Assembly: GCA_964640635.1 (NCBI GenBank) | Contig: CAZXFD010000001.1 | Span: forward strand, 17,273-81,272 | Source: an uncultured Gammaproteobacteria bacterium | GTDB lineage: Bacteria; Patescibacteriota; Patescibacteriia; UBA1558; S5-K13 | DNA: 64,000 bases | Reading direction: 5' to 3' | Shown here: piece by piece, positions 1 to 64,000 of the stretch | Layout: the number at the start of each line of letters is the position of its first letter | Numbering within the stretch: the first letter of the stretch is position 1 | Position numbers and translations under genes: made by a program | The notes under the pieces: generated by a model | What the model was told of the DNA's origin: nothing | Databases searched by the model: none | Seen by the model: the letters and a program-made list of their open reading frames with translations, nothing else

Positions 1-3000
1 CTTTAAATAATGCATTTAGAACAGGCACAATAACTATAGAGTCTAGGGTTGTATCTACAACTTTGAATTTGAATTTGTTTGCTAGTTCAACTCTTCAAGT
101 AAGGCTAGGATGCTCAGTTTATAATTCAGATACAGATATCACAAGTAGGCAAACAAAATGTATTGATGAGTCGGGAACAACTCATCCTGGATTGACGTGT
201 TGTTGGAACTCTTCTTTAAATATGTGTATTAATGATGGAAGTCCTGTCTGCTCTCAGCCATATTTGAAATTAAAATCCTGTCAAAGAGATAGGGATGGCG
301 TAGTTATTTCACTTGGTTCTCCGTCTCCAATTACAAACATTACAAATGCCCCAACAGATGCTATTATTCACGCCCAGTTTAGCGGTAGAGGAGATGATTT
401 CTCTATGAATAAAAACACTTATGCAGGTGGAGTAGAGGTTTATTATTGCGGAAAAATATCTACTAGTAATTGTACTTTGGCTAATATTGGAACTACAGTT
501 TCAAATGATAGTGGAAATGATTTTGTCAATTATGGGCATACCAGTAATTTCGTTCCAAATGCTTGGTATAAAATTAAATTAAACGACTCTATTAAAGATA
601 ATAATGGAAATAGTCTTCAACCAGCACAATGGTATTTTAAAACAGCTTCAAGTACATGTCATGTTACGCAAGTAAATGTTGTTCCAAATCCTGTACAATT
701 ACCAGTATTAAGTAGTAAAAGAATAACAGCGCTTTGTTCTGACGACAGTTGTAATATTTGTGATTCGTCAGATTATCAATATTCTTGGGGGTCTAGAACT
801 CCATCTATAGCAAATGTATTAAATAGTAATGCAAATATTTCAACAACAACTGGTGTCTCTGTGGGTATGACTACAGTTAAAGTTGAGGTAAGTAAGGGTA
901 ATATACAAACTACTGGAAATGAAACAAATAGTGTATCAGTTAATAAAGATAGTTTTAGAATTTCAAATAGTGTAAATGTTATAGTTCAAGCAAATTGTAG
1001 TAGATTTAAAGACCTGGAAACATGTACAAATGGAGGTTGTTGTTTTAGCAATAATAGGTGTATATCAAATTTATCCACATGCAACTTTGGAAATTTTACA
1101 ATGAAATCATATTATCCAAGAATTGAGACTTGTCTTAATCCAATGATAAGGGCAGAGTTTGATGCAGTTGTAAATGGTGTTTCATTAAATATAGATAATG
1201 TAATTTTGGAAGATTTGAATAAAGAAACAAAGTGTAAAGATGACCCTCAGTCTATATGCTATGAAAAAGTACCAATTCAATTTTATTCTTACTCAAAATC
1301 AACAAGCACAAGTATAATAAATATTCAGATTATTCAAGCACTTCAACGAGAAAATAAATATAGAGTTAGATTGTTAAAATCCATAAGATCTATAGATGGA
1401 AAAAATTTGACTTGCGATGGTCCAGAATGTTCTTGGGAATTTAAAACAATTAATAGTCCATGTGAATTATCTTATGTAAATATAATAGATCCAGCAAATC
1501 ATTTTTATGAATATACTCAACCTAATGTGGAGAAAAATTTTATTGCTGAAGCAATAGATTCATTTGGTAATCCTATGGTCAGGGTAGATGGGTTTTATTC
1601 ATGGGATTGGCAATGGAGTTCACAAGATAATACTCTTGTAAATATTGTTGGATTAAATACAAATTTTTCAAGCACATTTAAATCTAATAATAAAAATGGA
1701 AACACAACTGTTACTATAAAAGCAAAAAAGAAAACCCCAGCAATTGGTTATACCGGAGAAGATATAAAAGATGAAGCAAATATTAGCTTGTTTATGTGTA
1801 ATAGTCCATGGATTTTTGAAGATTATGGATTTAGACTTAGGTATTGTATGGATGGTGGTCTCCCAGAATTGAATGATCGAAAAGATGCTGTTATTACAAT
1901 TACAAATGCACGAACCTCGGGTAACGGATTAATAAGAGAGTATATATTTAAATATAAAGAAGCAAAGCCAGTTGTATATTCTAACTTAGATTCTAAATCT
2001 AAAAAAGGAGTTTTATCTATTGCAACTGATAATAGATTAGGAGTAAAAATGTTTACTCAGGTTTTTGGAAGTATCTTTAATAATTTTGTTAGCAGGGTTT
2101 TAGCACAAAATTTGTCATATCAAGATGATTTGATAGGTATAAGAGTGTATGCAAATGACGATCATTTATCTCCTCGTGATTGGTATAGAAAAACAAATGA
2201 ATTTGATTTTAAGGGAAGTCCACAGGCAAAGAAAGTAGGTTTTTATGATGGTCTTATTGATGGTAGAACAACTTATATAAATGCTGGAAAAAAATCAATT
2301 TCTGTTGACGGAGCAATTGATATTCATACAGAAATTTATTTAATTTCAAAGAATCAAGACGCCTCCCCATTTACAAATAATATTTACGGTCAATTATTGG
2401 ATGGTTGGAAATTTAATGCGCAAGAAACTCTCATTGATCAAGAAAAAATAGCTCAAGACGTAAAAAGGTGGCAAGATTTAAGAACAATGGAAAATTCTTT
2501 GGAGTCCTATGCTAATTCAAATAAATTTTGTGCAAAAAAATTAGGTACATGTAGTCATTGCGCAGAGGGAAGTCTTAATTGTGATACATCTATTATTACT
2601 ATTGGAGGGGAGTGTTTTTCTATGTCTAATGTTAGCTGTAATTCAGATAGTGATTGTATTTTAAATCCATTAAATCTTCATAAATGCTTTAGAACCTACC
2701 CAGAACTTACAAGCGGTACATATATAAGAGGATTAACTAATTCATTGTGGGGCTCTTGGGATTCAAATTTGGGAGCAGCTTTGAAAACTACTTTACCAAA
2801 AGATCCAGAAAATAAATTTGGAAATTGTCAGGTAGATTGTCCTACTTGTGACGAAACAACGTGCTTTGATGATAAGAATAAAATTTTTAATTGTCCTACA
2901 GGCTCAAAAGTATATTATTATAAAGTGGGAACATATCAATCTAGTGCAATAAAATCTTTGAATTATTCAATATATTCTTTATTTAATTATTCAGATAAAT

Positions 3001-3104
3001 CAATGTGGTCTGGTAATAATGATGCTAAATTTTCTAATAATAAAATAGAGATATCAAATGATGGCGTTTGTGATGGAGAATCTGAGACAAATATGTATCA
3101 ATAA
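1..3104 (+). CDS. Large secreted cysteine-rich surface protein with a bacterial Ig-like (Big_2-like) segment; the 5' end is cut off by the window edge
   Basis: The frame of the listed ORF 63..3104 stays open back to position 3, so the N-terminus lies upstream of the window. More than 1000 aa, Cys- and Asn-rich, with repeated C-x-C and CC motifs. The segment around VKVEVSKG resembles Big_2 Ig-like domains. There is no C-terminal membrane anchor. Confidence 0.6.
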   Translation, partial: LNNAFRTGTITIESRVVSTTLNLNLFASSTLQVRLGCSVYNSDTDITSRQTKCIDESGTTHPGLTCCWNSSLNMCINDGSPVCSQPYLKLKSCQRDRDGVVISLGSPSPITNITNAPTDAIIHAQFSGRGDDFSMNKNTYAGGVEVYYCGKISTSNCTLANIGTTVSNDSGNDFVNYGHTSNFVPNAWYKIKLNDSIKDNNGNSLQPAQWYFKTASSTCHVTQVNVVPNPVQLPVLSSKRITALCSDDSCNICDSSDYQYSWGSRTPSIANVLNSNANISTTTGVSVGMTTVKVEVSKGNIQTTGNETNSVSVNKDSFRISNSVNVIVQANCSRFKDLETCTNGGCCFSNNRCISNLSTCNFGNFTMKSYYPRIETCLNPMIRAEFDAVVNGVSLNIDNVILEDLNKETKCKDDPQSICYEKVPIQFYSYSKSTSTSIINIQIIQALQRENKYRVRLLKSIRSIDGKNLTCDGPECSWEFKTINSPCELSYVNIIDPANHFYEYTQPNVEKNFIAEAIDSFGNPMVRVDGFYSWDWQWSSQDNTLVNIVGLNTNFSSTFKSNNKNGNTTVTIKAKKKTPAIGYTGEDIKDEANISLFMCNSPWIFEDYGFRLRYCMDGGLPELNDRKDAVITITNARTSGNGLIREYIFKYKEAKPVVYSNLDSKSKKGVLSIATDNRLGVKMFTQVFGSIFNNFVSRVLAQNLSYQDDLIGIRVYANDDHLSPRDWYRKTNEFDFKGSPQAKKVGFYDGLIDGRTTYINAGKKSISVDGAIDIHTEIYLISKNQDASPFTNNIYGQLLDGWKFNAQETLIDQEKIAQDVKRWQDLRTMENSLESYANSNKFCAKKLGTCSHCAEGSLNCDTSIITIGGECFSMSNVSCNSDSDCILNPLNLHKCFRTYPELTSGTYIRGLTNSLWGSWDSNLGAALKTTLPKDPENKFGNCQVDCPTCDETTCFDDKNKIFNCPTGSKVYYYKVGTYQSSAIKSLNYSIYSLFNYSDKSMWSGNNDAKFSNNKIEISNDGVCDGESETNMYQ

Positions 3105-3199
3105 AATTTCTATTTTATCAATTGTCTAATTTGTGTTATAATAAAATCACCTAAATGGGTGATTTTATGTTTGAAGGACTAAGTTGAAGTCGAGACATA

Positions 3200-4321
3200 T
3201 TGAACAATAAAATAGTTCAAGATAATATGAATAATTTTTCTACAGATCAAGATTCTTTATTGAAAGATGAGGCACAAAAGTATAAGGCCGATGATATTTT
3301 TTTAGATACAGATTATTCCTCGTCTTCTAATGTTATAAAACCAGGTGGTATTGCACCAAAGTCCCCAATTACAAATTATCGAGAATTAGTTAGTGAAATA
3401 GATAATTCTCAAGCAGATAAAATTAGGCCAAAATATTTTTTTATAGGATTGATTGTTCTAGTTTTAATTTTTGCATCTATAGGTTTTTATATATATAGTA
3501 AGTTTTTTATAAAGAAAAATGATTCTGGTCAAATATTTATAGATAATAATTCTCAAATAGAGAATCTTTTAAGCAAAGATGCAACAAGTAGTTTGTCTTT
3601 TGAGTCTAATTCAAGTCAGATTGTTATAAATGAAGATTCGGATAGTGATGGACTTAGCGACCAAGAAGAAAATATCTTTAAAACAGATAAAGATAAGATA
3701 GATACAGATGATGATGGGCTTTCTGATAAAGATGAAGTCAAAATGTATAAAACAGATCCATTGAATAGAGATTCGGATGGAGATAATTATTTAGATGGAG
3801 AAGAAGTAAAAAATGGATATGATCCAATGGGTCTAGGGAAACTTTTGAATTTTGATTTTTTAAACTCAAATTCAGAAAATGAGTCTATTTCTTTTAGTGT
3901 TGATATGGCAAATTGGGTAAGTATTAATTCTTATATCGAGTCTTTAAAAAATACATCTTTTTCTAATCCAATATATGATTTTAAATATCCAAATAATTTA
4001 GTAGTATCTATAGATGATAAAAAAATTATTTTATCTGGTGTAGATTTTAAAGTTTATTTTGAGGTAAGAGACAATAAATTAGAGCTTGATTTAAGTGATT
4101 GGGTGATGACTCAAAATGAATTTTCTTTATCTTCTAATAATTCTACTAATATAGCTAGCTTGGAAGCAATGATAGCTACTAGCGCTGGCACAGATTTCAA
4201 AAAAATTATTTTTATAGCAGACAAATCATCTGTTTATATATTTAAGTATATTGGCGATGTTGCTTTATTGGACAATATGAATATTTTCAAGTCTATCGCA
4301 TCTTCATTTAGTATAAAATAA
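3200..4321 (+). CDS. Membrane-anchored protein with thrombospondin type-3-like Ca-binding repeats
   Basis: An N-terminal hydrophobic helix (FFIGLIVLVLIFASIGFYIY) is followed by three DxDxDGxxDxxE repeats (DSDSDGLSDQEE, DTDDDGLSDKDE, DSDGDNYLDGEE) and then YDPMGLGKLL. The listed start is TTG; an ATG at 3227 is an alternative. Confidence 0.55.
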   Translation: MNNKIVQDNMNNFSTDQDSLLKDEAQKYKADDIFLDTDYSSSSNVIKPGGIAPKSPITNYRELVSEIDNSQADKIRPKYFFIGLIVLVLIFASIGFYIYSKFFIKKNDSGQIFIDNNSQIENLLSKDATSSLSFESNSSQIVINEDSDSDGLSDQEENIFKTDKDKIDTDDDGLSDKDEVKMYKTDPLNRDSDGDNYLDGEEVKNGYDPMGLGKLLNFDFLNSNSENESISFSVDMANWVSINSYIESLKNTSFSNPIYDFKYPNNLVVSIDDKKIILSGVDFKVYFEVRDNKLELDLSDWVMTQNEFSLSSNNSTNIASLEAMIATSAGTDFKKIIFIADKSSVYIFKYIGDVALLDNMNIFKSIASSFSIK

Positions 4322-4323
4322 GT

Positions 4324-5631
4324 ATGTTTGAAGAAAAACAAAATCAAAATATAGATACAAATATGGATCAAGCTCAAAAAGTTTTTGACAGTTTAGAATC
4401 AGAGAAAGAATTAGAAATCAATGATGATAATATTCACTCTATGCCAGAGAGATTTTTAATGCCCTCTGAAATGAAGTCTGGAAAAAATAATGCAGGACTT
4501 ATTATTTTGATAGTTGTGGTTTTGTTAGTAGTCTTAGCTGTCGCAGGATTTGCTTTTTATGTTTTTTATGATAACAAAAAAACTTCTGATCAGGATATTT
4601 TAAATGTAGAACAAAACACTACAACAACTCAAGAAATCATTGATATTAATACACAAGATAATTTACAAACTCCAGAATTGAGAGATAAAAAAAGATTAGA
4701 TGATGTTTTGGAAATAAGAACAGCGCTGAGTTTGTATTTTAAAGAACAAGGAAAGTATCCAAATTCACTATTTGATTTGTCATCTTATCTAACAACTATT
4801 CCAATAAATCCATCGCCAGGCGGGGAGTCTTATAATTATCAAGTTAAAGATGCTAATAAAGACTATATAGTTACATTTGCTTTTGAGGGAAATATTGAAA
4901 ATGGAAATCTCATTTTTAATTCTGGAAAATATCAATTAGGCCCTATTTTCGGAATAGAGCCATATAAAGAAGTTCAAAACAATGAAGATCAGGACTCGAT
5001 TGATAATGATAATAATATTCCAGACGATGTTAATGCCGACAATAACCAACAAATGCCTATTATTCCCCCAAAAGGAACTGACACTGATGATGATGGACTT
5101 ACAGATGCAGAAGAGATTATTTTTCAAACAAATGTGGATTTAGTAGATACAGACTCAGATACCTACAATGATAAAGAAGAAATTCTTAATTTATATGATC
5201 CAACAAAGATAGACGGAAAATTATTAGAAAATATTTCATTGGCAAGGGTTTTTATTGAAGAAGAATTAAAGTATTCTTTTGTTTATCCAGCAAAGTGGAT
5301 GGCTCAAACAAAAGATAAAGAAACAAGGGATGTTATGATTTTTGAAGCAGAGAATAAGGATTTTATAAAAATTCAGGCAAAAGATAATCCACAAGAATTG
5401 TCTGCAAAAAATTGGTATTTAAACACCTCTCCAGAAGTTAATCCAGACGATTTGAGTAATTACAAAAACAGGAATAATCTTGTCGGAGTTAAATCAAAAG
5501 ATGGTTTAAATGTTTATATTTCAACTGGTAACAAAATTTACATAATATCTTATATTTCAATAGATACAGTGAAGTTAAATTATCAGTCCATATTTGATTT
5601 GATTGCAAACACCTTCAAAATTTCAATTTAA
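4324..5631 (+). CDS. Membrane-anchored TSP3-repeat protein, a paralog of the preceding gene, carrying a pseudopilin (GspG)-like segment
   Basis: A TM helix (GLIILIVVVLLVVLAVAGFAFYVFY) is followed by RLDDVLEIRTALSLYFKEQGKYPNS, which fits the R..L.D...I..AL..Y...G.YP pattern of GspG/pseudopilins. There is no canonical prepilin cleavage motif. TSP3 repeats DTDDDGLTDAEE and DTDSDTYNDKEE are followed by YDPTKIDGKLL. The C-terminus is similar to that of the 3200 gene. Confidence 0.55.
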   Translation: MFEEKQNQNIDTNMDQAQKVFDSLESEKELEINDDNIHSMPERFLMPSEMKSGKNNAGLIILIVVVLLVVLAVAGFAFYVFYDNKKTSDQDILNVEQNTTTTQEIIDINTQDNLQTPELRDKKRLDDVLEIRTALSLYFKEQGKYPNSLFDLSSYLTTIPINPSPGGESYNYQVKDANKDYIVTFAFEGNIENGNLIFNSGKYQLGPIFGIEPYKEVQNNEDQDSIDNDNNIPDDVNADNNQQMPIIPPKGTDTDDDGLTDAEEIIFQTNVDLVDTDSDTYNDKEEILNLYDPTKIDGKLLENISLARVFIEEELKYSFVYPAKWMAQTKDKETRDVMIFEAENKDFIKIQAKDNPQELSAKNWYLNTSPEVNPDDLSNYKNRNNLVGVKSKDGLNVYISTGNKIYIISYISIDTVKLNYQSIFDLIANTFKISI

Positions 5632-5635
5632 TTTT

Positions 5636-6055
5636 ATGTACGATATTAATATTCTAATAAAAGATTTTGAGATAGAGAAATATTTTAAGAAAAATGTTGA
5701 TAAAATACTCAAAAATGAAAAAATAAAAAAAGATCAGATTTCAATTGTTATTATAGATGATGTTTTAATGAAAAAATTAAATAGTAAGCATAGGAACAAG
5801 AAAACAACAACAGATGTGCTTAGTTTTGTAGAAAAAGATATAAAAATAACATTTCCTCAAAAAGATAATTATTTAGGAGAAATATTTATTAGTTATAATC
5901 AGGCAAAAAAACAAGCAAAAGATATAAAAAAAGAAATGTTAGATTTGTTTGTTCACGGATATTTACATTTAAAAGGTTATGTTCACGATAGCGAGGAGCA
6001 ACTCGTTGTCATGAATAGAGCTTCAAATAGGATAATAAAAAAATTGTGTTTATAA
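5636..6055 (+). CDS. ybeY: Endoribonuclease YbeY (rRNA maturation factor)
   Basis: The HGYLHLKGYVH motif matches the H-x3-H-x5-H metal site of YbeY, and the size (about 140 aa) fits. The start is taken at ATG 5636 (MYDINIL) because the listed 5603 start overlaps the upstream gene. Confidence 0.7.
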   Translation: MYDINILIKDFEIEKYFKKNVDKILKNEKIKKDQISIVIIDDVLMKKLNSKHRNKKTTTDVLSFVEKDIKITFPQKDNYLGEIFISYNQAKKQAKDIKKEMLDLFVHGYLHLKGYVHDSEEQLVVMNRASNRIIKKLCL

Positions 6056-6098
6056 AATTTTAAAATATATAATTAATAGATAATAATTTGCATACTAT

Positions 6099-7340
6099 AT
6101 GAAAAGAAATCAAATAATTACAGGATTAGACATAGGATCTAATTTAATCAAGGTTGCTGTTGCTCAAATACAGGCAGAAGATAACTCTATAAACATAATA
6201 GGGGCATCTGAATATCCATCAAGAGGAATTGTTGGGGGTAATATTGTAAGCACAGAAGATGTTGTAAATTCTATTTCTTCGGCACTAGAAAAAGTAGAAA
6301 GAGTTATAGGAGCTCCTATAGAAAGAGTTGTTATTAGTGTTTCTGGACCAAATATTAAATCTATTAATAGTCAAGGCGTCGTTGCCGTTGCTAAAGCTGA
6401 CGGGGAAATAAAATATGAAGATATAGATAGGGTTTTAGATGCTGCTCAAACAGTTGCAGTGCCAGCAAATTATGAAATATTACATGTTATACCGCGTCAC
6501 TATAAAATAGATAATCAAGATGATGTTAAAGATCCAATAGGAATGAGTGGGGTAAGACTTGAGGTAAATGCGCAGATTATTATGGCATTATCATATCAGA
6601 TAAAAACACTCACTAAGTGCATTTATAGAACAAGTGTCGATATAAAGGACATGGTTTTTGGAATACTTGCAGACGCAGAAGCTGTGTTGAGTAGAGAACA
6701 AAAAGAGCTCGGTGTAGTTTTGATAAATATAGGTTCATCAACTACTGGTGTTGCAGTTTTTGAAGCAGGAGATCCAATTCATGTTGCAGTACTACCAATA
6801 GGTTCTTCTCACATAACAAATGATTTAGCTATTGGCCTTAGAACATCAATCAAAGTAGCAGAGCAAGTAAAAATAAATGAAGCAACTTGTCTTGTTGAGC
6901 AGGTAAAAAAGAGAGATGAGGTAGATATTGGATTATTTGATCCAGAAGATGATAAAAAAGTTATGGTTGCTAGATCTGAGATATCAAAGATTACAAGAGC
7001 AAGAGTTGAAGAAATATTAGATCTTGTGGGCCGTGAACTAAAAAAGGTTGAAAGATTTGGAATGCTTCCAGCGGGAGTTGTTCTTACGGGCGGAGGATCT
7101 AAGTTGAATGGATTAGTAGATCTTGCAAAAACAGAATTAAAGCTACCTGTATTTTTAGCAAAACCACATAGAGTAAATTCAATTACGGATAAAATATATG
7201 ACTTGAGCTATAGTAATGTTTTGGGTTTAATTTTGTGGGATTCTAAAAATAATCATTCTTTTAAAGGTTTAGGAATCTCAATAAATACAAGTGGTATTAC
7301 ATCAAAAATTACTAAATTGTTTAAATCAATTATCCCATAA
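6099..7340 (+). CDS. ftsA: Cell division protein FtsA
   Basis: Actin-fold N-terminus ITGLDIGSNLIKVAVAQ, about 410 aa, immediately upstream of ftsZ. Confidence 0.85.
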   Translation: MKRNQIITGLDIGSNLIKVAVAQIQAEDNSINIIGASEYPSRGIVGGNIVSTEDVVNSISSALEKVERVIGAPIERVVISVSGPNIKSINSQGVVAVAKADGEIKYEDIDRVLDAAQTVAVPANYEILHVIPRHYKIDNQDDVKDPIGMSGVRLEVNAQIIMALSYQIKTLTKCIYRTSVDIKDMVFGILADAEAVLSREQKELGVVLINIGSSTTGVAVFEAGDPIHVAVLPIGSSHITNDLAIGLRTSIKVAEQVKINEATCLVEQVKKRDEVDIGLFDPEDDKKVMVARSEISKITRARVEEILDLVGRELKKVERFGMLPAGVVLTGGGSKLNGLVDLAKTELKLPVFLAKPHRVNSITDKIYDLSYSNVLGLILWDSKNNHSFKGLGISINTSGITSKITKLFKSIIP

Positions 7341-7387
7341 TAAATTAATTTTTCTTGAATTAAATAAATTAAGAAAGGAACAACACA

Positions 7388-8662
7388 ATGTCACGAAGCA
7401 AAGAAATAAAGCCAGAAATTGAAACTTTTGCAAAAATAAAAGTGGTTGGAGTTGGTGGTTCTGGCGGATCAGCTATAAATAGAATGGTAGGAGAGGGTAT
7501 AAAAGGTGTTGAGTTCATAGCTGTAAACACTGATGCTCAGGCTCTTAGTATGTCTCAAGCAAAACATAAAATACAAATTGGAATAGAAACAACAAGAGGA
7601 CTTGGCGCTGGAATGGATCCAGAAGTTGGATTTAGATCTGCAGAAGAAAGTTCTGAAGAAATTGAAAAAGCGCTAGGTGGCGCAGACATGGTTTTTATTA
7701 CTTGTGGTCTTGGTGGTGGAACTGGTACTGGTGCAGCTCCTGTTATAGCAGATATTGCAAAAAATACTGGTGCGCTTACTGTGGGAATCATAACAAAGCC
7801 ATTTAGTTTTGAAGGCGCTCAAAGAAAATCCATATCAGAAAGAGGATATAATGAGTTAGAAAGTCGAGTTGATACTATTATTAATATTTCAAATGATAGA
7901 ATATGGAACGTGTTAGATAGAAAAATTTCTTGGCAAGAAGCTCTTCGAGCTGTAGATGGGGTGCTTCATCAAGGAATTCAGGGAATATCAGAGATAATTA
8001 CAATTCCTGGTATGATTAATGTCGACTTTGCAGATGTAAAAGCTATTATGTCAGATGCTGGATCTGCACTTATGGGCATAGGTCGTGCAAGTGGAGAGGA
8101 TAGGGCTAAAAAAGCTGCAAAAGAAGCAATAGATTCACCGCTATTAGATGTATCTATCGCGGGTGCAAAAGGAATATTATTTACCGTAACTGGTGCATCA
8201 GACTTAGCAATGTTCGAAGTAAATGAAATAGCAGAGATTATTACAGCATCAGCAGATGGAAATGCAAAAATTATATTTGGAACAGTAATTGATGATTCTA
8301 TGAAGGGCGAGATAAAGGTAATGGTTATAGCTACTGGATTTGAAAGTTTTGACATAAAAGATTCAAAAACAGCAGGTTTCCAATATATGCCAAATAGATA
8401 TGTTAGTTCTATGAATAATATTGAGAATAAAAAATCATCTCAAGATTTCTTAGACAAAGACACTGAATCAGATGACAACAAGCAAGAAAAAGAAGAGGAT
8501 TATTTTGAAGATGAGGTAGAGGCAGAAGACATTTCTTTCAAATTTAGAAATGACAAATTTCAAAATAATAATTATAACGATAATAATGATGCCAATATTG
8601 TCCCAGAGACAAATAGTGAGTTAGATATCCCAGCATTTTTAAGAAGAAAAATCAAATCATAA
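7388..8662 (+). CDS. ftsZ: Cell division GTPase FtsZ
   Basis: Tubulin signature [13 protein letters not shown], an N-terminal [15 protein letters not shown] stretch, an acidic/Asn-rich linker and a C-terminal DIPAFLRRK peptide. RBS aagaaaggaa lies upstream. Confidence 0.95.
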
Positions 8663-8669
8663 AATATAT

Positions 8670-9116
8670 ATGAAGTGTCCAATTTGTCCAGCTACAACAA
8701 AGGTTTTAGATTCTCGTATTGCAACAGATGATGTAACAGTAAGAAGAAGACGAGAGTGTCTTGAGTGTGGTTTTCGTTTTTCAACAATTGAAGAAATAGA
8801 AATTTTGGACTTAAAAATTATAAAAAGAGATGGAAAAAGAGAGCTTTATAATAAAGAAAAATTAAAATCAGGTATTAAAAAGGCACTTGAAAAAAGAGAG
8901 CATAATGAAGAAGAAATAGCTCAGCTTTTGAGAGACATAGAAATGGATTTACAGAAAATGAAAAAGGAGGAAATAGAGTCATCTGTCATAGGTGAATTTG
9001 TTATGGATCATCTAAAAAAATTTGATAAAGTCGCATATATTAGATATGCCTCTGTTTATAGATCTTTTGAAGATGTAAATATGTTTAAAAAAGAATTAAA
9101 GAATTTAGAAAAATAA
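8670..9116 (+). CDS. nrdR: Transcriptional repressor NrdR
   Basis: Zn-ribbon MKCPICPATTKVLDSR...CLECGFRFST followed by an ATP-cone; 148 aa. Confidence 0.9.
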   Translation: MKCPICPATTKVLDSRIATDDVTVRRRRECLECGFRFSTIEEIEILDLKIIKRDGKRELYNKEKLKSGIKKALEKREHNEEEIAQLLRDIEMDLQKMKKEEIESSVIGEFVMDHLKKFDKVAYIRYASVYRSFEDVNMFKKELKNLEK

Positions 9117-9157
9117 TATGATCAGCTACATAGCTATGTAGCTAATAGACTAATTCC

Positions 9158-9430
9158 ATGGAAGAACAACAACCAAAAGATAGAATAGAGGAGTTATTAG
9201 AAGAAAATTTGAAGTTAAATAGAGAAATTTATGATACTTGTGTTAAAGTAAAAAAATACATGTTTGCTTCTCAGATTTATAGTATTGTAAAGATTTTTTT
9301 TATAGTAATTCCAATAGTTGTTGCAATTATTTTTTTATTACCACTTTTTAGTCAGGTCAGTCCATATATAAAGGAGTTAATGGGACCATTAAAATCTGGT
9401 AATGCAGATATTCAATCTTTTATTAAATAA
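9158..9430 (+). CDS. Small membrane protein, unknown function
   Basis: 90 aa with a single C-terminal hydrophobic helix; followed by a hairpin and a T-run. Confidence 0.35.
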   Translation: MEEQQPKDRIEELLEENLKLNREIYDTCVKVKKYMFASQIYSIVKIFFIVIPIVVAIIFLLPLFSQVSPYIKELMGPLKSGNADIQSFIK

Positions 9431-9453
9431 ATTTAATTAAAAAAATATTTTGA

Positions 9454-9485
9454 TTCGAGGTTTAAGCTCGGGTTTGTTTTTTTTC
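9454..9485 (+). terminator. Weak rho-independent terminator
   Basis: ttcgagg-tttaag-ctcggg followed by tttgttttttttt. Confidence 0.4.
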
Positions 9486-9590
9486 TTACTCAAAACTTTA
9501 ATTTTATGGTAAAATATAATTATAGTATATTGATTTAATACTTCTATTTTGTCATATTGTTTGGCAAATTATAGCAAATTTATTTTATAA

Positions 9591-9962
9591 ATGAACACAG
9601 AAAACAAAAATAAAGTTTTACAGCCAGTTATTGTAGATATGATTTGGGGAGTTGTTTATTTCCCTATTTGGTGGTATTCAAAAGGTCTTATAAGAGCTTT
9701 TCGTTTTTGTTTTGGAAAAATTGCAGAATATTGGAAATTAAGAGGGTTTGCTATATCTATAAAATTTCTTTTTAGACCAATGTATTTGCAAAATGATTTT
9801 TGGGGTAGAATTATTAGTTTTTTTATAAGATTATTTGTTCTGATATTTAAATTAGTATTGTTTTTATTGGTCTCAATTATATTTATAAGCGTTTTCTTGT
9901 TATGGACATTGTTACCTATTATAGCTATTTATAAAATTTATATTAATATTATAAAAGTATAA
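9591..9962 (+). CDS. Small multi-pass membrane protein, unknown function
   Basis: 123 aa, with hydrophobic segments and Trp-rich loops. Confidence 0.35.
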   Translation: MNTENKNKVLQPVIVDMIWGVVYFPIWWYSKGLIRAFRFCFGKIAEYWKLRGFAISIKFLFRPMYLQNDFWGRIISFFIRLFVLIFKLVLFLLVSIIFISVFLLWTLLPIIAIYKIYINIIKV

Positions 9963-9963
9963 A

Positions 9964-12642
9964 ATGGATTTTTTGGAAAAAACAAAAATAGTTTATTGTG
10001 ATAAGTGTAATAATGAACACTGTAATTATTGTTATGGAAGCAAGTATTATTTGAATATGGAGGGGGTAAATATTTATTGGAGTAAGGACTTAGATGGCGC
10101 TTCTATAAAAATTGATGAAATAAAAAAAATTAGCAATGCAATGCTTAATGTAATACTTTTTTTGATTTCATTGTGTGGTTTTGTATTATTTGTTTATAGA
10201 TTTTATAAAATTTTAGAAAATAGTGGTGATGTTTTACTTCAAGAAAACTGGAAAGGCCCAATAGAGCTTATTATTTGGATCAGTATGCTTTTCGCAATGT
10301 TTTTGTTTTATAGATTAAATAGCAAAAATAGTAGTAAATACAAAATATTAATACCAAAATCAGAATCTCGTTCTAGTGATAATCTTGTTTCACAAAACAT
10401 ATATAGCACACTTTCTCACGATGTAAAGAATTATTTAATAGATGCGTATTATATTTCAAAAAAATATAAATTTTCTACCATTGATTCAACATCTCTTTTT
10501 TTAGCATTATTAAAACACGACAATACCAAAATTATTATTGGAAGACTGGGTATTTCAATTGGCGAATTAGAACAAAAGCTTGTTGGATATTTACTTGAAA
10601 ATCAAAAAAAGAATGTATCAGTAGGTGTGGATGATTTAAGATTTATAATGTTTAATGCGTATTATTTAGCAAGAAAATCAAATTCGAATCATGTAGGCTT
10701 CAATCACGTTCTTACGGCAAATATTTTGTGTAGTGAGTATGTATTGGAATTGTTTTTAGATTTTGGAATTAGCATAGATCAGATAAACAATGTAATAGAG
10801 TGGATTAAATTGTCAGAGAATCTTGTCAGCAAAAGCAAAAAACATAGATCGGTTGCAATTTTTAAGCCTCGCGGAGATGTAAATAGGGCCATGACAGCTG
10901 TTGCGACGCCATATTTAGATAGTTTTAGTGAGGATATTACGCTTCTTGCAAGACGTGGATACTTGCCACTTAATGTTGTAAGAGAAGAAAAATTGCAAGA
11001 AATTTATAGGATAATAGAGTCAAATAATCAAAGTCTTGTAATGTTGGGATTGCCTGGTGTGGGCAAAGATAGCATGATAGAGACTATTGCAAACAATATG
11101 GCCCAAGAAAATGTTCCACATGTTTTACAAGATAAGAGACTTGTGAGCTTATCTATATCAAGATTTGTTTCAGTGTCTTCAGCAGAAGGAAAAATACAAG
11201 AAAATTTTTTGAGACTTATGAATGAGGTTATAAGATCTGGAAATATAATTCTTGTAATAGGCGATATTCATAATATGGTAGGAATTTCTTCTGCTGGTAT
11301 TGAAAATGTTGATTTGTCAGAAGTTTTCGCAGATATAATATCTCAATATAATATAATGGTTATTGGTACTTCAAATCCAAAAGATTATATAAAGTATTTA
11401 GAAAATAGTCGTCTTGGAACGCTGCTTTCCAAAGTTGAAATACAAGAACCAAATGCAAATGAAACAATTCAAATTTTGGAAGCAAAAAGTTTTTCGCTTG
11501 AGTATAAATATCGTGTTTATTTTTCATATCAATCTTTGGAGAGGATTGTAAAGCTTACCAACAATTATATTCATGATAGATTTCAACCAGAAAAATCTAT
11601 TAGAATAATGGAAGAGCTTGCAGTAATGATTTCAAAGCAAAAAGATACACGCCTTATTACAAGCGAGCATGTCTCTAGGGTTATATCAGAAAAAATTCAT
11701 ATCCCACTTGAAAAGGTAACAGCAACAGAAGGAGAAAAGCTTTTGAAGTTAGAAGAAATAATGCATAAAAGAATGGTTGGTCAAGAGGAGGCAATTTCTA
11801 TGGTTGCCTCTGCGCTTAGAAGGGCAAGAGCAGAAATAAGAGATGAAAAAAAACCAATTACAAACTTATTATTTTTGGGTCCTACTGGAGTTGGTAAAAC
11901 AGAGCTTGCGAAAACAGTTGCAGAAGTATTTTTTGGAAATGAAAGTAGTATGATAAGGCTCGATATGAGTGAATATCAAGAAGAAAATAGCTTATTAAGA
12001 CTTATTGGTGCAGAGAATTTGGAAAATTCAGGCATTCTTACTGAGTCAGTAAGAAATAATCCGTTTTCTCTTGTGTTGCTAGATGAAATAGAAAAAGCAC
12101 ATCCAGATATTTTGAATATATTTTTACAGGTTATGGATGATGGAAGACTTACAGACTCAAGCGGTAGAACTGTAGATTTTTCAAATTGTATTATTATAGC
12201 CACATCTAATGCAGGGGCATTTTATATACAAGATGAATTGTCTCGTGGTTCTGATTTAGAAAGCATAAAAAATAATTTGATGGAAAAAGAGTTAAGAAAT
12301 TATTTTAAACCAGAGTTTTTAAATAGGTTTAATGGTATAGTATTGTTTAAGCCACTTAGTAAGGTTGAGATTGAGCAAATTGCAGTTATGATTTTGAATA
12401 AATTATCGCTACGACTCAAAGAAAAGGGTATAGAATTCATAGCTTCATCAGATTCAGTCAAAAAATTAGCAGAATTAGGTTTTAGTAAGGATTTTGGTGC
12501 AAGACCATTAAAGCGTACAATAGAGACTCGTGTTGATGATGCTCTTGCTACTTTTTTATTGACAAATCAGATAACAAGACGTGATAAGGCTATATTAGAG
12601 GCAGACTTAAGTATTAGAATTGAAAAGGCCTCTAAGCTCTGA
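9964..12642 (+). CDS. Membrane-anchored ClpC/ClpA-like double-AAA+ protein with a degenerate first ATPase module
   Basis: N-terminal Cys cluster CDKCNNEHCNYC, two hydrophobic helices and two Clp_N-like repeats. The first AAA+ module (D1) has Walker A GLPGVGKDS and Walker B ILVIGDIH (hhhhGD in place of hhhhDE). The second module (D2) is canonical: GPTGVGKT, VLLDEIEKAHPD, ATSN, GARPLKR. Confidence 0.8.
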   Translation: MDFLEKTKIVYCDKCNNEHCNYCYGSKYYLNMEGVNIYWSKDLDGASIKIDEIKKISNAMLNVILFLISLCGFVLFVYRFYKILENSGDVLLQENWKGPIELIIWISMLFAMFLFYRLNSKNSSKYKILIPKSESRSSDNLVSQNIYSTLSHDVKNYLIDAYYISKKYKFSTIDSTSLFLALLKHDNTKIIIGRLGISIGELEQKLVGYLLENQKKNVSVGVDDLRFIMFNAYYLARKSNSNHVGFNHVLTANILCSEYVLELFLDFGISIDQINNVIEWIKLSENLVSKSKKHRSVAIFKPRGDVNRAMTAVATPYLDSFSEDITLLARRGYLPLNVVREEKLQEIYRIIESNNQSLVMLGLPGVGKDSMIETIANNMAQENVPHVLQDKRLVSLSISRFVSVSSAEGKIQENFLRLMNEVIRSGNIILVIGDIHNMVGISSAGIENVDLSEVFADIISQYNIMVIGTSNPKDYIKYLENSRLGTLLSKVEIQEPNANETIQILEAKSFSLEYKYRVYFSYQSLERIVKLTNNYIHDRFQPEKSIRIMEELAVMISKQKDTRLITSEHVSRVISEKIHIPLEKVTATEGEKLLKLEEIMHKRMVGQEEAISMVASALRRARAEIRDEKKPITNLLFLGPTGVGKTELAKTVAEVFFGNESSMIRLDMSEYQEENSLLRLIGAENLENSGILTESVRNNPFSLVLLDEIEKAHPDILNIFLQVMDDGRLTDSSGRTVDFSNCIIIATSNAGAFYIQDELSRGSDLESIKNNLMEKELRNYFKPEFLNRFNGIVLFKPLSKVEIEQIAVMILNKLSLRLKEKGIEFIASSDSVKKLAELGFSKDFGARPLKRTIETRVDDALATFLLTNQITRRDKAILEADLSIRIEKASKL

Positions 12643-12717
12643 TATAATAGGGTAATACTAAAATAGGGTTATGTAGTAAGGAGTAAGAGATAAGGGTAAT
12701 ATATAAATTTAAATACT

Positions 12718-14130
12718 ATGGTAAAAAAAGATATAAAAGTCAAGGAGAATACAGAATTAATGGACAAAATTATATCACTTTGCAAAAGAAGAGGCTTTGT
12801 TTATGCATCTTCTGAAATTTATGGTGGCTTTGCAGCTGTATATGATTATGGTCCATACGGGGTAGAGCTACTCAATAATATTAAGAGTTTTTGGTGGAAA
12901 TGTATGGTTCAGTATCGTGAAGATATTGTAGGATTAGATAGTGCTATTTTTATGCATCCAAAAATATGGGAAGCAAGTGGTCATGTTTCTGGTTTTTCAG
13001 ACCCCCTTACTGAGTGTTATAAGTGTCATTATAGATTTAGAGTAGATACAGCACTAGAGGAAATTGGAATTAAGGCTGATGAAAAAATGAGTTTGGAAGA
13101 AATAGAGACTGTTTTTAGAAAAAATATCAAAAAAATAAATTGCCCAAAATGTGGAGCTAATGATTTTACAAGTATAAAAAAATTTAATTTATTAGTTCAG
13201 TCTAATTTGGGAAATTTTTCTTCTGACGTTGACAAGGATCCAGTTTATTTAAGGGGGGAGACAGCTCAGGGAATTTATGTAAATTACAAAAATGTATTAG
13301 ACTCGTCACGCGTAAAAGTTCCATTTGGTATCGCTCAGATTGGTAAGGCTTTTAGAAACGAGATTACAGCTCGTCAATTTATATTTCGTACTCGTGAATT
13401 CGAGCAGATGGAAATGCAATATTTTGTCGCTCCAAAGGAGGATATGAAAGAATATGAAAAGTTAAAAGATTATAGATGGCAGTATTATTTGAATTTAGGC
13501 ATTAAAAAAGAAAATCTTAAATGGCATAAGCATGAGAATTTGGTTTTTTATGCAAAGGAAGCTTATGATATAGAATATAAATTTCCATTCGGTTTTAAGG
13601 AATTAGAAGGTCTTCATGCAAGAGGAAATTATGATTTGACTCAACATGCTAAGTTTTCTGGAAAAGATATGAACTATCTCGATCCTTATACAAATGATAA
13701 GTATATACCTCACATAGTAGAATCATCGGCTGGAGTGGGTCGAATATTTTTGGCGCTTATTTGCGAGGCTTACAAAGAAGAAAAAATTGGTGAAGAAGAA
13801 AGAGTTGTCTTGAAATTGAGCCCTATTATAGCGCCAATAAAAATTGCAGTTTTCCCACTTTTGAAAAATAAACCAGAACTTGTTGAAAAGGCGCACGAGA
13901 TATTTAAAAATTTAAGTAAATTATATAGGTGTGAGTTTGATGATAATGGAAACATTGGAAAAAGATATAGAAGACAAGACGAAATAGGAACTCCATATTG
14001 CCTGACTATTGATTTTGATACACTAGAAAATAACGAAGTCACGGTAAGAAGTAGAGATACAATGGATCAATGTAGGATAAAAATTGATGAGCTTCAAGAT
14101 TATTTTAAAGATAAATTAAATTGTTATTAG
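12718..14130 (+). CDS. glyQS: Glycine--tRNA ligase (dimeric class II type)
   Basis: N-terminus RRGFVYASSEIYGGFAAVYDYGPYG and class II motifs (FRNEITARQFIFRTREFEQMEMQYF); 470 aa. Confidence 0.85.
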   Translation: MVKKDIKVKENTELMDKIISLCKRRGFVYASSEIYGGFAAVYDYGPYGVELLNNIKSFWWKCMVQYREDIVGLDSAIFMHPKIWEASGHVSGFSDPLTECYKCHYRFRVDTALEEIGIKADEKMSLEEIETVFRKNIKKINCPKCGANDFTSIKKFNLLVQSNLGNFSSDVDKDPVYLRGETAQGIYVNYKNVLDSSRVKVPFGIAQIGKAFRNEITARQFIFRTREFEQMEMQYFVAPKEDMKEYEKLKDYRWQYYLNLGIKKENLKWHKHENLVFYAKEAYDIEYKFPFGFKELEGLHARGNYDLTQHAKFSGKDMNYLDPYTNDKYIPHIVESSAGVGRIFLALICEAYKEEKIGEEERVVLKLSPIIAPIKIAVFPLLKNKPELVEKAHEIFKNLSKLYRCEFDDNGNIGKRYRRQDEIGTPYCLTIDFDTLENNEVTVRSRDTMDQCRIKIDELQDYFKDKLNCY

Positions 14131-14156
14131 TTTGGTTTTGATATTAAAATAAATAA

Positions 14157-15038
14157 ATGAAAAAATATAAAAAAACATTATTTGCACTGATTCCTATTCT
14201 TATTTTGTTTGTTGTAAATATTGTAAAAGCACAAATACAGCTTCAAGTTGCCCTACCCACCGCAAATGATGGAACAATAAGTAGTGTATCAGGACTTAGC
14301 GATTATATAAGAATAGTATATAACTATGGAATTTATGCAGGTAGTGTTATCGCTGTTATAATGATTTCTATAAATGCCTTTAAGTGGGTATCAGCAGGTG
14401 GAAACAAAAGCACGATAGGAAAGGCAAAGGACGGAATGATAACTTCAATGGTGGGGCTTTTTGTTCTTTTTGGATCTTATCTTATTCTTAGCACAATAAA
14501 TGGAGAGCTCGTGGCCCTGAAAGCATTAGATGTTAGGCCTTTAGACACGAAGGCATATTTGGAAAAAGTAGAAAGATCTTCTGGTTTAGATACAGCGTAT
14601 TATGATGACATGTATGTTGCAGATCAAGGACGCGAGAGCGAAGGCAATCCAAGACCAGTAGCTGTATTGAGATGTGCTAATGATTCGGACACTAGTCATT
14701 ATTGCATTGACCTTCCATTAGGTCAGCCAGATATTCAATATGAGTTTAGCACTACAATAGGTGCATGCGAATATACTACTATGCAATGTGTTTCAAACGC
14801 TCGTAATTGCAATAAGACCTGCCTAAACTATAGTGATTGCGGAAATTTTTCTAATGGTTATTGTGATGGAGCGGGTCCACAAGTTTGTTGTAGTCGGCAA
14901 AAAAGACCTAATGAGACAACCTGTAGTCATAATATACAGTGTTTAAGTGGATGTTGTTGTAATTTTAGCTGGCCTACAAGAGATGTGTGTAGATCAACAG
15001 CAAATTGTAATTTACTTAATAAGAGCTGTATTCAGTAA
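14157..15038 (+). CDS. Pilin-like membrane protein (signal peptide plus two hydrophobic helices, a VirB2/TrbC-like topology) with a cysteine-rich C-terminal domain
   Basis: A signal-like N-terminus and the conserved core DYIRIVYNYGIYAGSVIAVIMISINAFKWVSAGGNKSTIGKAKDGMITSMVGLFVLFGSYLILSTINGELVALKAL, followed by about 150 aa with more than 20 Cys (GYCDGAGPQVCCS...). The assignment to a pilin fold rests on topology only. Confidence 0.6.
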   Translation: MKKYKKTLFALIPILILFVVNIVKAQIQLQVALPTANDGTISSVSGLSDYIRIVYNYGIYAGSVIAVIMISINAFKWVSAGGNKSTIGKAKDGMITSMVGLFVLFGSYLILSTINGELVALKALDVRPLDTKAYLEKVERSSGLDTAYYDDMYVADQGRESEGNPRPVAVLRCANDSDTSHYCIDLPLGQPDIQYEFSTTIGACEYTTMQCVSNARNCNKTCLNYSDCGNFSNGYCDGAGPQVCCSRQKRPNETTCSHNIQCLSGCCCNFSWPTRDVCRSTANCNLLNKSCIQ

Positions 15039-15061
15039 GTAGGTATATAATTTTTAATATA

Positions 15062-16057
15062 ATGCAAAACATTTTTTTGAAGAGATTAAAAGATGCTAAG
15101 ATAACTCATATTTTGTTTTTTGTTGTAATTTTTATTTTTTTTATTGTTAAAATTACAAAAGCAATACCACTCGAACATGCAATACCAGGGCCAGATGGAG
15201 ACATAAGTAGTGTAGAGGGTTTAAGTGATTACATAAGAATTGTATATAGTTATGGAATATATGCAGGTAGCGTCTTGGCGGTTGTCATGATATCTGTAAA
15301 TGCTTTTAAGTGGGTATCAGCAGGTGGGAATAAAGGCTCTATAGATAAGGCAAAAAATGGAATGATAATGTCTATAGTGGGACTTTTTCTTGTTTTTGGA
15401 TCTTATCTTATACTCAGTACAATAAATGGAGAGCTCGTGGCCTTGAAAGCATTGAATGTGTATCCTATATCACCTCAAGAATTTGTGGGAGTAGATTTTT
15501 CGACAATGAAACTTGCTGAAACTTTACAACAAGATATAGCAAATGATATTCGTTGTAATTTAATCGCAGATAATAATTGTCCACCAGGCAAGGTTTGTAG
15601 AAAGTTAAAGGATAAATATATTTGCACAGAACCACTAGGAGATAATATGGCCTGTGAAATACAAAGTGAATGTAGGCCCCCACTTACATGTAATGCGCAA
15701 ACATTGAAATGTGAAATCCCTCCTGTTTTACAGTGTGCAGGAATTTTAGATAATTATAGATGCTTTACAAATCTTTACCCTAGTCCCAGTTTTGGATATT
15801 GTGACAACAGACAATGTGTTCCTTGTCGTGGAGAAGGACAGATATGTACAACTATAACTAGAATAGTGCCTTTGGTAACTTTTGTAGCATGGCCCATGCA
15901 ATGTGTAAATAACAATAGTGGGATTTGTGGATTGCCATTTTATGAGGCAATTGAACCATGGGATCAATTACCGGATTCTTATAAAGCACCTAATACGGGT
16001 TCTTGTACTGGTGGTAGTTGGTTTCAGCATCAAGTTGGAAATTATTATTGTGAATAG
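15062..16057 (+). CDS. Tandem paralog of the 14157 gene with a different cysteine-rich C-terminal domain
   Basis: The core is nearly identical to its neighbour at the DNA level (for example ggatcttatcttatactcagtacaataaatggagagctcgtggcc). The C-terminal ~190 aa has EGF- or knottin-like Cys spacing. The first 13 aa (MQNIFLKRLKDAK) match the N-terminus of the downstream M16 peptidase. Confidence 0.6.
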   Translation: MQNIFLKRLKDAKITHILFFVVIFIFFIVKITKAIPLEHAIPGPDGDISSVEGLSDYIRIVYSYGIYAGSVLAVVMISVNAFKWVSAGGNKGSIDKAKNGMIMSIVGLFLVFGSYLILSTINGELVALKALNVYPISPQEFVGVDFSTMKLAETLQQDIANDIRCNLIADNNCPPGKVCRKLKDKYICTEPLGDNMACEIQSECRPPLTCNAQTLKCEIPPVLQCAGILDNYRCFTNLYPSPSFGYCDNRQCVPCRGEGQICTTITRIVPLVTFVAWPMQCVNNNSGICGLPFYEAIEPWDQLPDSYKAPNTGSCTGGSWFQHQVGNYYCE

Positions 16058-16119
16058 TATATTAACGTTGACTAGGAATTTATAGAATTATAAGGATATG
16101 TTAATTTAATTAAAATTTT

Positions 16120-17376
16120 ATGCAAAATATATTTTTAAAAAAACTTAAAGATACAAAAGCGATTACTGTTTTGGTTTTGATAAAAACAGGTTCAAGATAT
16201 GAAAGTGATACAAATCGTGGTGTCGCGCATTTTTTGGAACATTTACTTTTTAAAGGAACCAAAAAAAGGCCCAATTCCCTTGCTATTACTAAAGAGCTAG
16301 ACAGTATTGGGGCAGAATTTAATGCCTTTACCTCAAAGGATAAAACGGGTTTTTATATAAAAGCACCTAAAGAGCATCTTGAAAAAGCGCTAGATGTTTT
16401 ATCTGATATGCTTTTTAATTCTTTGTTTTCTCCAAGAGAGATAGAAAAAGAAAGAGGAGTAGTGCTTGAAGAATTCAATATGTATTATGATAATCCAATG
16501 ATGTTTATTGATTCACTGTTGGAGTGTGGAGTTTTTCACGGACATAATTTAGGAAAATTAATCTTGGGGGATCAAAATGTTATAAAAAATATAAAAAGAG
16601 CAGAAATACTTAAGTTCTATAAAAAATATTATAATTTAGAAAATCTCGTAATAGGTGTTTCTGGAAATTTTGATGAGAATAAATTGCTTCCACTTGTAAA
16701 AAAATATTTCAAAATAAAAGAATACAATACTACAAATAATTTTGATGAATTTCTAGGAGATCAAAAACAGGAAAGAATACTTATCAAAAACAAAGAAACA
16801 GATCAGGTTCATACTGCTATTGGATTTTTAGGAACGTCTATATTTGATAAAGATTATTATTCAAGTAAGCTTCTTTCTATAATATTGGGTGGAAATATGA
16901 GCTCAAGATTATTTTTGAAGATTAGAGAAAAGATGGGGCTTTGTTATTATATAAAGTCATACACAGATAGTTATCAGGATACAGGAATATTTTCTATTAT
17001 ATCAGGCCTTGATAAATCAAGAATTGAAAGTGCAGTAGAGACAATTTTGAAAGAGTTAAAAAGTATTAAGCAAAATGGAGTTACAGAAGAAGAACTTAAG
17101 AGAGCAAAGGAGTTTATAGATGGAAAATTAGTTTTGAATCTTGAAGATAGTGCAAATATTGTTGAGTGGTATGGAGACCAATTGCTTTTACAAGGGAAAG
17201 CTATAACACCTGAAGAGTTTTTTAAACATATAAACAAAATCAGCATAAAGGATATCAAAAAAGTTGCAAATAGAATATTTCTAAAAGAAAAATTAAATCT
17301 TGCTGTAATAGGGCCATTTAAAAATTCCAAAGAATGGGAGTTAAAATTTAAAAATATTATAAATAAAATTTTATAA
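16120..17376 (+). CDS. M16 family (insulinase/pitrilysin-like) zinc peptidase
   Basis: Inverted zinc motif HFLEHLLFKGT (HxxEH); 418 aa. Confidence 0.8.
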   Translation: MQNIFLKKLKDTKAITVLVLIKTGSRYESDTNRGVAHFLEHLLFKGTKKRPNSLAITKELDSIGAEFNAFTSKDKTGFYIKAPKEHLEKALDVLSDMLFNSLFSPREIEKERGVVLEEFNMYYDNPMMFIDSLLECGVFHGHNLGKLILGDQNVIKNIKRAEILKFYKKYYNLENLVIGVSGNFDENKLLPLVKKYFKIKEYNTTNNFDEFLGDQKQERILIKNKETDQVHTAIGFLGTSIFDKDYYSSKLLSIILGGNMSSRLFLKIREKMGLCYYIKSYTDSYQDTGIFSIISGLDKSRIESAVETILKELKSIKQNGVTEEELKRAKEFIDGKLVLNLEDSANIVEWYGDQLLLQGKAITPEEFFKHINKISIKDIKKVANRIFLKEKLNLAVIGPFKNSKEWELKFKNIINKIL

Positions 17377-17410
17377 ACAAAAATCCATTTGAAAATGGAA
17401 AAACAAAAAT

Positions 17411-18430
17411 ATGGAAACAAGAACAGTTCACATTTCAACACTTACTTTTGTAAAAATAATAGCCATAGCACTTATTGCATTATTTTTATTTTTGGTAAGA
17501 GATATATTGGCTATGATATTTTTGGCTTTTGTATTAGCATCTGCCATGAAGCCAGGAGTTAATTGGTTTGTAAGTAAAAAAATTCCGAAAACACTTGGAA
17601 TAGGAATAATGTATATAATTTTTTTAACAGTCCTTGCTGTTTTGATGGTTATTATTGTGCCCCCAGTATCGAGAGAGATTACCCAGCTTGCAAATCATTT
17701 TCCAGATTATTATGAAAGAATTAATCTTTTTTTAGCAAAGTTTAATTCAGGGTTTGCTAGCAGTGGCAATGGTCAATCACAACTTACACTAGCTAATATG
17801 AGCGGAGGATTGAGTAGTGCAGTTGGTTCTATTTTTAATACAACATTTCAAGTATTTAGCGGAGTTTTCACTTTTATTACAATTTTAATTCTTGCCTTTT
17901 ATTTTGCTAGCGAAGAAAGTAAAATGAGAAAGTTCTTGAGAGGTCATATTCCAGTAAAAAAAAGAGATTATATTGTAGATCTTGTTTCTAAAGTTCAAAC
18001 AAAGTTGGGTTATTGGCTTAGAGGACAATTGTTGTTGTGTCTTATTGTATTTGGGGCAACATTTTTACTCTTGGCAATTTTTGGAATAAAGTATGCGCTG
18101 GTACTTGCAATCTTAGCGGGTCTTTTTGAAATCATTCCTTTTTTTGGGCCATGGGTTGCAGGACTAGTCGGTGTTTTAATAACGTTTTCTATTTCTCCTA
18201 CAAAGGCAATAATTGCAGCTATTATATATTTAGCAGTTCAACAGGCTGAATCAGCATTTATAGTTCCAAAGGTAATGAGCAGATCTGTGGGACTAAATCC
18301 GCTTTTGGTTGTAATTGCTATACTTATTGGTTTTCAAATTGGTGGAGTGATGGGGGCACTTATTTCAGTTCCATTTATTGCAATGTTGTCAGTTTTTGTT
18401 TGGGATATATTAGATAAAAAAAATGATTAA
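17411..18430 (+). CDS. AI-2E family (PerM/YhhT-like) membrane transporter
   Basis: About 340 aa with roughly 8 hydrophobic helices and the typical size and topology of the family. Confidence 0.55.
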   Translation: METRTVHISTLTFVKIIAIALIALFLFLVRDILAMIFLAFVLASAMKPGVNWFVSKKIPKTLGIGIMYIIFLTVLAVLMVIIVPPVSREITQLANHFPDYYERINLFLAKFNSGFASSGNGQSQLTLANMSGGLSSAVGSIFNTTFQVFSGVFTFITILILAFYFASEESKMRKFLRGHIPVKKRDYIVDLVSKVQTKLGYWLRGQLLLCLIVFGATFLLLAIFGIKYALVLAILAGLFEIIPFFGPWVAGLVGVLITFSISPTKAIIAAIIYLAVQQAESAFIVPKVMSRSVGLNPLLVVIAILIGFQIGGVMGALISVPFIAMLSVFVWDILDKKND

Positions 18431-18439
18431 TTTATAAAA

Positions 18440-19129
18440 ATGGGAAAATTATATATAGTTGCAACACCAATAGGCAATTTATCTGATATAACATTTCGTG
18501 CCATCGAAATTTTGAAGTCGGTAGATTTTGTATTTTGTGAAGATACAAGAGTTACAAAAAATTTATTAAATCATTACAATATAAACACAAAATTAGAAAG
18601 TTATCATAAATTTTCAGATAAAAATAAAGAAAATAGAATAGTAGAGCTTTTAAATAATGGAAAAAATATTGCGTATGTTAGTGATGCTGGAACTCCAGGT
18701 ATAAGTGATCCTGGTGAGGAGTTGGTAAAAATAGTATCAAATTCATTTGATGAAAATATTATTGAAAGTATTCCAGGTGCCTCTTCTCTTATAACCGCAC
18801 TTTCATTGTCTGGGTTTAATTGCGACAGATTTAATTTTTTGGGATTTTTGCCTCATAAAAAAGGCAAAGAAACATTGCTTCGTGAGATTATTGAAAGTGA
18901 TGTTACAAATATTTTTTTTGAGTCAACGCATAGAATTATAAAGAGTCTAGAAAAATTACAATTACTTGGATTTCAAGAAAATAGAAATATTGTTGTAGCT
19001 CGTGAGCTTACAAAAAAATTTGAAACAATATATCGTGGAACTTTAGAAAAGGTTTTGAGTGATTTAAAAGGAGGGGTTAGTAAAGGAGAGTTTGTAGTAA
19101 TAGTTGAAAGTTATAAAGTTAAAAAGTAG
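18440..19129 (+). CDS. rsmI: 16S rRNA (cytidine1402-2'-O)-methyltransferase RsmI
   Basis: N-terminus LYIVATPIGNLSDITFRAIEILKSVDFVFCEDTRVT, tetrapyrrole-methylase fold; 229 aa. Confidence 0.8.
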   Translation: MGKLYIVATPIGNLSDITFRAIEILKSVDFVFCEDTRVTKNLLNHYNINTKLESYHKFSDKNKENRIVELLNNGKNIAYVSDAGTPGISDPGEELVKIVSNSFDENIIESIPGASSLITALSLSGFNCDRFNFLGFLPHKKGKETLLREIIESDVTNIFFESTHRIIKSLEKLQLLGFQENRNIVVARELTKKFETIYRGTLEKVLSDLKGGVSKGEFVVIVESYKVKK

Positions 19130-19163
19130 AACGTTATCAAGTTGCCGTAAAATTTAAAATATT

Positions 19164-20642
19164 ATGGATAAAAATCAGAATAAAATTTACATTACAACGC
19201 CTATCTATTATATCAATGACCGTCCTCACATTGGTCATGCTTATACTACTATAATTGCAGATGTACTCGCACGATATTATAGACAAAAAATAGGTAGTGA
19301 TAATGTTTTCTTTTTGACAGGAACAGATGAGCATGGTGCAAAAATATCTGAAAGTGCTATAAAATATAATTTAGACACACAAGATTTTGCAAATATGATA
19401 AGTAATGAATTTGTTGATGCTTGGAAAAGGTTAGATATTTCAAATAATGATTTTATAAGAACAACAAGTGAAAAACACAAAAGTATTGTGCACGATATTT
19501 TACTTAAACTAAAAGAATCAAAAACCCCACTTGGAAATGATGTTTTATATGAATCAGAGTATGAAGGATTGTATTGTGTGGGATGTGAAAAATTTATTAC
19601 AGAAAGTGAACTTGTAGATGGAAAGTGTCCAGATCATAATAGAATTCCAGAAAAATTGAAAGAAAAGAATTGGTTTTTTAAGTTGTCGGATTTTATTCCA
19701 AGTATTATAGAAAAAATAAAAAATGATGAAATAAGCGTTTATCCAGAAACAAGAAAAAATGAAGTTTTAGGGATATTAGAAAAACAAAATTTGCCAGATT
19801 TCTCTATTTCAAGATCTATAAAATCAGTTCCATGGGGAATAGATTTGCCTTGGGATGAAAATCAAAAATGTTATGTGTGGGTAGATGCCTTATCAAATTA
19901 TATTACAGCGCTTGATTATCCTGATGGGGTTGATTTCAAAAAGTTTTGGCCCGCCGATATTCAGCTTATGGCACTTGAAATACTTAAGTTTCATGCAATT
20001 TTTTGGCCAGCAATTTTAATAGCACTAGACTTGCCACTCCCAAAAAAATTAGCAATTCACGGATTTTTTACAATAGATGGAAAGAAAATGAGTAAAACGC
20101 TAGGGAATGTAATAAACCCAAATGATTTGGTAGAAAAGTATGGGCCTGATGTAACAAAATATCTTATTTTGTCTCAATTTGGATTTGGATCAGAGAGTGA
20201 TATAAATGTATCTGAATTTCCAGCAAAATATAATGCTGATTTGGTAAATGGATTAGGAAATTTGGTAAATAGAGTTACAAAAATGGTAGAGGATTATCTT
20301 GGTGGAATAATTGATATAGATTTTAAGGAGTCGAGTTTTTTAGATAGTGAAATTAGTGAAAAAATAGAAAATCTCAATTTTAGAGATGCGCTTTTGAAAA
20401 TTTGGCAAGTTATTCAAAAAGTTAATGTCGCAATTGATATTAATAAGCCTTGGGAGCTTTCTAAGTTTGAAGAAAAGAAAGAAGAATTGAAAATTAATTT
20501 ACAGGCCATTGTTAAAAGTATATATAGTATTGCACTTTCTCTAAAACCATTTATGCCAAATAAATCACAAGAGATTATAGATATTTTAACAGCAGATAAA
20601 ATTGTAAAACCCGAGTTCCCATTGTTTCCTAGAATAGGGTAA
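19164..20642 (+). CDS. metG: Methionine--tRNA ligase
   Basis: HIGH motif (RPHIGHAYT), KMSKT (KMSKS) motif and Zn knuckle CVGCEKF...CPDH. Confidence 0.9.
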   Translation: MDKNQNKIYITTPIYYINDRPHIGHAYTTIIADVLARYYRQKIGSDNVFFLTGTDEHGAKISESAIKYNLDTQDFANMISNEFVDAWKRLDISNNDFIRTTSEKHKSIVHDILLKLKESKTPLGNDVLYESEYEGLYCVGCEKFITESELVDGKCPDHNRIPEKLKEKNWFFKLSDFIPSIIEKIKNDEISVYPETRKNEVLGILEKQNLPDFSISRSIKSVPWGIDLPWDENQKCYVWVDALSNYITALDYPDGVDFKKFWPADIQLMALEILKFHAIFWPAILIALDLPLPKKLAIHGFFTIDGKKMSKTLGNVINPNDLVEKYGPDVTKYLILSQFGFGSESDINVSEFPAKYNADLVNGLGNLVNRVTKMVEDYLGGIIDIDFKESSFLDSEISEKIENLNFRDALLKIWQVIQKVNVAIDINKPWELSKFEEKKEELKINLQAIVKSIYSIALSLKPFMPNKSQEIIDILTADKIVKPEFPLFPRIG

Positions 20643-20798
20643 TTTACAATTTTCAATTTCAAATTTTTAATTGAATCATTATTTATTATTTATAATTTAT
20701 TCGCTATTAATAATTTATTAATTTGCTATTAACTATTTAAAAATAGACAAATAGTAAATCAATTTAAAATTGCATAATAGTAAATAGGAAATAAGCAT

Positions 20799-21515
20799 AT
20801 GAATTACATCGACATTATAATTTTGGTAATCCTAGCCTTTTTTATATTTGGAGGCTTGAAAAAGGGATTGGTTAGATCTGTGGGCGGAATTTTGGGTATT
20901 TTTGTAGCTATTTATTTTTCTATACATTTTTACCATGGATTTGCTTCGTGGCTCGAAAATACATTTAGCTTTTTTTCTGGAACAGTAGCGGACATAGTTT
21001 CTTTAATTTTGTTGTTCATATTAATAAATGCTATATTTTCTGTTTTGATTTATTTTGTAGATAAAATTTTCTCATTACCAATTCTTAATTTTTTCAATCA
21101 TTTATTTGGAGCTATATTTGGACTTGTTGAAGGTGCTCTTTTGATAGCAATTTTATTATTGATTTTAGCTCGCTTCGGAGTGGGTGCAGATATGTTTGAA
21201 AATTCAAAAGTGACCCCTTATGCTGAAAAATTTACAACTATAATAAGTCCACTTTTGCCAAAGGATTTAAAACAGGTATCTATTTCTAATTTTTTGGAAA
21301 ACTCGTGGATAAATAATTTGAAAGAGTCCATAGCTAATTTACCAAGAGATATAAAAAGTGTTGATGATTTATCTAATTATCTAAAAGAGAACGTGGGGCT
21401 TAGCGAAAGCGTTATACAAGATATAAAAAATACTCAGTTTAAGGGAAAAACAAATTTGACTGTTGAAGAAATAAAAATAAAGCTCCAAGATTATTTAGAA
21501 AGTATTAAGCAATAG
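20799..21515 (+). CDS. CvpA-family membrane protein
   Basis: N-terminus MNYIDIIILVILAFFIFGGLKKGLVRSVGGILGI and four hydrophobic helices. Confidence 0.5.
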   Translation: MNYIDIIILVILAFFIFGGLKKGLVRSVGGILGIFVAIYFSIHFYHGFASWLENTFSFFSGTVADIVSLILLFILINAIFSVLIYFVDKIFSLPILNFFNHLFGAIFGLVEGALLIAILLLILARFGVGADMFENSKVTPYAEKFTTIISPLLPKDLKQVSISNFLENSWINNLKESIANLPRDIKSVDDLSNYLKENVGLSESVIQDIKNTQFKGKTNLTVEEIKIKLQDYLESIKQ

Positions 21516-21531
21516 ATTTTAATATAGCCAT

Positions 21532-22347
21532 ATGTTAATAGACACTCATGCACATTTGAACTTTGAGGCATACGACAGCGATCTAGAGGATGTTGTTAAA
21601 AGATGCATTGACTTTCCTATGATGGTGATAAATGTAGGATCACAGTTTGATACATCAAAAAAAGCCGTAGAGCTTTCAAAGCATAAAAATTTTTATAGCT
21701 CATTAGGACTTCATCCAATACATGTATTTGATGAAGATTTTATTTTGGAAGATTATCAAACTTTGATTGATGACAACACTTCGACTTCGCTCAGTGCGTA
21801 TTCGCAAGTTGTTGCGATAGGAGAAACAGGTTTAGATTATTTTCATATAAAAGAAAAATCTATTCCAATTGATGAGGTTATAAAAAAACAAAAAGATATT
21901 TTTATATGTCATATTGATTTAGCACGACAAAATAATTTACCGCTTATTTTGCACGGTAGAAATTCGCAGGAATTAAATACGTGTTATAGGGATATTTTTA
22001 GGATATTAAAATCAGAGGATTATTTTAGCGGTGTCGTTCATTGCTTTGGAGGAGGCGTTGACGAGGCAAGGGTAGCTCTAAATTTAGAATTATATATTGG
22101 ATTTACTGGTATAATTACATTTCCAAAGGCAGAAGATTTACGTGAGGTTGTAAAATTTGTGCCACTTGATAGAATACTCATAGAAACAGATTCTCCATAT
22201 TTAGCCCCTCAAGCAGTAAGGGGCCAAAGAAATGAGCCTATTTATGTAGAAGAAGTAGCAAAAGAAATAGCAAGGATTAAAGGGTTGGACGTAGAAGACG
22301 TGATAAATGCTACGTGGGAAAATGCAAAAAATCTTTTTAAAATTTAA
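21532..22347 (+). CDS. tatD: TatD family metal-dependent DNase/hydrolase
   Basis: MLIDTHAHLNF, GETGLDY and the histidines of the TatD fold. Confidence 0.85.
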   Translation: MLIDTHAHLNFEAYDSDLEDVVKRCIDFPMMVINVGSQFDTSKKAVELSKHKNFYSSLGLHPIHVFDEDFILEDYQTLIDDNTSTSLSAYSQVVAIGETGLDYFHIKEKSIPIDEVIKKQKDIFICHIDLARQNNLPLILHGRNSQELNTCYRDIFRILKSEDYFSGVVHCFGGGVDEARVALNLELYIGFTGIITFPKAEDLREVVKFVPLDRILIETDSPYLAPQAVRGQRNEPIYVEEVAKEIARIKGLDVEDVINATWENAKNLFKI

Positions 22348-22358
22348 TTTAAAAACAT

Positions 22359-23393
22359 ATGCTAAACTATATTATATTAATATTGCTCGTCGTTCTTATA
22401 GGAATGATTTTTGTTTTATTAAAGAAAAAAGATATTGCAAAAGATGATCAATCATTTTTAATGCTTCAAGGTCAGCTAAATGAAATGAGTAAGACGCTGG
22501 ACTCAAAACTTAATGATTCAAATCAAATGATTCATTCAAAGATGACAGAGAGTCTAGATATTGTAAAAAACGTTACCCAAAGCCTCACAAAACTTGATGA
22601 GACAAATAAGCAAGTAATGGGATTTGCGCAGCAACTTCAATCATTAGAAAATATTTTGAAAAATCCAAAACAACGTGGAATTCTTGGTGAGTATTATTTG
22701 GAAACAGTTTTGAAAAATGTGCTTCCACCAAATTCCTATCAAATGCAATACAAATTTAACAATGGAGAAATAGTCGATGCTGTAGTATTTGCAAAAGAAG
22801 GAATTATTCCAATTGATTCAAAATTTTCTCTAGAAAATTACAATAAAATACTAGACGCTCGAGATGATGGAGAAAAAGAAACTTTAGAGAAACTATTTAA
22901 GCAGGATTTGAAAAATCGTATTGATGAGACAAGTAAATATATTAGACCAAAAGAAAAAACAATGGAATTTGCTTTTATGTTTATTCCATCCGAAGCAATT
23001 TATTATGACTTACTTGTAAACAAAGTTGGTGCAGTAAAAGTAAATACAAGAGATTTAATTGAGTATGCATTCCGCGAAAGAAAAGTAATTATTGTTTCTC
23101 CTACTACATTTTTGGCATATTTGCAGACTGTCATGCAAGGCCTTCGCGCCTTAAAGATAGAGGAGTCTGTAAAAGATATTTTGAAACATGTCTCAAATTT
23201 ACAAAATCATATAATAAGCTATGAGGAATATTTGAAAAAGCTGGGCAATAATCTTGGCACAACAGTAAACATGTATAATAGTGCTTATAAAGAATTTGGA
23301 AAAATTGATAAAGATGTTGTAAAAATTACAGGCAAGGAAACAAAAATAGAGCCAGAGCTTATTGATAAGCCAAAAACAAGTGATGAAGCATAA
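22359..23393 (+). CDS. rmuC: DNA recombination protein RmuC
   Basis: N-terminal TM helix, a long coiled-coil and the RmuC core (RGILGEYYLETVL...FIPSEAIY). Confidence 0.65.
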   Translation: MLNYIILILLVVLIGMIFVLLKKKDIAKDDQSFLMLQGQLNEMSKTLDSKLNDSNQMIHSKMTESLDIVKNVTQSLTKLDETNKQVMGFAQQLQSLENILKNPKQRGILGEYYLETVLKNVLPPNSYQMQYKFNNGEIVDAVVFAKEGIIPIDSKFSLENYNKILDARDDGEKETLEKLFKQDLKNRIDETSKYIRPKEKTMEFAFMFIPSEAIYYDLLVNKVGAVKVNTRDLIEYAFRERKVIIVSPTTFLAYLQTVMQGLRALKIEESVKDILKHVSNLQNHIISYEEYLKKLGNNLGTTVNMYNSAYKEFGKIDKDVVKITGKETKIEPELIDKPKTSDEA

Positions 23394-23424
23394 AGAATGA
23401 AGGATAAAGTACGTTGATTTAAAA

Positions 23425-23460
23425 TAAAAAACGCCTGGTTATTGACCGGGCGTTTATAAT
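23425..23460. terminator. Bidirectional terminator between rmuC and the convergent 23477 gene
   Basis: cgcctgg-ttattga-ccgggcg with an A-run upstream and a T-rich stretch downstream. Confidence 0.55.
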
Positions 23461-23476
23461 TAACGAAGAAAGTTTT

Positions 23477-23776
23477 TTACTTAGCTATTTTCTCAACATC
23501 GATTTCTATAGAAATTTTTGGTGATGATTTTGGGATGGTATAGATTGAAATGGTTTGACCATCATTTTGGCCAACGTTTTTATGACTTAGAATAAGCAAG
23601 CGATCATCCAATATTTTTAGGGTTAGAATGACTGGCTTTGGATTTTCTTTGCTTCTATTCATTTTATTCAAAAGAGTTGCATAATTATCAAATTGCTCTT
23701 TTGAAACTACGGAGTTGAGTATTTCTTCACCACTAGAATAAATTATGATTTTATATGTGCGCACTTTAGCACTCAT
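23477..23776 (-). CDS. Hypothetical protein
   Basis: 99-aa ORF, convergent with rmuC, sharing a bidirectional terminator. Confidence 0.4.
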   Translation of the reverse strand: MSAKVRTYKIIIYSSGEEILNSVVSKEQFDNYATLLNKMNRSKENPKPVILTLKILDDRLLILSHKNVGQNDGQTISIYTIPKSSPKISIEIDVEKIAK

Positions 23777-23890
23777 GGGACCCCCTATTTTTTTATTAAT
23801 TTACTATAGCTTATTGGTTTTGTGTTTATTTGTCAATAAAGTGATAGATATAAAAAACCACCAAGTCATTTGACTCAGCGGTTATAATAT

Positions 23891-24870
23891 TTACATTTGA
23901 CATTGTGCGCCTTGATGACACAGATTTTTTCTTTTACAGCTCTCTTTGCATTGTGCGTGTTCCGGATCTCCAAAGAGATGCGGTATTTCTTCTTCGGTAA
24001 CGGCAACTTGTTTATTGCCAGGATGACCGAAAATTAACACAAAATATCTTTTGTCATCTTTATCAAAGAATGCAGTTTCTTGTCTTGCTTTTTCTATGAT
24101 GTCAGACACAGTTACATTTGTGAGATGGTTGATGATGATACAACTTTTTGCACCAAGCTCTTGGAAGTTTTGAGCAGCTGATTCAATTCGCATTTGTTCC
24201 TCCTCAATCTTATGATTCACATGGTTGTGGGAATTTTACATTTATTGGCCAAAAATTTTGGGGATTACAGGGGTTTGTTTCCACCTCTTTTATAAAGGCT
24301 ATTGGTGGAATAATTCTTTTTTCAGTATGGAAAATTTGGTAATGTTTCAAACTTTCATCGTGACATTGAATGCGGACAACCTTTCCGATTTGTAAATCGT
24401 CTATATAACACTCAGATATTCCAATTAGCACTTGATTTTGTTTGGAAAAATCAGTTTTTGAATCGTAGCGTTGTTTAACAAATTCCACTGCTTGAATGTT
24501 CATATTCTCTCCTAGATTTTTTTGATATTTTTTTGTTTTTCGATATTACTTGATTTGCTATATGATACAAAAACCCATTTAGATTAGAAGCAATCAAATC
24601 TTTTTTGATTTTATCTATCTTTGCTTTTTGTAATAAAAATCTTACGTGAGGCTCTATGCACTCCGCAATAAATATCATTTGACTCCCTTCATCATCTTTT
24701 AAAAGGTGAATGTTTGGAATAAGACTTTTTATGACATTATTGGATGTAAAGAGTTGAAGTTCTTTAGATATATCTTCAAACAAACCACTAAGATTTTCTT
24801 CTCGTATCTCACAATCAAAATTACAATTAAAACATTTTTGATCGCATTTTATAAGTCTTTTGTCTAGCAT
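23891..24870 (-). pseudogene. Three consecutive overlapping ORFs (131, 97 and 109 aa) in successive frames: possibly a frameshifted gene of about 325 aa, or three small genes
   Basis: The ORFs 24870-24475, 24503-24210 and 24220-23891 overlap by 29 and 11 nt. The first carries the Cys cluster CDQKCFNCNFDC. No family was recognised. Confidence 0.3.
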
Positions 24871-25004
24871 ATATCCTCCTAATTTATAACTATTTAAAGA
24901 ATGATAATCTTTTTTTTATTTTCTGTCAATTCTCGCTTGTTAGAGTACGGTGTAATTAAAAAAGCACCCTTCGACTTTGCTCAGGGCGCTTTTCTGTTTG
25001 AAAA

Positions 25005-26996
25005 TTATATAAGTAGTCCTATTATAAGAAGCGCAACAATATTAACAATTTTTATCATAGGATTAATTGCAGGTCCTGCTGTATCCTTGTAAGGATCTCC
25101 AACCGTGTCTCCTGTTACAGCGGCTTTGTGAGCATCAGAGCCTTTTCCGCCATGATTTCCAAGTTCTATATATTTTTTAGCATTATCCCAAGCACCTCCT
25201 CCAGATGTCATAGAAATTGCTACAAATATTCCAGTAATAATTGTTCCCATTAAAAGTCCTCCAAGAGCAGGCACGCCAAGTATAAAGCCAACAAGTATTG
25301 GAGCAAGTACTGGAATAAGAGATGGAACTATCATTTCTCTAATAGCAGATTTTGTAACAATATCAACAGTTCTACCATAATCTGGTTTTTCTGTGTTTAG
25401 CATTATCCCTGGTTTTTCTTTGAACTGTGCCCGGACGTCTTCTACTACCGCTCCTGCTGCACGTCCTACTGCTTGCATTGATAGAGCACCAAAGTAGTAT
25501 GGTAGAAGTCCACCAAGAAATAATCCTATTAGAACATATGGATCGTTGATTAAAAATTGAACACCATTTGCACTTTGAGAAAAATCTGCAAATAATACTA
25601 GGGAGGCTAGAGCAGCGCTACCAATAGCATAGCCTTTTGTAACTGCCTTTGTGGTATTTCCAACAGCATCTAGTGGGTCTGTAATATTTCGGACATCATC
25701 TCCTAGTTCTGCCATTTCTGCGATTCCACCAGCATTGTCAGTAATAGGACCATAAGCATCAATAGTAACAATAATTCCAGCCATTGAAAGCATCGAAACT
25801 GCTGCAATAGCAATTCCATATAATCCCGCTAGAGAATATGCACCAAGAATAGCAAGGACAATTGCAATAATAGGAAGTCCCGTAGATTTCATAGAAACTG
25901 CAAGTCCTGCAATTACATTTGTGCCATGTCCTGTTTCAGACGCTTTTGCAATTTGTTTTACTGGAGCGTATTTTGTTGAAGTAAAATATTCTGTAATGAC
26001 TACAAGAGCACCAGTAACTAATAGTCCAATAATAGAAGCTAAATACAAATTCATCACACTATATTTTCCATTATCTTTCATTACCCAATTTATGACAGGA
26101 TAAAATGCAATCGCAGAAAGAACTCCTGCTGCAATAAGGCCTTTGTAAAGAGCCATCATGATATTTTGGGATTTTCCAAGTCTGATAAAATAAATTCCTA
26201 TTATTGATGCAATAATTGAAACAGCACCAAGAATAAGTGGGAATAATATATACATTTCATTTGATCTACCAAATGTCAAAACCCCAAGAATCATTGCTGC
26301 AATTGAAGTAACGGCATATGTTTCAAAAAGGTCTGCGGCCATTCCAGCACAATCTCCTACGTTATCACCAACATTGTCAGCAATTACAGCAGGGTTTCTT
26401 GGATCATCTTCTGGAATTCCTGCTTCAACTTTTCCAACGAGATCTGCGCCTACATCAGCGGCTTTTGTAAATATTCCGCCTCCAAGTCTAGCAAATATAG
26501 AAATAAGAGATCCTCCAAATCCAAATCCAATTAAAGCATGGATATCACGAGTTATAAGATAAAATCCTGCAGTTCCAAGAAGTGCAAGTCCTACAACAAG
26601 CATTCCAGTAATACTTCCGCCTTTTACAGCAACACCAAGCGCTTTTTTCATGCTGGTTTTTGCAGCTTCAGTAGTTGTGACATTTGCACGAACCGAGATG
26701 TTCATTCCAATATATCCAGTAAGAGCAGATAGTATCGCACCTATTATAAATGCAGTAGCAGTAGTCCATCCAAGACTTGGTACAAATCCAATAATTATAA
26801 ATAGTGGTATTGCCACCATAAACACTGTTTTGTATTGTCTGTTTAAAAATGCTTTTGCACCCGCTTGAATAGCATGAGCAATTTCTTGCATTTTTTCATT
26901 GCCTTTTGGAAGCTTAAGAATTGATCTAATTGAAATTGCCCCATATAGTATTGCTACTAGAGCACTTCCAATTATCAGAATTGAAGTGATTTCCAT
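25005..26996 (-). CDS. hppA: Membrane-bound proton/sodium-translocating pyrophosphatase
   Basis: 663 aa with about 15 TM helices and the signature [22 protein letters not shown]. Confidence 0.92.
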
Positions 26997-27171
26997 AATC
27001 AGTTATTTATTAATGTTTAGTTATAAAATAAGCCTTTATAGGCTCTTATACATAAATATAGCGAAAAATGGGCTAAAATGCAAGAATAGGTATAAGGGGT
27101 GGGGGTAGGGTGTAATGATAAATAATATCATATTTTTTGACTAGCCTCTTTAAAAAGGCTAAAATGAGGAT

Positions 27172-27675
27172 ATGTTAAAAAAACAAAATAATATAGGATT
27201 TATTGATGGCCAAAACTTGAATATGGGGATTAAGAATTTGGGCTGGTCACTAGATTTTAAGAAATTTAGAGTTTATTTAAGAGAAAAGTATTCTGTTCAA
27301 ACGGCATATATTTTTATTGGATATGTTCCTTCAAATCAAGATTTATATTCATCCTTACAAAAGGATGGCTATGTACTTGTTTTCAAACCGACCATTCCAG
27401 ATCAAGATGGAAATCTCAAGGGAAATGTAGACGCAGACCTTGTTTTACATGTAATGCTTGAATATAATAATTTCAATAAAGCGATTATCGTAACAAGTGA
27501 CGGAGATTATTATTCTCTTATCAAGCATCTATATAAAAACAAAAAATTAGAAAAAGTTATTAGTCCTCATATAAACACTTGTTCAAGTCTTTTGAAAAAA
27601 GAAGCAAAAAACAAGATTATCTTTATAAATAACTTAAAGAGAAAATTAGAGTATAAAAAGAAAAATACCGCCTAA
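27172..27675 (+). CDS. NYN-domain (LabA-like) putative RNase
   Basis: IGFIDGQNL ... DADLVLHVM ... IVTSDGDY matches NYN/LabA acidic residues. Confidence 0.7.
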   Translation: MLKKQNNIGFIDGQNLNMGIKNLGWSLDFKKFRVYLREKYSVQTAYIFIGYVPSNQDLYSSLQKDGYVLVFKPTIPDQDGNLKGNVDADLVLHVMLEYNNFNKAIIVTSDGDYYSLIKHLYKNKKLEKVISPHINTCSSLLKKEAKNKIIFINNLKRKLEYKKKNTA

Positions 27676-27703
27676 AGACGGAACATTAGGAGGTATTTTT
27701 CAT

Positions 27704-30700
27704 GTGTATTCTAAAGTTATTATATCAAATAAATTTACTATGTCAATAACAGATAAAATAAAGGTTAATGCACAGCAAAAAATAGCTATAGAGCACGGAA
27801 ATGGTCCACTTCTAATAGTTGCAGGAGCTGGAACTGGAAAGACAACTGTGCTTACTCAGCGCGTTTTGCATTTGATAGAATCTGAAAATTTAGCACCTGA
27901 TGAAATATTAGCGCTTACCTTTACTGAAAAAGCGGCAGCAGAAATGCAAGATAGAATTGATAGAGAGCTTCCATTTGGCTATGGTGATCTGTGGGTAATG
28001 ACATTTCATTCTTTTGCTCAGAAAATTTTGGAGCGAGATGGAATAGATTTAGGGCTTCCAGCAAAGTTTAAGGTACTTGATGAGTCAGGCGCTTTTATGA
28101 TGATGAGGAAAAATCTAGACAGATTTGATCTAGACTATTATAAGCCACTTGGAAATCCATCAAAATTTATAAAAGAATTATTAAAACATTTTTCTCGTTG
28201 TAAAGATGAGCTTATTTCTCCACAAGAATATTTGGACTATGCTCAAAAGTTAAGGTTAAATAATGACAATAGTGATGATGAAGGTATTGATTTTGAAATA
28301 AAAAAAATAAGCGAGCTTGCAAGCGCTTATCATACGTATGAACAATTATTACTTGACAATGATTCATTAGACTTCGGAGATTTGATAACATATTGTATAA
28401 AACTTTTTAAAGAAAGGCCAAACATATTAAAAAAATACAGGGAATTGTTTAAATATATTTTGGTAGATGAATTTCAAGATACAAACTACGCTCAATATGA
28501 GCTTATCAAAATGCTAGCTCATCCAAAAAACAATATTACAGTAGTCGGAGACGATGATCAGAGTATCTATGCTTTTAGGGGCAGTTCTATGAATAATATT
28601 TTAGGATTTAAAAAAGACTACGGTGATGCAAAGGAGGTGCTTCTTACAAAAAATTATAGATCCGCACAGAATATATTAGATTTATCATATAATTTTATTC
28701 AGCAAAATAATCCCGAGAGACTTGAGATAAAATTGTCAGAGGGTATGCCGAGCGGGAAAAAACTTAGCAAGAAATTGGGTTCGCAAGTTGACTATGTTGG
28801 AGAAATTGCAGTAATTCAAGGAAGTGATGAAAATGATGAGGCTAGAAAAATAATAGAAAAAATATATGAAATTTTGAAAGTTGATACAGATAATTTGAGT
28901 TGGAATGATTTTGCGATATTAACTCGCGCAAATGCATCTGCAAAGCCTATTATTGGAGCATTAAAGAGTGCTAATATACCATATCAGTATATTGCTTCAA
29001 GTGGATTGTACGAAAAAGAAATTATAGTTGATATTGTTTCATATTTACGACTTTTGGATAATTATCATGAATCTTCGGCTATGTGGCGAGTATTGAATTT
29101 TAGGTTTTGGCAAATACCGACAAGAGATGCAGTGAACATTTCTCATATGGCAAGAAAGAAATCGATTTCTATTTATGAAATTATAAGAAATCCTAGGGTG
29201 TATTTGAAATTATCTAGTGATACAGAAAAAAAATTAAAAACAATTAATGAATTAATAGAAAAACACACTGATCTTGCACTCAAAGAAAATATTTGGGCTA
29301 TTGTCTGGACGTTTTTAAATGATAGTGGATACTTAAAATGGATTGACTCTCAGGATGAATTTCAAAAGCAAGAAATTTTTAGCTACTTAAATCAGTTTTA
29401 CAAGAAGATACAATTATTTATAAGAGAAAGCGATAGTATAAATGTAAAAGATTTTTTGATATTTTTTGATATGGAACTTGAGTCAGGAGATAGTGGAAAG
29501 CTTACAAGTGATGTAGATGATGGTCCAGAGGGAATAAAAGTTATGACAGTTCATGGTGCAAAGGGACTTGAATTCAAATATGTTTTTATAATTTGTCTTG
29601 TGGATAAAAGATTTCCAAGTATGGAAAGAGGAGAGGCAATTTCAATACCAGATAAGCTTATAAGAGAAGTTATCCCAGGTGGCGATGTTCATTTGCAAGA
29701 AGAAAGACGCTTGTTCTATGTTGCAATGACGAGAGCAAAAAAAGGCCTTTATTTTACATGGGCACTTGATTATGGTGGAACAAGGGAAAAAAAGCCATCA
29801 AGATTTTTGCATGAATTAGAGCTTATAAAAATAGAAGAAGAGTTCATTCGTGAGAATAAAAATGTGTTTTTATCTGGCGTGTTTGAAGATTTGAGTGATG
29901 AGACAATTCGCAAAGAAGATTTCAAAAAACTTTTACCAAAACAATATTCATTTTCTCAACTCAAAGCTTATGAGACTTGTCCAAGACAATATTATTATTC
30001 TCATATATTGAAAATACCGGTAAGTGGTAAGGGTCAATTTAGTTATGGAAAGACAATGCATCTAGTTTTGCAGAAATTTTTTCAGCTTTATTTACTTCGT
30101 AAAAATAATAATCAGTCGAGCTTGTTTGAATCTAATAAAAAAAATAATTCTGAAGATAAAGTTTTTGTATCACGTGAAGAACTCTTCAAGCTTTATGAGG
30201 AAAGTTGGCAAGAGGATTGGTTTTTGGATGACACTACAAAGCAAAAATATTGGGAAATGGGTAGAGTGACTCTTGAAGAGTTTTATTCTGAGATAAAGGC
30301 TAACATGCCAAAAGTAAAATATTTAGAGAAAGGATTTAATTTTAAAGTAGATAATTATAGCTTTAAGGGTGAGATAGATAGAGTGGATGAAGTAAGTGGA
30401 GGAGTAGAAATCATTGACTATAAGACGGGGGAGCCAAAGGAAAAATTGTCTTTTGAAGACAAGGAACAATTATTTATTTATCAAATGGCGTATGAAGAAA
30501 TATTCAAAGAAAAAGTGGTCAATCTAAAATTTTATTATCTAAACAATGGAACAGAAGTAAATTTTATAGCCAAAGAAAAAGATATAATCAAAATAAAAGA
30601 AAAATTACTAAAATCAATAGAAGGAATAAATAGTTGTAATTTTAGTGCAAACCCAAATTCTTTTATTTGCAAATATTGTGATTTTAAAAATATCTGCCCA

Positions 30701-30712
30701 TTTAAGGAATGA
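27704..30712 (+). CDS. UvrD/PcrA-like superfamily-1 helicase fused to a C-terminal PD-(D/E)XK (Cas4/AddB-like) nuclease with a Cys cluster
   Basis: Walker A AGAGTGKTT and UvrD motifs (VDEFQDTN, GDDDQSIYAFRG, TVHGAKGLEF). The C-terminus has CPRQYY, EIIDYKTGEP and CKYCDFKNIC. GTG start, with RBS aggagg 9 nt upstream. Confidence 0.8.
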   Translation: MYSKVIISNKFTMSITDKIKVNAQQKIAIEHGNGPLLIVAGAGTGKTTVLTQRVLHLIESENLAPDEILALTFTEKAAAEMQDRIDRELPFGYGDLWVMTFHSFAQKILERDGIDLGLPAKFKVLDESGAFMMMRKNLDRFDLDYYKPLGNPSKFIKELLKHFSRCKDELISPQEYLDYAQKLRLNNDNSDDEGIDFEIKKISELASAYHTYEQLLLDNDSLDFGDLITYCIKLFKERPNILKKYRELFKYILVDEFQDTNYAQYELIKMLAHPKNNITVVGDDDQSIYAFRGSSMNNILGFKKDYGDAKEVLLTKNYRSAQNILDLSYNFIQQNNPERLEIKLSEGMPSGKKLSKKLGSQVDYVGEIAVIQGSDENDEARKIIEKIYEILKVDTDNLSWNDFAILTRANASAKPIIGALKSANIPYQYIASSGLYEKEIIVDIVSYLRLLDNYHESSAMWRVLNFRFWQIPTRDAVNISHMARKKSISIYEIIRNPRVYLKLSSDTEKKLKTINELIEKHTDLALKENIWAIVWTFLNDSGYLKWIDSQDEFQKQEIFSYLNQFYKKIQLFIRESDSINVKDFLIFFDMELESGDSGKLTSDVDDGPEGIKVMTVHGAKGLEFKYVFIICLVDKRFPSMERGEAISIPDKLIREVIPGGDVHLQEERRLFYVAMTRAKKGLYFTWALDYGGTREKKPSRFLHELELIKIEEEFIRENKNVFLSGVFEDLSDETIRKEDFKKLLPKQYSFSQLKAYETCPRQYYYSHILKIPVSGKGQFSYGKTMHLVLQKFFQLYLLRKNNNQSSLFESNKKNNSEDKVFVSREELFKLYEESWQEDWFLDDTTKQKYWEMGRVTLEEFYSEIKANMPKVKYLEKGFNFKVDNYSFKGEIDRVDEVSGGVEIIDYKTGEPKEKLSFEDKEQLFIYQMAYEEIFKEKVVNLKFYYLNNGTEVNFIAKEKDIIKIKEKLLKSIEGINSCNFSANPNSFICKYCDFKNICPFKE

Positions 30713-30840
30713 CAAATATCAAATTTTCAATTTCAAATCAATATCAAATGACAAATAATTAATATCAAAATTATTAAATATTTGAAATTTTGATTTTGAA
30801 ATTGACTAGTCATTGGATATTTGAAATTTGAAATTAAATT
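30713..30840. repeat. AT-rich imperfect palindromic region built from tcaaat / atttga units
   Basis: aattttcaatttcaaat...atcaaat... mirrored by atttgaaattttgattttgaaatt and atttgaaatttgaaatt. Confidence 0.7.
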
Positions 30841-30841
30841 T

Positions 30842-31132
30842 ATGGATTCAATCAAAAATATATTACCAAGTAGCCTCTTTCGAAACAAAATCAAGTCTCA
30901 AGTAGATGCTTGTAATGTTCTTGAAGAATTTAGAATTCTTGTTAGAAATGTGTGGGGAGAAGAGGTCGTTGCTATGGCAGACCCTAAATATTTGAAAGAA
31001 GGCATACTTTTTGTTATATGCTCTTCTTCGACTGTGTCGGCAGCGCTTTTTATGGCAAAGAAAAAAATAATAGAGGAAATAAATAATAAAATGGAGTCAG
31101 ACGTTGTAAAAGATATAGTTTTTAGGATATAG
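30842..31132 (+). CDS. DUF721 / DciA-like protein
   Basis: About 97 aa with W-GEEVVA-A-P..L.-G-L-V-SS-A-EL-like spacing, in a gyrB-proximal neighbourhood. The start is taken at ATG 30842. Confidence 0.5.
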   Translation: MDSIKNILPSSLFRNKIKSQVDACNVLEEFRILVRNVWGEEVVAMADPKYLKEGILFVICSSSTVSAALFMAKKKIIEEINNKMESDVVKDIVFRI

Positions 31133-31232
31133 GAATAGGGGTATGAGGCAAGGGGCTAGATATATGGAATAAGGTATTGTAGATGAGGGGATAGATCTGG
31201 CAGCTTTATCGATGTAGGGCTGTTTTTTATAG

Positions 31233-31263
31233 AAATAAAAAAGCGTCTCTTTTCGAGAGACGC
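31233..31263 (-). terminator. Hairpin with an 8-bp GC stem whose T-run is on the minus strand
   Basis: gcgtctct-tttcg-agagacgc preceded on the + strand by aaataaaaaa. No minus-strand CDS ends here, so an sRNA is possible. Confidence 0.45.
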
Positions 31264-31521
31264 ATAACTTGGACTAAGTCCCTTTATCCATTGGACCATC
31301 CTCCATATATTTATTAATGTAATTATAGCATATTATAATTATTTGTCAATAGTGCTATTGTGGGCAAGTTTATGGGCGTATTAACACCTTGGGGGCGTAG
31401 TAGAAAGGTTGTTTTTCACTTATTTTTTGCTATAATAAGTATGTGATTCTTGTTAGATAAATATTTAAAATAGGATTTTAATATTTAACAGGGTTCTTTG
31501 ATTTATTAAATATATAAATAA

Positions 31522-31926
31522 ATGAATTTACAGAAGTTTCTTATTTTTATGATAATAGGTAGTTTTATAAGTCTTTTTGCATGGATTATTGTGCTTTTAT
31601 TTATAAATCCTACAGAATCAGGGCCAGTTTTGATGCTCCTTTTTTATCTTAGCTTAGGTCTTACAGTTTTAGGATTTTTCACAATTTTTGGGTTTATGAT
31701 ACGAAAATTTGGTTCCAAAAAAGAACCTGTTTTTGAGCAAGTAATTATTTCTTTTAGACAAGCACTTTGGATTTCTTTTGTTGTTGTTATTTCCTTATTT
31801 TTAAAATCAAAAGGACTTTTGAATTGGACCAATGAAATATTGCTTATTTTGGCACTTTCTCTTATTGAATTCTTTTGTCTTAGCACAAAAGATAAAGACG
31901 TAGAAAATAAAATAAACATTCATTAA
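31522..31926 (+). CDS. Small integral membrane protein
   Basis: 134 aa with four hydrophobic helices; an extended -10 (tgctataat) lies upstream. Confidence 0.4.
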   Translation: MNLQKFLIFMIIGSFISLFAWIIVLLFINPTESGPVLMLLFYLSLGLTVLGFFTIFGFMIRKFGSKKEPVFEQVIISFRQALWISFVVVISLFLKSKGLLNWTNEILLILALSLIEFFCLSTKDKDVENKINIH

Positions 31927-31948
31927 ACTTATTAATTGTATTAATTTC

Positions 31949-32989
31949 ATGCAAAATATATTAACTTCGATAAAACAAAAAGCACTCAAAGAGCTGGAAA
32001 ATATAAAATCTTCAGATGAGTATATTAAACTTGAAAAAAAATATTTAGGACGTAATGGTGAATTTACTAAGGCAATAAAAGATATAAAAAATTTAGCAGA
32101 AAAAGAACGTCCTATTATTGGTAAGCTAGCAAATGAAATAAGAATAGATTTGGAAAACGGTTTCAATAAAATAAAAATTGATATTTCAGATACTGTAGAT
32201 GATATAAAGAATTCTATTTTTTCAATGGATCCAACAATACAGGCTAAAAAGCAAGAAATAGGTCATCTTCACCCTACTACGCTTGTTCAAAATGAACTTA
32301 TGGACATTTTCGCTTCTATGGGTTTTATGATTTTAGAAGGGCCAGAGCTTGAGTCAGATTATTATAATTTTGAGGCTTTGAATATTCCTGCAACTCATCC
32401 AGCTCGCGATATGCAGGATACTTATTTTATAAAACCAGATAAAAAACTATGTTCGTCTCAGATGGTTTTAAGAACTCATACTTCAAATATGGAAGTTAGA
32501 ACAATGCATGAATATGGCGCTCCATTAAAAGCAATTTTTCCTGGAAAATGTTATAGAAACGAAGCAATAGATGTTTGTCATGATAATTCTTTTTATCAAT
32601 TGGAAGGAATGGTTATAGATAAAAATATTTCAGTGGCAAATCTTATCGCTATTATGGAAGAATTTTTATCCAAGGTTTTTAAAAGGGACGTGAAAACAAA
32701 ATTACGACCAGGATATTTTCCATTTGTTGAACCTGGTTTTGAATTAGATATGAATTGTATTATTTGTGAAGGAGAGGGTTGTCCATCTTGCAAGAATAGT
32801 GGCTGGCTTGAAATGATCGGATGTGGACTTCTGCATCCAAATGTTTTAAAAAATGGAGGAGTAGATCCAGATAAATATAGTGGTCTTGCATTTGGATTAG
32901 GAGTTACAAGAATGATAATGATGCTTTATCAAATAGGTGATATAAGGTTAATGCATTCTGGAGATTTAAGATTTACGAAACAATTTTAA
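31949..32989 (+). CDS. pheS: Phenylalanine--tRNA ligase alpha subunit
   Basis: Class II core GYFPFVEPGFELD and HPARDMQDTYF. Confidence 0.9.
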   Translation: MQNILTSIKQKALKELENIKSSDEYIKLEKKYLGRNGEFTKAIKDIKNLAEKERPIIGKLANEIRIDLENGFNKIKIDISDTVDDIKNSIFSMDPTIQAKKQEIGHLHPTTLVQNELMDIFASMGFMILEGPELESDYYNFEALNIPATHPARDMQDTYFIKPDKKLCSSQMVLRTHTSNMEVRTMHEYGAPLKAIFPGKCYRNEAIDVCHDNSFYQLEGMVIDKNISVANLIAIMEEFLSKVFKRDVKTKLRPGYFPFVEPGFELDMNCIICEGEGCPSCKNSGWLEMIGCGLLHPNVLKNGGVDPDKYSGLAFGLGVTRMIMMLYQIGDIRLMHSGDLRFTKQF

Positions 32990-33095
32990 TAAAATAGTCA
33001 AAAAGTCGAAAAGCGAAAGTCGTAAATAATGTTCTAGCTTTTTAAAAATACTTTTCACTTTTGCCTTTTCACTTTTTAACTTTAAACTTAATACC

Positions 33096-35522
33096 ATGTT
33101 GATATCCTTAAAATGGCTTAAAAATTATATAAATATTCCAAATGATATTAGTCCTTTAGAATTGGCAAATAAAATTACAACCTCTGTTGTTGAAATAAAT
33201 GATGTTATTTTTCAAGGTGAGCACTTAGAAAATATAGTTGTTGGAAATATTATTGAAATAAACAAACATCCAAACGCAGATAAGCTAAATATTTGTCAGG
33301 TAGATACAGGACGTCATGGCATTTTAAAAATTGTTTGTGGAGGAAACAATGTAAGAAAAGATATGACAGTTCCAGTGGTATTGCCAGGCGCAAGGGTAAA
33401 GTGGCACGGACAAGGAGATCTTATTACTCTAGAGAAAACAAGTATAAGAGGTGTTGAATCAGATGGAATGATTGCTTCGGTAGAGGAAATTGGAATATCT
33501 TCAAAATATTATTGTGAGGGTGGAATTGCAGATTTAGATTTAGATAAATCATATATTGGCTCAGATCTCAAGACAGCCCTTGGATTAGATGATGTAATTT
33601 TTGATATAGAAAATAAAACTCTTACAAATAGACCAGATTTGTGGGGGCACTATGGGATGGCAAGAGAAATAGCGGTTCTTCTCGGTGTAAAATTTAAGAA
33701 TATGATTTTTGATGATGCAATATTTAGTAAGCCAGATAAAAAATGTCTTTTTGATGTTGTCATAGAAGATACAGTTGCTTGTCCCAGATACGTTGGTATT
33801 GTTGTAAAAGATATAAAAATTAAAGAATCTCCACAGTGGCTTGTAAGACAACTCGAAGCAGTGAATATAAAATCAATAAATAATATAGTAGACATAACAA
33901 ATTTTGTAATGATGGAGCTTGGACAACCACTTCACGCATTTGACTTAAAAAGTATAGATTCTTTTCGTATTATAGTAAGAAAAGCAAAAGCAAAAGAGAA
34001 ATTTAAAACATTAGATGATCAAGAGAGAATATTAACTAGTGAAGATTTATTAATTTGTGATGCAAAAAAACCTATTGCAATTGCAGGAATTATGGGTGGA
34101 AAAAATAGCGAAATAAAAAATACGACAACAGATATTTTTATAGAGTCAGCAAGTTTTGAAGCTATATCTATTAGAAAAACATCAAATAGATTAGGTCTTA
34201 GAACAGAAGCAAGTACAAGGTTTGAAAAATCGCTAGACCCAAATCTCACAAGAAAGGCTATTATAAGAGCAGTAGAGCTTATTAAACAATTAAATTTAGA
34301 AAGCTTGCATTGTGGCAAGTTGATAGACCAAGACTTCTCCGATAGAAAAGAAAGTAAACTTAACGTATCAATTGATTTTATAAATCAAAAACTTGGTTTT
34401 GAAATTCCCACAAAAGATATTTTAAATATTTTAAGTGGATTGAATTTTTCTCCAAAAGAAAAAAGAGATAACTCAATAGATGTTGTTATTCCAACTTATC
34501 GTGGTGGAGCAGATATAAAAATAAAAGAAGATATAGTTGAGGAGGTTGCAAGAATTTATGGATATAATAATATCAAAGGAATTTATCCAGTTTTAGAAAT
34601 CAAAGCCCCTTTTATTGATAAATCTATTTTATTTGAAAGAAATATAAAAAATTTCGTATCTAGAGATTTGAAATACAATGAAGTATATAATTATTCAATG
34701 ATTTCGGGTGATGATATAAGTAATATTTTGGAAAAAAGTGATAATTTTATAGAGCTTGCAAATTCTGTTTCAAAAAATATAAAATATTTAAGAAATTCTC
34801 TTGCGGTGGGTATATTAAAAAATATGAAAGACAACTTAAGATATTTTAAGAAGTTTCAATTATTTGAAGTTGGTAGGGTTTTTTCAAAAGATATGGGTGA
34901 ATATAAAGTAGATATAGAATCAGGGGAATTTTTACCAAAACAAGATAAAATTTTAGCTATTTCTAGCGTGGGAGCAGATTATTATTCTTTTAAAGGGGAT
35001 TTGGAGCTTATTTTGAGTAATTTTGGAATTAAGTATATTTCTAAAATTGGAGAGAATGTTTTTTGTGAAAAAGAGGGTATTTTGGGATATTATGTTGATG
35101 AAAAATTGGTTGCTTTTTTGGGAATTGTTTCAGATGAAATAAGACGTAATTTTGATATAAAAGAAAGGGTTTTGTATGCAGAAATTAATCTTTCAAAAAT
35201 TCTTAAGTATAAGCAAAATTTGAAATATTATAAGCCATTACCAAAGTATCCAAGCATGACTTATGATATTTCGATGGTGGTTTCAAATAGTTTGCTTTGG
35301 CAAGATATAGAGCAGGCAGTGACAGCAATTTCTCCACTAATTGAAACAATAGAAATTTTTGATGTGTATGATGGAGAAAAGATAGAAAAAGGAAAAAGAT
35401 CTTTAGCTTTTCATATTGTTTTTAGTGATGCAACAAGAACTCTAACAAGTAAAGAAACAGAAAATGCTATGAAATCTATAAAGAAAATGCTCGTTGATAA
35501 ATTCAAGGTAAGTATTAGATAA
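33096..35522 (+). CDS. pheT: Phenylalanine--tRNA ligase beta subunit
   Basis: N-terminus MLISLKWLKNYI, tRNA-binding, B3/4, B5 and anticodon-binding arrangement; 808 aa. Confidence 0.9.
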   Translation: MLISLKWLKNYINIPNDISPLELANKITTSVVEINDVIFQGEHLENIVVGNIIEINKHPNADKLNICQVDTGRHGILKIVCGGNNVRKDMTVPVVLPGARVKWHGQGDLITLEKTSIRGVESDGMIASVEEIGISSKYYCEGGIADLDLDKSYIGSDLKTALGLDDVIFDIENKTLTNRPDLWGHYGMAREIAVLLGVKFKNMIFDDAIFSKPDKKCLFDVVIEDTVACPRYVGIVVKDIKIKESPQWLVRQLEAVNIKSINNIVDITNFVMMELGQPLHAFDLKSIDSFRIIVRKAKAKEKFKTLDDQERILTSEDLLICDAKKPIAIAGIMGGKNSEIKNTTTDIFIESASFEAISIRKTSNRLGLRTEASTRFEKSLDPNLTRKAIIRAVELIKQLNLESLHCGKLIDQDFSDRKESKLNVSIDFINQKLGFEIPTKDILNILSGLNFSPKEKRDNSIDVVIPTYRGGADIKIKEDIVEEVARIYGYNNIKGIYPVLEIKAPFIDKSILFERNIKNFVSRDLKYNEVYNYSMISGDDISNILEKSDNFIELANSVSKNIKYLRNSLAVGILKNMKDNLRYFKKFQLFEVGRVFSKDMGEYKVDIESGEFLPKQDKILAISSVGADYYSFKGDLELILSNFGIKYISKIGENVFCEKEGILGYYVDEKLVAFLGIVSDEIRRNFDIKERVLYAEINLSKILKYKQNLKYYKPLPKYPSMTYDISMVVSNSLLWQDIEQAVTAISPLIETIEIFDVYDGEKIEKGKRSLAFHIVFSDATRTLTSKETENAMKSIKKMLVDKFKVSIR

Positions 35523-35547
35523 ATTGTTTAATAAATAAATTAAAATT

Positions 35548-35904
35548 ATGCAAGAGATAAAAAAAATATTACCAAGTTCTTTGGCTAAATATTTATCTAT
35601 AGTAGCCTCAATGGCAATCTTGTTGAGTGGAATTTTAAGTCTTTTGTTAAATTTGGTAAATTTAGAAACTCAATTATATAGATGGCCTGAGTATTTAATA
35701 AATATTTTGGTCGGAACTATATTCGCTTATATTGTTTTTGGAATTATAGGATATTTATTTGCGAGTTTGTATAACTTTTTATCATCAAAGACGACTGGAA
35801 TTATTATTGAGACGAAAGATATTGATTTAGAATTATCGTATTTAAAGAAGAAAAAAGAATTAAAAGTTGATAAAAAAGAAGACGAAGAACGATTTATTGT
35901 TTAG
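35548..35904 (+). CDS. Small membrane protein
   Basis: 118 aa with two hydrophobic helices and a charged C-terminal tail. Confidence 0.4.
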   Translation: MQEIKKILPSSLAKYLSIVASMAILLSGILSLLLNLVNLETQLYRWPEYLINILVGTIFAYIVFGIIGYLFASLYNFLSSKTTGIIIETKDIDLELSYLKKKKELKVDKKEDEERFIV

Positions 35905-36002
35905 TGATCTATGATTAAGGGCTCCTCATTTTGGGGAGTTTTTTGATCCTTTTGGTTTATAAATTAGCCTTATTTTAGCCCTTATAATGGCATTAAAACA
36001 TC

Positions 36003-36031
36003 TTGAATTTAATGCTTTTTTTTGATATAAT
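36003..36031 (+). promoter_or_regulatory. Sigma70-like promoter upstream of gyrB
   Basis: TTGAAT, a 17-nt spacer, then TATAAT. Confidence 0.4.
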
Positions 36032-36050
36032 TACACTAGAATTCTAATGA

Positions 36051-38126
<2,076 letters not shown>

Positions 38127-38182
38127 CATAGTGTTTAGTAGTTAGGGTTTAGTATTTAGATATAAATATAATATTTATATAA

Positions 38183-38214
38183 AAAAAGAGGACTGGGTAT
38201 TCCAGTCCTTTTTT
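38183..38214. terminator. Bidirectional terminator between gyrB and the convergent CBS gene
   Basis: aaaaaaag-aggactgg-gtatt-ccagtcc-tttttt. Confidence 0.8.
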
Positions 38215-38252
38215 GGTGTTTTGATTTTTTGATTAGATGTTTATTTTTTTGT

Positions 38253-39221
38253 TTATTCATCATCATTTTCATCTCTTATTTCACCAACAATTTCTTCAAG
38301 CATATCTTCAAGTGTAAGCATGCCTATTAGTTGTTCTTTGTTTCTATATACAAGAGCAATATGAATTCTTCGTTTTATCATTTTTTTGAGAATTTTGTCT
38401 ATTTTTGTATCTTCATTTACTGTTATGATTGGTTCTACATATTTTTTTATTTCATCTTCTCTGTTGTCACTATTTAAAACTCTCATAATATCTATTATGT
38501 GAACATATCCAATAATATTGTCTTCTTGATTGTGAAAAACGGGATATCTACTAAAACCCTCTTCTGAAATAAAATGTGCTATTTTATCAATTTCAGCATC
38601 TTCGTTTATAACAGACATTTTGTATCTAGGAGTCATAACTTCTTTTGCTGTTTTTTCTTCAAAATTAATAATATTCATTATCATTTCATGTTCTTTGAAT
38701 TTTAAAACTCCATGTTCTACGGCGAGTCTACTAAAAGCCTTAAACTCTTGTTCGGAAACAATATTTTTCATTTTATTGCCAGTTATTAGTCTCAGTAATT
38801 TTTCAAGCAATATAACTATTGGATAAAATATTATTTCTAAAGCATATATTATTGGAGAAAACATTAGGGCGAGTTTTTCTGCGTGATTTTGAGCAAATGC
38901 TTTTGGGCACATTTCCCCGAATATAAGTATCAAAAGCGTCATTACACCTGTTGCTATTCCAAGTGCGCCATTTTCAAATTTTTGTTCTACCCAAAGACTC
39001 ATCATGCCAGCAGCTGTAATATTTACTAGATTATTGCCAAGCAATATTACTACAAGTAGTCTTTTCTTATTTTTGAGAAGTTTTTCTAATAGTTTGGCAT
39101 TTTTTTTCTTTGCCATGACCATTGATTTCACAGATCCAGGAGTCGTTGAAAAAAGAGCTATTTCAGTTCCAGAAAACCAAGCAGACATAATGAGTAGTAT
39201 AATAATCCAAACAAAAAACAT
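38253..39221 (-). CDS. DUF21 (CNNM) plus CBS-pair membrane protein (hemolysin/CorC family)
   Basis: N-terminal four-TM DUF21 followed by two CBS domains; 322 aa. Confidence 0.75.
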   Translation of the reverse strand: MFFVWIIILLIMSAWFSGTEIALFSTTPGSVKSMVMAKKKNAKLLEKLLKNKKRLLVVILLGNNLVNITAAGMMSLWVEQKFENGALGIATGVMTLLILIFGEMCPKAFAQNHAEKLALMFSPIIYALEIIFYPIVILLEKLLRLITGNKMKNIVSEQEFKAFSRLAVEHGVLKFKEHEMIMNIINFEEKTAKEVMTPRYKMSVINEDAEIDKIAHFISEEGFSRYPVFHNQEDNIIGYVHIIDIMRVLNSDNREDEIKKYVEPIITVNEDTKIDKILKKMIKRRIHIALVYRNKEQLIGMLTLEDMLEEIVGEIRDENDDE

Positions 39222-39342
39222 GTTATTTATTTTTTTAGTTTATCAATACATTAAGAATAACACAGGATTTGTATGGTAGCAATTTGAGACTAATAGAGGA
39301 ATATTGACAAGAGATGTGGCTTGATATAAGATTATATATGAG

Positions 39343-39369
39343 TTAGCACTTGTGAGTTATGAGTGCTAA
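39343..39369 (+). promoter_or_regulatory. CIRCE operator (HrcA binding site) upstream of groES-groEL
   Basis: TTAGCACTT-N9-GAGTGCTAA compared with the consensus TTAGCACTC-N9-GAGTGCTAA. It follows TTGACA at 39304-39309. Confidence 0.75.
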
Positions 39370-39452
39370 AAATAATAATAAACTAAGTCTCAGAATATTG
39401 CTTTGGGAGTATTTCCTGAAAGCTGAGAGCTGAGGCCTGAAAGCTAAAATAT

Positions 39453-39743
39453 ATGCAATTAAAGCCAATTTTTGACAATATAGTTGTCAAGAAAGTTAGT
39501 ATGGAAGAAAAAACAAAAAGCGGGATAGTTCTTCCAGATACAATTGATAAAGAAAAACCACAACAAGGAGAAGTGATTGCAGTAGGAACTGGTAAAATAT
39601 TAGACAATGGAACAAGATCTCAAATGGAGGTTAAGGTCGGGGATAAAGTATTATTTAGAAAATATGCACCAGATGAAATCAAAATCGACGGAGAAGAATA
39701 TTTGGTAATGACTCAAACAGATGTAATAGCTATCATAGAATAA
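39453..39743 (+). CDS. groES: Co-chaperonin GroES
   Basis: MQLKPIFDNIVVKKV...GIVLPD; 96 aa. Confidence 0.9.
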   Translation: MQLKPIFDNIVVKKVSMEEKTKSGIVLPDTIDKEKPQQGEVIAVGTGKILDNGTRSQMEVKVGDKVLFRKYAPDEIKIDGEEYLVMTQTDVIAIIE

Positions 39744-39867
39744 TAAACAAAGAATTTTGAATTATGAATTTAGAATTTTGAATAAATTATTAAATTAACT
39801 AATTTTGAAAATAAACAATTAAATTTAGCGAGTCAGGTAGTTAGTAGGTCAGGAAAGATTTGGCTGA

Positions 39868-41538
<1,671 letters not shown>

Positions 41539-41564
41539 TAAACACAAAATATGTATTTAATTGT

Positions 41565-41602
41565 AGAGATGGGTTTGAAACCCATCTTTACGTTTTTATT
41601 TA
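41565..41602 (+). terminator. groEL terminator
   Basis: agatgggtt-tga-aacccatct (9-bp stem) followed by ttacgtttttattt. Confidence 0.7.
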
Positions 41603-41697
41603 TCTGGATATCCGCTCCCATATAAAAATCCTTTATTTTATACTGATTTTATTCTATAATATAAGAAGTTGTTAAATAATTTACTTATTTTTGTATT

Positions 41698-42384
41698 ATG
41701 AATTTTAAAGAAGATAATAAAAATTTAGATGATTCTATATCAGTAGATAGTAAATATAATATTTCAAAAAGTTTTTCCATAGACGATGTTTTATATGAAG
41801 AGAAAATAAAAAGTAGCGCTTTTAATAATCTCAATAATAACAATAAGAAAAAGGAATATATTTCTTTTGGCATAGATAAAGATGAACTTCAAAAAAGACT
41901 TTCATCTCATGATAGTTCTCGCCCGGAATATAGAAATGCTTTTGCTTCAAAAGAGGATGAAAAAATAGAAGACAATAGACAAGATATTTCTTGGTATATG
42001 AAAATGGTCAAATGGCCAGCAATGTTTATTGTCCTTATAAATTTTTTGATTATAATAAAAGAGAGCACAAACTATTTAGGTAGTTTTGTTTTTTTGGATT
42101 ATATAAGGCTTCCATTTGAAATATGCGTATTTATTGTCCTTTCCTATGTAGTGGTTCAAAAAAAACATCAAATTCCAAAAATATCAGGTATTGCCGGAGC
42201 AATTTGTGGATTTATGTCTGGAATTGTTATTTCAACTATTGAACTTTTTGTATATAGAGAAATGTGGGCTATTTTTAACTTAGCAATGACAACCTCATTA
42301 CTTGTTTTAATAGGTCTAATGACAGGGCTTGTTTTTGGCGCTATTTTTTATCAAGATAAAAAAGTTTTATTAACGAATAAATAA
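41698..42384 (+). CDS. Hypothetical membrane protein
   Basis: 228 aa: a hydrophilic N-terminal half and about four hydrophobic helices in the C-terminal half. Confidence 0.4.
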   Translation: MNFKEDNKNLDDSISVDSKYNISKSFSIDDVLYEEKIKSSAFNNLNNNNKKKEYISFGIDKDELQKRLSSHDSSRPEYRNAFASKEDEKIEDNRQDISWYMKMVKWPAMFIVLINFLIIIKESTNYLGSFVFLDYIRLPFEICVFIVLSYVVVQKKHQIPKISGIAGAICGFMSGIVISTIELFVYREMWAIFNLAMTTSLLVLIGLMTGLVFGAIFYQDKKVLLTNK

Positions 42385-42388
42385 AAAT

Positions 42389-42703
42389 ATGGAAAAGAAT
42401 CAAAATTTAAATTTTAATTTAAGCACAAATAAAAAATTAGCAGTTCTTAGCTATCTATGGGTTTTTTGTTTTGTGCCTATTTTATTTTCTCGTGATGAAT
42501 TTGTAAAATTTCATGCAAAGCAAGGACTAGTATTATTTTTTGTAGAGGTAGCGTTAGTGTTTGTTGCATGGATTCCTATTTTGGGATGGTTGCTTAGCGT
42601 GGTAGTTGTTATTATGGCAGCTTTAGGAATTAGGTCAGCGTTAAGTGGAGAGAAATGGGAAATGCCTTATATTAATAATTTAGCAAAAAAAATTAAACTA
42701 TGA
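42389..42703 (+). CDS. DUF4870-like small membrane protein
   Basis: KLAVLSYLWVFCFVPILFSRDEFVKFHAKQGLVLF pattern; two TM helices. Confidence 0.45.
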   Translation: MEKNQNLNFNLSTNKKLAVLSYLWVFCFVPILFSRDEFVKFHAKQGLVLFFVEVALVFVAWIPILGWLLSVVVVIMAALGIRSALSGEKWEMPYINNLAKKIKL

Positions 42704-44130
42704 AAAGAACAAAAATTGTAGCAACGATAGGACCGTCTTCATCGAGTTATGAAAAACTTTTGGAAATGGCCAAATCTGGGATGAATGTGTGTCGATTAAA
42801 TTTTTCTCACAATTCACATGCAAGTCATTTGGAAGTTATTGAAAATATCAAAAAAGTAAGAGAAACTCTTAATATTCCACTTGCTATAATGCAAGATTTG
42901 CAAGGCCCTAAAATTAGGGTAGGAAGTGTATCAAATGATGGAATAGGAATTTATAGAGATGAAATCGTGGCATTAATTAGTGAAAAAATATTAAACTATA
43001 AATTATTAGTAGGATCTGAAAATAAAATTATTCCAGTATCTTTTCCAATTCATGAAGTTGTAAAAAAGAATTCTACAATAATGATTCATGATGGACTTAT
43101 TGAATTAAAAGTAAAAAAGATTTTAAAAGAATCTGTTTTATGTCAGGTCGTATCTGGAGGAACAGTTTTTTCTTATAAGGGAATTAATATTCCTCACGTT
43201 GATGTAAAAGAAAAAGCACTTACAAGAAAAGATTTGGAAGATTTGAAATTTGGTTTGAAGCATGATGTTGATTGGGTTGCATTGTCATTTGTAAAAAAAG
43301 CTTCTGATATAGCTGATTTAAAAAGAGCTATAAAAAGATATAAACCAAGTTCAAAAGTAAAAATAATGGCTAAGATAGAAACACCAGAATCTTTGAAAAA
43401 TATAAAAAGTATTATAGAAGAGGTTGATGGAATAATGGTGGCTCGTGGAGATTTAGGTGTTGAAATTCAGATAGAAAAAGTTCCGATAGTTCAAAAAGAT
43501 TTGATACTTCAATGTATTGAAGCTGGCAAGCCAGTTGTTGTTGCAACCCAGATGCTTGAGTCAATGGTAAAAAATCCAAAACCAACAAGAGCAGAAGTAT
43601 CAGACGTTGCAAATGCCGTAATAGATCATACAGACGCCGTTATGCTTTCTGAAGAAACTGCTTTTGGAAAATATCCACTTGAAACAGTTAAGATGATGAC
43701 AAGAATTATAAGCACAACAGAAGCTTCTCCATATGATGATGTGCTAGAACTTGATTCAAGTGAAAAATTAAAAACATTACTAGCAATATCTGAATCAGCT
43801 AAAGAACTTGTGTTAAATACAAAGGCAAAGTTAATAGTTGTTGCTACAAACTCAGGATATAGCGCTAGAATGGTTTCAAAATTTCGTCCAAGAACCCCTA
43901 TCATAGCTCTAGTAAATGATGATAATATAAAAAGACAATTAGCGATCAGCTGGGGAGTTTATTCTTATGATATGCCAAAATGTCGCACGATAGAGGAGCT
44001 TATGTCAAAGGTAATAGCGTTTATAAAAACTAAGAAACTCGCAAAAAAAGGTGACTTAGCAGTTATTGTTACGGGTCAACCAGTAGGACTTAAAGAAAAT
44101 ATGAATTTGGTAGAATTGCAAAAGATTTAA
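42700..44130 (+). CDS. pyk: Pyruvate kinase
   Basis: MKRTKIVATIGPSS, MVARGDLGVEI and the MLESM motif; 476 aa. Confidence 0.9.
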   Translation: MKRTKIVATIGPSSSSYEKLLEMAKSGMNVCRLNFSHNSHASHLEVIENIKKVRETLNIPLAIMQDLQGPKIRVGSVSNDGIGIYRDEIVALISEKILNYKLLVGSENKIIPVSFPIHEVVKKNSTIMIHDGLIELKVKKILKESVLCQVVSGGTVFSYKGINIPHVDVKEKALTRKDLEDLKFGLKHDVDWVALSFVKKASDIADLKRAIKRYKPSSKVKIMAKIETPESLKNIKSIIEEVDGIMVARGDLGVEIQIEKVPIVQKDLILQCIEAGKPVVVATQMLESMVKNPKPTRAEVSDVANAVIDHTDAVMLSEETAFGKYPLETVKMMTRIISTTEASPYDDVLELDSSEKLKTLLAISESAKELVLNTKAKLIVVATNSGYSARMVSKFRPRTPIIALVNDDNIKRQLAISWGVYSYDMPKCRTIEELMSKVIAFIKTKKLAKKGDLAVIVTGQPVGLKENMNLVELQKI

Positions 44131-44258
44131 TTAATTAGTTTTTTCCGCCATAGGCGCCTTTCTGTCCGGTAGGCAGAGATCAGCCTTCGGCTGAAGTGTT
44201 CTAAATAAAGGGTTTAGTATTTAGATATTTATTTTCCTAATCCCACTAGCCAAATAAA

Positions 44259-46652
44259 ATGAAACAACAAAACAAAAAATATGTCTTATGGTTTTCGGAG
44301 CTTACTATAAAAGATGTGCCACTTGTTGGTGGAAAAAATGCATCTCTTGGAGAAATGTATCAAAAATTGGGTTCACATGGCGTTCCAATCCCAAATGGAT
44401 ATGCTGTAACTGCCGATGCATATTGGTATTTCCTAAAACACAATGGAATAAAAGATAAAATCCAAGAAATATTAAAAGGATTAGATACAAATAAAATTAT
44501 TGATTTAAAAAATAGAGCAAAAAAAATTAGGGAGCTTATTTTGAAATCTGAATTTCCAGAAGATTTAAAAAAAGAAATTGTTTCAGCATATAAAGACTTA
44601 GCAAAATTTTATAAAACAGCAGAACTGGGATGCGATGTTGCAGTTAGATCAAGTGCTACAGCAGAGGATGCTGCAGACGCTTCTTTTGCTGGTCAGCAAG
44701 AGTCATATCTAAATATCACAGGAGAGTATGCACTTCTTGAGTCAATAAAAAAGTGTATGGCATCTTTATTTACAGATCGCTCCATTTCATATAGAGCGGA
44801 CAAAAAAATAGGCCATTTGAAAATTGGCCTCTCCGTTGTAGTTCAGAAAATGGTAAGATCAGACCTTGCATCATCTGGTGTAATGTTTTCAGTGGACACT
44901 GAGTCGGGTTTTCCTGATATTGTTGTAATAAACGCTGCATATGGACTAGGAGAGTATGTTGTAAAAGGGGTTGTCACCCCAGATGAATATCATGTTTATA
45001 AACCAACCTTAAAGAAAAAATATAATTCTATTATAGGAAAAGATGTTGGAGAAAAAGCAAAAAAATTAATTTATGCAACTGGAGGAACAAGTAGCACTCA
45101 AAATGTAGACGTTCCAATAGAGGAGAGAATAAAATTTGTATTAAAAGACGATGAAATAATTCAACTTGCAAAATGGGCTGTAATAATTGAAAATCATTAC
45201 AAGAGGCCTATGGATATGGAGTGGGCAAAAGATGGAAAGACAAAAAAATTATTTATTGTTCAAGCAAGGCCAGAGACAGTGACATCTCGGGAAGATAAAA
45301 ATGTTTTGACAGAATATAGTATAAAAGCCAAAGGGAATATAATTTTGAAAGGTGAATCAGTGGGTAAAAAAATTGGCGCAGGTCCAGCACATGTAATAAA
45401 GAATGTTTCAGAGCTTGTAAACTTTAAAAGTGGTGAAGTGCTTGTTGCTGAAATGACAGATCCTGATTGGGAGCCTATTATGAAAAAAGCTAGTGCTATT
45501 GTCACAAATTCTGGTGGAAGAACATGTCACGCAGCTATTGTTTCTCGTGAACTTGGAATACCATGCGTTGTAGGAACGACAACTGGTACTGCAAAATTGA
45601 AAAATGGACAACTTATTACAGTTGATTGTTCTCTTGGAGAAGAAGGTTTTGTTTACGATGGTCGTGTCGCGTTTGAAAGAAAAGATATAAGTTTGAAAAA
45701 TTTGAAATTACCAAAAAACGTTAAGATAATGATGAATGTAGGAAATCCTAGACAGGCATTTCGTGACTGTATGATTCCAAATGATGGAGTGGGCCTTGCA
45801 AGAGAAGAGTTTATTATTTCAAATTATATTAGGGTTCATCCACTTGCACTTCTTGAATTTGAAAAAGTAAAAGACAAAGTCGAGCGTGATGAAATCAAAA
45901 AACTTACAATAAATTACAAGAGTAAAGCGGATTTCTTTATAGAAAAACTTGCTGAAGGAATAGCTCGTATTTCGGCAGCATTTTATCCAAAGGATGTGAT
46001 AGTTCGCTTATCAGATTTCAAATCAAATGAATATGCAAACCTATTGGGTGGAAAATATTTTGAGCCATCAGAGGACAATCCAATGATAGGTTGGCGTGGT
46101 GCATCTCGCTACTACGACCCTAAGTATGAAAAAGCTTTTAGGCTAGAATGCAAAGCTCTGAAAAAAGTAAGAGAAGAAATGGGTCTCAATAATGTAAAAA
46201 TTATGATTCCATTTTGCAGAACTCTAGAAGAAGGACAGAAGGTTATCAAAATCATGGCTAGTGAGGGATTAAAAAGAGGAGTTAATGGGCTAGAGATTTA
46301 TGTGATGTGTGAAATACCTTCGAATGTAATTCTTGCCGAAGAGTTTTGTAAAATTTTTGATGGATTCTCTATTGGTTCAAATGACCTAACACAGCTTACT
46401 CTCGGGGTGGATAGGGACTCAGCGATGCTTTCTCATATTTATGATGAACAAAATGAAGCTGTCAAAACTCTTATAAGAAACGTCATAAAAGTTGCAAAGA
46501 AAAATAAAAGAAAAGTAGGAATATGTGGACAAGCACCATCTGATTTTCCTGAGTTTGCAAAATTCTTGGTCAAAGAGGGGATAGATAGTATGTCACTAGT
46601 GCCAGATTCAGTTGTAAAGACGATTTTAGCTCTTAATAAAAATAAAAAATAA
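44259..46652 (+). CDS. ppsA: Phosphoenolpyruvate synthase (PEP/pyruvate-utilising enzyme)
   Basis: N-terminal ATP-grasp (LVGGKNASLGEM), phosphohistidine motif GGRTCHAAIVSRELGIPCVVG and a C-terminal PEP-utilising TIM barrel; 797 aa. Confidence 0.88.
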   Translation: MKQQNKKYVLWFSELTIKDVPLVGGKNASLGEMYQKLGSHGVPIPNGYAVTADAYWYFLKHNGIKDKIQEILKGLDTNKIIDLKNRAKKIRELILKSEFPEDLKKEIVSAYKDLAKFYKTAELGCDVAVRSSATAEDAADASFAGQQESYLNITGEYALLESIKKCMASLFTDRSISYRADKKIGHLKIGLSVVVQKMVRSDLASSGVMFSVDTESGFPDIVVINAAYGLGEYVVKGVVTPDEYHVYKPTLKKKYNSIIGKDVGEKAKKLIYATGGTSSTQNVDVPIEERIKFVLKDDEIIQLAKWAVIIENHYKRPMDMEWAKDGKTKKLFIVQARPETVTSREDKNVLTEYSIKAKGNIILKGESVGKKIGAGPAHVIKNVSELVNFKSGEVLVAEMTDPDWEPIMKKASAIVTNSGGRTCHAAIVSRELGIPCVVGTTTGTAKLKNGQLITVDCSLGEEGFVYDGRVAFERKDISLKNLKLPKNVKIMMNVGNPRQAFRDCMIPNDGVGLAREEFIISNYIRVHPLALLEFEKVKDKVERDEIKKLTINYKSKADFFIEKLAEGIARISAAFYPKDVIVRLSDFKSNEYANLLGGKYFEPSEDNPMIGWRGASRYYDPKYEKAFRLECKALKKVREEMGLNNVKIMIPFCRTLEEGQKVIKIMASEGLKRGVNGLEIYVMCEIPSNVILAEEFCKIFDGFSIGSNDLTQLTLGVDRDSAMLSHIYDEQNEAVKTLIRNVIKVAKKNKRKVGICGQAPSDFPEFAKFLVKEGIDSMSLVPDSVVKTILALNKNKK

Positions 46653-46676
46653 TTTTATATAAAAATAGGAGGAATT

Positions 46677-46982
46677 GTGTTAGTGTTAAGTCTTACGGAA
46701 TTTGAACGGAAGAGAGCGTATGATTTAGAGCAGTTGGATTCAATTGGCAAAGAAATTCATTTTAGCAACGATTTAACGGGAGATAATCCATTTAAGCTAA
46801 AAAAACACTGTAATCATAGGGGTGGAGAATGTATTCATGAATTTAATGTATATTTTTCTCAGCACAATGGAAATGTTTATTTTCATAGATGTAATAATTG
46901 TTGTTATTTCATTTGGATTACAGAAGATTATTACAAGGTGGCAAAAGGAATTTATGACGCGGGAGGTACTTATATTGACTAA
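46677..46982 (+). CDS. Small Cys/His-rich protein, unknown function
   Basis: 101 aa with CNHRGGECIHE...HRCNNCCYF. aggagg precedes GTG starts at 46677 and 46683. Confidence 0.4.
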   Translation: MLVLSLTEFERKRAYDLEQLDSIGKEIHFSNDLTGDNPFKLKKHCNHRGGECIHEFNVYFSQHNGNVYFHRCNNCCYFIWITEDYYKVAKGIYDAGGTYID

Positions 46983-47035
46983 TTGTTAGATTGTGCTAAA
47001 GTTGTTTTTACAAAAAAAGAATATGGAGGTAACCA

Positions 47036-47233
47036 ATGTCAAACAAAGTATTACCAGATGGTCCAAATACTCGTGGTGAGCAAAAGAAGTTTGTAGATCC
47101 ACATCCTACAAATCGTAAGGGTACTCCTCTTGGTGGCCGTGGAAGAGGTAGATGTAAAGGAGGTTCAGAACATAGAAATCGTAGACCGGAGTCTGTTGAT
47201 AGCACAGATACAGATGATGATTCTTGTCAGTAA
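47036..47233 (+). CDS. Small, highly basic Gly/Arg-rich protein with an acidic C-terminus (possibly a KGG-repeat stress-protein type)
   Basis: RBS ggaggtaacca precedes the ATG; 65 aa with GGRGRGRCKGGSEHRNRR, followed by a clean hairpin terminator. Confidence 0.45.
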   Translation: MSNKVLPDGPNTRGEQKKFVDPHPTNRKGTPLGGRGRGRCKGGSEHRNRRPESVDSTDTDDDSCQ

Positions 47234-47251
47234 TCATCACAATCAATAATT

Positions 47252-47286
47252 TAAGGAGTCTCCAATGGGACTCCTTTTTGTTTTGA
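47252..47286 (+). terminator. Terminator after the small basic protein gene
   Basis: aggagtc-tccaatgg-gactcct followed by ttttgtttt. Confidence 0.7.
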
Positions 47287-47592
47287 TTAGCTTATGAAAT
47301 TGTGAGTCATAAATTTATTTAAATAAGTTGATTATTGTTGATAAAAATTAAAATATTATCCACTTGACGTTTGTTTGTATATATGCTAGGATATTTCGTT
47401 AGGTTGTAATTTGACAATAAAACTTATTTATTGCATATTCTGATTTAATGCTTGAAAAAGCTTATTTCCAGGGTTCATATACGCTCATTTTTTGGCTTTT
47501 ATAAGAAGTAATATGGGCTCATTTGAATCCTGGAAATATATAAAAATCAGGAAATATAAATAACAAAAATAATCATAACGAGGAGGATTGTT

Positions 47593-48258
47593 ATGAAGTT
47601 CAAAGATATATGGATCAAAAAAGATCCTGATTCTAAGCCACAAGATCAGAAACCACATATTAGTGTTGGTGGAACGAGTGTGCCAGTGGTGCCAGCAACA
47701 CAACAACATTCTTCAATGAGTGTTTCGTTGCCGAATCAGTCTGAAAATGATGGGGTTGATAATGAATTTAATGATGAATTTGAGAATTCTCTAAAAAACA
47801 TTCAGTTACCCCAGGGTTTCGTAGAATTCATCACTTTGATGGATGAACTTGAAGATACTATCACAGATGTTAAGTTGCGAGTAAAGGCGGCGCTTAAGCA
47901 CGCTATCGGCCATGGTATTTCTAAGGAACAGATTATTTCTTTTTTAACAAAAGAATTAACTACCGTTCAGGAAACAGCCAATAATATTAGAAATGATATC
48001 GAATCGCAAGTTGCTGCTAAAATCAAAGAAAGCGCAACAAAAGTCCAATCCTGCCTACAACAGATTGAAGATATTGATAATAAAATTACAGAACTTCAAA
48101 ATCAGAGGGCTCAGCTTGTTTCTCAGAAAGGATCGGCTGAAGCAGAAAATTCGGTTATAAATCAGAAAAAAGATAAGGCTTTATCTAAGCTTCAATCTGC
48201 GCTGAATTTTCAGCATAACGAAATAAATAATCTATTATCCTACGTTCAACAAGCGTAG
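47593..48258 (+). CDS. Uncharacterised soluble coiled-coil protein (GC-rich island)
   Basis: Strong RBS gaggagg; 221 aa with a Q/P-rich N-terminus followed by about 140 aa of heptad-like helix. Confidence 0.5.
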   Translation: MKFKDIWIKKDPDSKPQDQKPHISVGGTSVPVVPATQQHSSMSVSLPNQSENDGVDNEFNDEFENSLKNIQLPQGFVEFITLMDELEDTITDVKLRVKAALKHAIGHGISKEQIISFLTKELTTVQETANNIRNDIESQVAAKIKESATKVQSCLQQIEDIDNKITELQNQRAQLVSQKGSAEAENSVINQKKDKALSKLQSALNFQHNEINNLLSYVQQA

Positions 48259-48272
48259 GAGGGGAGATAAGG

Positions 48273-49385
48273 ATGGAAACACCAAATTTACCAACACTCA
48301 AATCATCGCTGGATACATTTCTTTCTAAGAAGGAAAAGATTTCGGGCTATCTGTTAACGGGAGGTATAATCATAGCTGCCGTAATCGGATTAAATGCCAT
48401 ACTGCCCTGGTTATCCAATATGCTTGGGAATCTGATAGCAGTTGTTGGAAAGTTAATTACCTTGGGTATAATGGGGATCGCTGCTGCTGGTTTGGTAGTC
48501 ATTGCTCTTTCAGAGCGTACGCATACTTTAGTCAAAATCGCTTTTGCCAGATTGGCTAGAGGTGCCACAATGACTTTTATCAAGTATTCACCGTGGACAA
48601 TTCCTGAAATTTACATAGAGTATATTGATAAGAAGGCGCGAGATATTTATCAAAAAATAACAAACGTACTAGCTATTAATAACTCTATCAAAAAAGCTCA
48701 TGGCAAAAATGTTGAAATTATTGAAAGTAATGATGAAACTTGCAGGTCTTTACAGGAACGATATTTCAAGAATGGTGTTTGGGTAAGTGAAGAACATCAT
48801 AATCTTTTCAGAGAAAAGGCCAGTGATACAGATTTTCGGACTAGATCCAATAAAAATCTTCAAAAACAAATTGACCGGTTGGAGTTTTATTTGACCGTGC
48901 TCAAAAAGTTTGAGCAAGCTTTTAAGTATCGCAGAAATGTTTTGAGAAACTTTTGCGATGCTATCGTGCTTGAATACAATGCAACCAAAGAATCCGCAGA
49001 AGTTACCCGAGAATTAGCTACTCTTTTTGGAACAGATGACATGAAAAAGGTTTTTGACATGTCAGTACAATTTATGCAAGATCGTATGAGCAATTTTGTC
49101 GCAGAGACAGATACCTTTTTCCAGACGAATATGTCTGCTCTCACCGAAATGGATCTTAGCCAAGACGTCGCCGAAGACGCCTATATGAATAGGTTGAAAC
49201 AAATGGGTGATAAGGCTGATCTTTTAATTGAGCAAGCAGATCAGGATCAAAAACTCATTACTTCTGCCGGTTCCGGAAAAGATATGATGAAAATCATCAT
49301 GGAACAAAAGACAGATGGCGTTTATGTTCCCGCTGGTCGTAATACTGGAACATTCGGTAGTAAGAAAAACTACCTTGACATTTAA
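48273..49385 (+). CDS. Uncharacterised membrane protein with two TM helices and a long coiled-coil cytoplasmic domain (GC-rich island)
   Basis: RBS ggagg; Gly-rich helices (GGIIIAAVIGLNAILPWL and LGIMGIAAAGLVVIAL) followed by about 270 aa of helical sequence. Confidence 0.5.
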   Translation: METPNLPTLKSSLDTFLSKKEKISGYLLTGGIIIAAVIGLNAILPWLSNMLGNLIAVVGKLITLGIMGIAAAGLVVIALSERTHTLVKIAFARLARGATMTFIKYSPWTIPEIYIEYIDKKARDIYQKITNVLAINNSIKKAHGKNVEIIESNDETCRSLQERYFKNGVWVSEEHHNLFREKASDTDFRTRSNKNLQKQIDRLEFYLTVLKKFEQAFKYRRNVLRNFCDAIVLEYNATKESAEVTRELATLFGTDDMKKVFDMSVQFMQDRMSNFVAETDTFFQTNMSALTEMDLSQDVAEDAYMNRLKQMGDKADLLIEQADQDQKLITSAGSGKDMMKIIMEQKTDGVYVPAGRNTGTFGSKKNYLDI

Positions 49386-49419
49386 ACTCATAACAAATAA
49401 AGAAAAAATAGGAGAAATC

Positions 49420-50964
49420 ATGTTCAAGAATTTAACTACCTTTGCGAAGATATTCATTATTTTCGTTGTTGTGGCTATAGTGGTTACTATTAGCTATTTC
49501 AGTTTTGACAAACTTGCCCCCGAAGGTAATTCTGTCAATACCAGCAAGCTCTCGGAAGATGTGAGACAAGCCGTCAAAGACGGCACTCCGCTTGTCACAA
49601 TATGCTTTAATACCTGGCTCGGATTCTCCGGAGGAATAGCATACAACGGTGGCACAGAGGCTTCCAAAAGTTCCAGATATTTCACTGAACAGGGTATTTT
49701 AGTTCAGTTTAAACTCATGGATGACTTTGAGGCTTCTCGCAACGCCTTTCGTTCCGGTGACATCGATATGATGTGGACTACCGTGGACTCTTACCCTACA
49801 GAGACCGATGGTCTCAAAGAGTTTGAGCCGCAGTTTTTATTTCAGATTGACTGGTCTCGCGGTGGAGATGCCGTTGTCGTAAGACGTGGAATTAACACTG
49901 TTAATGAGTTGCGTGGTAAGAAAATTGCTTGCGCACTCGGAGCGCCTAGTCATAGTTTGATAATTAACACCCTAGAAGCCGCAGGAATTCCATATAATGC
50001 AGTTGAAATAATTGCAATGCCAACAGCTATTCAAGCCGCCGATGCTTTTAAAGCTGGTCAAGTTGATGCTGCTGTGGTTTGGGCTCCGGATGATGACGTG
50101 TGCGTCGAAGCTGTTCCTGGATCCAAAAAACTTTTCACTACCAAAGAAGCCACGAACATTATTGCGGATGGTTTCTATGCAAAGAAAAGGTGGGCACTGG
50201 ACAACAAAGACACTGTTGTCAAGGTTGCTGCCGGTTTCATGGTCGGTAATGCAGAGATAAATACTGATCCCTCCGCAAAGCAGAGGGCAGTTGAAGTTAT
50301 GTCGGTCGCTCTTGGTCAAAAGGCAGATTTTTGCCTTAGTGGCATAAATAATGTCCGTTTGTCTACGGTCGGGGATAATATGAATTTTCTTGGTCTTGGT
50401 AGCGGATATACAGGAATCACTGCTGAAGCGCTTTACAGACGAATGGCAACTGCGTATCAGCAAGTTGATTATTTAAAAAGCGCGCCTCCAAGTTGGAATC
50501 AAGTTTATGACAAATCTATTATTCCAGCTGTTGCACAAAAAATTCCACCTACTGGAAGTCAAGCACCGGAAAGCGGAGCTGAATTTAGACGATTAAGTAA
50601 TTCTGCTGATTTGGATGTCCGAGCTTCTAAAGATATGACTGTGAATTTCAGTCCCGGTTCATCATATTTGGATGATAATGCTAAACAGCTTATAGACGTA
50701 GGCTTTGCCCCAGTAGCTCAACAATTTGCACAGATGCACATTCGTGTATCTGGGCATACGAGTACAGATGGAAGCCGCGATGTAAATGTTAGGCTTTCCA
50801 GAAGTCGTGCGCAAGCAGTCGTCGACTATCTTGTTCAGCAGTATGGATTTAGTCCGAATAGGTTTATTGTAGCCGGTTATGGACCTGATCATCCAATCGC
50901 AACAAACGATACAGAAGAAGGTCGCGCCAAAAACAGGCGGACTCAATTCGAACTCGTAGAATAA
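49420..50964 (+). CDS. ABC transporter substrate-binding protein (NMT1/SsuA/TauA-like) fused to a C-terminal OmpA/MotB-like peptidoglycan-binding domain
   Basis: The start is taken at ATG 49420 with RBS aggag; an N-terminal TM helix and an SsuA-like core (KIACALGAPSHSLIINTLEAAGIPYNAVEI...DAAVVWAP). The C-terminus reads SGHTSTDGSRDVNVRLSRSRAQAVVDYL...GYGPDHPIATNDTEEGRAKNRRTQFEL (OmpA_C). Confidence 0.7.
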   Translation: MFKNLTTFAKIFIIFVVVAIVVTISYFSFDKLAPEGNSVNTSKLSEDVRQAVKDGTPLVTICFNTWLGFSGGIAYNGGTEASKSSRYFTEQGILVQFKLMDDFEASRNAFRSGDIDMMWTTVDSYPTETDGLKEFEPQFLFQIDWSRGGDAVVVRRGINTVNELRGKKIACALGAPSHSLIINTLEAAGIPYNAVEIIAMPTAIQAADAFKAGQVDAAVVWAPDDDVCVEAVPGSKKLFTTKEATNIIADGFYAKKRWALDNKDTVVKVAAGFMVGNAEINTDPSAKQRAVEVMSVALGQKADFCLSGINNVRLSTVGDNMNFLGLGSGYTGITAEALYRRMATAYQQVDYLKSAPPSWNQVYDKSIIPAVAQKIPPTGSQAPESGAEFRRLSNSADLDVRASKDMTVNFSPGSSYLDDNAKQLIDVGFAPVAQQFAQMHIRVSGHTSTDGSRDVNVRLSRSRAQAVVDYLVQQYGFSPNRFIVAGYGPDHPIATNDTEEGRAKNRRTQFELVE

Positions 50965-51037
50965 GAAAATAATTCCGGAGTGGACAGACGAATGTCTGCC
51001 CACTCCTTTTATTTCTAACTCAAAAAAAGGAGAGTTT

Positions 51038-51835
51038 ATGTTCAGTCAGCTTTTCCAACTCCGCGGATCTTTAAGCAAAAAAGTATCAGGTTTGTGTGAA
51101 TTTATAGGTATCTTGGTAATACTCATTATTTGGACAGTAGTGTCAGAAATGGGTGTTGTTCCCAAGGGAATACTTCCCTCACCCATCAAGATTCTTCAAT
51201 CACTTCCGGAACTCCATTTTGAAGATGCGCTTGTGAGAAATTTATTTTACTCATTTAAGCTCAATTTGTTTGGTGGAATGGAAGCAGTAGCACTTGCTAT
51301 ACCACTTGGTTTTTTAATAGGTCTTGTGCCTGTTTTAAAGGCAATTTTTGGTAGATATATAGAAGCGATTCGATTTTTGCCACTTACAGCGACCATTGGT
51401 TTATTTATTGTAGCTTTTGGACTTGATACAAACATGAAAGTTCAATTTCTTGCCTTTGCGATATTTATTTATTTAGTACCGCAAGTCAAAAGAAGAGTTG
51501 AAGAAGTAGAGGATGTGTATGTTCAAACAGCTCAAACAATAGGTGCTAATGCCTGGCAAAAAATTAGAATAGTATTTGTTCCAGCGGTTTTTGCAAGGGT
51601 TTATAATGATATTGTAAATCTTATAGCTTTGTCATGGACCTATGTAATCGTAGCAGAAATGGTAAACACATCTGGCGGTGGCATAGGATCTCTTACATTT
51701 ATTTGTTTCCGACAAGGAAGAATTGACAAGGTCTATGCAATTTTGATAGTGATTATTCTCTTCGGAATATTACAGGATTTTGTCATGAAGTTGTTGGGAA
51801 AAGTTTTATTCTCTTATTACAAAGAGGGGTGCTAA
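51038..51835 (+). CDS. ABC transporter permease (NitT/TauT family)
   Basis: Six TM helices and a conserved AEMVNTSGGGIGSL loop. Confidence 0.8.
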   Translation: MFSQLFQLRGSLSKKVSGLCEFIGILVILIIWTVVSEMGVVPKGILPSPIKILQSLPELHFEDALVRNLFYSFKLNLFGGMEAVALAIPLGFLIGLVPVLKAIFGRYIEAIRFLPLTATIGLFIVAFGLDTNMKVQFLAFAIFIYLVPQVKRRVEEVEDVYVQTAQTIGANAWQKIRIVFVPAVFARVYNDIVNLIALSWTYVIVAEMVNTSGGGIGSLTFICFRQGRIDKVYAILIVIILFGILQDFVMKLLGKVLFSYYKEGC

Positions 51836-51836
51836 C

Positions 51837-52700
51837 ATGGGAGCAATTCAACAAGTAACAATGTTTCACGACCCAAGTGGTAAAATGCCGGATCACATTT
51901 CTTTTATTGATAATCCTGCTTGGCCCAATATCATTGAGTTCAAGAAGATAAGTCAGTATTATCCTGGCAGAAAAGACCCCGTGATTCTTGATTTGGATTT
52001 GATCATTGAGGATAAACCAGGTGAGGGTCAGTTTGTGGTAATACTTGGACCATCTGGGTGTGGAAAGTCAACCTTGCTTCGCTATGCATGCAAACTACAA
52101 AACCCAACATCTGGCGAAGTTTTGTTAAATGGCCGTATTATCAATCACAATGATCATATCAATATGGTTTTCCAGAATTACTCTTCCTTTTGGTGGTATA
52201 CGGTGCTTGAAAATGTCATGCTCCCGCTTCTTATTCAAGGTATCTCAAGAAAAGAAGCTAAAGAAAGAGCAATGGATATTATCAATAAGGTTGGTCTTTC
52301 CGGTCATGAAAACAAGTGGGCTATATACCCCGCTTTATCAGGAGGACAGCTGCAGCGAGTAGCCATTGCAAGGTCTCTCATCACAAATCCCAAGATTCTT
52401 CTTATGGATGAGCCATATGGAGCGCTTGATATTGTGACAAGGTTTAAAATGCAAGAGCTTATTTCCCATATCTATGACACAACAGATAATATTACCATTA
52501 TCTTTGTGACTCATGATATTGAGGAAGCAGTTTTCCTCGCAGACGACATTTATGTCATGGATGCAAATCCGGGACGTATAGTCCAAAGGTTTCATCCAAA
52601 TCTTCCCTCGGTAAGAACCTGGGAAACCAAGGATGATCTAGTATTCATTCAATCCGTTCACGAAGTTCGCAACTTCATGCGTTCTTTTGAACGCAAATAA
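51837..52700 (+). CDS. ABC transporter ATP-binding protein
   Basis: Walker A GPSGCGKST, signature LSGGQLQRVAIARSL and Walker B LLMDEPYGALD. Confidence 0.85.
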   Translation: MGAIQQVTMFHDPSGKMPDHISFIDNPAWPNIIEFKKISQYYPGRKDPVILDLDLIIEDKPGEGQFVVILGPSGCGKSTLLRYACKLQNPTSGEVLLNGRIINHNDHINMVFQNYSSFWWYTVLENVMLPLLIQGISRKEAKERAMDIINKVGLSGHENKWAIYPALSGGQLQRVAIARSLITNPKILLMDEPYGALDIVTRFKMQELISHIYDTTDNITIIFVTHDIEEAVFLADDIYVMDANPGRIVQRFHPNLPSVRTWETKDDLVFIQSVHEVRNFMRSFERK

Positions 52701-52713
52701 TTAATCAATCAAT

Positions 52714-52763
52714 AGACCCAAATCTCACGTAATACAACGAAGAGATCTGGGTCTTATTTTTTT
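52714..52763 (+). terminator. Terminator after the ABC ATPase gene
   Basis: 13-bp stem agacccaaatctc / gagatctgggtct followed by tattttttt. Confidence 0.7.
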
Positions 52764-52768
52764 ATATA

Positions 52769-52810
52769 AAAAATAAACAGGCTGAGAATTTCTCAACCTG
52801 TTTTTTATTT
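52769..52810. terminator. Bidirectional terminator serving the rhomboid gene
   Basis: caggctgaga-att-tctcaacctg flanked by an A-run and a T-run. Confidence 0.6.
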
Positions 52811-52818
52811 GAACAACT

Positions 52819-53358
52819 TTATTTTCTAAAAGTTCTTGCGGCATATATTCCGCCAATAAATCCAAAGAAATGTCCCGTCCAACTAATACCTTGTTGAGTA
52901 TGTATTAGCATTAATAATGTGGTTCCATAGGAAATTGCTACGACAATAGAAATGAAGATTGCTAATATATCATGTCTGTATATTCCTATGAAAAGTAAAT
53001 AACCTATTAGCCCAAAGATTAATCCACTTGCGCCAATGTGAATTGAATTAGCTCCAAATACCCAGACACCAAAGCCACCTACAATTATGATTATTATTAT
53101 TGCACCTATTGCTAGTTTTCTATTGTATGAATATGTAATTCCTAGCAGGATAAATAGTGCAATACTATTTGCAATTATGTGACCTAAATTGGCATGTAAA
53201 AAAGGTGTAAATGCTATTCCTATTAATCCATGGATATTTCTTGGAATTATTCCAAAACTCCTTAAGTCAATCGGTAATATTGTGTCTATTATATAGATAG
53301 TCCATATAATTACCAGCCACCGAAAAGCTGCTACAAAGCCATTTATAATGTTTTTCAC
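52819..53358 (-). CDS. Rhomboid family intramembrane serine protease
   Basis: GASGLIFGL (GxSG nucleophile), a His in HFFGFIGG and six TM helices. Confidence 0.75.
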   Translation of the reverse strand: MKNIINGFVAAFRWLVIIWTIYIIDTILPIDLRSFGIIPRNIHGLIGIAFTPFLHANLGHIIANSIALFILLGITYSYNRKLAIGAIIIIIIVGGFGVWVFGANSIHIGASGLIFGLIGYLLFIGIYRHDILAIFISIVVAISYGTTLLMLIHTQQGISWTGHFFGFIGGIYAARTFRK

Positions 53359-53459
53359 ACATCCTCCTTAATTTTTGAAATTCATGTTAATTTAACATAT
53401 AACATATATTTTGTAAATAGCTAGTCAATGATATAAATAATAAAAAAGACTGACATTTG

Positions 53460-54116
53460 TCAGCCTTGATTAAGTTTTACTAGTAGTTTATATCCTAGAA
53501 TATACATAAATCCATCAGATGTGTATTCCTGTAATAGATTCCATGGAACAAATCTAATATTGGTAGATTTAGAATTCTCTAAATGGGGTTTGAATTTGTA
53601 GAGGTTTTTATCCAAAGGATCTTTTTCTACGTCTTCAATAGGTATCTCAGCAGAGTAACAACTAAGGCCTTCATTTTTTTTGGCATTTGTTATAAAGACC
53701 GCTCTATTGGTATTTACTACCAAACCAGGGAGTTCTTCTAGTTGGACTGTTAGTCCAGTTTCTTCTTCTGTTTCACGTTGTACGGCAGAATGTTTGTTTT
53801 TGTCTGTTGGATCAAAGAATCCACCTATTGCACAATAGTTTTCTCCACTCATGTTTACCCGATTTTCTTTTAGTAGAGAAATGTATAACAATTCATCACT
53901 GTCTTTAAAATATAAGATAGATATTTCTCCACCCCCACCATTTTCATGAAAAAACAAACAGTCATATCCTTTCGGATGTTCTCCATAAATAACCTTTCCA
54001 AAGTTAGGATTGGATAATTCCATGAATACAACATTTTTTATTTCCTCATTATTTATTTTCAAGATCCAGTCACGATGCAAAGAGTTGCTAATTTTTTTTA
54101 ATATATGAAAACTCAT
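53460..54116 (-). CDS. Nudix hydrolase
   Basis: Nudix box GGFFDPTDKNKHSAVQRETEEETGL. Confidence 0.7.
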   Translation of the reverse strand: MSFHILKKISNSLHRDWILKINNEEIKNVVFMELSNPNFGKVIYGEHPKGYDCLFFHENGGGGEISILYFKDSDELLYISLLKENRVNMSGENYCAIGGFFDPTDKNKHSAVQRETEEETGLTVQLEELPGLVVNTNRAVFITNAKKNEGLSCYSAEIPIEDVEKDPLDKNLYKFKPHLENSKSTNIRFVPWNLLQEYTSDGFMYILGYKLLVKLNQG

Positions 54117-54362
54117 TTATTCCTCCCAGATTTTTATATTTCATATTAAATTATCACAAAATAAGTATTGTGTCAAATTTATAATATCGGATATTATAAG
54201 CATAGAATATCTAAATAGGGGGGTGGTAATTATGTGGTTTTCTATGATAATATAAATATACATAAAGTTATTGGAAGGTTCGCCTATCCCGCAAGGCGGG
54301 ACCCCGTCATGCGGTGGGTGGCTTAATCTATAATTTTGTAATATGGGCAGTATATTTATTTA

Positions 54363-54452
54363 GGAAGGTTCGCCTAGTGGCCTATGGCGCCTGCTTGGAA
54401 AGCAGGTTTCCCTTCACCGGGATCGGGGGTTCGAATCCCCCATCTTCCGCCA
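54363..54452 (+). tRNA. tRNA-Ser (anticodon GGA), type II with long variable arm, CCA encoded
   Basis: Acceptor GGAAGGT/ATCTTCC, anticodon stem CCTGC/GCAGG with loop TTGGAAA (anticodon GGA), T-arm GGGGGTTCGAATCCCCC, and a terminal GCCA. Confidence 0.85.
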
Positions 54453-54476
54453 AAAAATAGACTATAAATTTAAAAT

Positions 54477-55190
54477 ATGCCAAAATCAGATAACAAAAAA
54501 ACACTAGTATTATTTGATGTCGGAGGAGTGCTCGTTAAATTAAATTTTTCAAAGTTTTATAATGAAGTTATAAAATTATCAAAAAATATTAGTGTTGATG
54601 AATTCAAAAAGCGATTTTCAAATGAAATTCAGAAATATTCATTAACTGGTAATCTAGCATTAGAAGAATATTTTGAAAAATTAAGAGGAATTATATCTTC
54701 GGGAAAATATATAAGCAATAAAGAGTTTGAAGATTTATTTGCTTTTGCTTTAGGTGAATCTATTGATGAAATAATAAAGCTTAAGAAAAGAATTTATGAA
54801 GCTGGGTATTCAGTAGGAATATTTTCGAATATTGATGATATAGCTCTAAAGATTATTAAGCAAATGGACGGGGAGGTGTTTGAAACTTATGATAAGTCGA
54901 ATCCTGTAATCTATTCTCATGAAGTGGGTCATACCAAAATTGATAAAGAAATGTATGAAAAGATTAGCGGCTATGACAGAATTGTATATATAGATGATAA
55001 TGAAAATTATTTGAAAATTGGTATTGAAAAATTTTCTTGGTACGGAATTTTATTTACTGAATATATTGACGACGCAGAAGCAATTCGTTTGGTGCATAAT
55101 GATAAAACAAGACCCGAAAAAAATTTTAAGATTGCAAATAATATAGGGGGGTTAGAAAATGCCTTAAGAGAGTTTGGAATTAAAATATAA
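54477..55190 (+). CDS. HAD-superfamily hydrolase
   Basis: Motif I LVLFDVGGVL and a later DDN acidic motif. Confidence 0.6.
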   Translation: MPKSDNKKTLVLFDVGGVLVKLNFSKFYNEVIKLSKNISVDEFKKRFSNEIQKYSLTGNLALEEYFEKLRGIISSGKYISNKEFEDLFAFALGESIDEIIKLKKRIYEAGYSVGIFSNIDDIALKIIKQMDGEVFETYDKSNPVIYSHEVGHTKIDKEMYEKISGYDRIVYIDDNENYLKIGIEKFSWYGILFTEYIDDAEAIRLVHNDKTRPEKNFKIANNIGGLENALREFGIKI

Positions 55191-55201
55191 CTTATTATAA
55201 T

Positions 55202-56194
55202 ATGAGCATAATTCCGCCAAAATTAAAAAAAGGAGATGAAATAAGAATTATTGCGCCATCTAGAAGTTTGTCGCTACTTAGCGAAGAAAATATTAGACTT
55301 GCAAAAGAAAAGTTAGAGGATTTGGGTTTTGAAGTAACTTTCTCAAAAAATTGCAAAGAGTCTGATATTTTTTTATCTTCAAAAATAGAATCCAGAGTAA
55401 GCGATATTCATGACGCATTTATAGATAAAAACATAAAAGCCATTTTTACTGTAATAGGTGGATATAACTCAAATCAGCTTTTGAAATATTTAGATTATGA
55501 TCTTATAAAAAACAATCCAAAAATTTTATGTGGTTATTCAGATATTACAGCATTAGCAAACGCAATCACTACAAAGACGGGATTAATTACTTATTCAGGC
55601 CCACACTTTTCTACATTTGGAATGAAAAAAGAATTTGAATATAACTTGGAGTATTTCAAAAAGTGTTTGATGGAGGAGTCTGAGTTTGTGGTAGAGCCTT
55701 CAAAAACATGGAGTGATGATGCATGGTACAGAGATCAAGAAAATAGAACTCTAGAAAGTAATGACGGATTTATAGTTTTAAATGAAGGTGATGCTGAGGG
55801 TATAATTTTTGGTGCTAATTTGGGCACCTTTAATCTACTACAAGGAACTGAATTTATGCCAGATATTTCAGATTCGATTCTTTTTGTAGAAGATGATGAT
55901 ATGGCTGGAAATAATATGGGGGTTGAGTTTGATAGAAATTTACAATCATTAATTCATCAGCCCAATTTTGACAAGGTAAAAGCTTTGATAATTGGAAGAT
56001 TTCAAAAAAATACAGATATGACTATTGAAAAATTAAAATATATAATAAATACAAAAAAAGAATTACAAAATATACCAATTATTGCAAATCTAAATTTTGG
56101 TCATACAAATCCTATTATTACGTTTCCAATTGGAGGAACGGCAAAATTGTCAGCTAGAGAAAATAATATAAATTTTGAAATATTAAAACACTAA
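55202..56194 (+). CDS. Peptidase S66 LD-carboxypeptidase (LdcA/MccF family)
   Basis: GDEIRIIAPS N-terminus and nucleophile motif ILCGYSDITAL; 330 aa. Confidence 0.75.
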   Translation: MSIIPPKLKKGDEIRIIAPSRSLSLLSEENIRLAKEKLEDLGFEVTFSKNCKESDIFLSSKIESRVSDIHDAFIDKNIKAIFTVIGGYNSNQLLKYLDYDLIKNNPKILCGYSDITALANAITTKTGLITYSGPHFSTFGMKKEFEYNLEYFKKCLMEESEFVVEPSKTWSDDAWYRDQENRTLESNDGFIVLNEGDAEGIIFGANLGTFNLLQGTEFMPDISDSILFVEDDDMAGNNMGVEFDRNLQSLIHQPNFDKVKALIIGRFQKNTDMTIEKLKYIINTKKELQNIPIIANLNFGHTNPIITFPIGGTAKLSARENNINFEILKH

Positions 56195-56214
56195 GTTTCA
56201 AAGATTATTAAATC

Positions 56215-56991
56215 GTGTTAAATAAAAATTATTTTATGCAAAATTTTGAAAAAAAAGAATTTGAATTATTAGAAGAAAAAAGGCGTATAAGAGATAGCGT
56301 TGCTGGGATATTTTCATCTCAAGATTTTAAACTTGGAAAAGAAAAGGTTTGTAATCAATTTGTTTTATCAAATGGGGGGGGAGTGATTAATAGCAATGAA
56401 GATGAGAATGGTATTGTTAAAATTATATTGAACTTGAAAAATGGAGTAGTACTTGATTTTAGTAATTTATTGCCAGATGGATGGAAATTTGTTTCTCCTA
56501 CATTTCTGATAAAATCTGGGAAAGAAAAAGTAGCCGGTGTTTGGTCTGCCAATTTAGAACAAAAAACAATTTCAGTAGGAGAAATTAAGGGAACGGAATC
56601 TGTTTTTGCTCTTTTGCACGAGATAGGACATGCATTAGATAAAGAAAAAATGAAAAAAGCAAACGAGGTATATGAAAATTATGGAGAATCAAGATCATTT
56701 AATTCTTTTTCTTCTTCCGCAGAAAGAGTTGCTTGGGCAAATGCAATAAATTTAATGCGTAAACTTCGTGATGATGGAATAAATCTTTTTGAATTTATAG
56801 GTTGGGAAGACTTTAGATCATTTATGTATAAGAGCCTGGCGGATCATAGAATTGTGGCATCTCTAGATGAAATACAATCGGCAAAAGAAACTCAAAAGTT
56901 TGTAGAAAAATTAGGAGGTCATTATAAGTTTGAGGATGTGGATATAGAATATTTAAAAAAATTATTTGATAAAAATATTAAAGATTATTAA
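56215..56991 (+). CDS. Hypothetical protein with an HExxH zinc-metallopeptidase-like motif
   Basis: LLHEIGHALD; no further family recognised. Confidence 0.4.
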   Translation: MLNKNYFMQNFEKKEFELLEEKRRIRDSVAGIFSSQDFKLGKEKVCNQFVLSNGGGVINSNEDENGIVKIILNLKNGVVLDFSNLLPDGWKFVSPTFLIKSGKEKVAGVWSANLEQKTISVGEIKGTESVFALLHEIGHALDKEKMKKANEVYENYGESRSFNSFSSSAERVAWANAINLMRKLRDDGINLFEFIGWEDFRSFMYKSLADHRIVASLDEIQSAKETQKFVEKLGGHYKFEDVDIEYLKKLFDKNIKDY

Positions 56992-57005
56992 ACCACAATA
57001 GATAT

Positions 57006-57443
57006 ATGGAAGAAGTAAAAAAAAGAGTTGGTGTAGGATTTGGAGTTATGATTTATAAGGACGGTAAAGTTCTCTTGGGTCAAAGACATGAAGACCCAGA
57101 AAAAGCATCAAGCGAGCTTCATGGAGAAGGAACATGGACAATGCCGGGAGGAAAATTGCATTTTGGAGAAACTCCTGAAGAGGGTGCAAAAAGAGAATTA
57201 ATGGAAGAAACTGGAATGACTTCTAATTCTTTGAAGCTTATTAGTCTTACAAATGATATGGTTTCTGATGCACATTACATAACACTTGGATTTTTGTGTG
57301 AAGATTTCGAAGGTAGTCCATCTGTTATGGAACCTGATGAGATTACAAAATGGGATTGGTTTAGTCTTGATAATTTACCAAGTCCAATGTATAAGTCCTC
57401 ACAAAAAGTTATTGATCATTTTTTAAGTAATAAAATTTATTAA
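57006..57443 (+). CDS. Nudix hydrolase
   Basis: Nudix box GGKLHFGETPEEGAKRELMEETG. Confidence 0.75.
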   Translation: MEEVKKRVGVGFGVMIYKDGKVLLGQRHEDPEKASSELHGEGTWTMPGGKLHFGETPEEGAKRELMEETGMTSNSLKLISLTNDMVSDAHYITLGFLCEDFEGSPSVMEPDEITKWDWFSLDNLPSPMYKSSQKVIDHFLSNKIY

Positions 57444-57450
57444 TTTTTTT

Positions 57451-58434
57451 ATGTCTATTTTATATAAAGATGCTGTGTATGGAGAAATAGAGATCACTGA
57501 TCCAGTAATTTTGGATTTGATAAATTGTCCCACCATTCAAAGATTAAAAGAAATAGATTCCGCTGGTTATTATGAACCATTTTTTCCAGGAACAAGAAGG
57601 TCTAGATTTTCACATTCGATTGGGGTTTATTTACTTCTCAAAATTTATGGAGCATCAATAGAGGAGCAGATTGCGGGACTTATCCACGATGTATCTCATT
57701 CTGCTTTTTCTCATTGTATTGATTATGTATTACAATTTGATTCTCCAGAAAAACAGGATCATCAAGATAATATTTTTGAAAATTTTGTAAAGAAATCTGA
57801 AATTCCAGAAATACTAGCAAAACACAATTTTGACTTAGAATATATTTTGAACGATTATAATTTTCCACTCAAAGAAAAAAATGTACCAGATTTGTGCGCA
57901 GATAGAATAGATTATTCTCTTAGAGATGCTATTGTAGTTGGAGAAATAAAAGATGTTAAATATTTTATTGATAATTTAATAGTGAAGGATAGGGAATGGG
58001 TCTTTAAAGACTTTGAAAGTGCAAAAAAATTTGCAGAATTGTTTTTGAAAATAAATGTTGTATACTATTCTGGAATTCCATCTGCAGTAATGTTTCAAAC
58101 CGTTGGAGATTATCTAAAATATGCACTTCAGGTGAACTATATTATAGAGACTGATTTGTATAACACAGACGCAACGCTTCTTGCAAAGATAAACCCATAT
58201 TTAGAAAAAGATGCTAGACTCAATCTTTTGTTTGAAAGAATGAATAATAGAGTAGCTTATAAAAATGACAAAAATGATTATGACGTGAGAGTTGTTTGTA
58301 AATCTCGTGTTGTAGATCCATTTTGTGTCCATGAGAATATTATAAAAAGGGTTTCAGAAATTGAACCAAGCTGGGCTGACGTGATAGAGAAAGAATTAAA
58401 ACCAAAAGAATATTTTTTGAAATTTGAAAAATAA
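57451..58434 (+). CDS. HD-domain phosphohydrolase
   Basis: HSIGV...HDVSHSAFSH...DRIDY metal-binding pattern. Confidence 0.7.
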   Translation: MSILYKDAVYGEIEITDPVILDLINCPTIQRLKEIDSAGYYEPFFPGTRRSRFSHSIGVYLLLKIYGASIEEQIAGLIHDVSHSAFSHCIDYVLQFDSPEKQDHQDNIFENFVKKSEIPEILAKHNFDLEYILNDYNFPLKEKNVPDLCADRIDYSLRDAIVVGEIKDVKYFIDNLIVKDREWVFKDFESAKKFAELFLKINVVYYSGIPSAVMFQTVGDYLKYALQVNYIIETDLYNTDATLLAKINPYLEKDARLNLLFERMNNRVAYKNDKNDYDVRVVCKSRVVDPFCVHENIIKRVSEIEPSWADVIEKELKPKEYFLKFEK

Positions 58435-58475
58435 TAAATAATAAAATCCCGCCAAGGCGGGATAAAAACAAAATT

Positions 58476-58703
58476 ATGTTTTTTAAACACAAACACAAGT
58501 TAACGTTTGGATACTTATGGAAAAACATTGTCACAATAACCGGCATTGTTTTGGTGTGGCGAGGAATTTGGCACGTATTAGATGGGATTGATATTAGATT
58601 TTTTAATGGAAGTCATTTTTGGACTGGCTTTGTTGGAGTTATTATAGGAATAGTTATTTTATATATACCTGATAAAAATTTGAAGGAAATAGAAAAATTG
58701 TAG
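58476..58703 (+). CDS. Small membrane protein
   Basis: 75 aa with two hydrophobic helices. Confidence 0.35.
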   Translation: MFFKHKHKLTFGYLWKNIVTITGIVLVWRGIWHVLDGIDIRFFNGSHFWTGFVGVIIGIVILYIPDKNLKEIEKL

Positions 58704-58785
58704 ACGAAGGATAAATAATAAAGGGTGAAGTGTAAGTTTTGAAGGATGAAGTTTTGGGTATTTATAATTAAATAAAACAAATTGT

Positions 58786-59148
58786 ATGAAAAGCGATTTA
58801 AAAAATCCAGATAATAATCTGGTAGAAAGAACTTTTAGGTTTGCGCAAAATGTTATTAATTTGTGTAGATCCATTGATCAAAATATAATAACAAGACCAA
58901 TAATTTCACAATTAATTAAATCTGGAACAAGTGTCGGCGCAAATTATAGGGAAGCACAGAATGCGTGTTCTAGGAAAGATTTTAGAAATAAATTATATAT
59001 TTGTAAAAAAGAAATTTCAGAAACAGAATATTGGTTAAGATTATTGAAAGAATATGATTTTTCAAAAATTAGTTTGTTAGAAAAAGAAGCTCAAGAATTG
59101 ACACTTATATTTGGTAAATCAATTTCTTCTATCAATAAAACATTATAA
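58786..59148 (+). CDS. Four-helix-bundle protein (formerly 23S rRNA intervening-sequence protein family)
   Basis: VERTFRFAQNVINLCR...SQLIKSGTSVGANYREAQNA...EYWL. Confidence 0.65.
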   Translation: MKSDLKNPDNNLVERTFRFAQNVINLCRSIDQNIITRPIISQLIKSGTSVGANYREAQNACSRKDFRNKLYICKKEISETEYWLRLLKEYDFSKISLLEKEAQELTLIFGKSISSINKTL

Positions 59149-59230
59149 TTCTTACTTCAAACTTTATCCTTAATAATTTAACATTCATTATAATTCTTAC
59201 TTCAAACTTTATACTTAATCACTTAACATT
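59143..59230 (+). repeat. About 45-nt tandem direct repeat x2 in the glmS leader
   Basis: ttataattcttacttcaaactttatccttaat... and ttataattcttacttcaaactttatacttaat... run up to the glmS ATG. Confidence 0.8.
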
Positions 59231-61027
59231 ATGTGTGGAATAATAGGATACATTGGAAAAAAACAAGTCGCTCCAATATTAATTGCAGGACTAAAACGTC
59301 TTGAATATCGCGGTTATGATAGTGCTGGTATTTGTGTTTTGGAAAATAATAGTTTAAGTACTATTAAAAAGCGAGGACATATTGCAGAGCTCGAACAAGA
59401 ACTTAATTCTCGAGAAGTAATAGGGACTATTGGTATTGCTCATACAAGATGGGCTACTCATGGTGAGCCAAATGAAATAAATGCTCATCCTCATTATGAT
59501 TGTACTGGTAATATTTCTATAATTCATAATGGGATTATTGAAAATTTTCAAGCACTGAAAAAATTATTAGAGAACGAAGGTCATAAATTTGTATCAGAAA
59601 CAGATTCAGAGGTTTTGGCACATTTGATAGAAAAATTTTATAGCAGCGATATTGAAAACGCTGTAATAAAAGCATTGAAGCAAGTTGAAGGAACATTTGG
59701 TTTAGCAGTACTTTGTAAAAATGAAGAAAAAATAATAGTTGCTCGTCGAGGGTCACCTCTTATTATTGGCGTGGGAGAGGGTGAAGTTTTTGTTGCAAGC
59801 GATGCCTCAGCAATTCTTGAATACACCAAACAAGTAATTTATCTAAAAGATAATGAATTAGCAATCTTAAGTCGCGATAATTATGAAATAAAAAATCTTG
59901 ATGGTGTCTCATGTGATTTTGAAATACAAGAAATTAAGTGGAGTTTGGATGAGATAGAAAAAGTTGGTTTTAAACATTTTATGCTTAAGGAAATTTTTGA
60001 GCAACCAAGGTCAATAGAAAATACGCTTCGCGGAAGAATAAATGGAGGCAAAATAAAATTATCTCTAAACTTCAATCCAAAAAGTATAAATAGAATTATC
60101 ATTACAGCATGTGGAACAAGTTGGCATTCGGCTCTAATAGGAAAATATTTGATAGAGAAAATTGCAAAAATTCCCGTTGAAGTTGATTATGCTTCAGAGT
60201 TTCGCTACCGTGATCCTATTATAAGAAGCGATGATTTGTTTGTAGTGATTTCTCAGTCAGGTGAAACAGCAGATACATTAGCGGCTCTAAGGCAGGCTAC
60301 AGTTTGCGAGACATTAGGAATAGTAAATGTAGTGGGCTCTACTATTTCAAGAGAAGTAAAATCAGGAATATATCTTCATGCAGGACCAGAAATCGGTGTA
60401 GCAAGCACAAAAGCTTTTACGTGTCAGGTGACTGCAATTATTCTTTTAGCATTATATATTAGACAAGAATTAGGAATGGAAATAGATAATAGATTAATAG
60501 AAGAATTTATTATAATACCTGAGAAAATAAAAATTATTTTAGATAAAAGCGAAAAAATAAAAGAATTGTCATACAATTTTATAGATGCAAAAAACTTTTT
60601 ATATCTTGGTCGAGGAGTAAATTTTCCAGTTGCTCTTGAAGGAGCTCTTAAGCTCAAAGAAATTTCTTATATTCATGCAGAAGGATATCCAGCAGCAGAG
60701 ATGAAACATGGACCAATAGCTCTTATTGATGAAAATATGTTTGTTGTATTTATTGTAAACAAGGGTGAGATTTTTGAAAAAGTAGTAAGTAATATGCAAG
60801 AGGTAAAAGCACGTGGAGGAAAAATAATTTGTATTACAGATTGCCCAGAAGAGGAGATGATAAAGAAGTTATCAAGCTTTATAATTACGGTGCCGCAAAT
60901 CCATGAAGAGTTATCACCACTTATAAATGTAATTCCACTTCAGTTGATGAGTTATTATGTTGCTGATGCAAAAGGAATTAATGTTGATAAGCCAAGAAAT
61001 TTAGCAAAGTCGGTCACGGTAGAATAG
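59231..61027 (+). CDS. glmS: Glutamine--fructose-6-phosphate aminotransferase
   Basis: N-terminal nucleophile MCGIIGY, two SIS domains and a C-terminal ...VTVE. Confidence 0.92.
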   Translation: MCGIIGYIGKKQVAPILIAGLKRLEYRGYDSAGICVLENNSLSTIKKRGHIAELEQELNSREVIGTIGIAHTRWATHGEPNEINAHPHYDCTGNISIIHNGIIENFQALKKLLENEGHKFVSETDSEVLAHLIEKFYSSDIENAVIKALKQVEGTFGLAVLCKNEEKIIVARRGSPLIIGVGEGEVFVASDASAILEYTKQVIYLKDNELAILSRDNYEIKNLDGVSCDFEIQEIKWSLDEIEKVGFKHFMLKEIFEQPRSIENTLRGRINGGKIKLSLNFNPKSINRIIITACGTSWHSALIGKYLIEKIAKIPVEVDYASEFRYRDPIIRSDDLFVVISQSGETADTLAALRQATVCETLGIVNVVGSTISREVKSGIYLHAGPEIGVASTKAFTCQVTAIILLALYIRQELGMEIDNRLIEEFIIIPEKIKIILDKSEKIKELSYNFIDAKNFLYLGRGVNFPVALEGALKLKEISYIHAEGYPAAEMKHGPIALIDENMFVVFIVNKGEIFEKVVSNMQEVKARGGKIICITDCPEEEMIKKLSSFIITVPQIHEELSPLINVIPLQLMSYYVADAKGINVDKPRNLAKSVTVE

Positions 61028-61068
61028 TTTTGAAGTATAAAGTTTGAAGTTTGAAGGAATGGTTTTAT

Positions 61069-61195
61069 AAATTAGCTTCTCGACTTCTTTCCGCTTCGCG
61101 GAACTTCGCTCGAAGACTGATTAGTTTCAGTATTCGAACGTAGTCCCCGAGCAACGTCGAGGGGTTGGAGTCGAGAATCTGAAACTTTTAATAAT
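61069..61195 (+). repeat. 127-bp GC-rich structured direct repeat, copy 1 (upstream of the GDSL gene)
   Basis: aaattagcttctcgacttctttccgcttcgcgg...ggagtcgagaatctgaaacttttaataat; the terminal arms ttctcgact and agtcgagaa are complementary. Confidence 0.9.
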
Positions 61196-61210
61196 CAAAT
61201 ATTAAAAATT

Positions 61211-61783
61211 ATGAAAAAAATTTGTATATTTGGAGATAGCGTTGTTTGTGGTGAAGGAGACGATATTGGTGGTGGATGGGTTAATAGACTGGCAAATCAT
61301 TTTAAAGATTTTGAAATTTTTAATTTGGGAATTGATGGCGGAACAATATTGAGTATTCAAGAGATATTTGAAAAAGAAATAAAAGAAAAGAATCCCGATA
61401 CTATTATTTTTGAAGCAGGTGGAAATGATAGCGCTTATGATAAAGAGGCTCACGAATTTTTGACAAATGAAGATGAATTTGAAAATATCGTAAGAAATCT
61501 TATTGTTCAAGCACAAAAACATGTAGAAAATATTTTTTTTATTGGATTTACAAATTGTGATGAAAAAAGAACTATGCCAGTTTCTTGGTGTAATCTATGT
61601 TATGAAAATAAAAATATTCAAAAGTATAATGAGATTATAAAAAATGTTTGTGATGAAAATGGAGTTTTGTTTATTGATACATATGGGGTATTAGAAAATG
61701 ATGATTTTGCAGATGGTCTTCACCCAAATTCATCGGGGCATGAAAAGATATTTGAAAAAATTAAAGACTCGTTTAAATTTTAG
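61211..61783 (+). CDS. SGNH/GDSL hydrolase
   Basis: ICIFGDSVVCGEGD (GDS block), GGNDS and DGLHP blocks; flanked by 127-bp direct repeats. Confidence 0.7.
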   Translation: MKKICIFGDSVVCGEGDDIGGGWVNRLANHFKDFEIFNLGIDGGTILSIQEIFEKEIKEKNPDTIIFEAGGNDSAYDKEAHEFLTNEDEFENIVRNLIVQAQKHVENIFFIGFTNCDEKRTMPVSWCNLCYENKNIQKYNEIIKNVCDENGVLFIDTYGVLENDDFADGLHPNSSGHEKIFEKIKDSFKF

Positions 61784-61797
61784 AATATAGATTTTGA

Positions 61798-61924
61798 AAA
61801 TTAGCTTCTCGACTTCTTTCCACTTCGCGGAACTTCGCTCGAAGACTAATTAGTTTCAGTATTCGAACGTAGTCCCCGAGCAACGTCGAGGGGTTGGAGT
61901 CGAGAATCTGAAACTTTTAATAAT
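61798..61924 (+). repeat. 127-bp GC-rich structured direct repeat, copy 2 (downstream of the GDSL gene)
   Basis: Identical to copy 1 except two G-to-A changes (ccgctt to ccactt; gactgatt to gactaatt). Confidence 0.9.
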
Positions 61925-61940
61925 AAAAACTAAATACTAA

Positions 61941-62588
61941 TTGATGCAACTTCAGCTACAACAATTATTCAAAGATTTTGATAAACTCCATTTAAAACAT
62001 GGGGATTGTAATTATCACTCAATATATGGAGCGGGATGTATAAAAAGTCCGAAGTTTATGTTTGTTTTTATGAATCCAACGGGAAGAAATATTTCAGCTA
62101 ATAAATCTTGGCGAGGTATAAGAGCCCCTTGGATTGCTACAAAAAATGTTTGGAAAATATTTTTTGAGCTTAATATGATATCAAAGAAAAGTTTTGATTT
62201 TATTAAAAGCGCCAAAGCAAATGATTGGAATGTGGATTTTGCAAATAATCTTTATGAAGAAATTGCTAAAAACAAAGCTTATATCACAAATCTTGCAAAG
62301 TGCACACAAATTGATGCAAGGCCATTAAAAGACTATGTATTTAAAGAGTATTTAGAATTAATTTTTAAAGAAATAGATATAATAAAACCAAAATATATTG
62401 TAAGCTTTGGTAATCAAGTTAGTTCTATATTACTAGGTAAAAATATTAGTATATCAAAATTAGAAAAAGAATTTGAAATATTATTAGTTAAAGATAAAAA
62501 ATATAAAGTATTTCCTACTTATTATCCAGTTGGTCAGGGAATGAGAAATATGCCAAAGGCAATAAGTAAAATAAAAAGCATAAAATAA
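61941..62588 (+). CDS. Uracil-DNA glycosylase superfamily-like protein (tentative)
   Basis: KFMFVFMNPTGRN resembles motif A (G-x-NPG) of the UDG/MUG superfamily; the rest is unverified. Confidence 0.4.
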   Translation: MMQLQLQQLFKDFDKLHLKHGDCNYHSIYGAGCIKSPKFMFVFMNPTGRNISANKSWRGIRAPWIATKNVWKIFFELNMISKKSFDFIKSAKANDWNVDFANNLYEEIAKNKAYITNLAKCTQIDARPLKDYVFKEYLELIFKEIDIIKPKYIVSFGNQVSSILLGKNISISKLEKEFEILLVKDKKYKVFPTYYPVGQGMRNMPKAISKIKSIK

Positions 62589-62881
62589 TGCAAGAAGTAA
62601 AAGTTTTAGTAAAATTAAACGACAGCATAGAGGAAGCAAAACAAAAGCTTTCTAATTTTAAGTTTTTAGGCACCAACGAAACAGATGAGGGCGAGGAGTA
62701 TGCATATTCAACATATTTTTATAAAGTTATATTAAAAGATAAAAAAGATTTAGGTTTGTTCCTTGAAGTAGAAGCATTGGACTTAGATGAGGACTCTAAA
62801 GATAAAGATTATATATCAAAAGTAAAACATTTTATCAAAAAATTTATCAAAGCTATTGGCTTTGAATTTGAAGAAATATAA
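62588..62881 (+). CDS. Hypothetical protein
   Basis: 97 aa, acidic, no motif recognised; its start overlaps the preceding stop. Confidence 0.35.
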   Translation: MQEVKVLVKLNDSIEEAKQKLSNFKFLGTNETDEGEEYAYSTYFYKVILKDKKDLGLFLEVEALDLDEDSKDKDYISKVKHFIKKFIKAIGFEFEEI

Positions 62882-62920
62882 TTTATGCAAAATAATTTTA
62901 TATAAATTAAATATAAATAT

Positions 62921-63988
62921 ATGTTAGAAATACCAGGAAATGACATTGTTGATAATAAAAAAAATAAACAACAACAAGAACGAAAAAAGTTAGATAAACT
63001 TGAACTTGATGAAAGTGGTAACTATAGTAAACCCACAGAAGATCAAAAAGAAAAGTTTAGTACCGCATTAAGAGAATTGTCAGAAATTTTTGAGAATGCT
63101 AATTTTCCTTGGTATCTTGATGGGGCAATGAATATTTCAATTTATTTAGGTGATCAGATTAGACAACATAAGGATATAGATATAAGCATATTTAAAGAAG
63201 ATCTTGGTAAGCTAAATAATTTATTGAAAGGTAAGGGTTTTGGTGTTTTTATAATTTCTGAAGAAGGTAATAAACAAATGTTGAGACTGCTAGATGTGGA
63301 GGAGTTATTAAAATTAGCATCATATCACCTTTGTATCAAAAAAATAGATTCAAACGGTATTATTCAAGATCGTGAAGACAGCTTATTTAGTAATGTAGAT
63401 CTTCATGTGCACGACAGGGATGAAAATGGAAATACGATAATAAATTATAGTGGCTCTAAATTTTCTAAAGAGTATTTTAAGCAAATTCAGCACGAGCTTC
63501 CAAATAATAAGACAATAAACCTTTCTCATCCAGCCATCGTCTTCTATCATAAGCTATATGCATATGATAAGATAAATAGACCATACGATCTTTTGGATTT
63601 AGAAAAACTTGCGCCTAAGCTAGAGACAAAAGATTTTGAAATGTTGAGGGGTGTTGTGGAGTCTGAATTTGAAAAAAGAATAGATCAGATTAGGCAGGTA
63701 TTTGAAAGTCTTTGGCAATTTTTAACCCCAATTTTAGAGCTTAGCAAAGATGGTGCGACTATCAAACAAAAATTATTACAACACTCAGAAATAACAAAGA
63801 AAATAAATATTAAAGATCAAAAAACAATAGATTATGTAGATATAATTTCACAATATATTTCTGAAAATAGTAATATATCAAAAGAAGATTTTATTAATAA
63901 GTCACTTGAGATCACAAAACCACTTGAATGGCTTCAAGAAAGAATGAAGATTTTAATGGATTTAGAAAAGATAAAACTTAATGGATAG
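62921..63988 (+). CDS. Nucleotidyltransferase of the Lnu/ANT(2'')-like family (tentative)
   Basis: PWYLDGAMNISIYLGDQIRQHKDIDISIF matches the W-x-DGGWA-D-LG-TR-H-D-D pattern of lincosamide/aminoglycoside nucleotidyltransferases. Confidence 0.5.
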   Translation: MLEIPGNDIVDNKKNKQQQERKKLDKLELDESGNYSKPTEDQKEKFSTALRELSEIFENANFPWYLDGAMNISIYLGDQIRQHKDIDISIFKEDLGKLNNLLKGKGFGVFIISEEGNKQMLRLLDVEELLKLASYHLCIKKIDSNGIIQDREDSLFSNVDLHVHDRDENGNTIINYSGSKFSKEYFKQIQHELPNNKTINLSHPAIVFYHKLYAYDKINRPYDLLDLEKLAPKLETKDFEMLRGVVESEFEKRIDQIRQVFESLWQFLTPILELSKDGATIKQKLLQHSEITKKINIKDQKTIDYVDIISQYISENSNISKEDFINKSLEITKPLEWLQERMKILMDLEKIKLNG

Positions 63989-64000
63989 CTTTATGCAAAA

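Follow-up and report, generated by a model that had tools for sequence, protein, structure and literature searches.

A conserved gene module joins a membrane-anchored PspA/Vipp1-type protein and a coiled-coil companion to an ABC importer

Results

Two coupled genes at the head of a transporter operon

In the window, that is, the whole 64-kb stretch of DNA that was analysed, two intact open reading frames (ORF1 and ORF2, members of the families that we call F1 and F2) precede three transporter genes on the same strand.

47463-47538, plus strand: long imperfect hairpin in the 5' leader of ORF1, with 29-nt arms and an 18-nt loop
47593-48258, plus strand: ORF1, 221 aa, intact, F1 family member
48273-49385, plus strand: ORF2, 370 aa, intact, F2 family member
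48336-48518, plus strand: hydrophobic Gly-rich hairpin of ORF2, residues ~22-82 (Kyte-Doolittle scan, conserved columns)
48522-49316, plus strand: PspA/IM30-like domain of ORF2, residues ~84-348 (AlphaFold2, hhalign, Foldseek)
49420-50964, plus strand: solute-binding protein (SBP; NMT1/SsuA/TauA-like) with a C-terminal OmpA-type peptidoglycan-binding domain (Pfam OmpA 2e-19, NMT1 7.8e-8; NCBIfam)
50977-51006, plus strand: GC-rich hairpin with a 13-bp stem, followed by TTTTATTT, between the SBP and permease genes
51038-51835, plus strand: ABC importer permease (BPD_transp_1; TauC/SsuC/SaoP-like; Pfam, NCBIfam)
51837-52700, plus strand: ABC transporter ATPase (TauB/SaoA-like; Pfam, NCBIfam)
52717-52803, no strand assigned: two hairpins with T-runs at the operon end, the second also serving a convergent rhomboid gene

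The spacer between ORF1 and ORF2 is 14 nt long (48259-48272), a GGAGG lies 8 nt 5' of the ORF1 start and an AGGAGG precedes the ORF2 start, and the pair is also conserved elsewhere as coupled genes; the tight coupling and the separate ribosome-binding sites claimed in a preliminary description of this DNA are thus confirmed. The long structured leader mentioned there was also found, as positions 47440-47600 fold at -48 kcal/mol against -24.3 ± 3.5 for dinucleotide shuffles (z = -6.8), a low energy that is due to the inverted repeat with 29-nt arms. The hairpin has no U-run on its 3' side, and an Rfam search of the leader gave no family match. In a strain-level relative (L085) the hairpin is near-identical, but its conservation there is uninformative because the ORF2 start is equally preserved. 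Since the leader seemed better kept than ORF1 in a close relative, we considered unusual conservation of the leader and rejected it; ORF1 is instead unusually divergent. Homologues of ORF1 and ORF2 are likewise placed in dozens of unrelated genomes, and on the sequence evidence both are real genes. Compared with each other, they are not paralogues.

The SBP-OmpA protein starts with a hydrophobic segment (residues 1-33) and is membrane-anchored; we found 331 relatives of it in GTDB species genomes. Together with the permease and the ATPase it makes up a type-I ABC importer. The hairpin between the SBP and permease genes probably acts within the operon as an attenuator or as an mRNA stabiliser.

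ORF1 is a predicted soluble coiled-coil protein

ORF1 consists of a conserved N-terminal peptide (MKFKDIWIKKD; F1 family consensus LKxLKSLF[IV]VEE), a low-complexity linker, a conserved helical region of ~65 residues (GFxEF...) and a coiled coil of ~100 residues. The segment 10-56 is enriched in P, Q, S and V (of its 47 residues, 6 are P, 5 are Q and 8 are S), residues ~53-221 show a hydrophobic periodicity of 3.5 residues above that of shuffles, and beyond residue 75 there are just three Gly and no Pro; composition and periodicity agree with the Q/P-rich N-terminus and heptad-like helix described before. A Kyte-Doolittle scan revealed no hydrophobic segment. ORF1 therefore reads as a soluble coiled-coil protein, the constant companion of ORF2. 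Searches of Pfam and NCBIfam with ORF1 and the F1 family gave no family, just coiled-coil noise. The F1 profile scored 7.4% against PspA by hhalign (reversed control 3.7%) and 1% against Snf7, and PspA_IM30 appeared in 4/59 F1 members among generic coiled-coil matches, so that ORF1 does not look detectably PspA-like.

ORF2 carries a PspA/Vipp1-type domain behind a membrane hairpin

The N-terminal part of ORF2 contains a continuous hydrophobic, Gly-rich run of 60 residues (~22-82), which we read as two transmembrane (TM) segments, the two Gly-rich TM helices noticed earlier. The nearly invariant Pro45 lies at the presumed turn, and basic residues border the hairpin on each side, from which we infer an N-in/C-in topology by the positive-inside rule. 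In the AlphaFold2 model (80-sequence MSA; mean pLDDT 79.6, hairpin pLDDT 86-98) ~265 residues are helical, in good agreement with the ~270 helical residues of the preliminary description. The helices are α0-like 81-105, α1 109-164, α2/3 173-249, α4 256-291, α5 298-331 and α6-like 335-348, so that the model has the ESCRT-III fold, a long α1/α2-3 hairpin followed by α4 and α5. The F2 family ends with a short conserved peptide, Y-x-x-[LF] (YxxLF).

When the 139-sequence F2 alignment was compared by hhalign with a profile of six PspA/Vipp1/LiaH sequences, which were checked with Pfam at 142-242 bits, the two aligned with a probability of 95.1% (E 3.3e-8). The alignment spans 198 columns, pairs query 84-300 with PspA 5-202 and is collinear from α0 to α5. 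Two reversed-profile controls gave 2.3% and 0.4%, and the Snf7 profile 65.5%. The F2 motif 'IDPIGI' (Pro107 in ORF2) lines up with the 'EDP' of PspA at the α0/α1 junction. PspA_IM30 was the leading Pfam family in F2 (24/56 members at E<=0.05, 19/139 at E<=0.01, best 7.3e-8), the runner-up family being found in 4 members. No F2 member reached the PspA_IM30 gathering score of 33.9 bits (the best is estimated at ~33 bits), and the Pfam search of the window ORF2 itself gave zero matches. When 3,328 six-frame ORFs from 82 loci were searched with a PspA mini-HMM, it picked out only 16 F2 and 2 F1 proteins, the F1 matches being weak; no classical PspA was seen in these loci or in the window. Foldseek against PDB placed Vipp1 first for both a shallow and a deep model (prob 1.0, TMt 0.56-0.64, all E >1e-3). 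Against PDB sequences the F1 and F2 profiles gave only coiled-coil noise, with no PspA or Vipp1 chain for F2, and hhalign against single PspA or Snf7 sequences and phmmer with E. coli PspA were uninformative.

ORF2 is thus anchored in the inner membrane by a two-TM hairpin, and the domain that it exposes to the cytoplasm is of the PspA/Vipp1 type, within the ESCRT-III superfamily. The complete PspA domain and the conserved 'DP' motif suggest that PspA-type self-assembly is retained. The PspA-like nature proposed earlier for the pair holds for ORF2 and is not detectable for ORF1. The preliminary description saw no sequence motif that it could place; for ORF2, clear homology to a well-characterised family is now seen at the superfamily level.

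The five genes form one conserved and transferred module

In word-indexed protein searches ORF1 and ORF2 each retrieved only themselves and one relative, a fused ORF1+ORF2 alignment as query returned the query alone, and a scan of GTDB representative genomes with ORF2 peptide patterns gave no match. The impression of an orphan pair left by the word-indexed searches was false. The ORF2 family was reached only via the conserved SBP-OmpA neighbour; ORF2 matches now comprise at least 367 cluster representatives. SBP-OmpA, permease and ABC ATPase are conserved together in 80 loci. Among the 68 informative loci, those with sufficient upstream DNA, 52 (mostly Bacteroidota) have the F1-F2 pair immediately upstream of SBP-OmpA in the order ORF1 homologue, ORF2 homologue, SBP-OmpA, permease, ABC ATPase, confirming conservation of the neighbourhood, and these five families are the only ones common across the loci. 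The nearest relatives, L001/L002, L083 and the contig with P0007, have the same arrangement. Among the carriers are Bacteroidota, Fibrobacteria, Cloacimonadota, Spirochaetia and Caldithrix, and also culturable marine Flavobacteriia such as Tenacibaculum and Aquimarina.

The host genome has a GC content of ~31%. The GC3 of all five module genes is 0.28-0.375, compared with 0.197 ± 0.021 (maximum 0.238) for 22 other genes of the window, which points to import of the whole module. Judged by GC3 and by co-occurrence across phyla, the five genes have been inherited and transferred together as a single module. The pair had been described as sitting at the head of an imported transporter operon; the transporter genes are indeed compositionally foreign, but the pair itself is part of the import.

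In 16 related loci, including that of the closest relative (L001), a gene for a two-domain AAA+ ATPase with an inactive N-terminal copy adjoins the module; no such partner was found within the window. This ATPase is SpoVK/CbbX-like with AAA_lid_6, and no MIT domain was recognisable in it.

Discussion

With a probability of about 0.6, we favour the view that the module combines a membrane-anchored PspA-type protein and its coiled-coil partner with a wall-tethered importer, and links solute uptake or sensing to membrane protection. The physiological role is one that we can only infer. By analogy with PspA and Vipp1, the ORF2 domain would polymerise on the cytoplasmic face of the membrane and stabilise or reshape it, and its covalent anchor would confine polymerisation to fixed sites beside the wall-tethered importer. 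ORF1 may serve as an adaptor or assembly regulator, predicted to contact ORF2 or the transporter via its helical domain and conserved N-terminal peptide. In the relatives that carry the two-domain AAA+, this ATPase might disassemble or remodel the polymer, in analogy with Vps4. The module as a whole would couple putative small-solute uptake or sensing to the way in which the membrane is protected or remodelled during envelope or osmotic stress.

It is also conceivable, if rather unlikely, that ORF1 and ORF2 serve the ABC importer alone, as regulatory or accessory subunits such as an osmosensing or gating coiled coil or a positioning scaffold, in which the PspA-like fold is a mere coiled-coil platform and does not polymerise or remodel membranes in the manner of PspA. 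The pair keeps strictly to the neighbourhood of the transporter genes, ORF1 weakly matches the osmosensory coiled coil of ProP in Pfam (Osmo_CC, E 2e-4, below the cutoff), and eight loci have F1 and the transporter without F2, so that the transporter link is independent of the PspA-like F2; all this would suit accessory subunits. Conservation of the whole PspA domain from α0 to α5, including the EDP-like 'DP' motif at the α0/α1 junction, however suggests retained PspA-type self-assembly, and the AAA+ in 16 loci fits polymer turnover better than transporter gating.

A more far-reaching version of the favoured reading, which we regard as unlikely, treats the module as a bacterial ESCRT-III-like machine complete in itself. 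Here an integral-membrane F2 polymer would assemble at a peptidoglycan-stapled importer, F1 would act as an adaptor exerting control via the terminal peptides LKSLFxVEE (F1) and YxxLF (F2), a Vps4-analogous AAA+ would take part in some lineages, and solute sensing or uptake would be coupled to the local repair or invagination of the membrane or to the formation of vesicles there. A link between the terminal peptides and the AAA+ is a conjecture. An ATPase-linked ESCRT-III system is, according to a 2025 review, seemingly missing in bacteria (PMC7619361); if such a machine did exist, bacteria would possess one.

It seems quite improbable that ORF2 resembles PspA only through an artefact of coiled coils or composition, in which case the pair would represent a new, unrelated family of helical membrane proteins. 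Reversed profiles and the coiled-coil F1 family scored 0.4-7% where ORF2 scored 95%, and the alignment is collinear and runs end to end over 198 columns. PspA was the sole dominant family in two independent member sets and Vipp1 came first for two independently built models. In addition, an independent published analysis calls the TM-anchored proteins of equivalent operons Snf7/PspA-like. A toxic-anion or stress-resistance pair of the TelA/XpaC type, as the preliminary description also suggested, or an anti-phage defence module is hardly credible, as a general resemblance to helical, membrane-associated proteins and a domain-level resemblance of the OmpA domain to ZorB/MotB are set against the lack of either family in Pfam matches of ORF1, ORF2 and ~250 family members (56 + 139 of the ORF2 family, 59 of the ORF1 family), a PADLOC result of coiled-coil, AAA and OmpA domain noise with no match to ORF2 and no defence system, and neighbours that are an ordinary type-I ABC importer.

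To our knowledge, PspA, Vipp1 and ESCRT-III proteins make up the only membrane-remodelling superfamily common to all domains of life. F2 is a PspA-type version that is integral to the membrane and whose gene is linked to those of an ABC importer tethered to the cell wall, and it bears on how the bacterial members of this superfamily are positioned and regulated. Because Pfam and NCBIfam have no model for either family, F1 and F2 genes are labelled hypothetical, and defining the two families would improve annotation in hundreds of genomes.

Comparison with known systems

PspA and Vipp1 are soluble or peripheral proteins that bind membranes via the amphipathic α0 or via separate anchors (PspB/C, LiaI), whereas ORF2 is covalently anchored by its two-TM hairpin. 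Like PspA, Vipp1 (IM30) and LiaH (PF04012), ORF2 is collinear from α0 to α5 and is modelled with a long helical hairpin followed by α4 and α5, and Vipp1 is its best structural match (Foldseek, E >1e-3). It differs from them in a sequence similarity that stays under the Pfam threshold, and from PspA and LiaH in its operon partners, which are an ABC importer and not PspF/B/C or LiaI.

With the archaeal and eukaryotic ESCRT-III (Snf7/CHMP) and Vps4 system, the module shares the superfamily of F2 (hhalign 65.5% against Snf7), conserved terminal peptides on flexible linkers that resemble MIM-type motifs (the C-terminal Y-x-x-L-F of F2) and an AAA+ ATPase as an optional neighbour, although this ATPase, SpoVK/CbbX-like and with AAA_lid_6, lacks a recognisable MIT domain. 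Some archaeal ESCRT loci contain a ProX-like SBP (Makarova et al. 2024, PMC11188069), which is a parallel to the SBP of the module only and not a homology.

The closest description is that of Ravi et al. (mSystems 2024, PMC11237479), who reported from comparative genomics operons with PspA, a TM-anchored divergent Snf7, a two-domain AAA+, an ABC ATPase, a permease and PBPB+OmpA, for example at OGG56892.1 of Candidatus Handelsmanbacteria. Our comparison follows this published description. Both operon types have an SBP with an OmpA domain, an ABC permease and an ATPase, together with a membrane-anchored ESCRT-III-superfamily protein (here ORF2), and the two-domain AAA+ with its inactive N-terminal copy occurs in the 16 loci related to ours, though not in the window. 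The order is F1-F2-SBP-permease-ATPase here and PspA-SBP-permease-ATPase-TM+Snf7-AAA there, and the place of classical PspA, which is missing here, is taken by the F1 coiled-coil family. The F1-F2-importer unit is widespread, and a related operon type had already been noted by a genome survey, so that the unit is a divergent example of a kind that is known but uncharacterised. We found no experiments on the module or the related operon type in the literature. Ravi et al. proposed that membrane remodelling is linked to solute transport, and the F1/F2 module offers an experimentally tractable way into this proposed link.

Results

ORF1 and ORF2 belong to a conserved five-gene module

ORF1 (family F1) and ORF2 (family F2) head a module of five genes, of which the three downstream of ORF2 form an ABC importer. 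The features discussed below are as follows.

Features of the module and its surroundings (window numbering)
47036–47233, small 65-aa ORF with a strong RBS; its terminator is at 47253–47276
47463–47538, strong hairpin in the leader 5' of ORF1 (z = -6.8)
47593–48258, + strand, ORF1, intact, 221 aa, GGAGG-type ribosome-binding site upstream
48273–49385, + strand, ORF2, intact, 370 aa, GGAGG-type ribosome-binding site upstream
49420–50964, SBP-OmpA, a solute-binding protein (NMT1/SsuA-like, membrane-anchored) with a fused peptidoglycan-binding OmpA domain
50977–51006, GC-rich hairpin with a 13-bp stem, then TTTTATTT, between the SBP-OmpA and permease genes
51038–51835, ABC permease, importer component
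51837–52700, ABC ATPase, importer component

A preliminary description had presented the pair as tightly coupled genes, each with its own RBS, preceded by a structured leader. It proved accurate, since the ORF layout, the periodicity, the TM stretch and the leader hairpin were all found again: 14 nt separate the two genes, the N-terminal third of ORF1 is rich in P/Q/S and is followed from about residue 53 to the C-terminus by heptad-like hydrophobic periodicity, and residues ~22–82 of ORF2 form a Gly-rich hydrophobic stretch of 60 residues, read as a two-TM hairpin, beyond which the AlphaFold2 model has about 265 helical residues. The leader hairpin matched no family in an Rfam search. The hairpin at 50977–51006 resembles an attenuator within the operon or an element that stabilises the mRNA, which would raise expression of the binding protein relative to the membrane subunits. 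The small ORF encodes a basic, Gly/Arg-rich protein whose tail is acidic and contains Cys (…GGRGRGRCKGGSEHRNRR…DTDDDSCQ). No Pfam family matched this protein, and the GC3 of the ORF is that of the host.

Word-indexed protein searches with ORF1 and ORF2 gave almost no matches. The sole ORF2 relative found in this way, P0002 (38% identity), lies in an identical five-gene arrangement, and the gene upstream of it is an ORF1 homologue (22% identical). With SBP-OmpA as the query, a scan of the species genomes in GTDB yielded 331 relatives, and the best 80 of these, retrieved as loci, were mostly from Bacteroidota (Saprospiraceae, Tenacibaculum, Aquimarina and others), the other carriers being Fibrobacteria, Cloacimonadota, Spirochaetia, Caldithrix, Turneriella and CPR-labelled MAGs. 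When six-frame ORF sets from the fetched loci were searched with ORF2, almost every locus had a match of ~340 aa (E 1e-7 to 1e-31) immediately 5' of the SBP gene, and the ORF1 family, found after one HMM iteration, lay directly upstream of the F2 gene with a median gap of 17 nt. The neighbourhood check showed the pair to be conserved together: among the 68 informative loci, those with at least 2.2 kb of DNA upstream, 52 carry both F1 and F2, 8 only F1, 3 only F2 and 5 neither. The only families common to the loci in all-against-all clustering are the five of the module. Among 1.84 billion cluster representatives, searched exhaustively with HMMER, 367 F2 proteins were found at E≤1e-3, and the two nearest matches examined, P0006 and P0007, are flanked by the same genes as in the module. 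ORF1 and ORF2 are not an orphan pair. In a variant from Aureispira and some Bacteroidia MAGs (L004, L008, L037, L038, L042, L048 and L050), F2 is missing and a longer F1 (~266 aa) immediately precedes SBP-OmpA.

The module was acquired as a single unit

The window is a chromosomal region of ~31.6% GC with the housekeeping genes gyrB, groEL, pheT, glyQS, glmS, pyk, ppsA and that of a Na+-pyrophosphatase. Over the module (48000–52700) GC is 0.39–0.40 versus about 0.30 elsewhere in the window, and GC3 is 0.28–0.375 in all five module genes, compared with 0.197 ± 0.021 (maximum 0.238) in 22 other window genes. Because GC3 is raised in all five genes and the flanking genes have a native-like composition, the entire module, including ORF1 and ORF2, was acquired horizontally as a single unit. 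The host uses Shine-Dalgarno sites; Bacteroidota, home of most module relatives, generally do not. Almost all genes of the window are on the + strand, the window has a strong positive GC skew of about +0.2, and a tRNA gene lies at 54363–54449.

ORF2 resembles PspA and Vipp1

ORF2 matched no Pfam or NCBIfam model at threshold and thus fell short of family-level Pfam membership in PspA_IM30. Below threshold, PspA_IM30 is the dominant Pfam family of F2, matching 24 of 56 locus-derived members at E≤0.05 and 19 of 139 representatives at E≤0.01 (best E 7.3e-8) over most of the profile (e.g. positions 21–197 of 220), while the runner-up family was found in 4 members only. For profile comparison we used six PspA/Vipp1/LiaH sequences; E. 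coli PspA is 100% identical to the database record, and the other five match PspA_IM30 over their full length in Pfam (142–242 bits). With hhalign, F2 (139 sequences) aligned to this profile at 95.1% (E 3.3e-8) over 198 collinear columns (ORF2 84–300, PspA 5–202), and an 80-sequence alignment gave 91.5% (E 8.7e-7, 198 columns). A 5-sequence Snf7/CHMP profile gave 65.5% (E 5.8e-5, 145 columns), and the negative controls, reversed PspA and reversed Snf7, gave 2.3% and 0.4%. The F2–PspA alignment runs from helix α0 through α5 and places the conserved 'IDPIGI' of F2 (Pro107 in the window) on the PspA 'EDP' motif. In the reverse direction, a PspA mini-HMM searched against 3,328 loci ORFs found 16 F2 proteins, 2 F1 proteins (weakly) and no others.

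The AlphaFold2 model of ORF2 from the 80-sequence alignment (mean pLDDT 79.6) has a very confident long hairpin (109–164 and 173–249) followed by helices 256–291, 298–331 and 335–348; in this predicted structure the helix order is that of ESCRT-III/PspA. Vipp1 structures ranked top in Foldseek against the PDB for both shallow-MSA and deep-MSA models, taking ranks 1–4 and 8 among the top 12 for the deep model (probability 1.0, TMt 0.56–0.64, E only 5e-3 to 5e-2). The Pfam, hhalign, mini-HMM, AlphaFold2 and Foldseek results combined make membership of ORF2 in the PspA/Vipp1 (ESCRT-III) superfamily well supported, with a probability of about 0.85. Since basic residues flank the hydrophobic hairpin on both sides, the PspA-like domain should be cytoplasmic by the positive-inside rule. 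Beyond a variable linker, F2 ends in a conserved Y-x-x-L-F peptide (window 49362–49382), whose Tyr364 and Phe368 are almost invariant in alignment A3.

The earlier suggestion of a PspA-like pair thus holds for ORF2 but not for ORF1, for which hhalign against PspA gave 7.4%; no relationship of F1 to PspA or Snf7 was detectable, and F1 and F2 are unrelated to each other. F1 proteins begin with a peptide of consensus LKxLKSLF[IV]VEE (MKFKDIWIKKD in the window, 47593–47625), followed by a variable, low-complexity, frequently acidic linker, a conserved helical region of ~65 residues (consensus NNLxGFDYLEF...PMDE...SAFATASTMG; window LPQGFVEFITLMDEL...) and a coiled coil of ~100 residues. A scan of F1 for a hydrophobic segment found none, and profile searches against Pfam, NCBIfam and PDB gave generic coiled-coil matches only. 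F1 is an unassigned family, and all that can be said of it firmly is that it is obligatorily associated with the module. Judging from their conservation on flexible linkers, the terminal peptides of F1 and F2 may be docking motifs. Comparison with a strain-level relative (L085, 208–873) shows 34 nucleotide differences across the 666 nt of ORF1, with 13 amino-acid changes; the 207-nt leader has 2 differences and the first 210 nt of ORF2 has 1. ORF1 is a local divergence hotspot, by recombination or fast evolution.

Discussion

The analysis establishes the conserved order of the genes, which domains ORF2 and the transporter proteins contain, and that the module is foreign in composition. We propose that F2 would polymerise like PspA on the membrane's inner face, where its TM hairpin would fix the sites, next to an importer with a peptidoglycan-tethered binding protein. 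F1 would serve as an adaptor or regulator, and in loci having one, an AAA+ protein would turn the F2 polymer over. The unit might in this way link uptake or sensing of a solute with protecting or remodelling the membrane. In the main rival reading, F1 and F2 act as transporter subunits, accessory or regulatory, that play no part in remodelling; the eight F1-only loci favour this reading, and we regard it as rather improbable.

The AAA+ protein, of two domains and ~600–630 aa, adjoins the module in 16 loci (the closest relative L001, 6838–8646; L061, 11435–13330; and 14 further loci); the 64-kb window has none of this type. Its C-terminal half contains AAA and AAA_lid_6, and its Pfam-silent N-terminal half is possibly the degenerate AAA copy of Ravi et al. 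In Tenacibaculum, a 2OG-Fe dioxygenase gene lies downstream of the AAA+ gene.

Neither F1 nor F2 has a Pfam or NCBIfam model, and the genes are unannotated; a literature search for experimental work on the module found none. Rather than being new in kind, the pair is a divergent representative of a widespread module that comparative genomics has noted once before, and is of moderate relevance to the biology of bacterial ESCRT-III-like systems. A 2025 review of these systems (PMC7619361) mentions no transmembrane or ABC-linked versions and describes a Vps4-like ATPase as apparently absent from bacteria. Makarova et al. (2024, PMC11188069) note that some ESCRT loci of archaea include an SBP of the ProX type, which is a parallel to the module only. 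Ravi et al. (mSystems 2024, PMC11237479) proposed that membrane remodelling and solute transport are linked, their example (OGG56892.1) having the order PspA, PBPB+OmpA, permease, ABC ATPase, TM+Snf7, AAA. The AAA+ protein of the 16 loci fits the same two-domain description. The module differs from that operon in gene order and has F1 in the place of the classical PspA.

Follow-up and report, generated by a model that had tools for sequence, protein, structure and literature searches.

Probable composite palindromic repeats, rather than cassette boundaries, on both sides of a GDSL hydrolase gene in a CPR bacterium

REP sequences and BIMEs are short, G+C-rich intergenic stem-loops built into mosaics. 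They vary among strains, and REPs lie mostly after open reading frames (ORFs), between co-directional genes. In E. coli, REPs impede 3′ exonucleases or work as a partial terminator. Some REP copies are in frame in ligase, aminoacyl-tRNA synthetase and repair genes, and most REP families are confined to a single species or a small number of them (Di Nocera et al. 2013, PMC3733652). GTAG/CGTC REPs have a conserved unpaired tetranucleotide at their end. MITEs are non-coding elements that end in imperfect inverted repeats, fold internally and are polymorphic in their insertions; high copy number is expected of them, as of REPs. Rickettsia palindromic elements (RPEs) are lineage-specific palindromes tolerated in frame in conserved protein genes, RPE-1 being about 100-150 nt long. 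Elhai and colleagues reportedly described, in 2008, tiny repeats of heterocystous cyanobacteria, the SDRs and the heptamer STRR arrays, that insert into one another.

Two further systems place palindromes on both sides of a gene. The attC and VCR sites of integrons are imperfect palindromes that occur as direct repeats around single ORFs. The Ssn nucleases, which are GIY-YIG nucleases of single-stranded DNA, and their hairpin motifs have been published: hairpin repeats of 20-50 nt in several phyla flank ssn or other genes, as in the NTS-gene-NTS arrangement of Neisseria, and NTS is intragenic only rarely, at 2% (Chenal et al. 2025, PMC11893778).

In the window, the whole 64-kb stretch of DNA analysed here, two copies (A and B) of a 127-nt repeat flank a GDSL/SGNH hydrolase gene (Table 1). 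We regard them as probably composite, nested palindromic intergenic repeats, built like REPs and BIMEs and about the size of a MITE, and not as the boundaries of a cassette. The two copies aligned without gaps over 127 nt with 2 mismatches, G61093 vs A61822 and G61119 vs A61848 (BLAST E-values 1e-65 to 1e-70). Their G+C content was 45%, against 31.6% in the window. Copy A started 41 nt past the glmS stop and ended 15 nt upstream of the GDSL ATG, and copy B started 14 nt past the GDSL stop and ended 19 nt short of the likely ATG of the UDG-superfamily gene. The original prediction, of GC-rich repeats differing at two positions, bracketing one complete gene and beginning about 40 nt after glmS, was thus accurate in its measurements. 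The element had stop codons in all six frames. Further copies were found in three relatives (L245, L246 and L243). A BLAST search of the 64-kb window returned no third copy. Lower similarity extended past both ends of the core (61042-61212 vs 61771-61941; 171 nt, 88%), so that the unit copied was probably about 145-170 nt. The degenerate array of TTTGAAG-type short repeats immediately 5′ of copy A has its inverted partner upstream of glmS, at 59194-59232 (30 nt, 83% complementary).

Table 1. Coordinates of the genes, repeat copies, predicted structural parts and additional hairpin modules in the window.
Feature	Position	Strand	Remark
Module copy CACT-TCGACTTCGCTC-AGTG	21777..21796	+	In frame in TatD gene 21532-22347
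Module copy GCGCCCU-GAGCAAAGUCGA-AGGGUGC, then UUUUUU	24964..24989	-	Terminator-like
glmS, upstream neighbour	59231..61027	+	
Degenerate TTTGAAG-type short-repeat array	61024..61059	+	Immediately 5′ of copy A
Copy A, composite palindromic repeat (near-identical core)	61069..61195	+	glmS/GDSL junction
Copy A, outer stem 5′ arm, imperfect terminal inverted repeat TTAGCTTCTCGACTTC	61072..61087	+	MFE and centroid folds; copy B: 61801-61816
Hairpin h1 (TCCGC-TTC-GCGGA)	61090..61102	+	Copy B: 61819-61831
Central hairpin, arms GCTCGAA / TTCGAAC, apex CTGATTAGTTTCAG	61103..61144	+	Copy B: 61832-61873
20-nt hairpin module CCCCGAGCAACGTCGAGGGG	61145..61164	+	Copy B: 61874-61893
Copy A, outer stem 3′ arm GGAGTCGAGAATCTGA	61167..61182	+	Pairs with 61072-61087; copy B: 61896-61911
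GDSL/SGNH hydrolase gene	61211..61783	+	Pfam PF13472, 5.5e-24
Copy B, same repeat	61798..61924	+	Between GDSL and UDG-like gene
UDG-superfamily gene, downstream neighbour	61944..62588	+	

In the minimum-free-energy (MFE) fold, the element was a nested palindrome in which a 15-pair outer stem surrounds three hairpins. In copy A, the outer stem had 13 Watson-Crick and 2 G-T pairs across 16 positions. The complementary terminal arms and internal hairpins that had been predicted from the letters were recovered by folding. Hairpin h1 is nested between TCGAC (61080-61084) and GCTCG (61108-61112). The 20-nt module has a CCCC/GGGG stem and a GAGC-AAC-GTCGA loop. The RNA MFE was -48.7 kcal/mol in copy A (z = -5.0) and -41.2 kcal/mol in copy B (z = -3.3), and the L245 copy folded more weakly than either (-38.2 kcal/mol, z = -2.5). 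In copy B, the G-to-A change at 61822 disrupts a pair of h1, and the G-to-A change at 61848 disrupts a pair of the central hairpin and yields the palindrome CTAATTAG; A at the latter position is the state in L245 and L243. Judged by its sequence, the element was clearly assembled from hairpin modules nesting in each other's loops.

The order glmS-GDSL-UDG was conserved in all four relatives examined (L243, L244, L245 and L246), and the repeat varied. In L244 (76-85% nucleotide identity), the three genes were present without the element, and the GDSL stop overlapped the UDG start. L245 and L246 (93-97%) had a single copy at the glmS-GDSL junction (site A), and site B was empty. In L243 (87-94%), site A was empty and a 5′-truncated copy, adjoined by an additional 508-aa gene, lay upstream of UDG. 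Because the gene order was kept whether the repeat was absent, single or truncated, it is the repeat that varies, and the comparison identifies the GDSL gene as ancestral to the glmS-UDG interval and resident there, not cargo.

Copy A differed from the L245/L246 copy at 5 of 127 nt, for L245 a figure similar to the divergence of the genes on either side, and its position and sequence identify it as the ortholog of the copies at the same junction in the closest relatives, L245 and L246. The left flank of copy B, ATAGATTTTGAAA (61786-61797), recurred unchanged to the left of the site-A copy in L245. The derived GGGGTTGGAG variant common to copies A and B, together with these ancestral site-A-type spacer flanks, marks copy B as a recent within-genome copy. 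Against its empty counterparts in L245, L246 and L244, the filled site B had gained about 165-175 nt. The insertion had displaced about 12 nt of the 3′ end of the GDSL gene, and no clean target-site duplication was seen. The second copy might have come from duplication of the whole element-bearing spacer, by segmental duplication or gene conversion, or from mobilisation in trans. Since site B is occupied in the window and in L243 but empty in the closer L245, independent gain, loss or recombination between lineages is required. It is physically possible that the two repeats serve as a recombination substrate; no deletion variant was seen.

The 20-nt module extended well beyond this locus. Genome stretches with the exact 20-mer CCCCGAGCAACGTCGAGGGG numbered more than 118 and came from at least 14 phyla, including Acidobacteriota, Planctomycetota, Bacteroidota and CPR bacteria. 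The hairpin is one of a family in which the stems vary and the loop, GAGC-N2-4-GTCGA, is conserved. Among 315 other instances of this loop, 81 were flanked by at least 4 complementary base pairs, compared with 3 of 315 in a shifted control, and 48 distinct stems were recorded around it. Copies of the module nest within one another's loops. The related elements in L209 (two copies) and L168 have in common with the window element the outer arms, h1, GCTCGAAGA and the 20-mer. Their TCCGC...GCGGA hairpin is in the same place with different loops; unlike in the window element, the 20-mer sits at the apex.

The 20-mer is free of stop codons in all six frames, and the module was in frame within housekeeping genes, for example those for valyl-tRNA synthetase, UvrD, UppS and MnmE. 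The intragenic claim is limited to copies flanked by Pfam domains on both sides; a count of matches in long stop-free frames overstates the intragenic copies, as with the copy in L066, which lies in a 5′ untranslated region. In the window, the Pfam TatD domain extended across the module copy in the TatD gene. The other additional copy, a hairpin followed by a U-run, lay 15 nt past the stop of an H+-pyrophosphatase gene. The broader interest of the locus is in this small hairpin, with a fixed loop and varying stems, which nests in itself and is tolerated in frame in essential genes.

Comparison with the described repeat classes supports a REP/BIME-like build. Like REPs and BIMEs, the element consists of short, G+C-rich intergenic stem-loops combined into a mosaic and varies among strains, and the 20-mer, like some REPs, has in-frame copies inside ligase, aminoacyl-tRNA synthetase and repair genes. 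The module differs from GTAG/CGTC REPs in lacking the end tetranucleotide: GTAG (61141-61144) ends 1 nt upstream of the 20-mer in this lineage only, no conserved tag was present among the 124 matches listed, and CGTC is inside the loop, not at the hairpin end. It is the loop that is conserved here rather than the stem, and the exact 20-mer crosses phyla, in contrast to most REP families. The motif was not in the supplementary tables of PMC3733652. In the 64 kb covered, out of a source contig of 345 kb, there were 2 copies, and one per locus in the relatives; REPs and MITEs are expected to have many. A homology search of the window ORFs, on partial annotation, found no transposase, RAYT or GIY-YIG gene.

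The MITE alternative, which the original prediction had also raised, suits the locus much better than the cassette. The element is palindromic, non-coding and about 130-170 nt long, has imperfect terminal inverted repeats (the outer stem arms) and a folded interior, and is present or absent among relatives. It differs from MITEs in having no recognisable target-site duplication and no known parent insertion sequence with the same ends. The in-frame copies of the 20-mer recall RPEs, but here the intragenic unit is a hairpin of 20-45 nt common to several phyla, and the 127-nt element itself is intergenic. By description, SDR and STRR repeats resemble the module in mutual nesting and in the tandem 7-nt repeat arrays around it.

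Among the alternatives to a composite intergenic repeat, the one that gave the locus its first interest was a cassette with attC-like or VCR-like boundaries, the GDSL gene and one repeat moving as a unit by integron-like or other site-specific recombination. The attC-like length of the direct repeats, their palindromic arms around a single gene and the extra 508-aa gene beside the truncated L243 copy could be explained in this way, but core sites, integrase, cassette array and gene mobility were all lacking at the locus. A regular-expression search of both strands of 61040-61215 and 61769-61944, the two copies with their flanks, had no match to the attC cores RYYYAAC (R″) or GTTRRRY (R′). No integrase, transposase or recombinase family was recorded among the called genes, several without a Pfam hit, within 10 kb on either side (L001 and L003), and BLAST against plasmid and phage collections had no match. 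The GDSL gene stayed in place in the four relatives with no repeat, an upstream repeat only or a truncated downstream repeat only. A cassette is therefore very improbable; a false lead is removed, and the GDSL gene is ordinary resident DNA with no integron-like cassette system. That assembly duplicated one repeat by error has a close to negligible chance. Independent Logan assemblies of the same organism do end inside the repeat from both sides, but such breaks are expected for a genuine two-copy repeat longer than the k-mer, and the contig ends in L001 and L002 have copy-A-specific bases. Because the element also occurs in independently assembled relatives, at site A in L245 and L246 and before UDG in L243, and copies A and B are distinguishable by their two differences, the pair is not explained as an artefact. 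A selected intercistronic RNA, forming a four-way junction in a glmS-GDSL-UDG transcript that terminates, insulates or stabilises the mRNA and is kept at both junctions, is unlikely though worth weighing. It would account for the very stable fold of copy A, the sense orientation of both copies between co-directional genes, two C-to-T changes in the L245 copy that face G in the outer stem and retain G-U pairs on the + strand only, and the simple hairpin with U-run right behind the H+-pyrophosphatase gene. However, both differences between A and B break predicted pairs without compensation and weaken the fold; the L245 copy folds more weakly still; close relatives lack the element at the same junctions; the L209 and L168 elements are antisense to the flanking genes; and folding is no worse on the - strand than on the + strand. 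Neither copy has an intrinsic terminator (hairpin with direct U-run), the CUUUU after the outer stem being separated from it by a 3-nt gap. The Rfam 15 covariance models, searched against the window and against the element itself, gave nothing there, either at the gathering threshold or with E values as high as 10, and nothing in 18 other module loci; a further locus, L018, had only chance-level hairpin matches. A tRNA/tmRNA scan of the region, applied to the cloverleaf-like fold, had none either. Only 2-5 differences separate the close copies, and L209 and L168 have another interior. Of the structured RNA elements in the original prediction, the stable fold stands, and these copies lend a specific RNA function no support by covariation. 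A composite intergenic repeat would still be co-transcribed with glmS-GDSL-UDG and fold into a stable multi-branch structure, which could block 3′ exonucleases or act as a partial terminator, as REP-type hairpins do; a selected specific RNA function need not be assumed.

A loop sequence conserved across phyla speaks for a conserved protein that recognises it, and the small GIY-YIG nucleases beside the module are, given the work on Ssn and NTS, the obvious candidate recognisers. The modules might be recognition hairpins of an Ssn-type nuclease, the element-GDSL-element arrangement corresponding to NTS-gene-NTS and modulating recombination of incoming single-stranded DNA; for this locus we find that quite unlikely. 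In favour of it, the module (GAGC...GTCGA / TCGAC...GCTC) was at most about 70 nt from the gene end in 8 of 9 small GIY-YIG genes in the fetched loci, and in L040 and L023 it bordered the gene at both ends, in inverted orientation as in NTS-ssnA-NTS; however, 4 of the 9 loci are one orthologous locus and the other five come from loci picked for the module. Like the Ssn motifs, the module borders small single-domain GIY-YIG genes at one end or at both, the membership of the present genes in the Ssn clade (cd10448) being a candidate assignment. The published SRM consensus, HGTCWYN(0-2)YYVSBRHN(0-5)WNVSBRGN(0-2)RNCYNB, searched as a regular expression, matched the NTS control and failed to match the window, the elements of the relatives or the modules adjacent to GIY-YIG genes. 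Neither the window nor L243-L246 yielded a GIY-YIG ORF, the 5′ tag that orients NTS is not conserved beside the 20-mer, and the 20-mer is one among several hairpins of the 127-nt element. NTS is rarely intragenic, whereas the module is in frame in several housekeeping genes. A wider conjecture, which we hold only tentatively and consider improbable, is that the conserved-loop hairpin is the recognition motif of an undescribed GIY-YIG (Ssn-type) branch in more than 12 phyla, spreading by nesting into its own loops and, in frame, into housekeeping genes. Nesting of this kind would have given rise to the 127-nt element, and element-GDSL-element would affect recombination of incoming single-stranded DNA in this CPR bacterium in the manner of NTS-gene-NTS. 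Confirmation of the GIY-YIG link would add new motif classes and CPR bacteria to the Ssn system, and would also explain a large class of unusual peptide insertions and of spurious ORFs in annotated metagenomes.

The composite intergenic repeat was also looked for beyond cellular genomes, and a scan of viral contigs for the 20-mer and the composite pattern had no match. A tie between the module and the neighbouring gene for a 23S-rRNA-IVP (four-helix-bundle) protein was considered and rejected, with no IVP homolog in any module-bearing locus. A scan of metagenomes with the gapped pattern returned mainly chance matches in high-G+C coding DNA, with about 8 AT-rich loci of relevance. In the same scan, one gene recurred in dozens of the returned contigs, several of them labelled human gut.

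The 127-nt direct repeats at 61069-61195 (copy A) and 61798-61924 (copy B) differ at only two positions, G61093/A61822 and G61119/A61848, and bracket one complete gene, for a GDSL hydrolase, as in the original prediction (see table). They were also correctly described as GC-rich: the repeat core has 45% G+C compared with 31.6% for the window. Similarity at lower identity extends past both repeat ends (171 nt, 88%), and no third copy was found in the 64-kb window, whose genes have their best-named homologues in the Patescibacteria (CPR) group.

Features in the window (window coordinates) and the parts of copy A
Feature	Position	Strand	Remark
glmS	59231-61027		upstream of the GDSL gene and of both copies
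GDSL/SGNH hydrolase gene	61211-61783		complete, between the copies; PF13472, 5.5e-24
UDG-superfamily gene	61944-62588		downstream of the GDSL gene and of both copies
Copy A, 5' side			TTCTCGAC [TTC-tt-(TCCGC TTC GCGGA)-a-CTTC] GCTCGAAGA
Copy A, apex			CTGATTAGTTTCAG
Copy A, 3' side			TATTCGAAC [GTAGT-(CCCC GAGCAACGTCGA GGGG)-TTGGA] GTCGAGAAT
Further module copy	21777-21796		in frame within TatD gene
Further module copy	24964-24989	-	hairpin then UUUUUU, 15 nt past H+-pyrophosphatase stop

The tetranucleotide TCGA occurs five times in each 127-nt copy (~39 per kb; 1.1 per kb window-wide), so that the pair accounts for 10 of the 73 TCGA sites in the window. Just one other long repeat is present in the window (266 nt, 82%; 14268-14533 and 15194-15459, region 14157-16057). 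It is the N-terminal portion common to two tandem paralogs encoding cysteine-rich membrane proteins, and an ordinary gene duplication.

In the predicted single-stranded folds, each copy forms an outer stem of 15 pairs (in copy A, between 61072-61087 and 61167-61182) around three hairpins, in agreement with the complementary terminal arms and internal hairpins first proposed. Copy A folds at -48.7 kcal/mol (z = -5.0), and the complementary strand of the repeat folds about as strongly. By its sequence, copy A is a nested palindrome of five parts with two half-site pairs, TCGAC...GCTCG and the complement GA(G/A)C...GTCGA, each holding a smaller inserted hairpin. Related elements in AT-rich metagenome contigs (L209, with two copies, and L168, from a metagenome scan) have several parts in common with the window repeat: the arms of the outer stem (TTCTCGAC/GTCGAGAA), GCTCGAAGA, and a 20-mer hairpin, CCCCGAGCAACGTCGAGGGG, which has a CCCC/GGGG stem and the loop GAGC-N3-GTCGA. 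Their small TCCGC...GCGGA hairpin has the same position with different loops, and their 20-mer lies at the apex, within an extra stem GCGAAGC/GCTTCGC. Because the 20-mer is placed differently there and in the window repeat, it behaves as a separate module, able to occupy different loops. The L209 and L168 elements are antisense to the genes beside them, which the window copies are not.

Four related loci were reached through homologues of the GDSL protein. In L244 (GCA_019248445.1), glmS, GDSL and UDG genes of 76-85% nucleotide identity to the window lie in the order glmS-GDSL-UDG, the repeat is at neither junction, and the GDSL stop codon overlaps the UDG start codon (TAATG). L245 (GCA_019248045.1) and L246 (GCA_019248545.1), 93-97% identical, have one copy at the glmS/GDSL junction (site A) and none at the GDSL/UDG junction (site B), where TAATG is again present. 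L243 (Logan SRR8925722; 87-94% identical) has no repeat in the glmS/GDSL spacer, an extra 508-aa gene after GDSL, and a repeat copy, minus its first ~30 nt, directly before UDG. Since the gene order is kept while the repeat is present or absent among these relatives, the repeat is the variable part.

The attC- or VCR-like cassette boundaries originally suggested were not recovered: the core sites RYYYAAC and GTTRRRY are absent, and the GDSL gene keeps its place regardless of the repeat. No integrase or transposase family was recorded among the called genes 10 kb up- and downstream, several of which have no Pfam hit. A mobile GDSL cassette was rejected on this synteny, the missing attC core sites and the lack of a recorded recombinase family within 10 kb. 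The repeat had no match in plasmid and phage collections. The two direct repeats, 98% identical, are long enough for homologous recombination that would delete GDSL; no GDSL-deleted allele was seen among the relatives. The 508-aa gene between GDSL and UDG in L243 has no Pfam hit. It and the L245 GDSL gene start alike (L243 1005-1040, L245 4975-5010), with leader and first codons ATAAATTACATATAATAAAAAAT(T)ATGGAAAAAAT, a likeness suggesting reuse of the promoter and start region by recombination.

Copy A and the L245 copy differ at 5 of 127 positions, near the divergence of the flanking genes, and are plausibly orthologous. GGGGTTGGAG is common to copies A and B, against GGGGTCGGAG in L245 and L243; the ancestral ACTAATT is retained in copy B. 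Copy B and the L245 site-A copy have an identical left flank, ATAGATTTTGAAA, and similar right flanks. The insertion at site B spans ~165-175 nt, replaces the last ~12 nt of the GDSL reading frame and supplies a new stop codon, and there is no clean target-site duplication. These comparisons would be explained no less well by copying of the entire spacer with its element (segmental duplication or gene conversion) than by precise transposition. Site B is filled in the window and L243 and empty in L245, although L245 is the closer relative; independent gain, loss or inter-lineage recombination is therefore required.

The first reading had also allowed a MITE-like or a structured RNA element. Of these the former is favored: the repeat is most likely REP/BIME- or MITE-like and largely selfish or neutral. 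There was no covariation in support of a specific RNA, both differences between copies A and B disrupt predicted pairs, and the element contains no canonical terminator. The fold of the L245 copy is weaker (-38.2 kcal/mol, z = -2.5), and the interior of the element shows no compensation. Two C-to-T changes in the L245 outer stem retain G-U pairs on the + strand, a weak hint of a selected RNA. E. coli REPs have established effects on transcripts through their stable structure, and by analogy the structure of this repeat could have generic effects on the polycistronic transcript.

Exact matches to the 20-mer were found in >118 stretches of a species-representative genome collection, compared with a rough chance expectation, from base composition, of one to ~10. 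By record title, Acidobacteriota/Vicinamibacterales made up the majority of the matches listed, which also included Gemmatimonadales, Planctomycetota (Pirellulales, Phycisphaerae, Sedimentisphaerales), Patescibacteria, Kaiserbacteria, Saccharibacteria, Peribacteraceae, Bifidobacteriaceae, Alistipes, Chthoniobacteraceae, Clostridiales, Proteobacteria, Brevinematales, Nitrospirae, Trueperaceae, Margulisiibacteriota and Baltobacteraceae. In high-G+C genomes an oppositely oriented partner usually precedes the 20-mer (for example, gCCCTTCGAC-nnn-GCTCAGGGca), the two forming a longer imperfect palindrome. Leaving out the exact 20-mer, ~1.6 Mb of fetched loci held 315 instances of GAGC-N2-4-GTCGA. 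At least four perfectly complementary bases directly flanked 81 of them, against 3 of 315 when the 3' flank was shifted by 5 nt, and 48 distinct stem sequences were seen. The loop of the module is conserved and its stem variable.

In all six frames the 20-mer is free of stop codons. A Pfam domain spans it in valyl-tRNA synthetase (L070), UvrD helicase (L067), UppS (L065), class-I aldolase (L096), MnmE (L104) and an ELM1-like protein (L088), and it lies in a domain linker in LigA (L110) and a Mur-type ligase (L121). The count of intragenic copies rests on such Pfam-supported cases; a cruder count, which overestimated, was left out. These copies resemble Rickettsia palindromic elements. They occupy the same kinds of genes as the intragenic REPs reported in ligase, tRNA synthetase and repair genes by Di Nocera et al. 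(PMC3733652). The module is absent from the supplementary tables of that paper, has neither GTAG nor CGTC as a conserved end-tag, unlike the REP super-families, and, like the repeat, has no Rfam family.

The closest described system in kind is Ssn/NTS-SRM. Ssn proteins, which have a single GIY-YIG domain (cd10448), are nucleases that act site-specifically on single-stranded DNA and bind hairpin repeats (NTS in Neisseria, SRM in general) flanking their own and other genes; transformation is lowered when a gene lies in the NTS-gene-NTS configuration (Chenal et al. 2025, PMC11893778). A homology search of all ORFs of the fetched loci gave six small GIY-YIG genes, four with the module within 100 nt, and none in the window or L243-L246. 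Three further CPR homologues all have the arrangement smpB-tmRNA-(module)-GIY-YIG. Overall, the module lies within ~70 nt of a gene end in 8 of 9 cases, a sample in which L120, L247, L253 and L260 are one orthologous locus and the other five were fetched for carrying the module. In L040 and L023 inverted modules stand on both sides of the gene (for example, GTCATTTCGAGCctGTCGAGAAATC ... GATCTCTCGACaaGCTCGAGATGAC), and in L253 and L260 the preceding module holds a second one between GAGC and GTCGA, the same nesting as in the window element. The published SRM consensus (PMC11893778) recovered the NTS control but had no match in the window, the related elements or the modules beside GIY-YIG genes; in this the module differs from SRMs.

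In several CPR lineages the small GIY-YIG gene is immediately 3' of smpB-tmRNA (L247 1340-1500, L253 1320-1500, L260 1350-1500, L120 380-560). After the tmRNA 3' end come, in order, CTCGACTCG-(variable hairpin)-CTCGCTCG-GGTAAACCAC, a terminator hairpin and, just upstream of the GIY-YIG start, the GAGC...GTCGA module, often nested. In L120 (380-530) two copies of a 35-nt segment that ends in the 20-mer stand 112 nt apart; a CTCGAC...CTCGCTCG unit splits the first copy after GTCGAG, a module inserted into a module.

In many phyla short tandem arrays of 7-8-nt units border the 20-mer hairpin (L022 3950-4150, L084 4230-4330, L111 1480-1600, L115, L033, L005/L026/L053 and others), and the unit differs by lineage: GGTGAAA in Alistipes, GTGTCTCC in Vicinamibacterales, and elsewhere GAACCGT, CTGGTGG and CCGCTTG. 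In their nesting and their heptamer neighbors, these small repeats are reminiscent of the cyanobacterial SDR/STRR elements.

Upstream of glmS, a gene of the 23S-rRNA-intervening-sequence family (four-helix bundle, PF05635; 58786-59148) lies between short-repeat blocks (58735-59230). In L245 a GGDEF gene stands in its place, and in L244 other small ORFs do. The gene is an indel relative to close relatives, and it showed no link with the hairpin module in other genomes. glmS itself is flanked by inverted arrays of degenerate 7-8-nt repeats, CTTCAAA-type upstream (59141-59232) and TTTGAAG-type downstream (61024-61059), complementary over 30 nt at 83%. L245 has a like arrangement at 2973-2989 and 4826-4842 with another repeat sequence (CTAAC/GTTAAT type, 17 nt at 82%). 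As the two pairs of arrays differ in sequence yet are both complementary, the 5' and 3' flanks of glmS stay complementary as their sequence changes.
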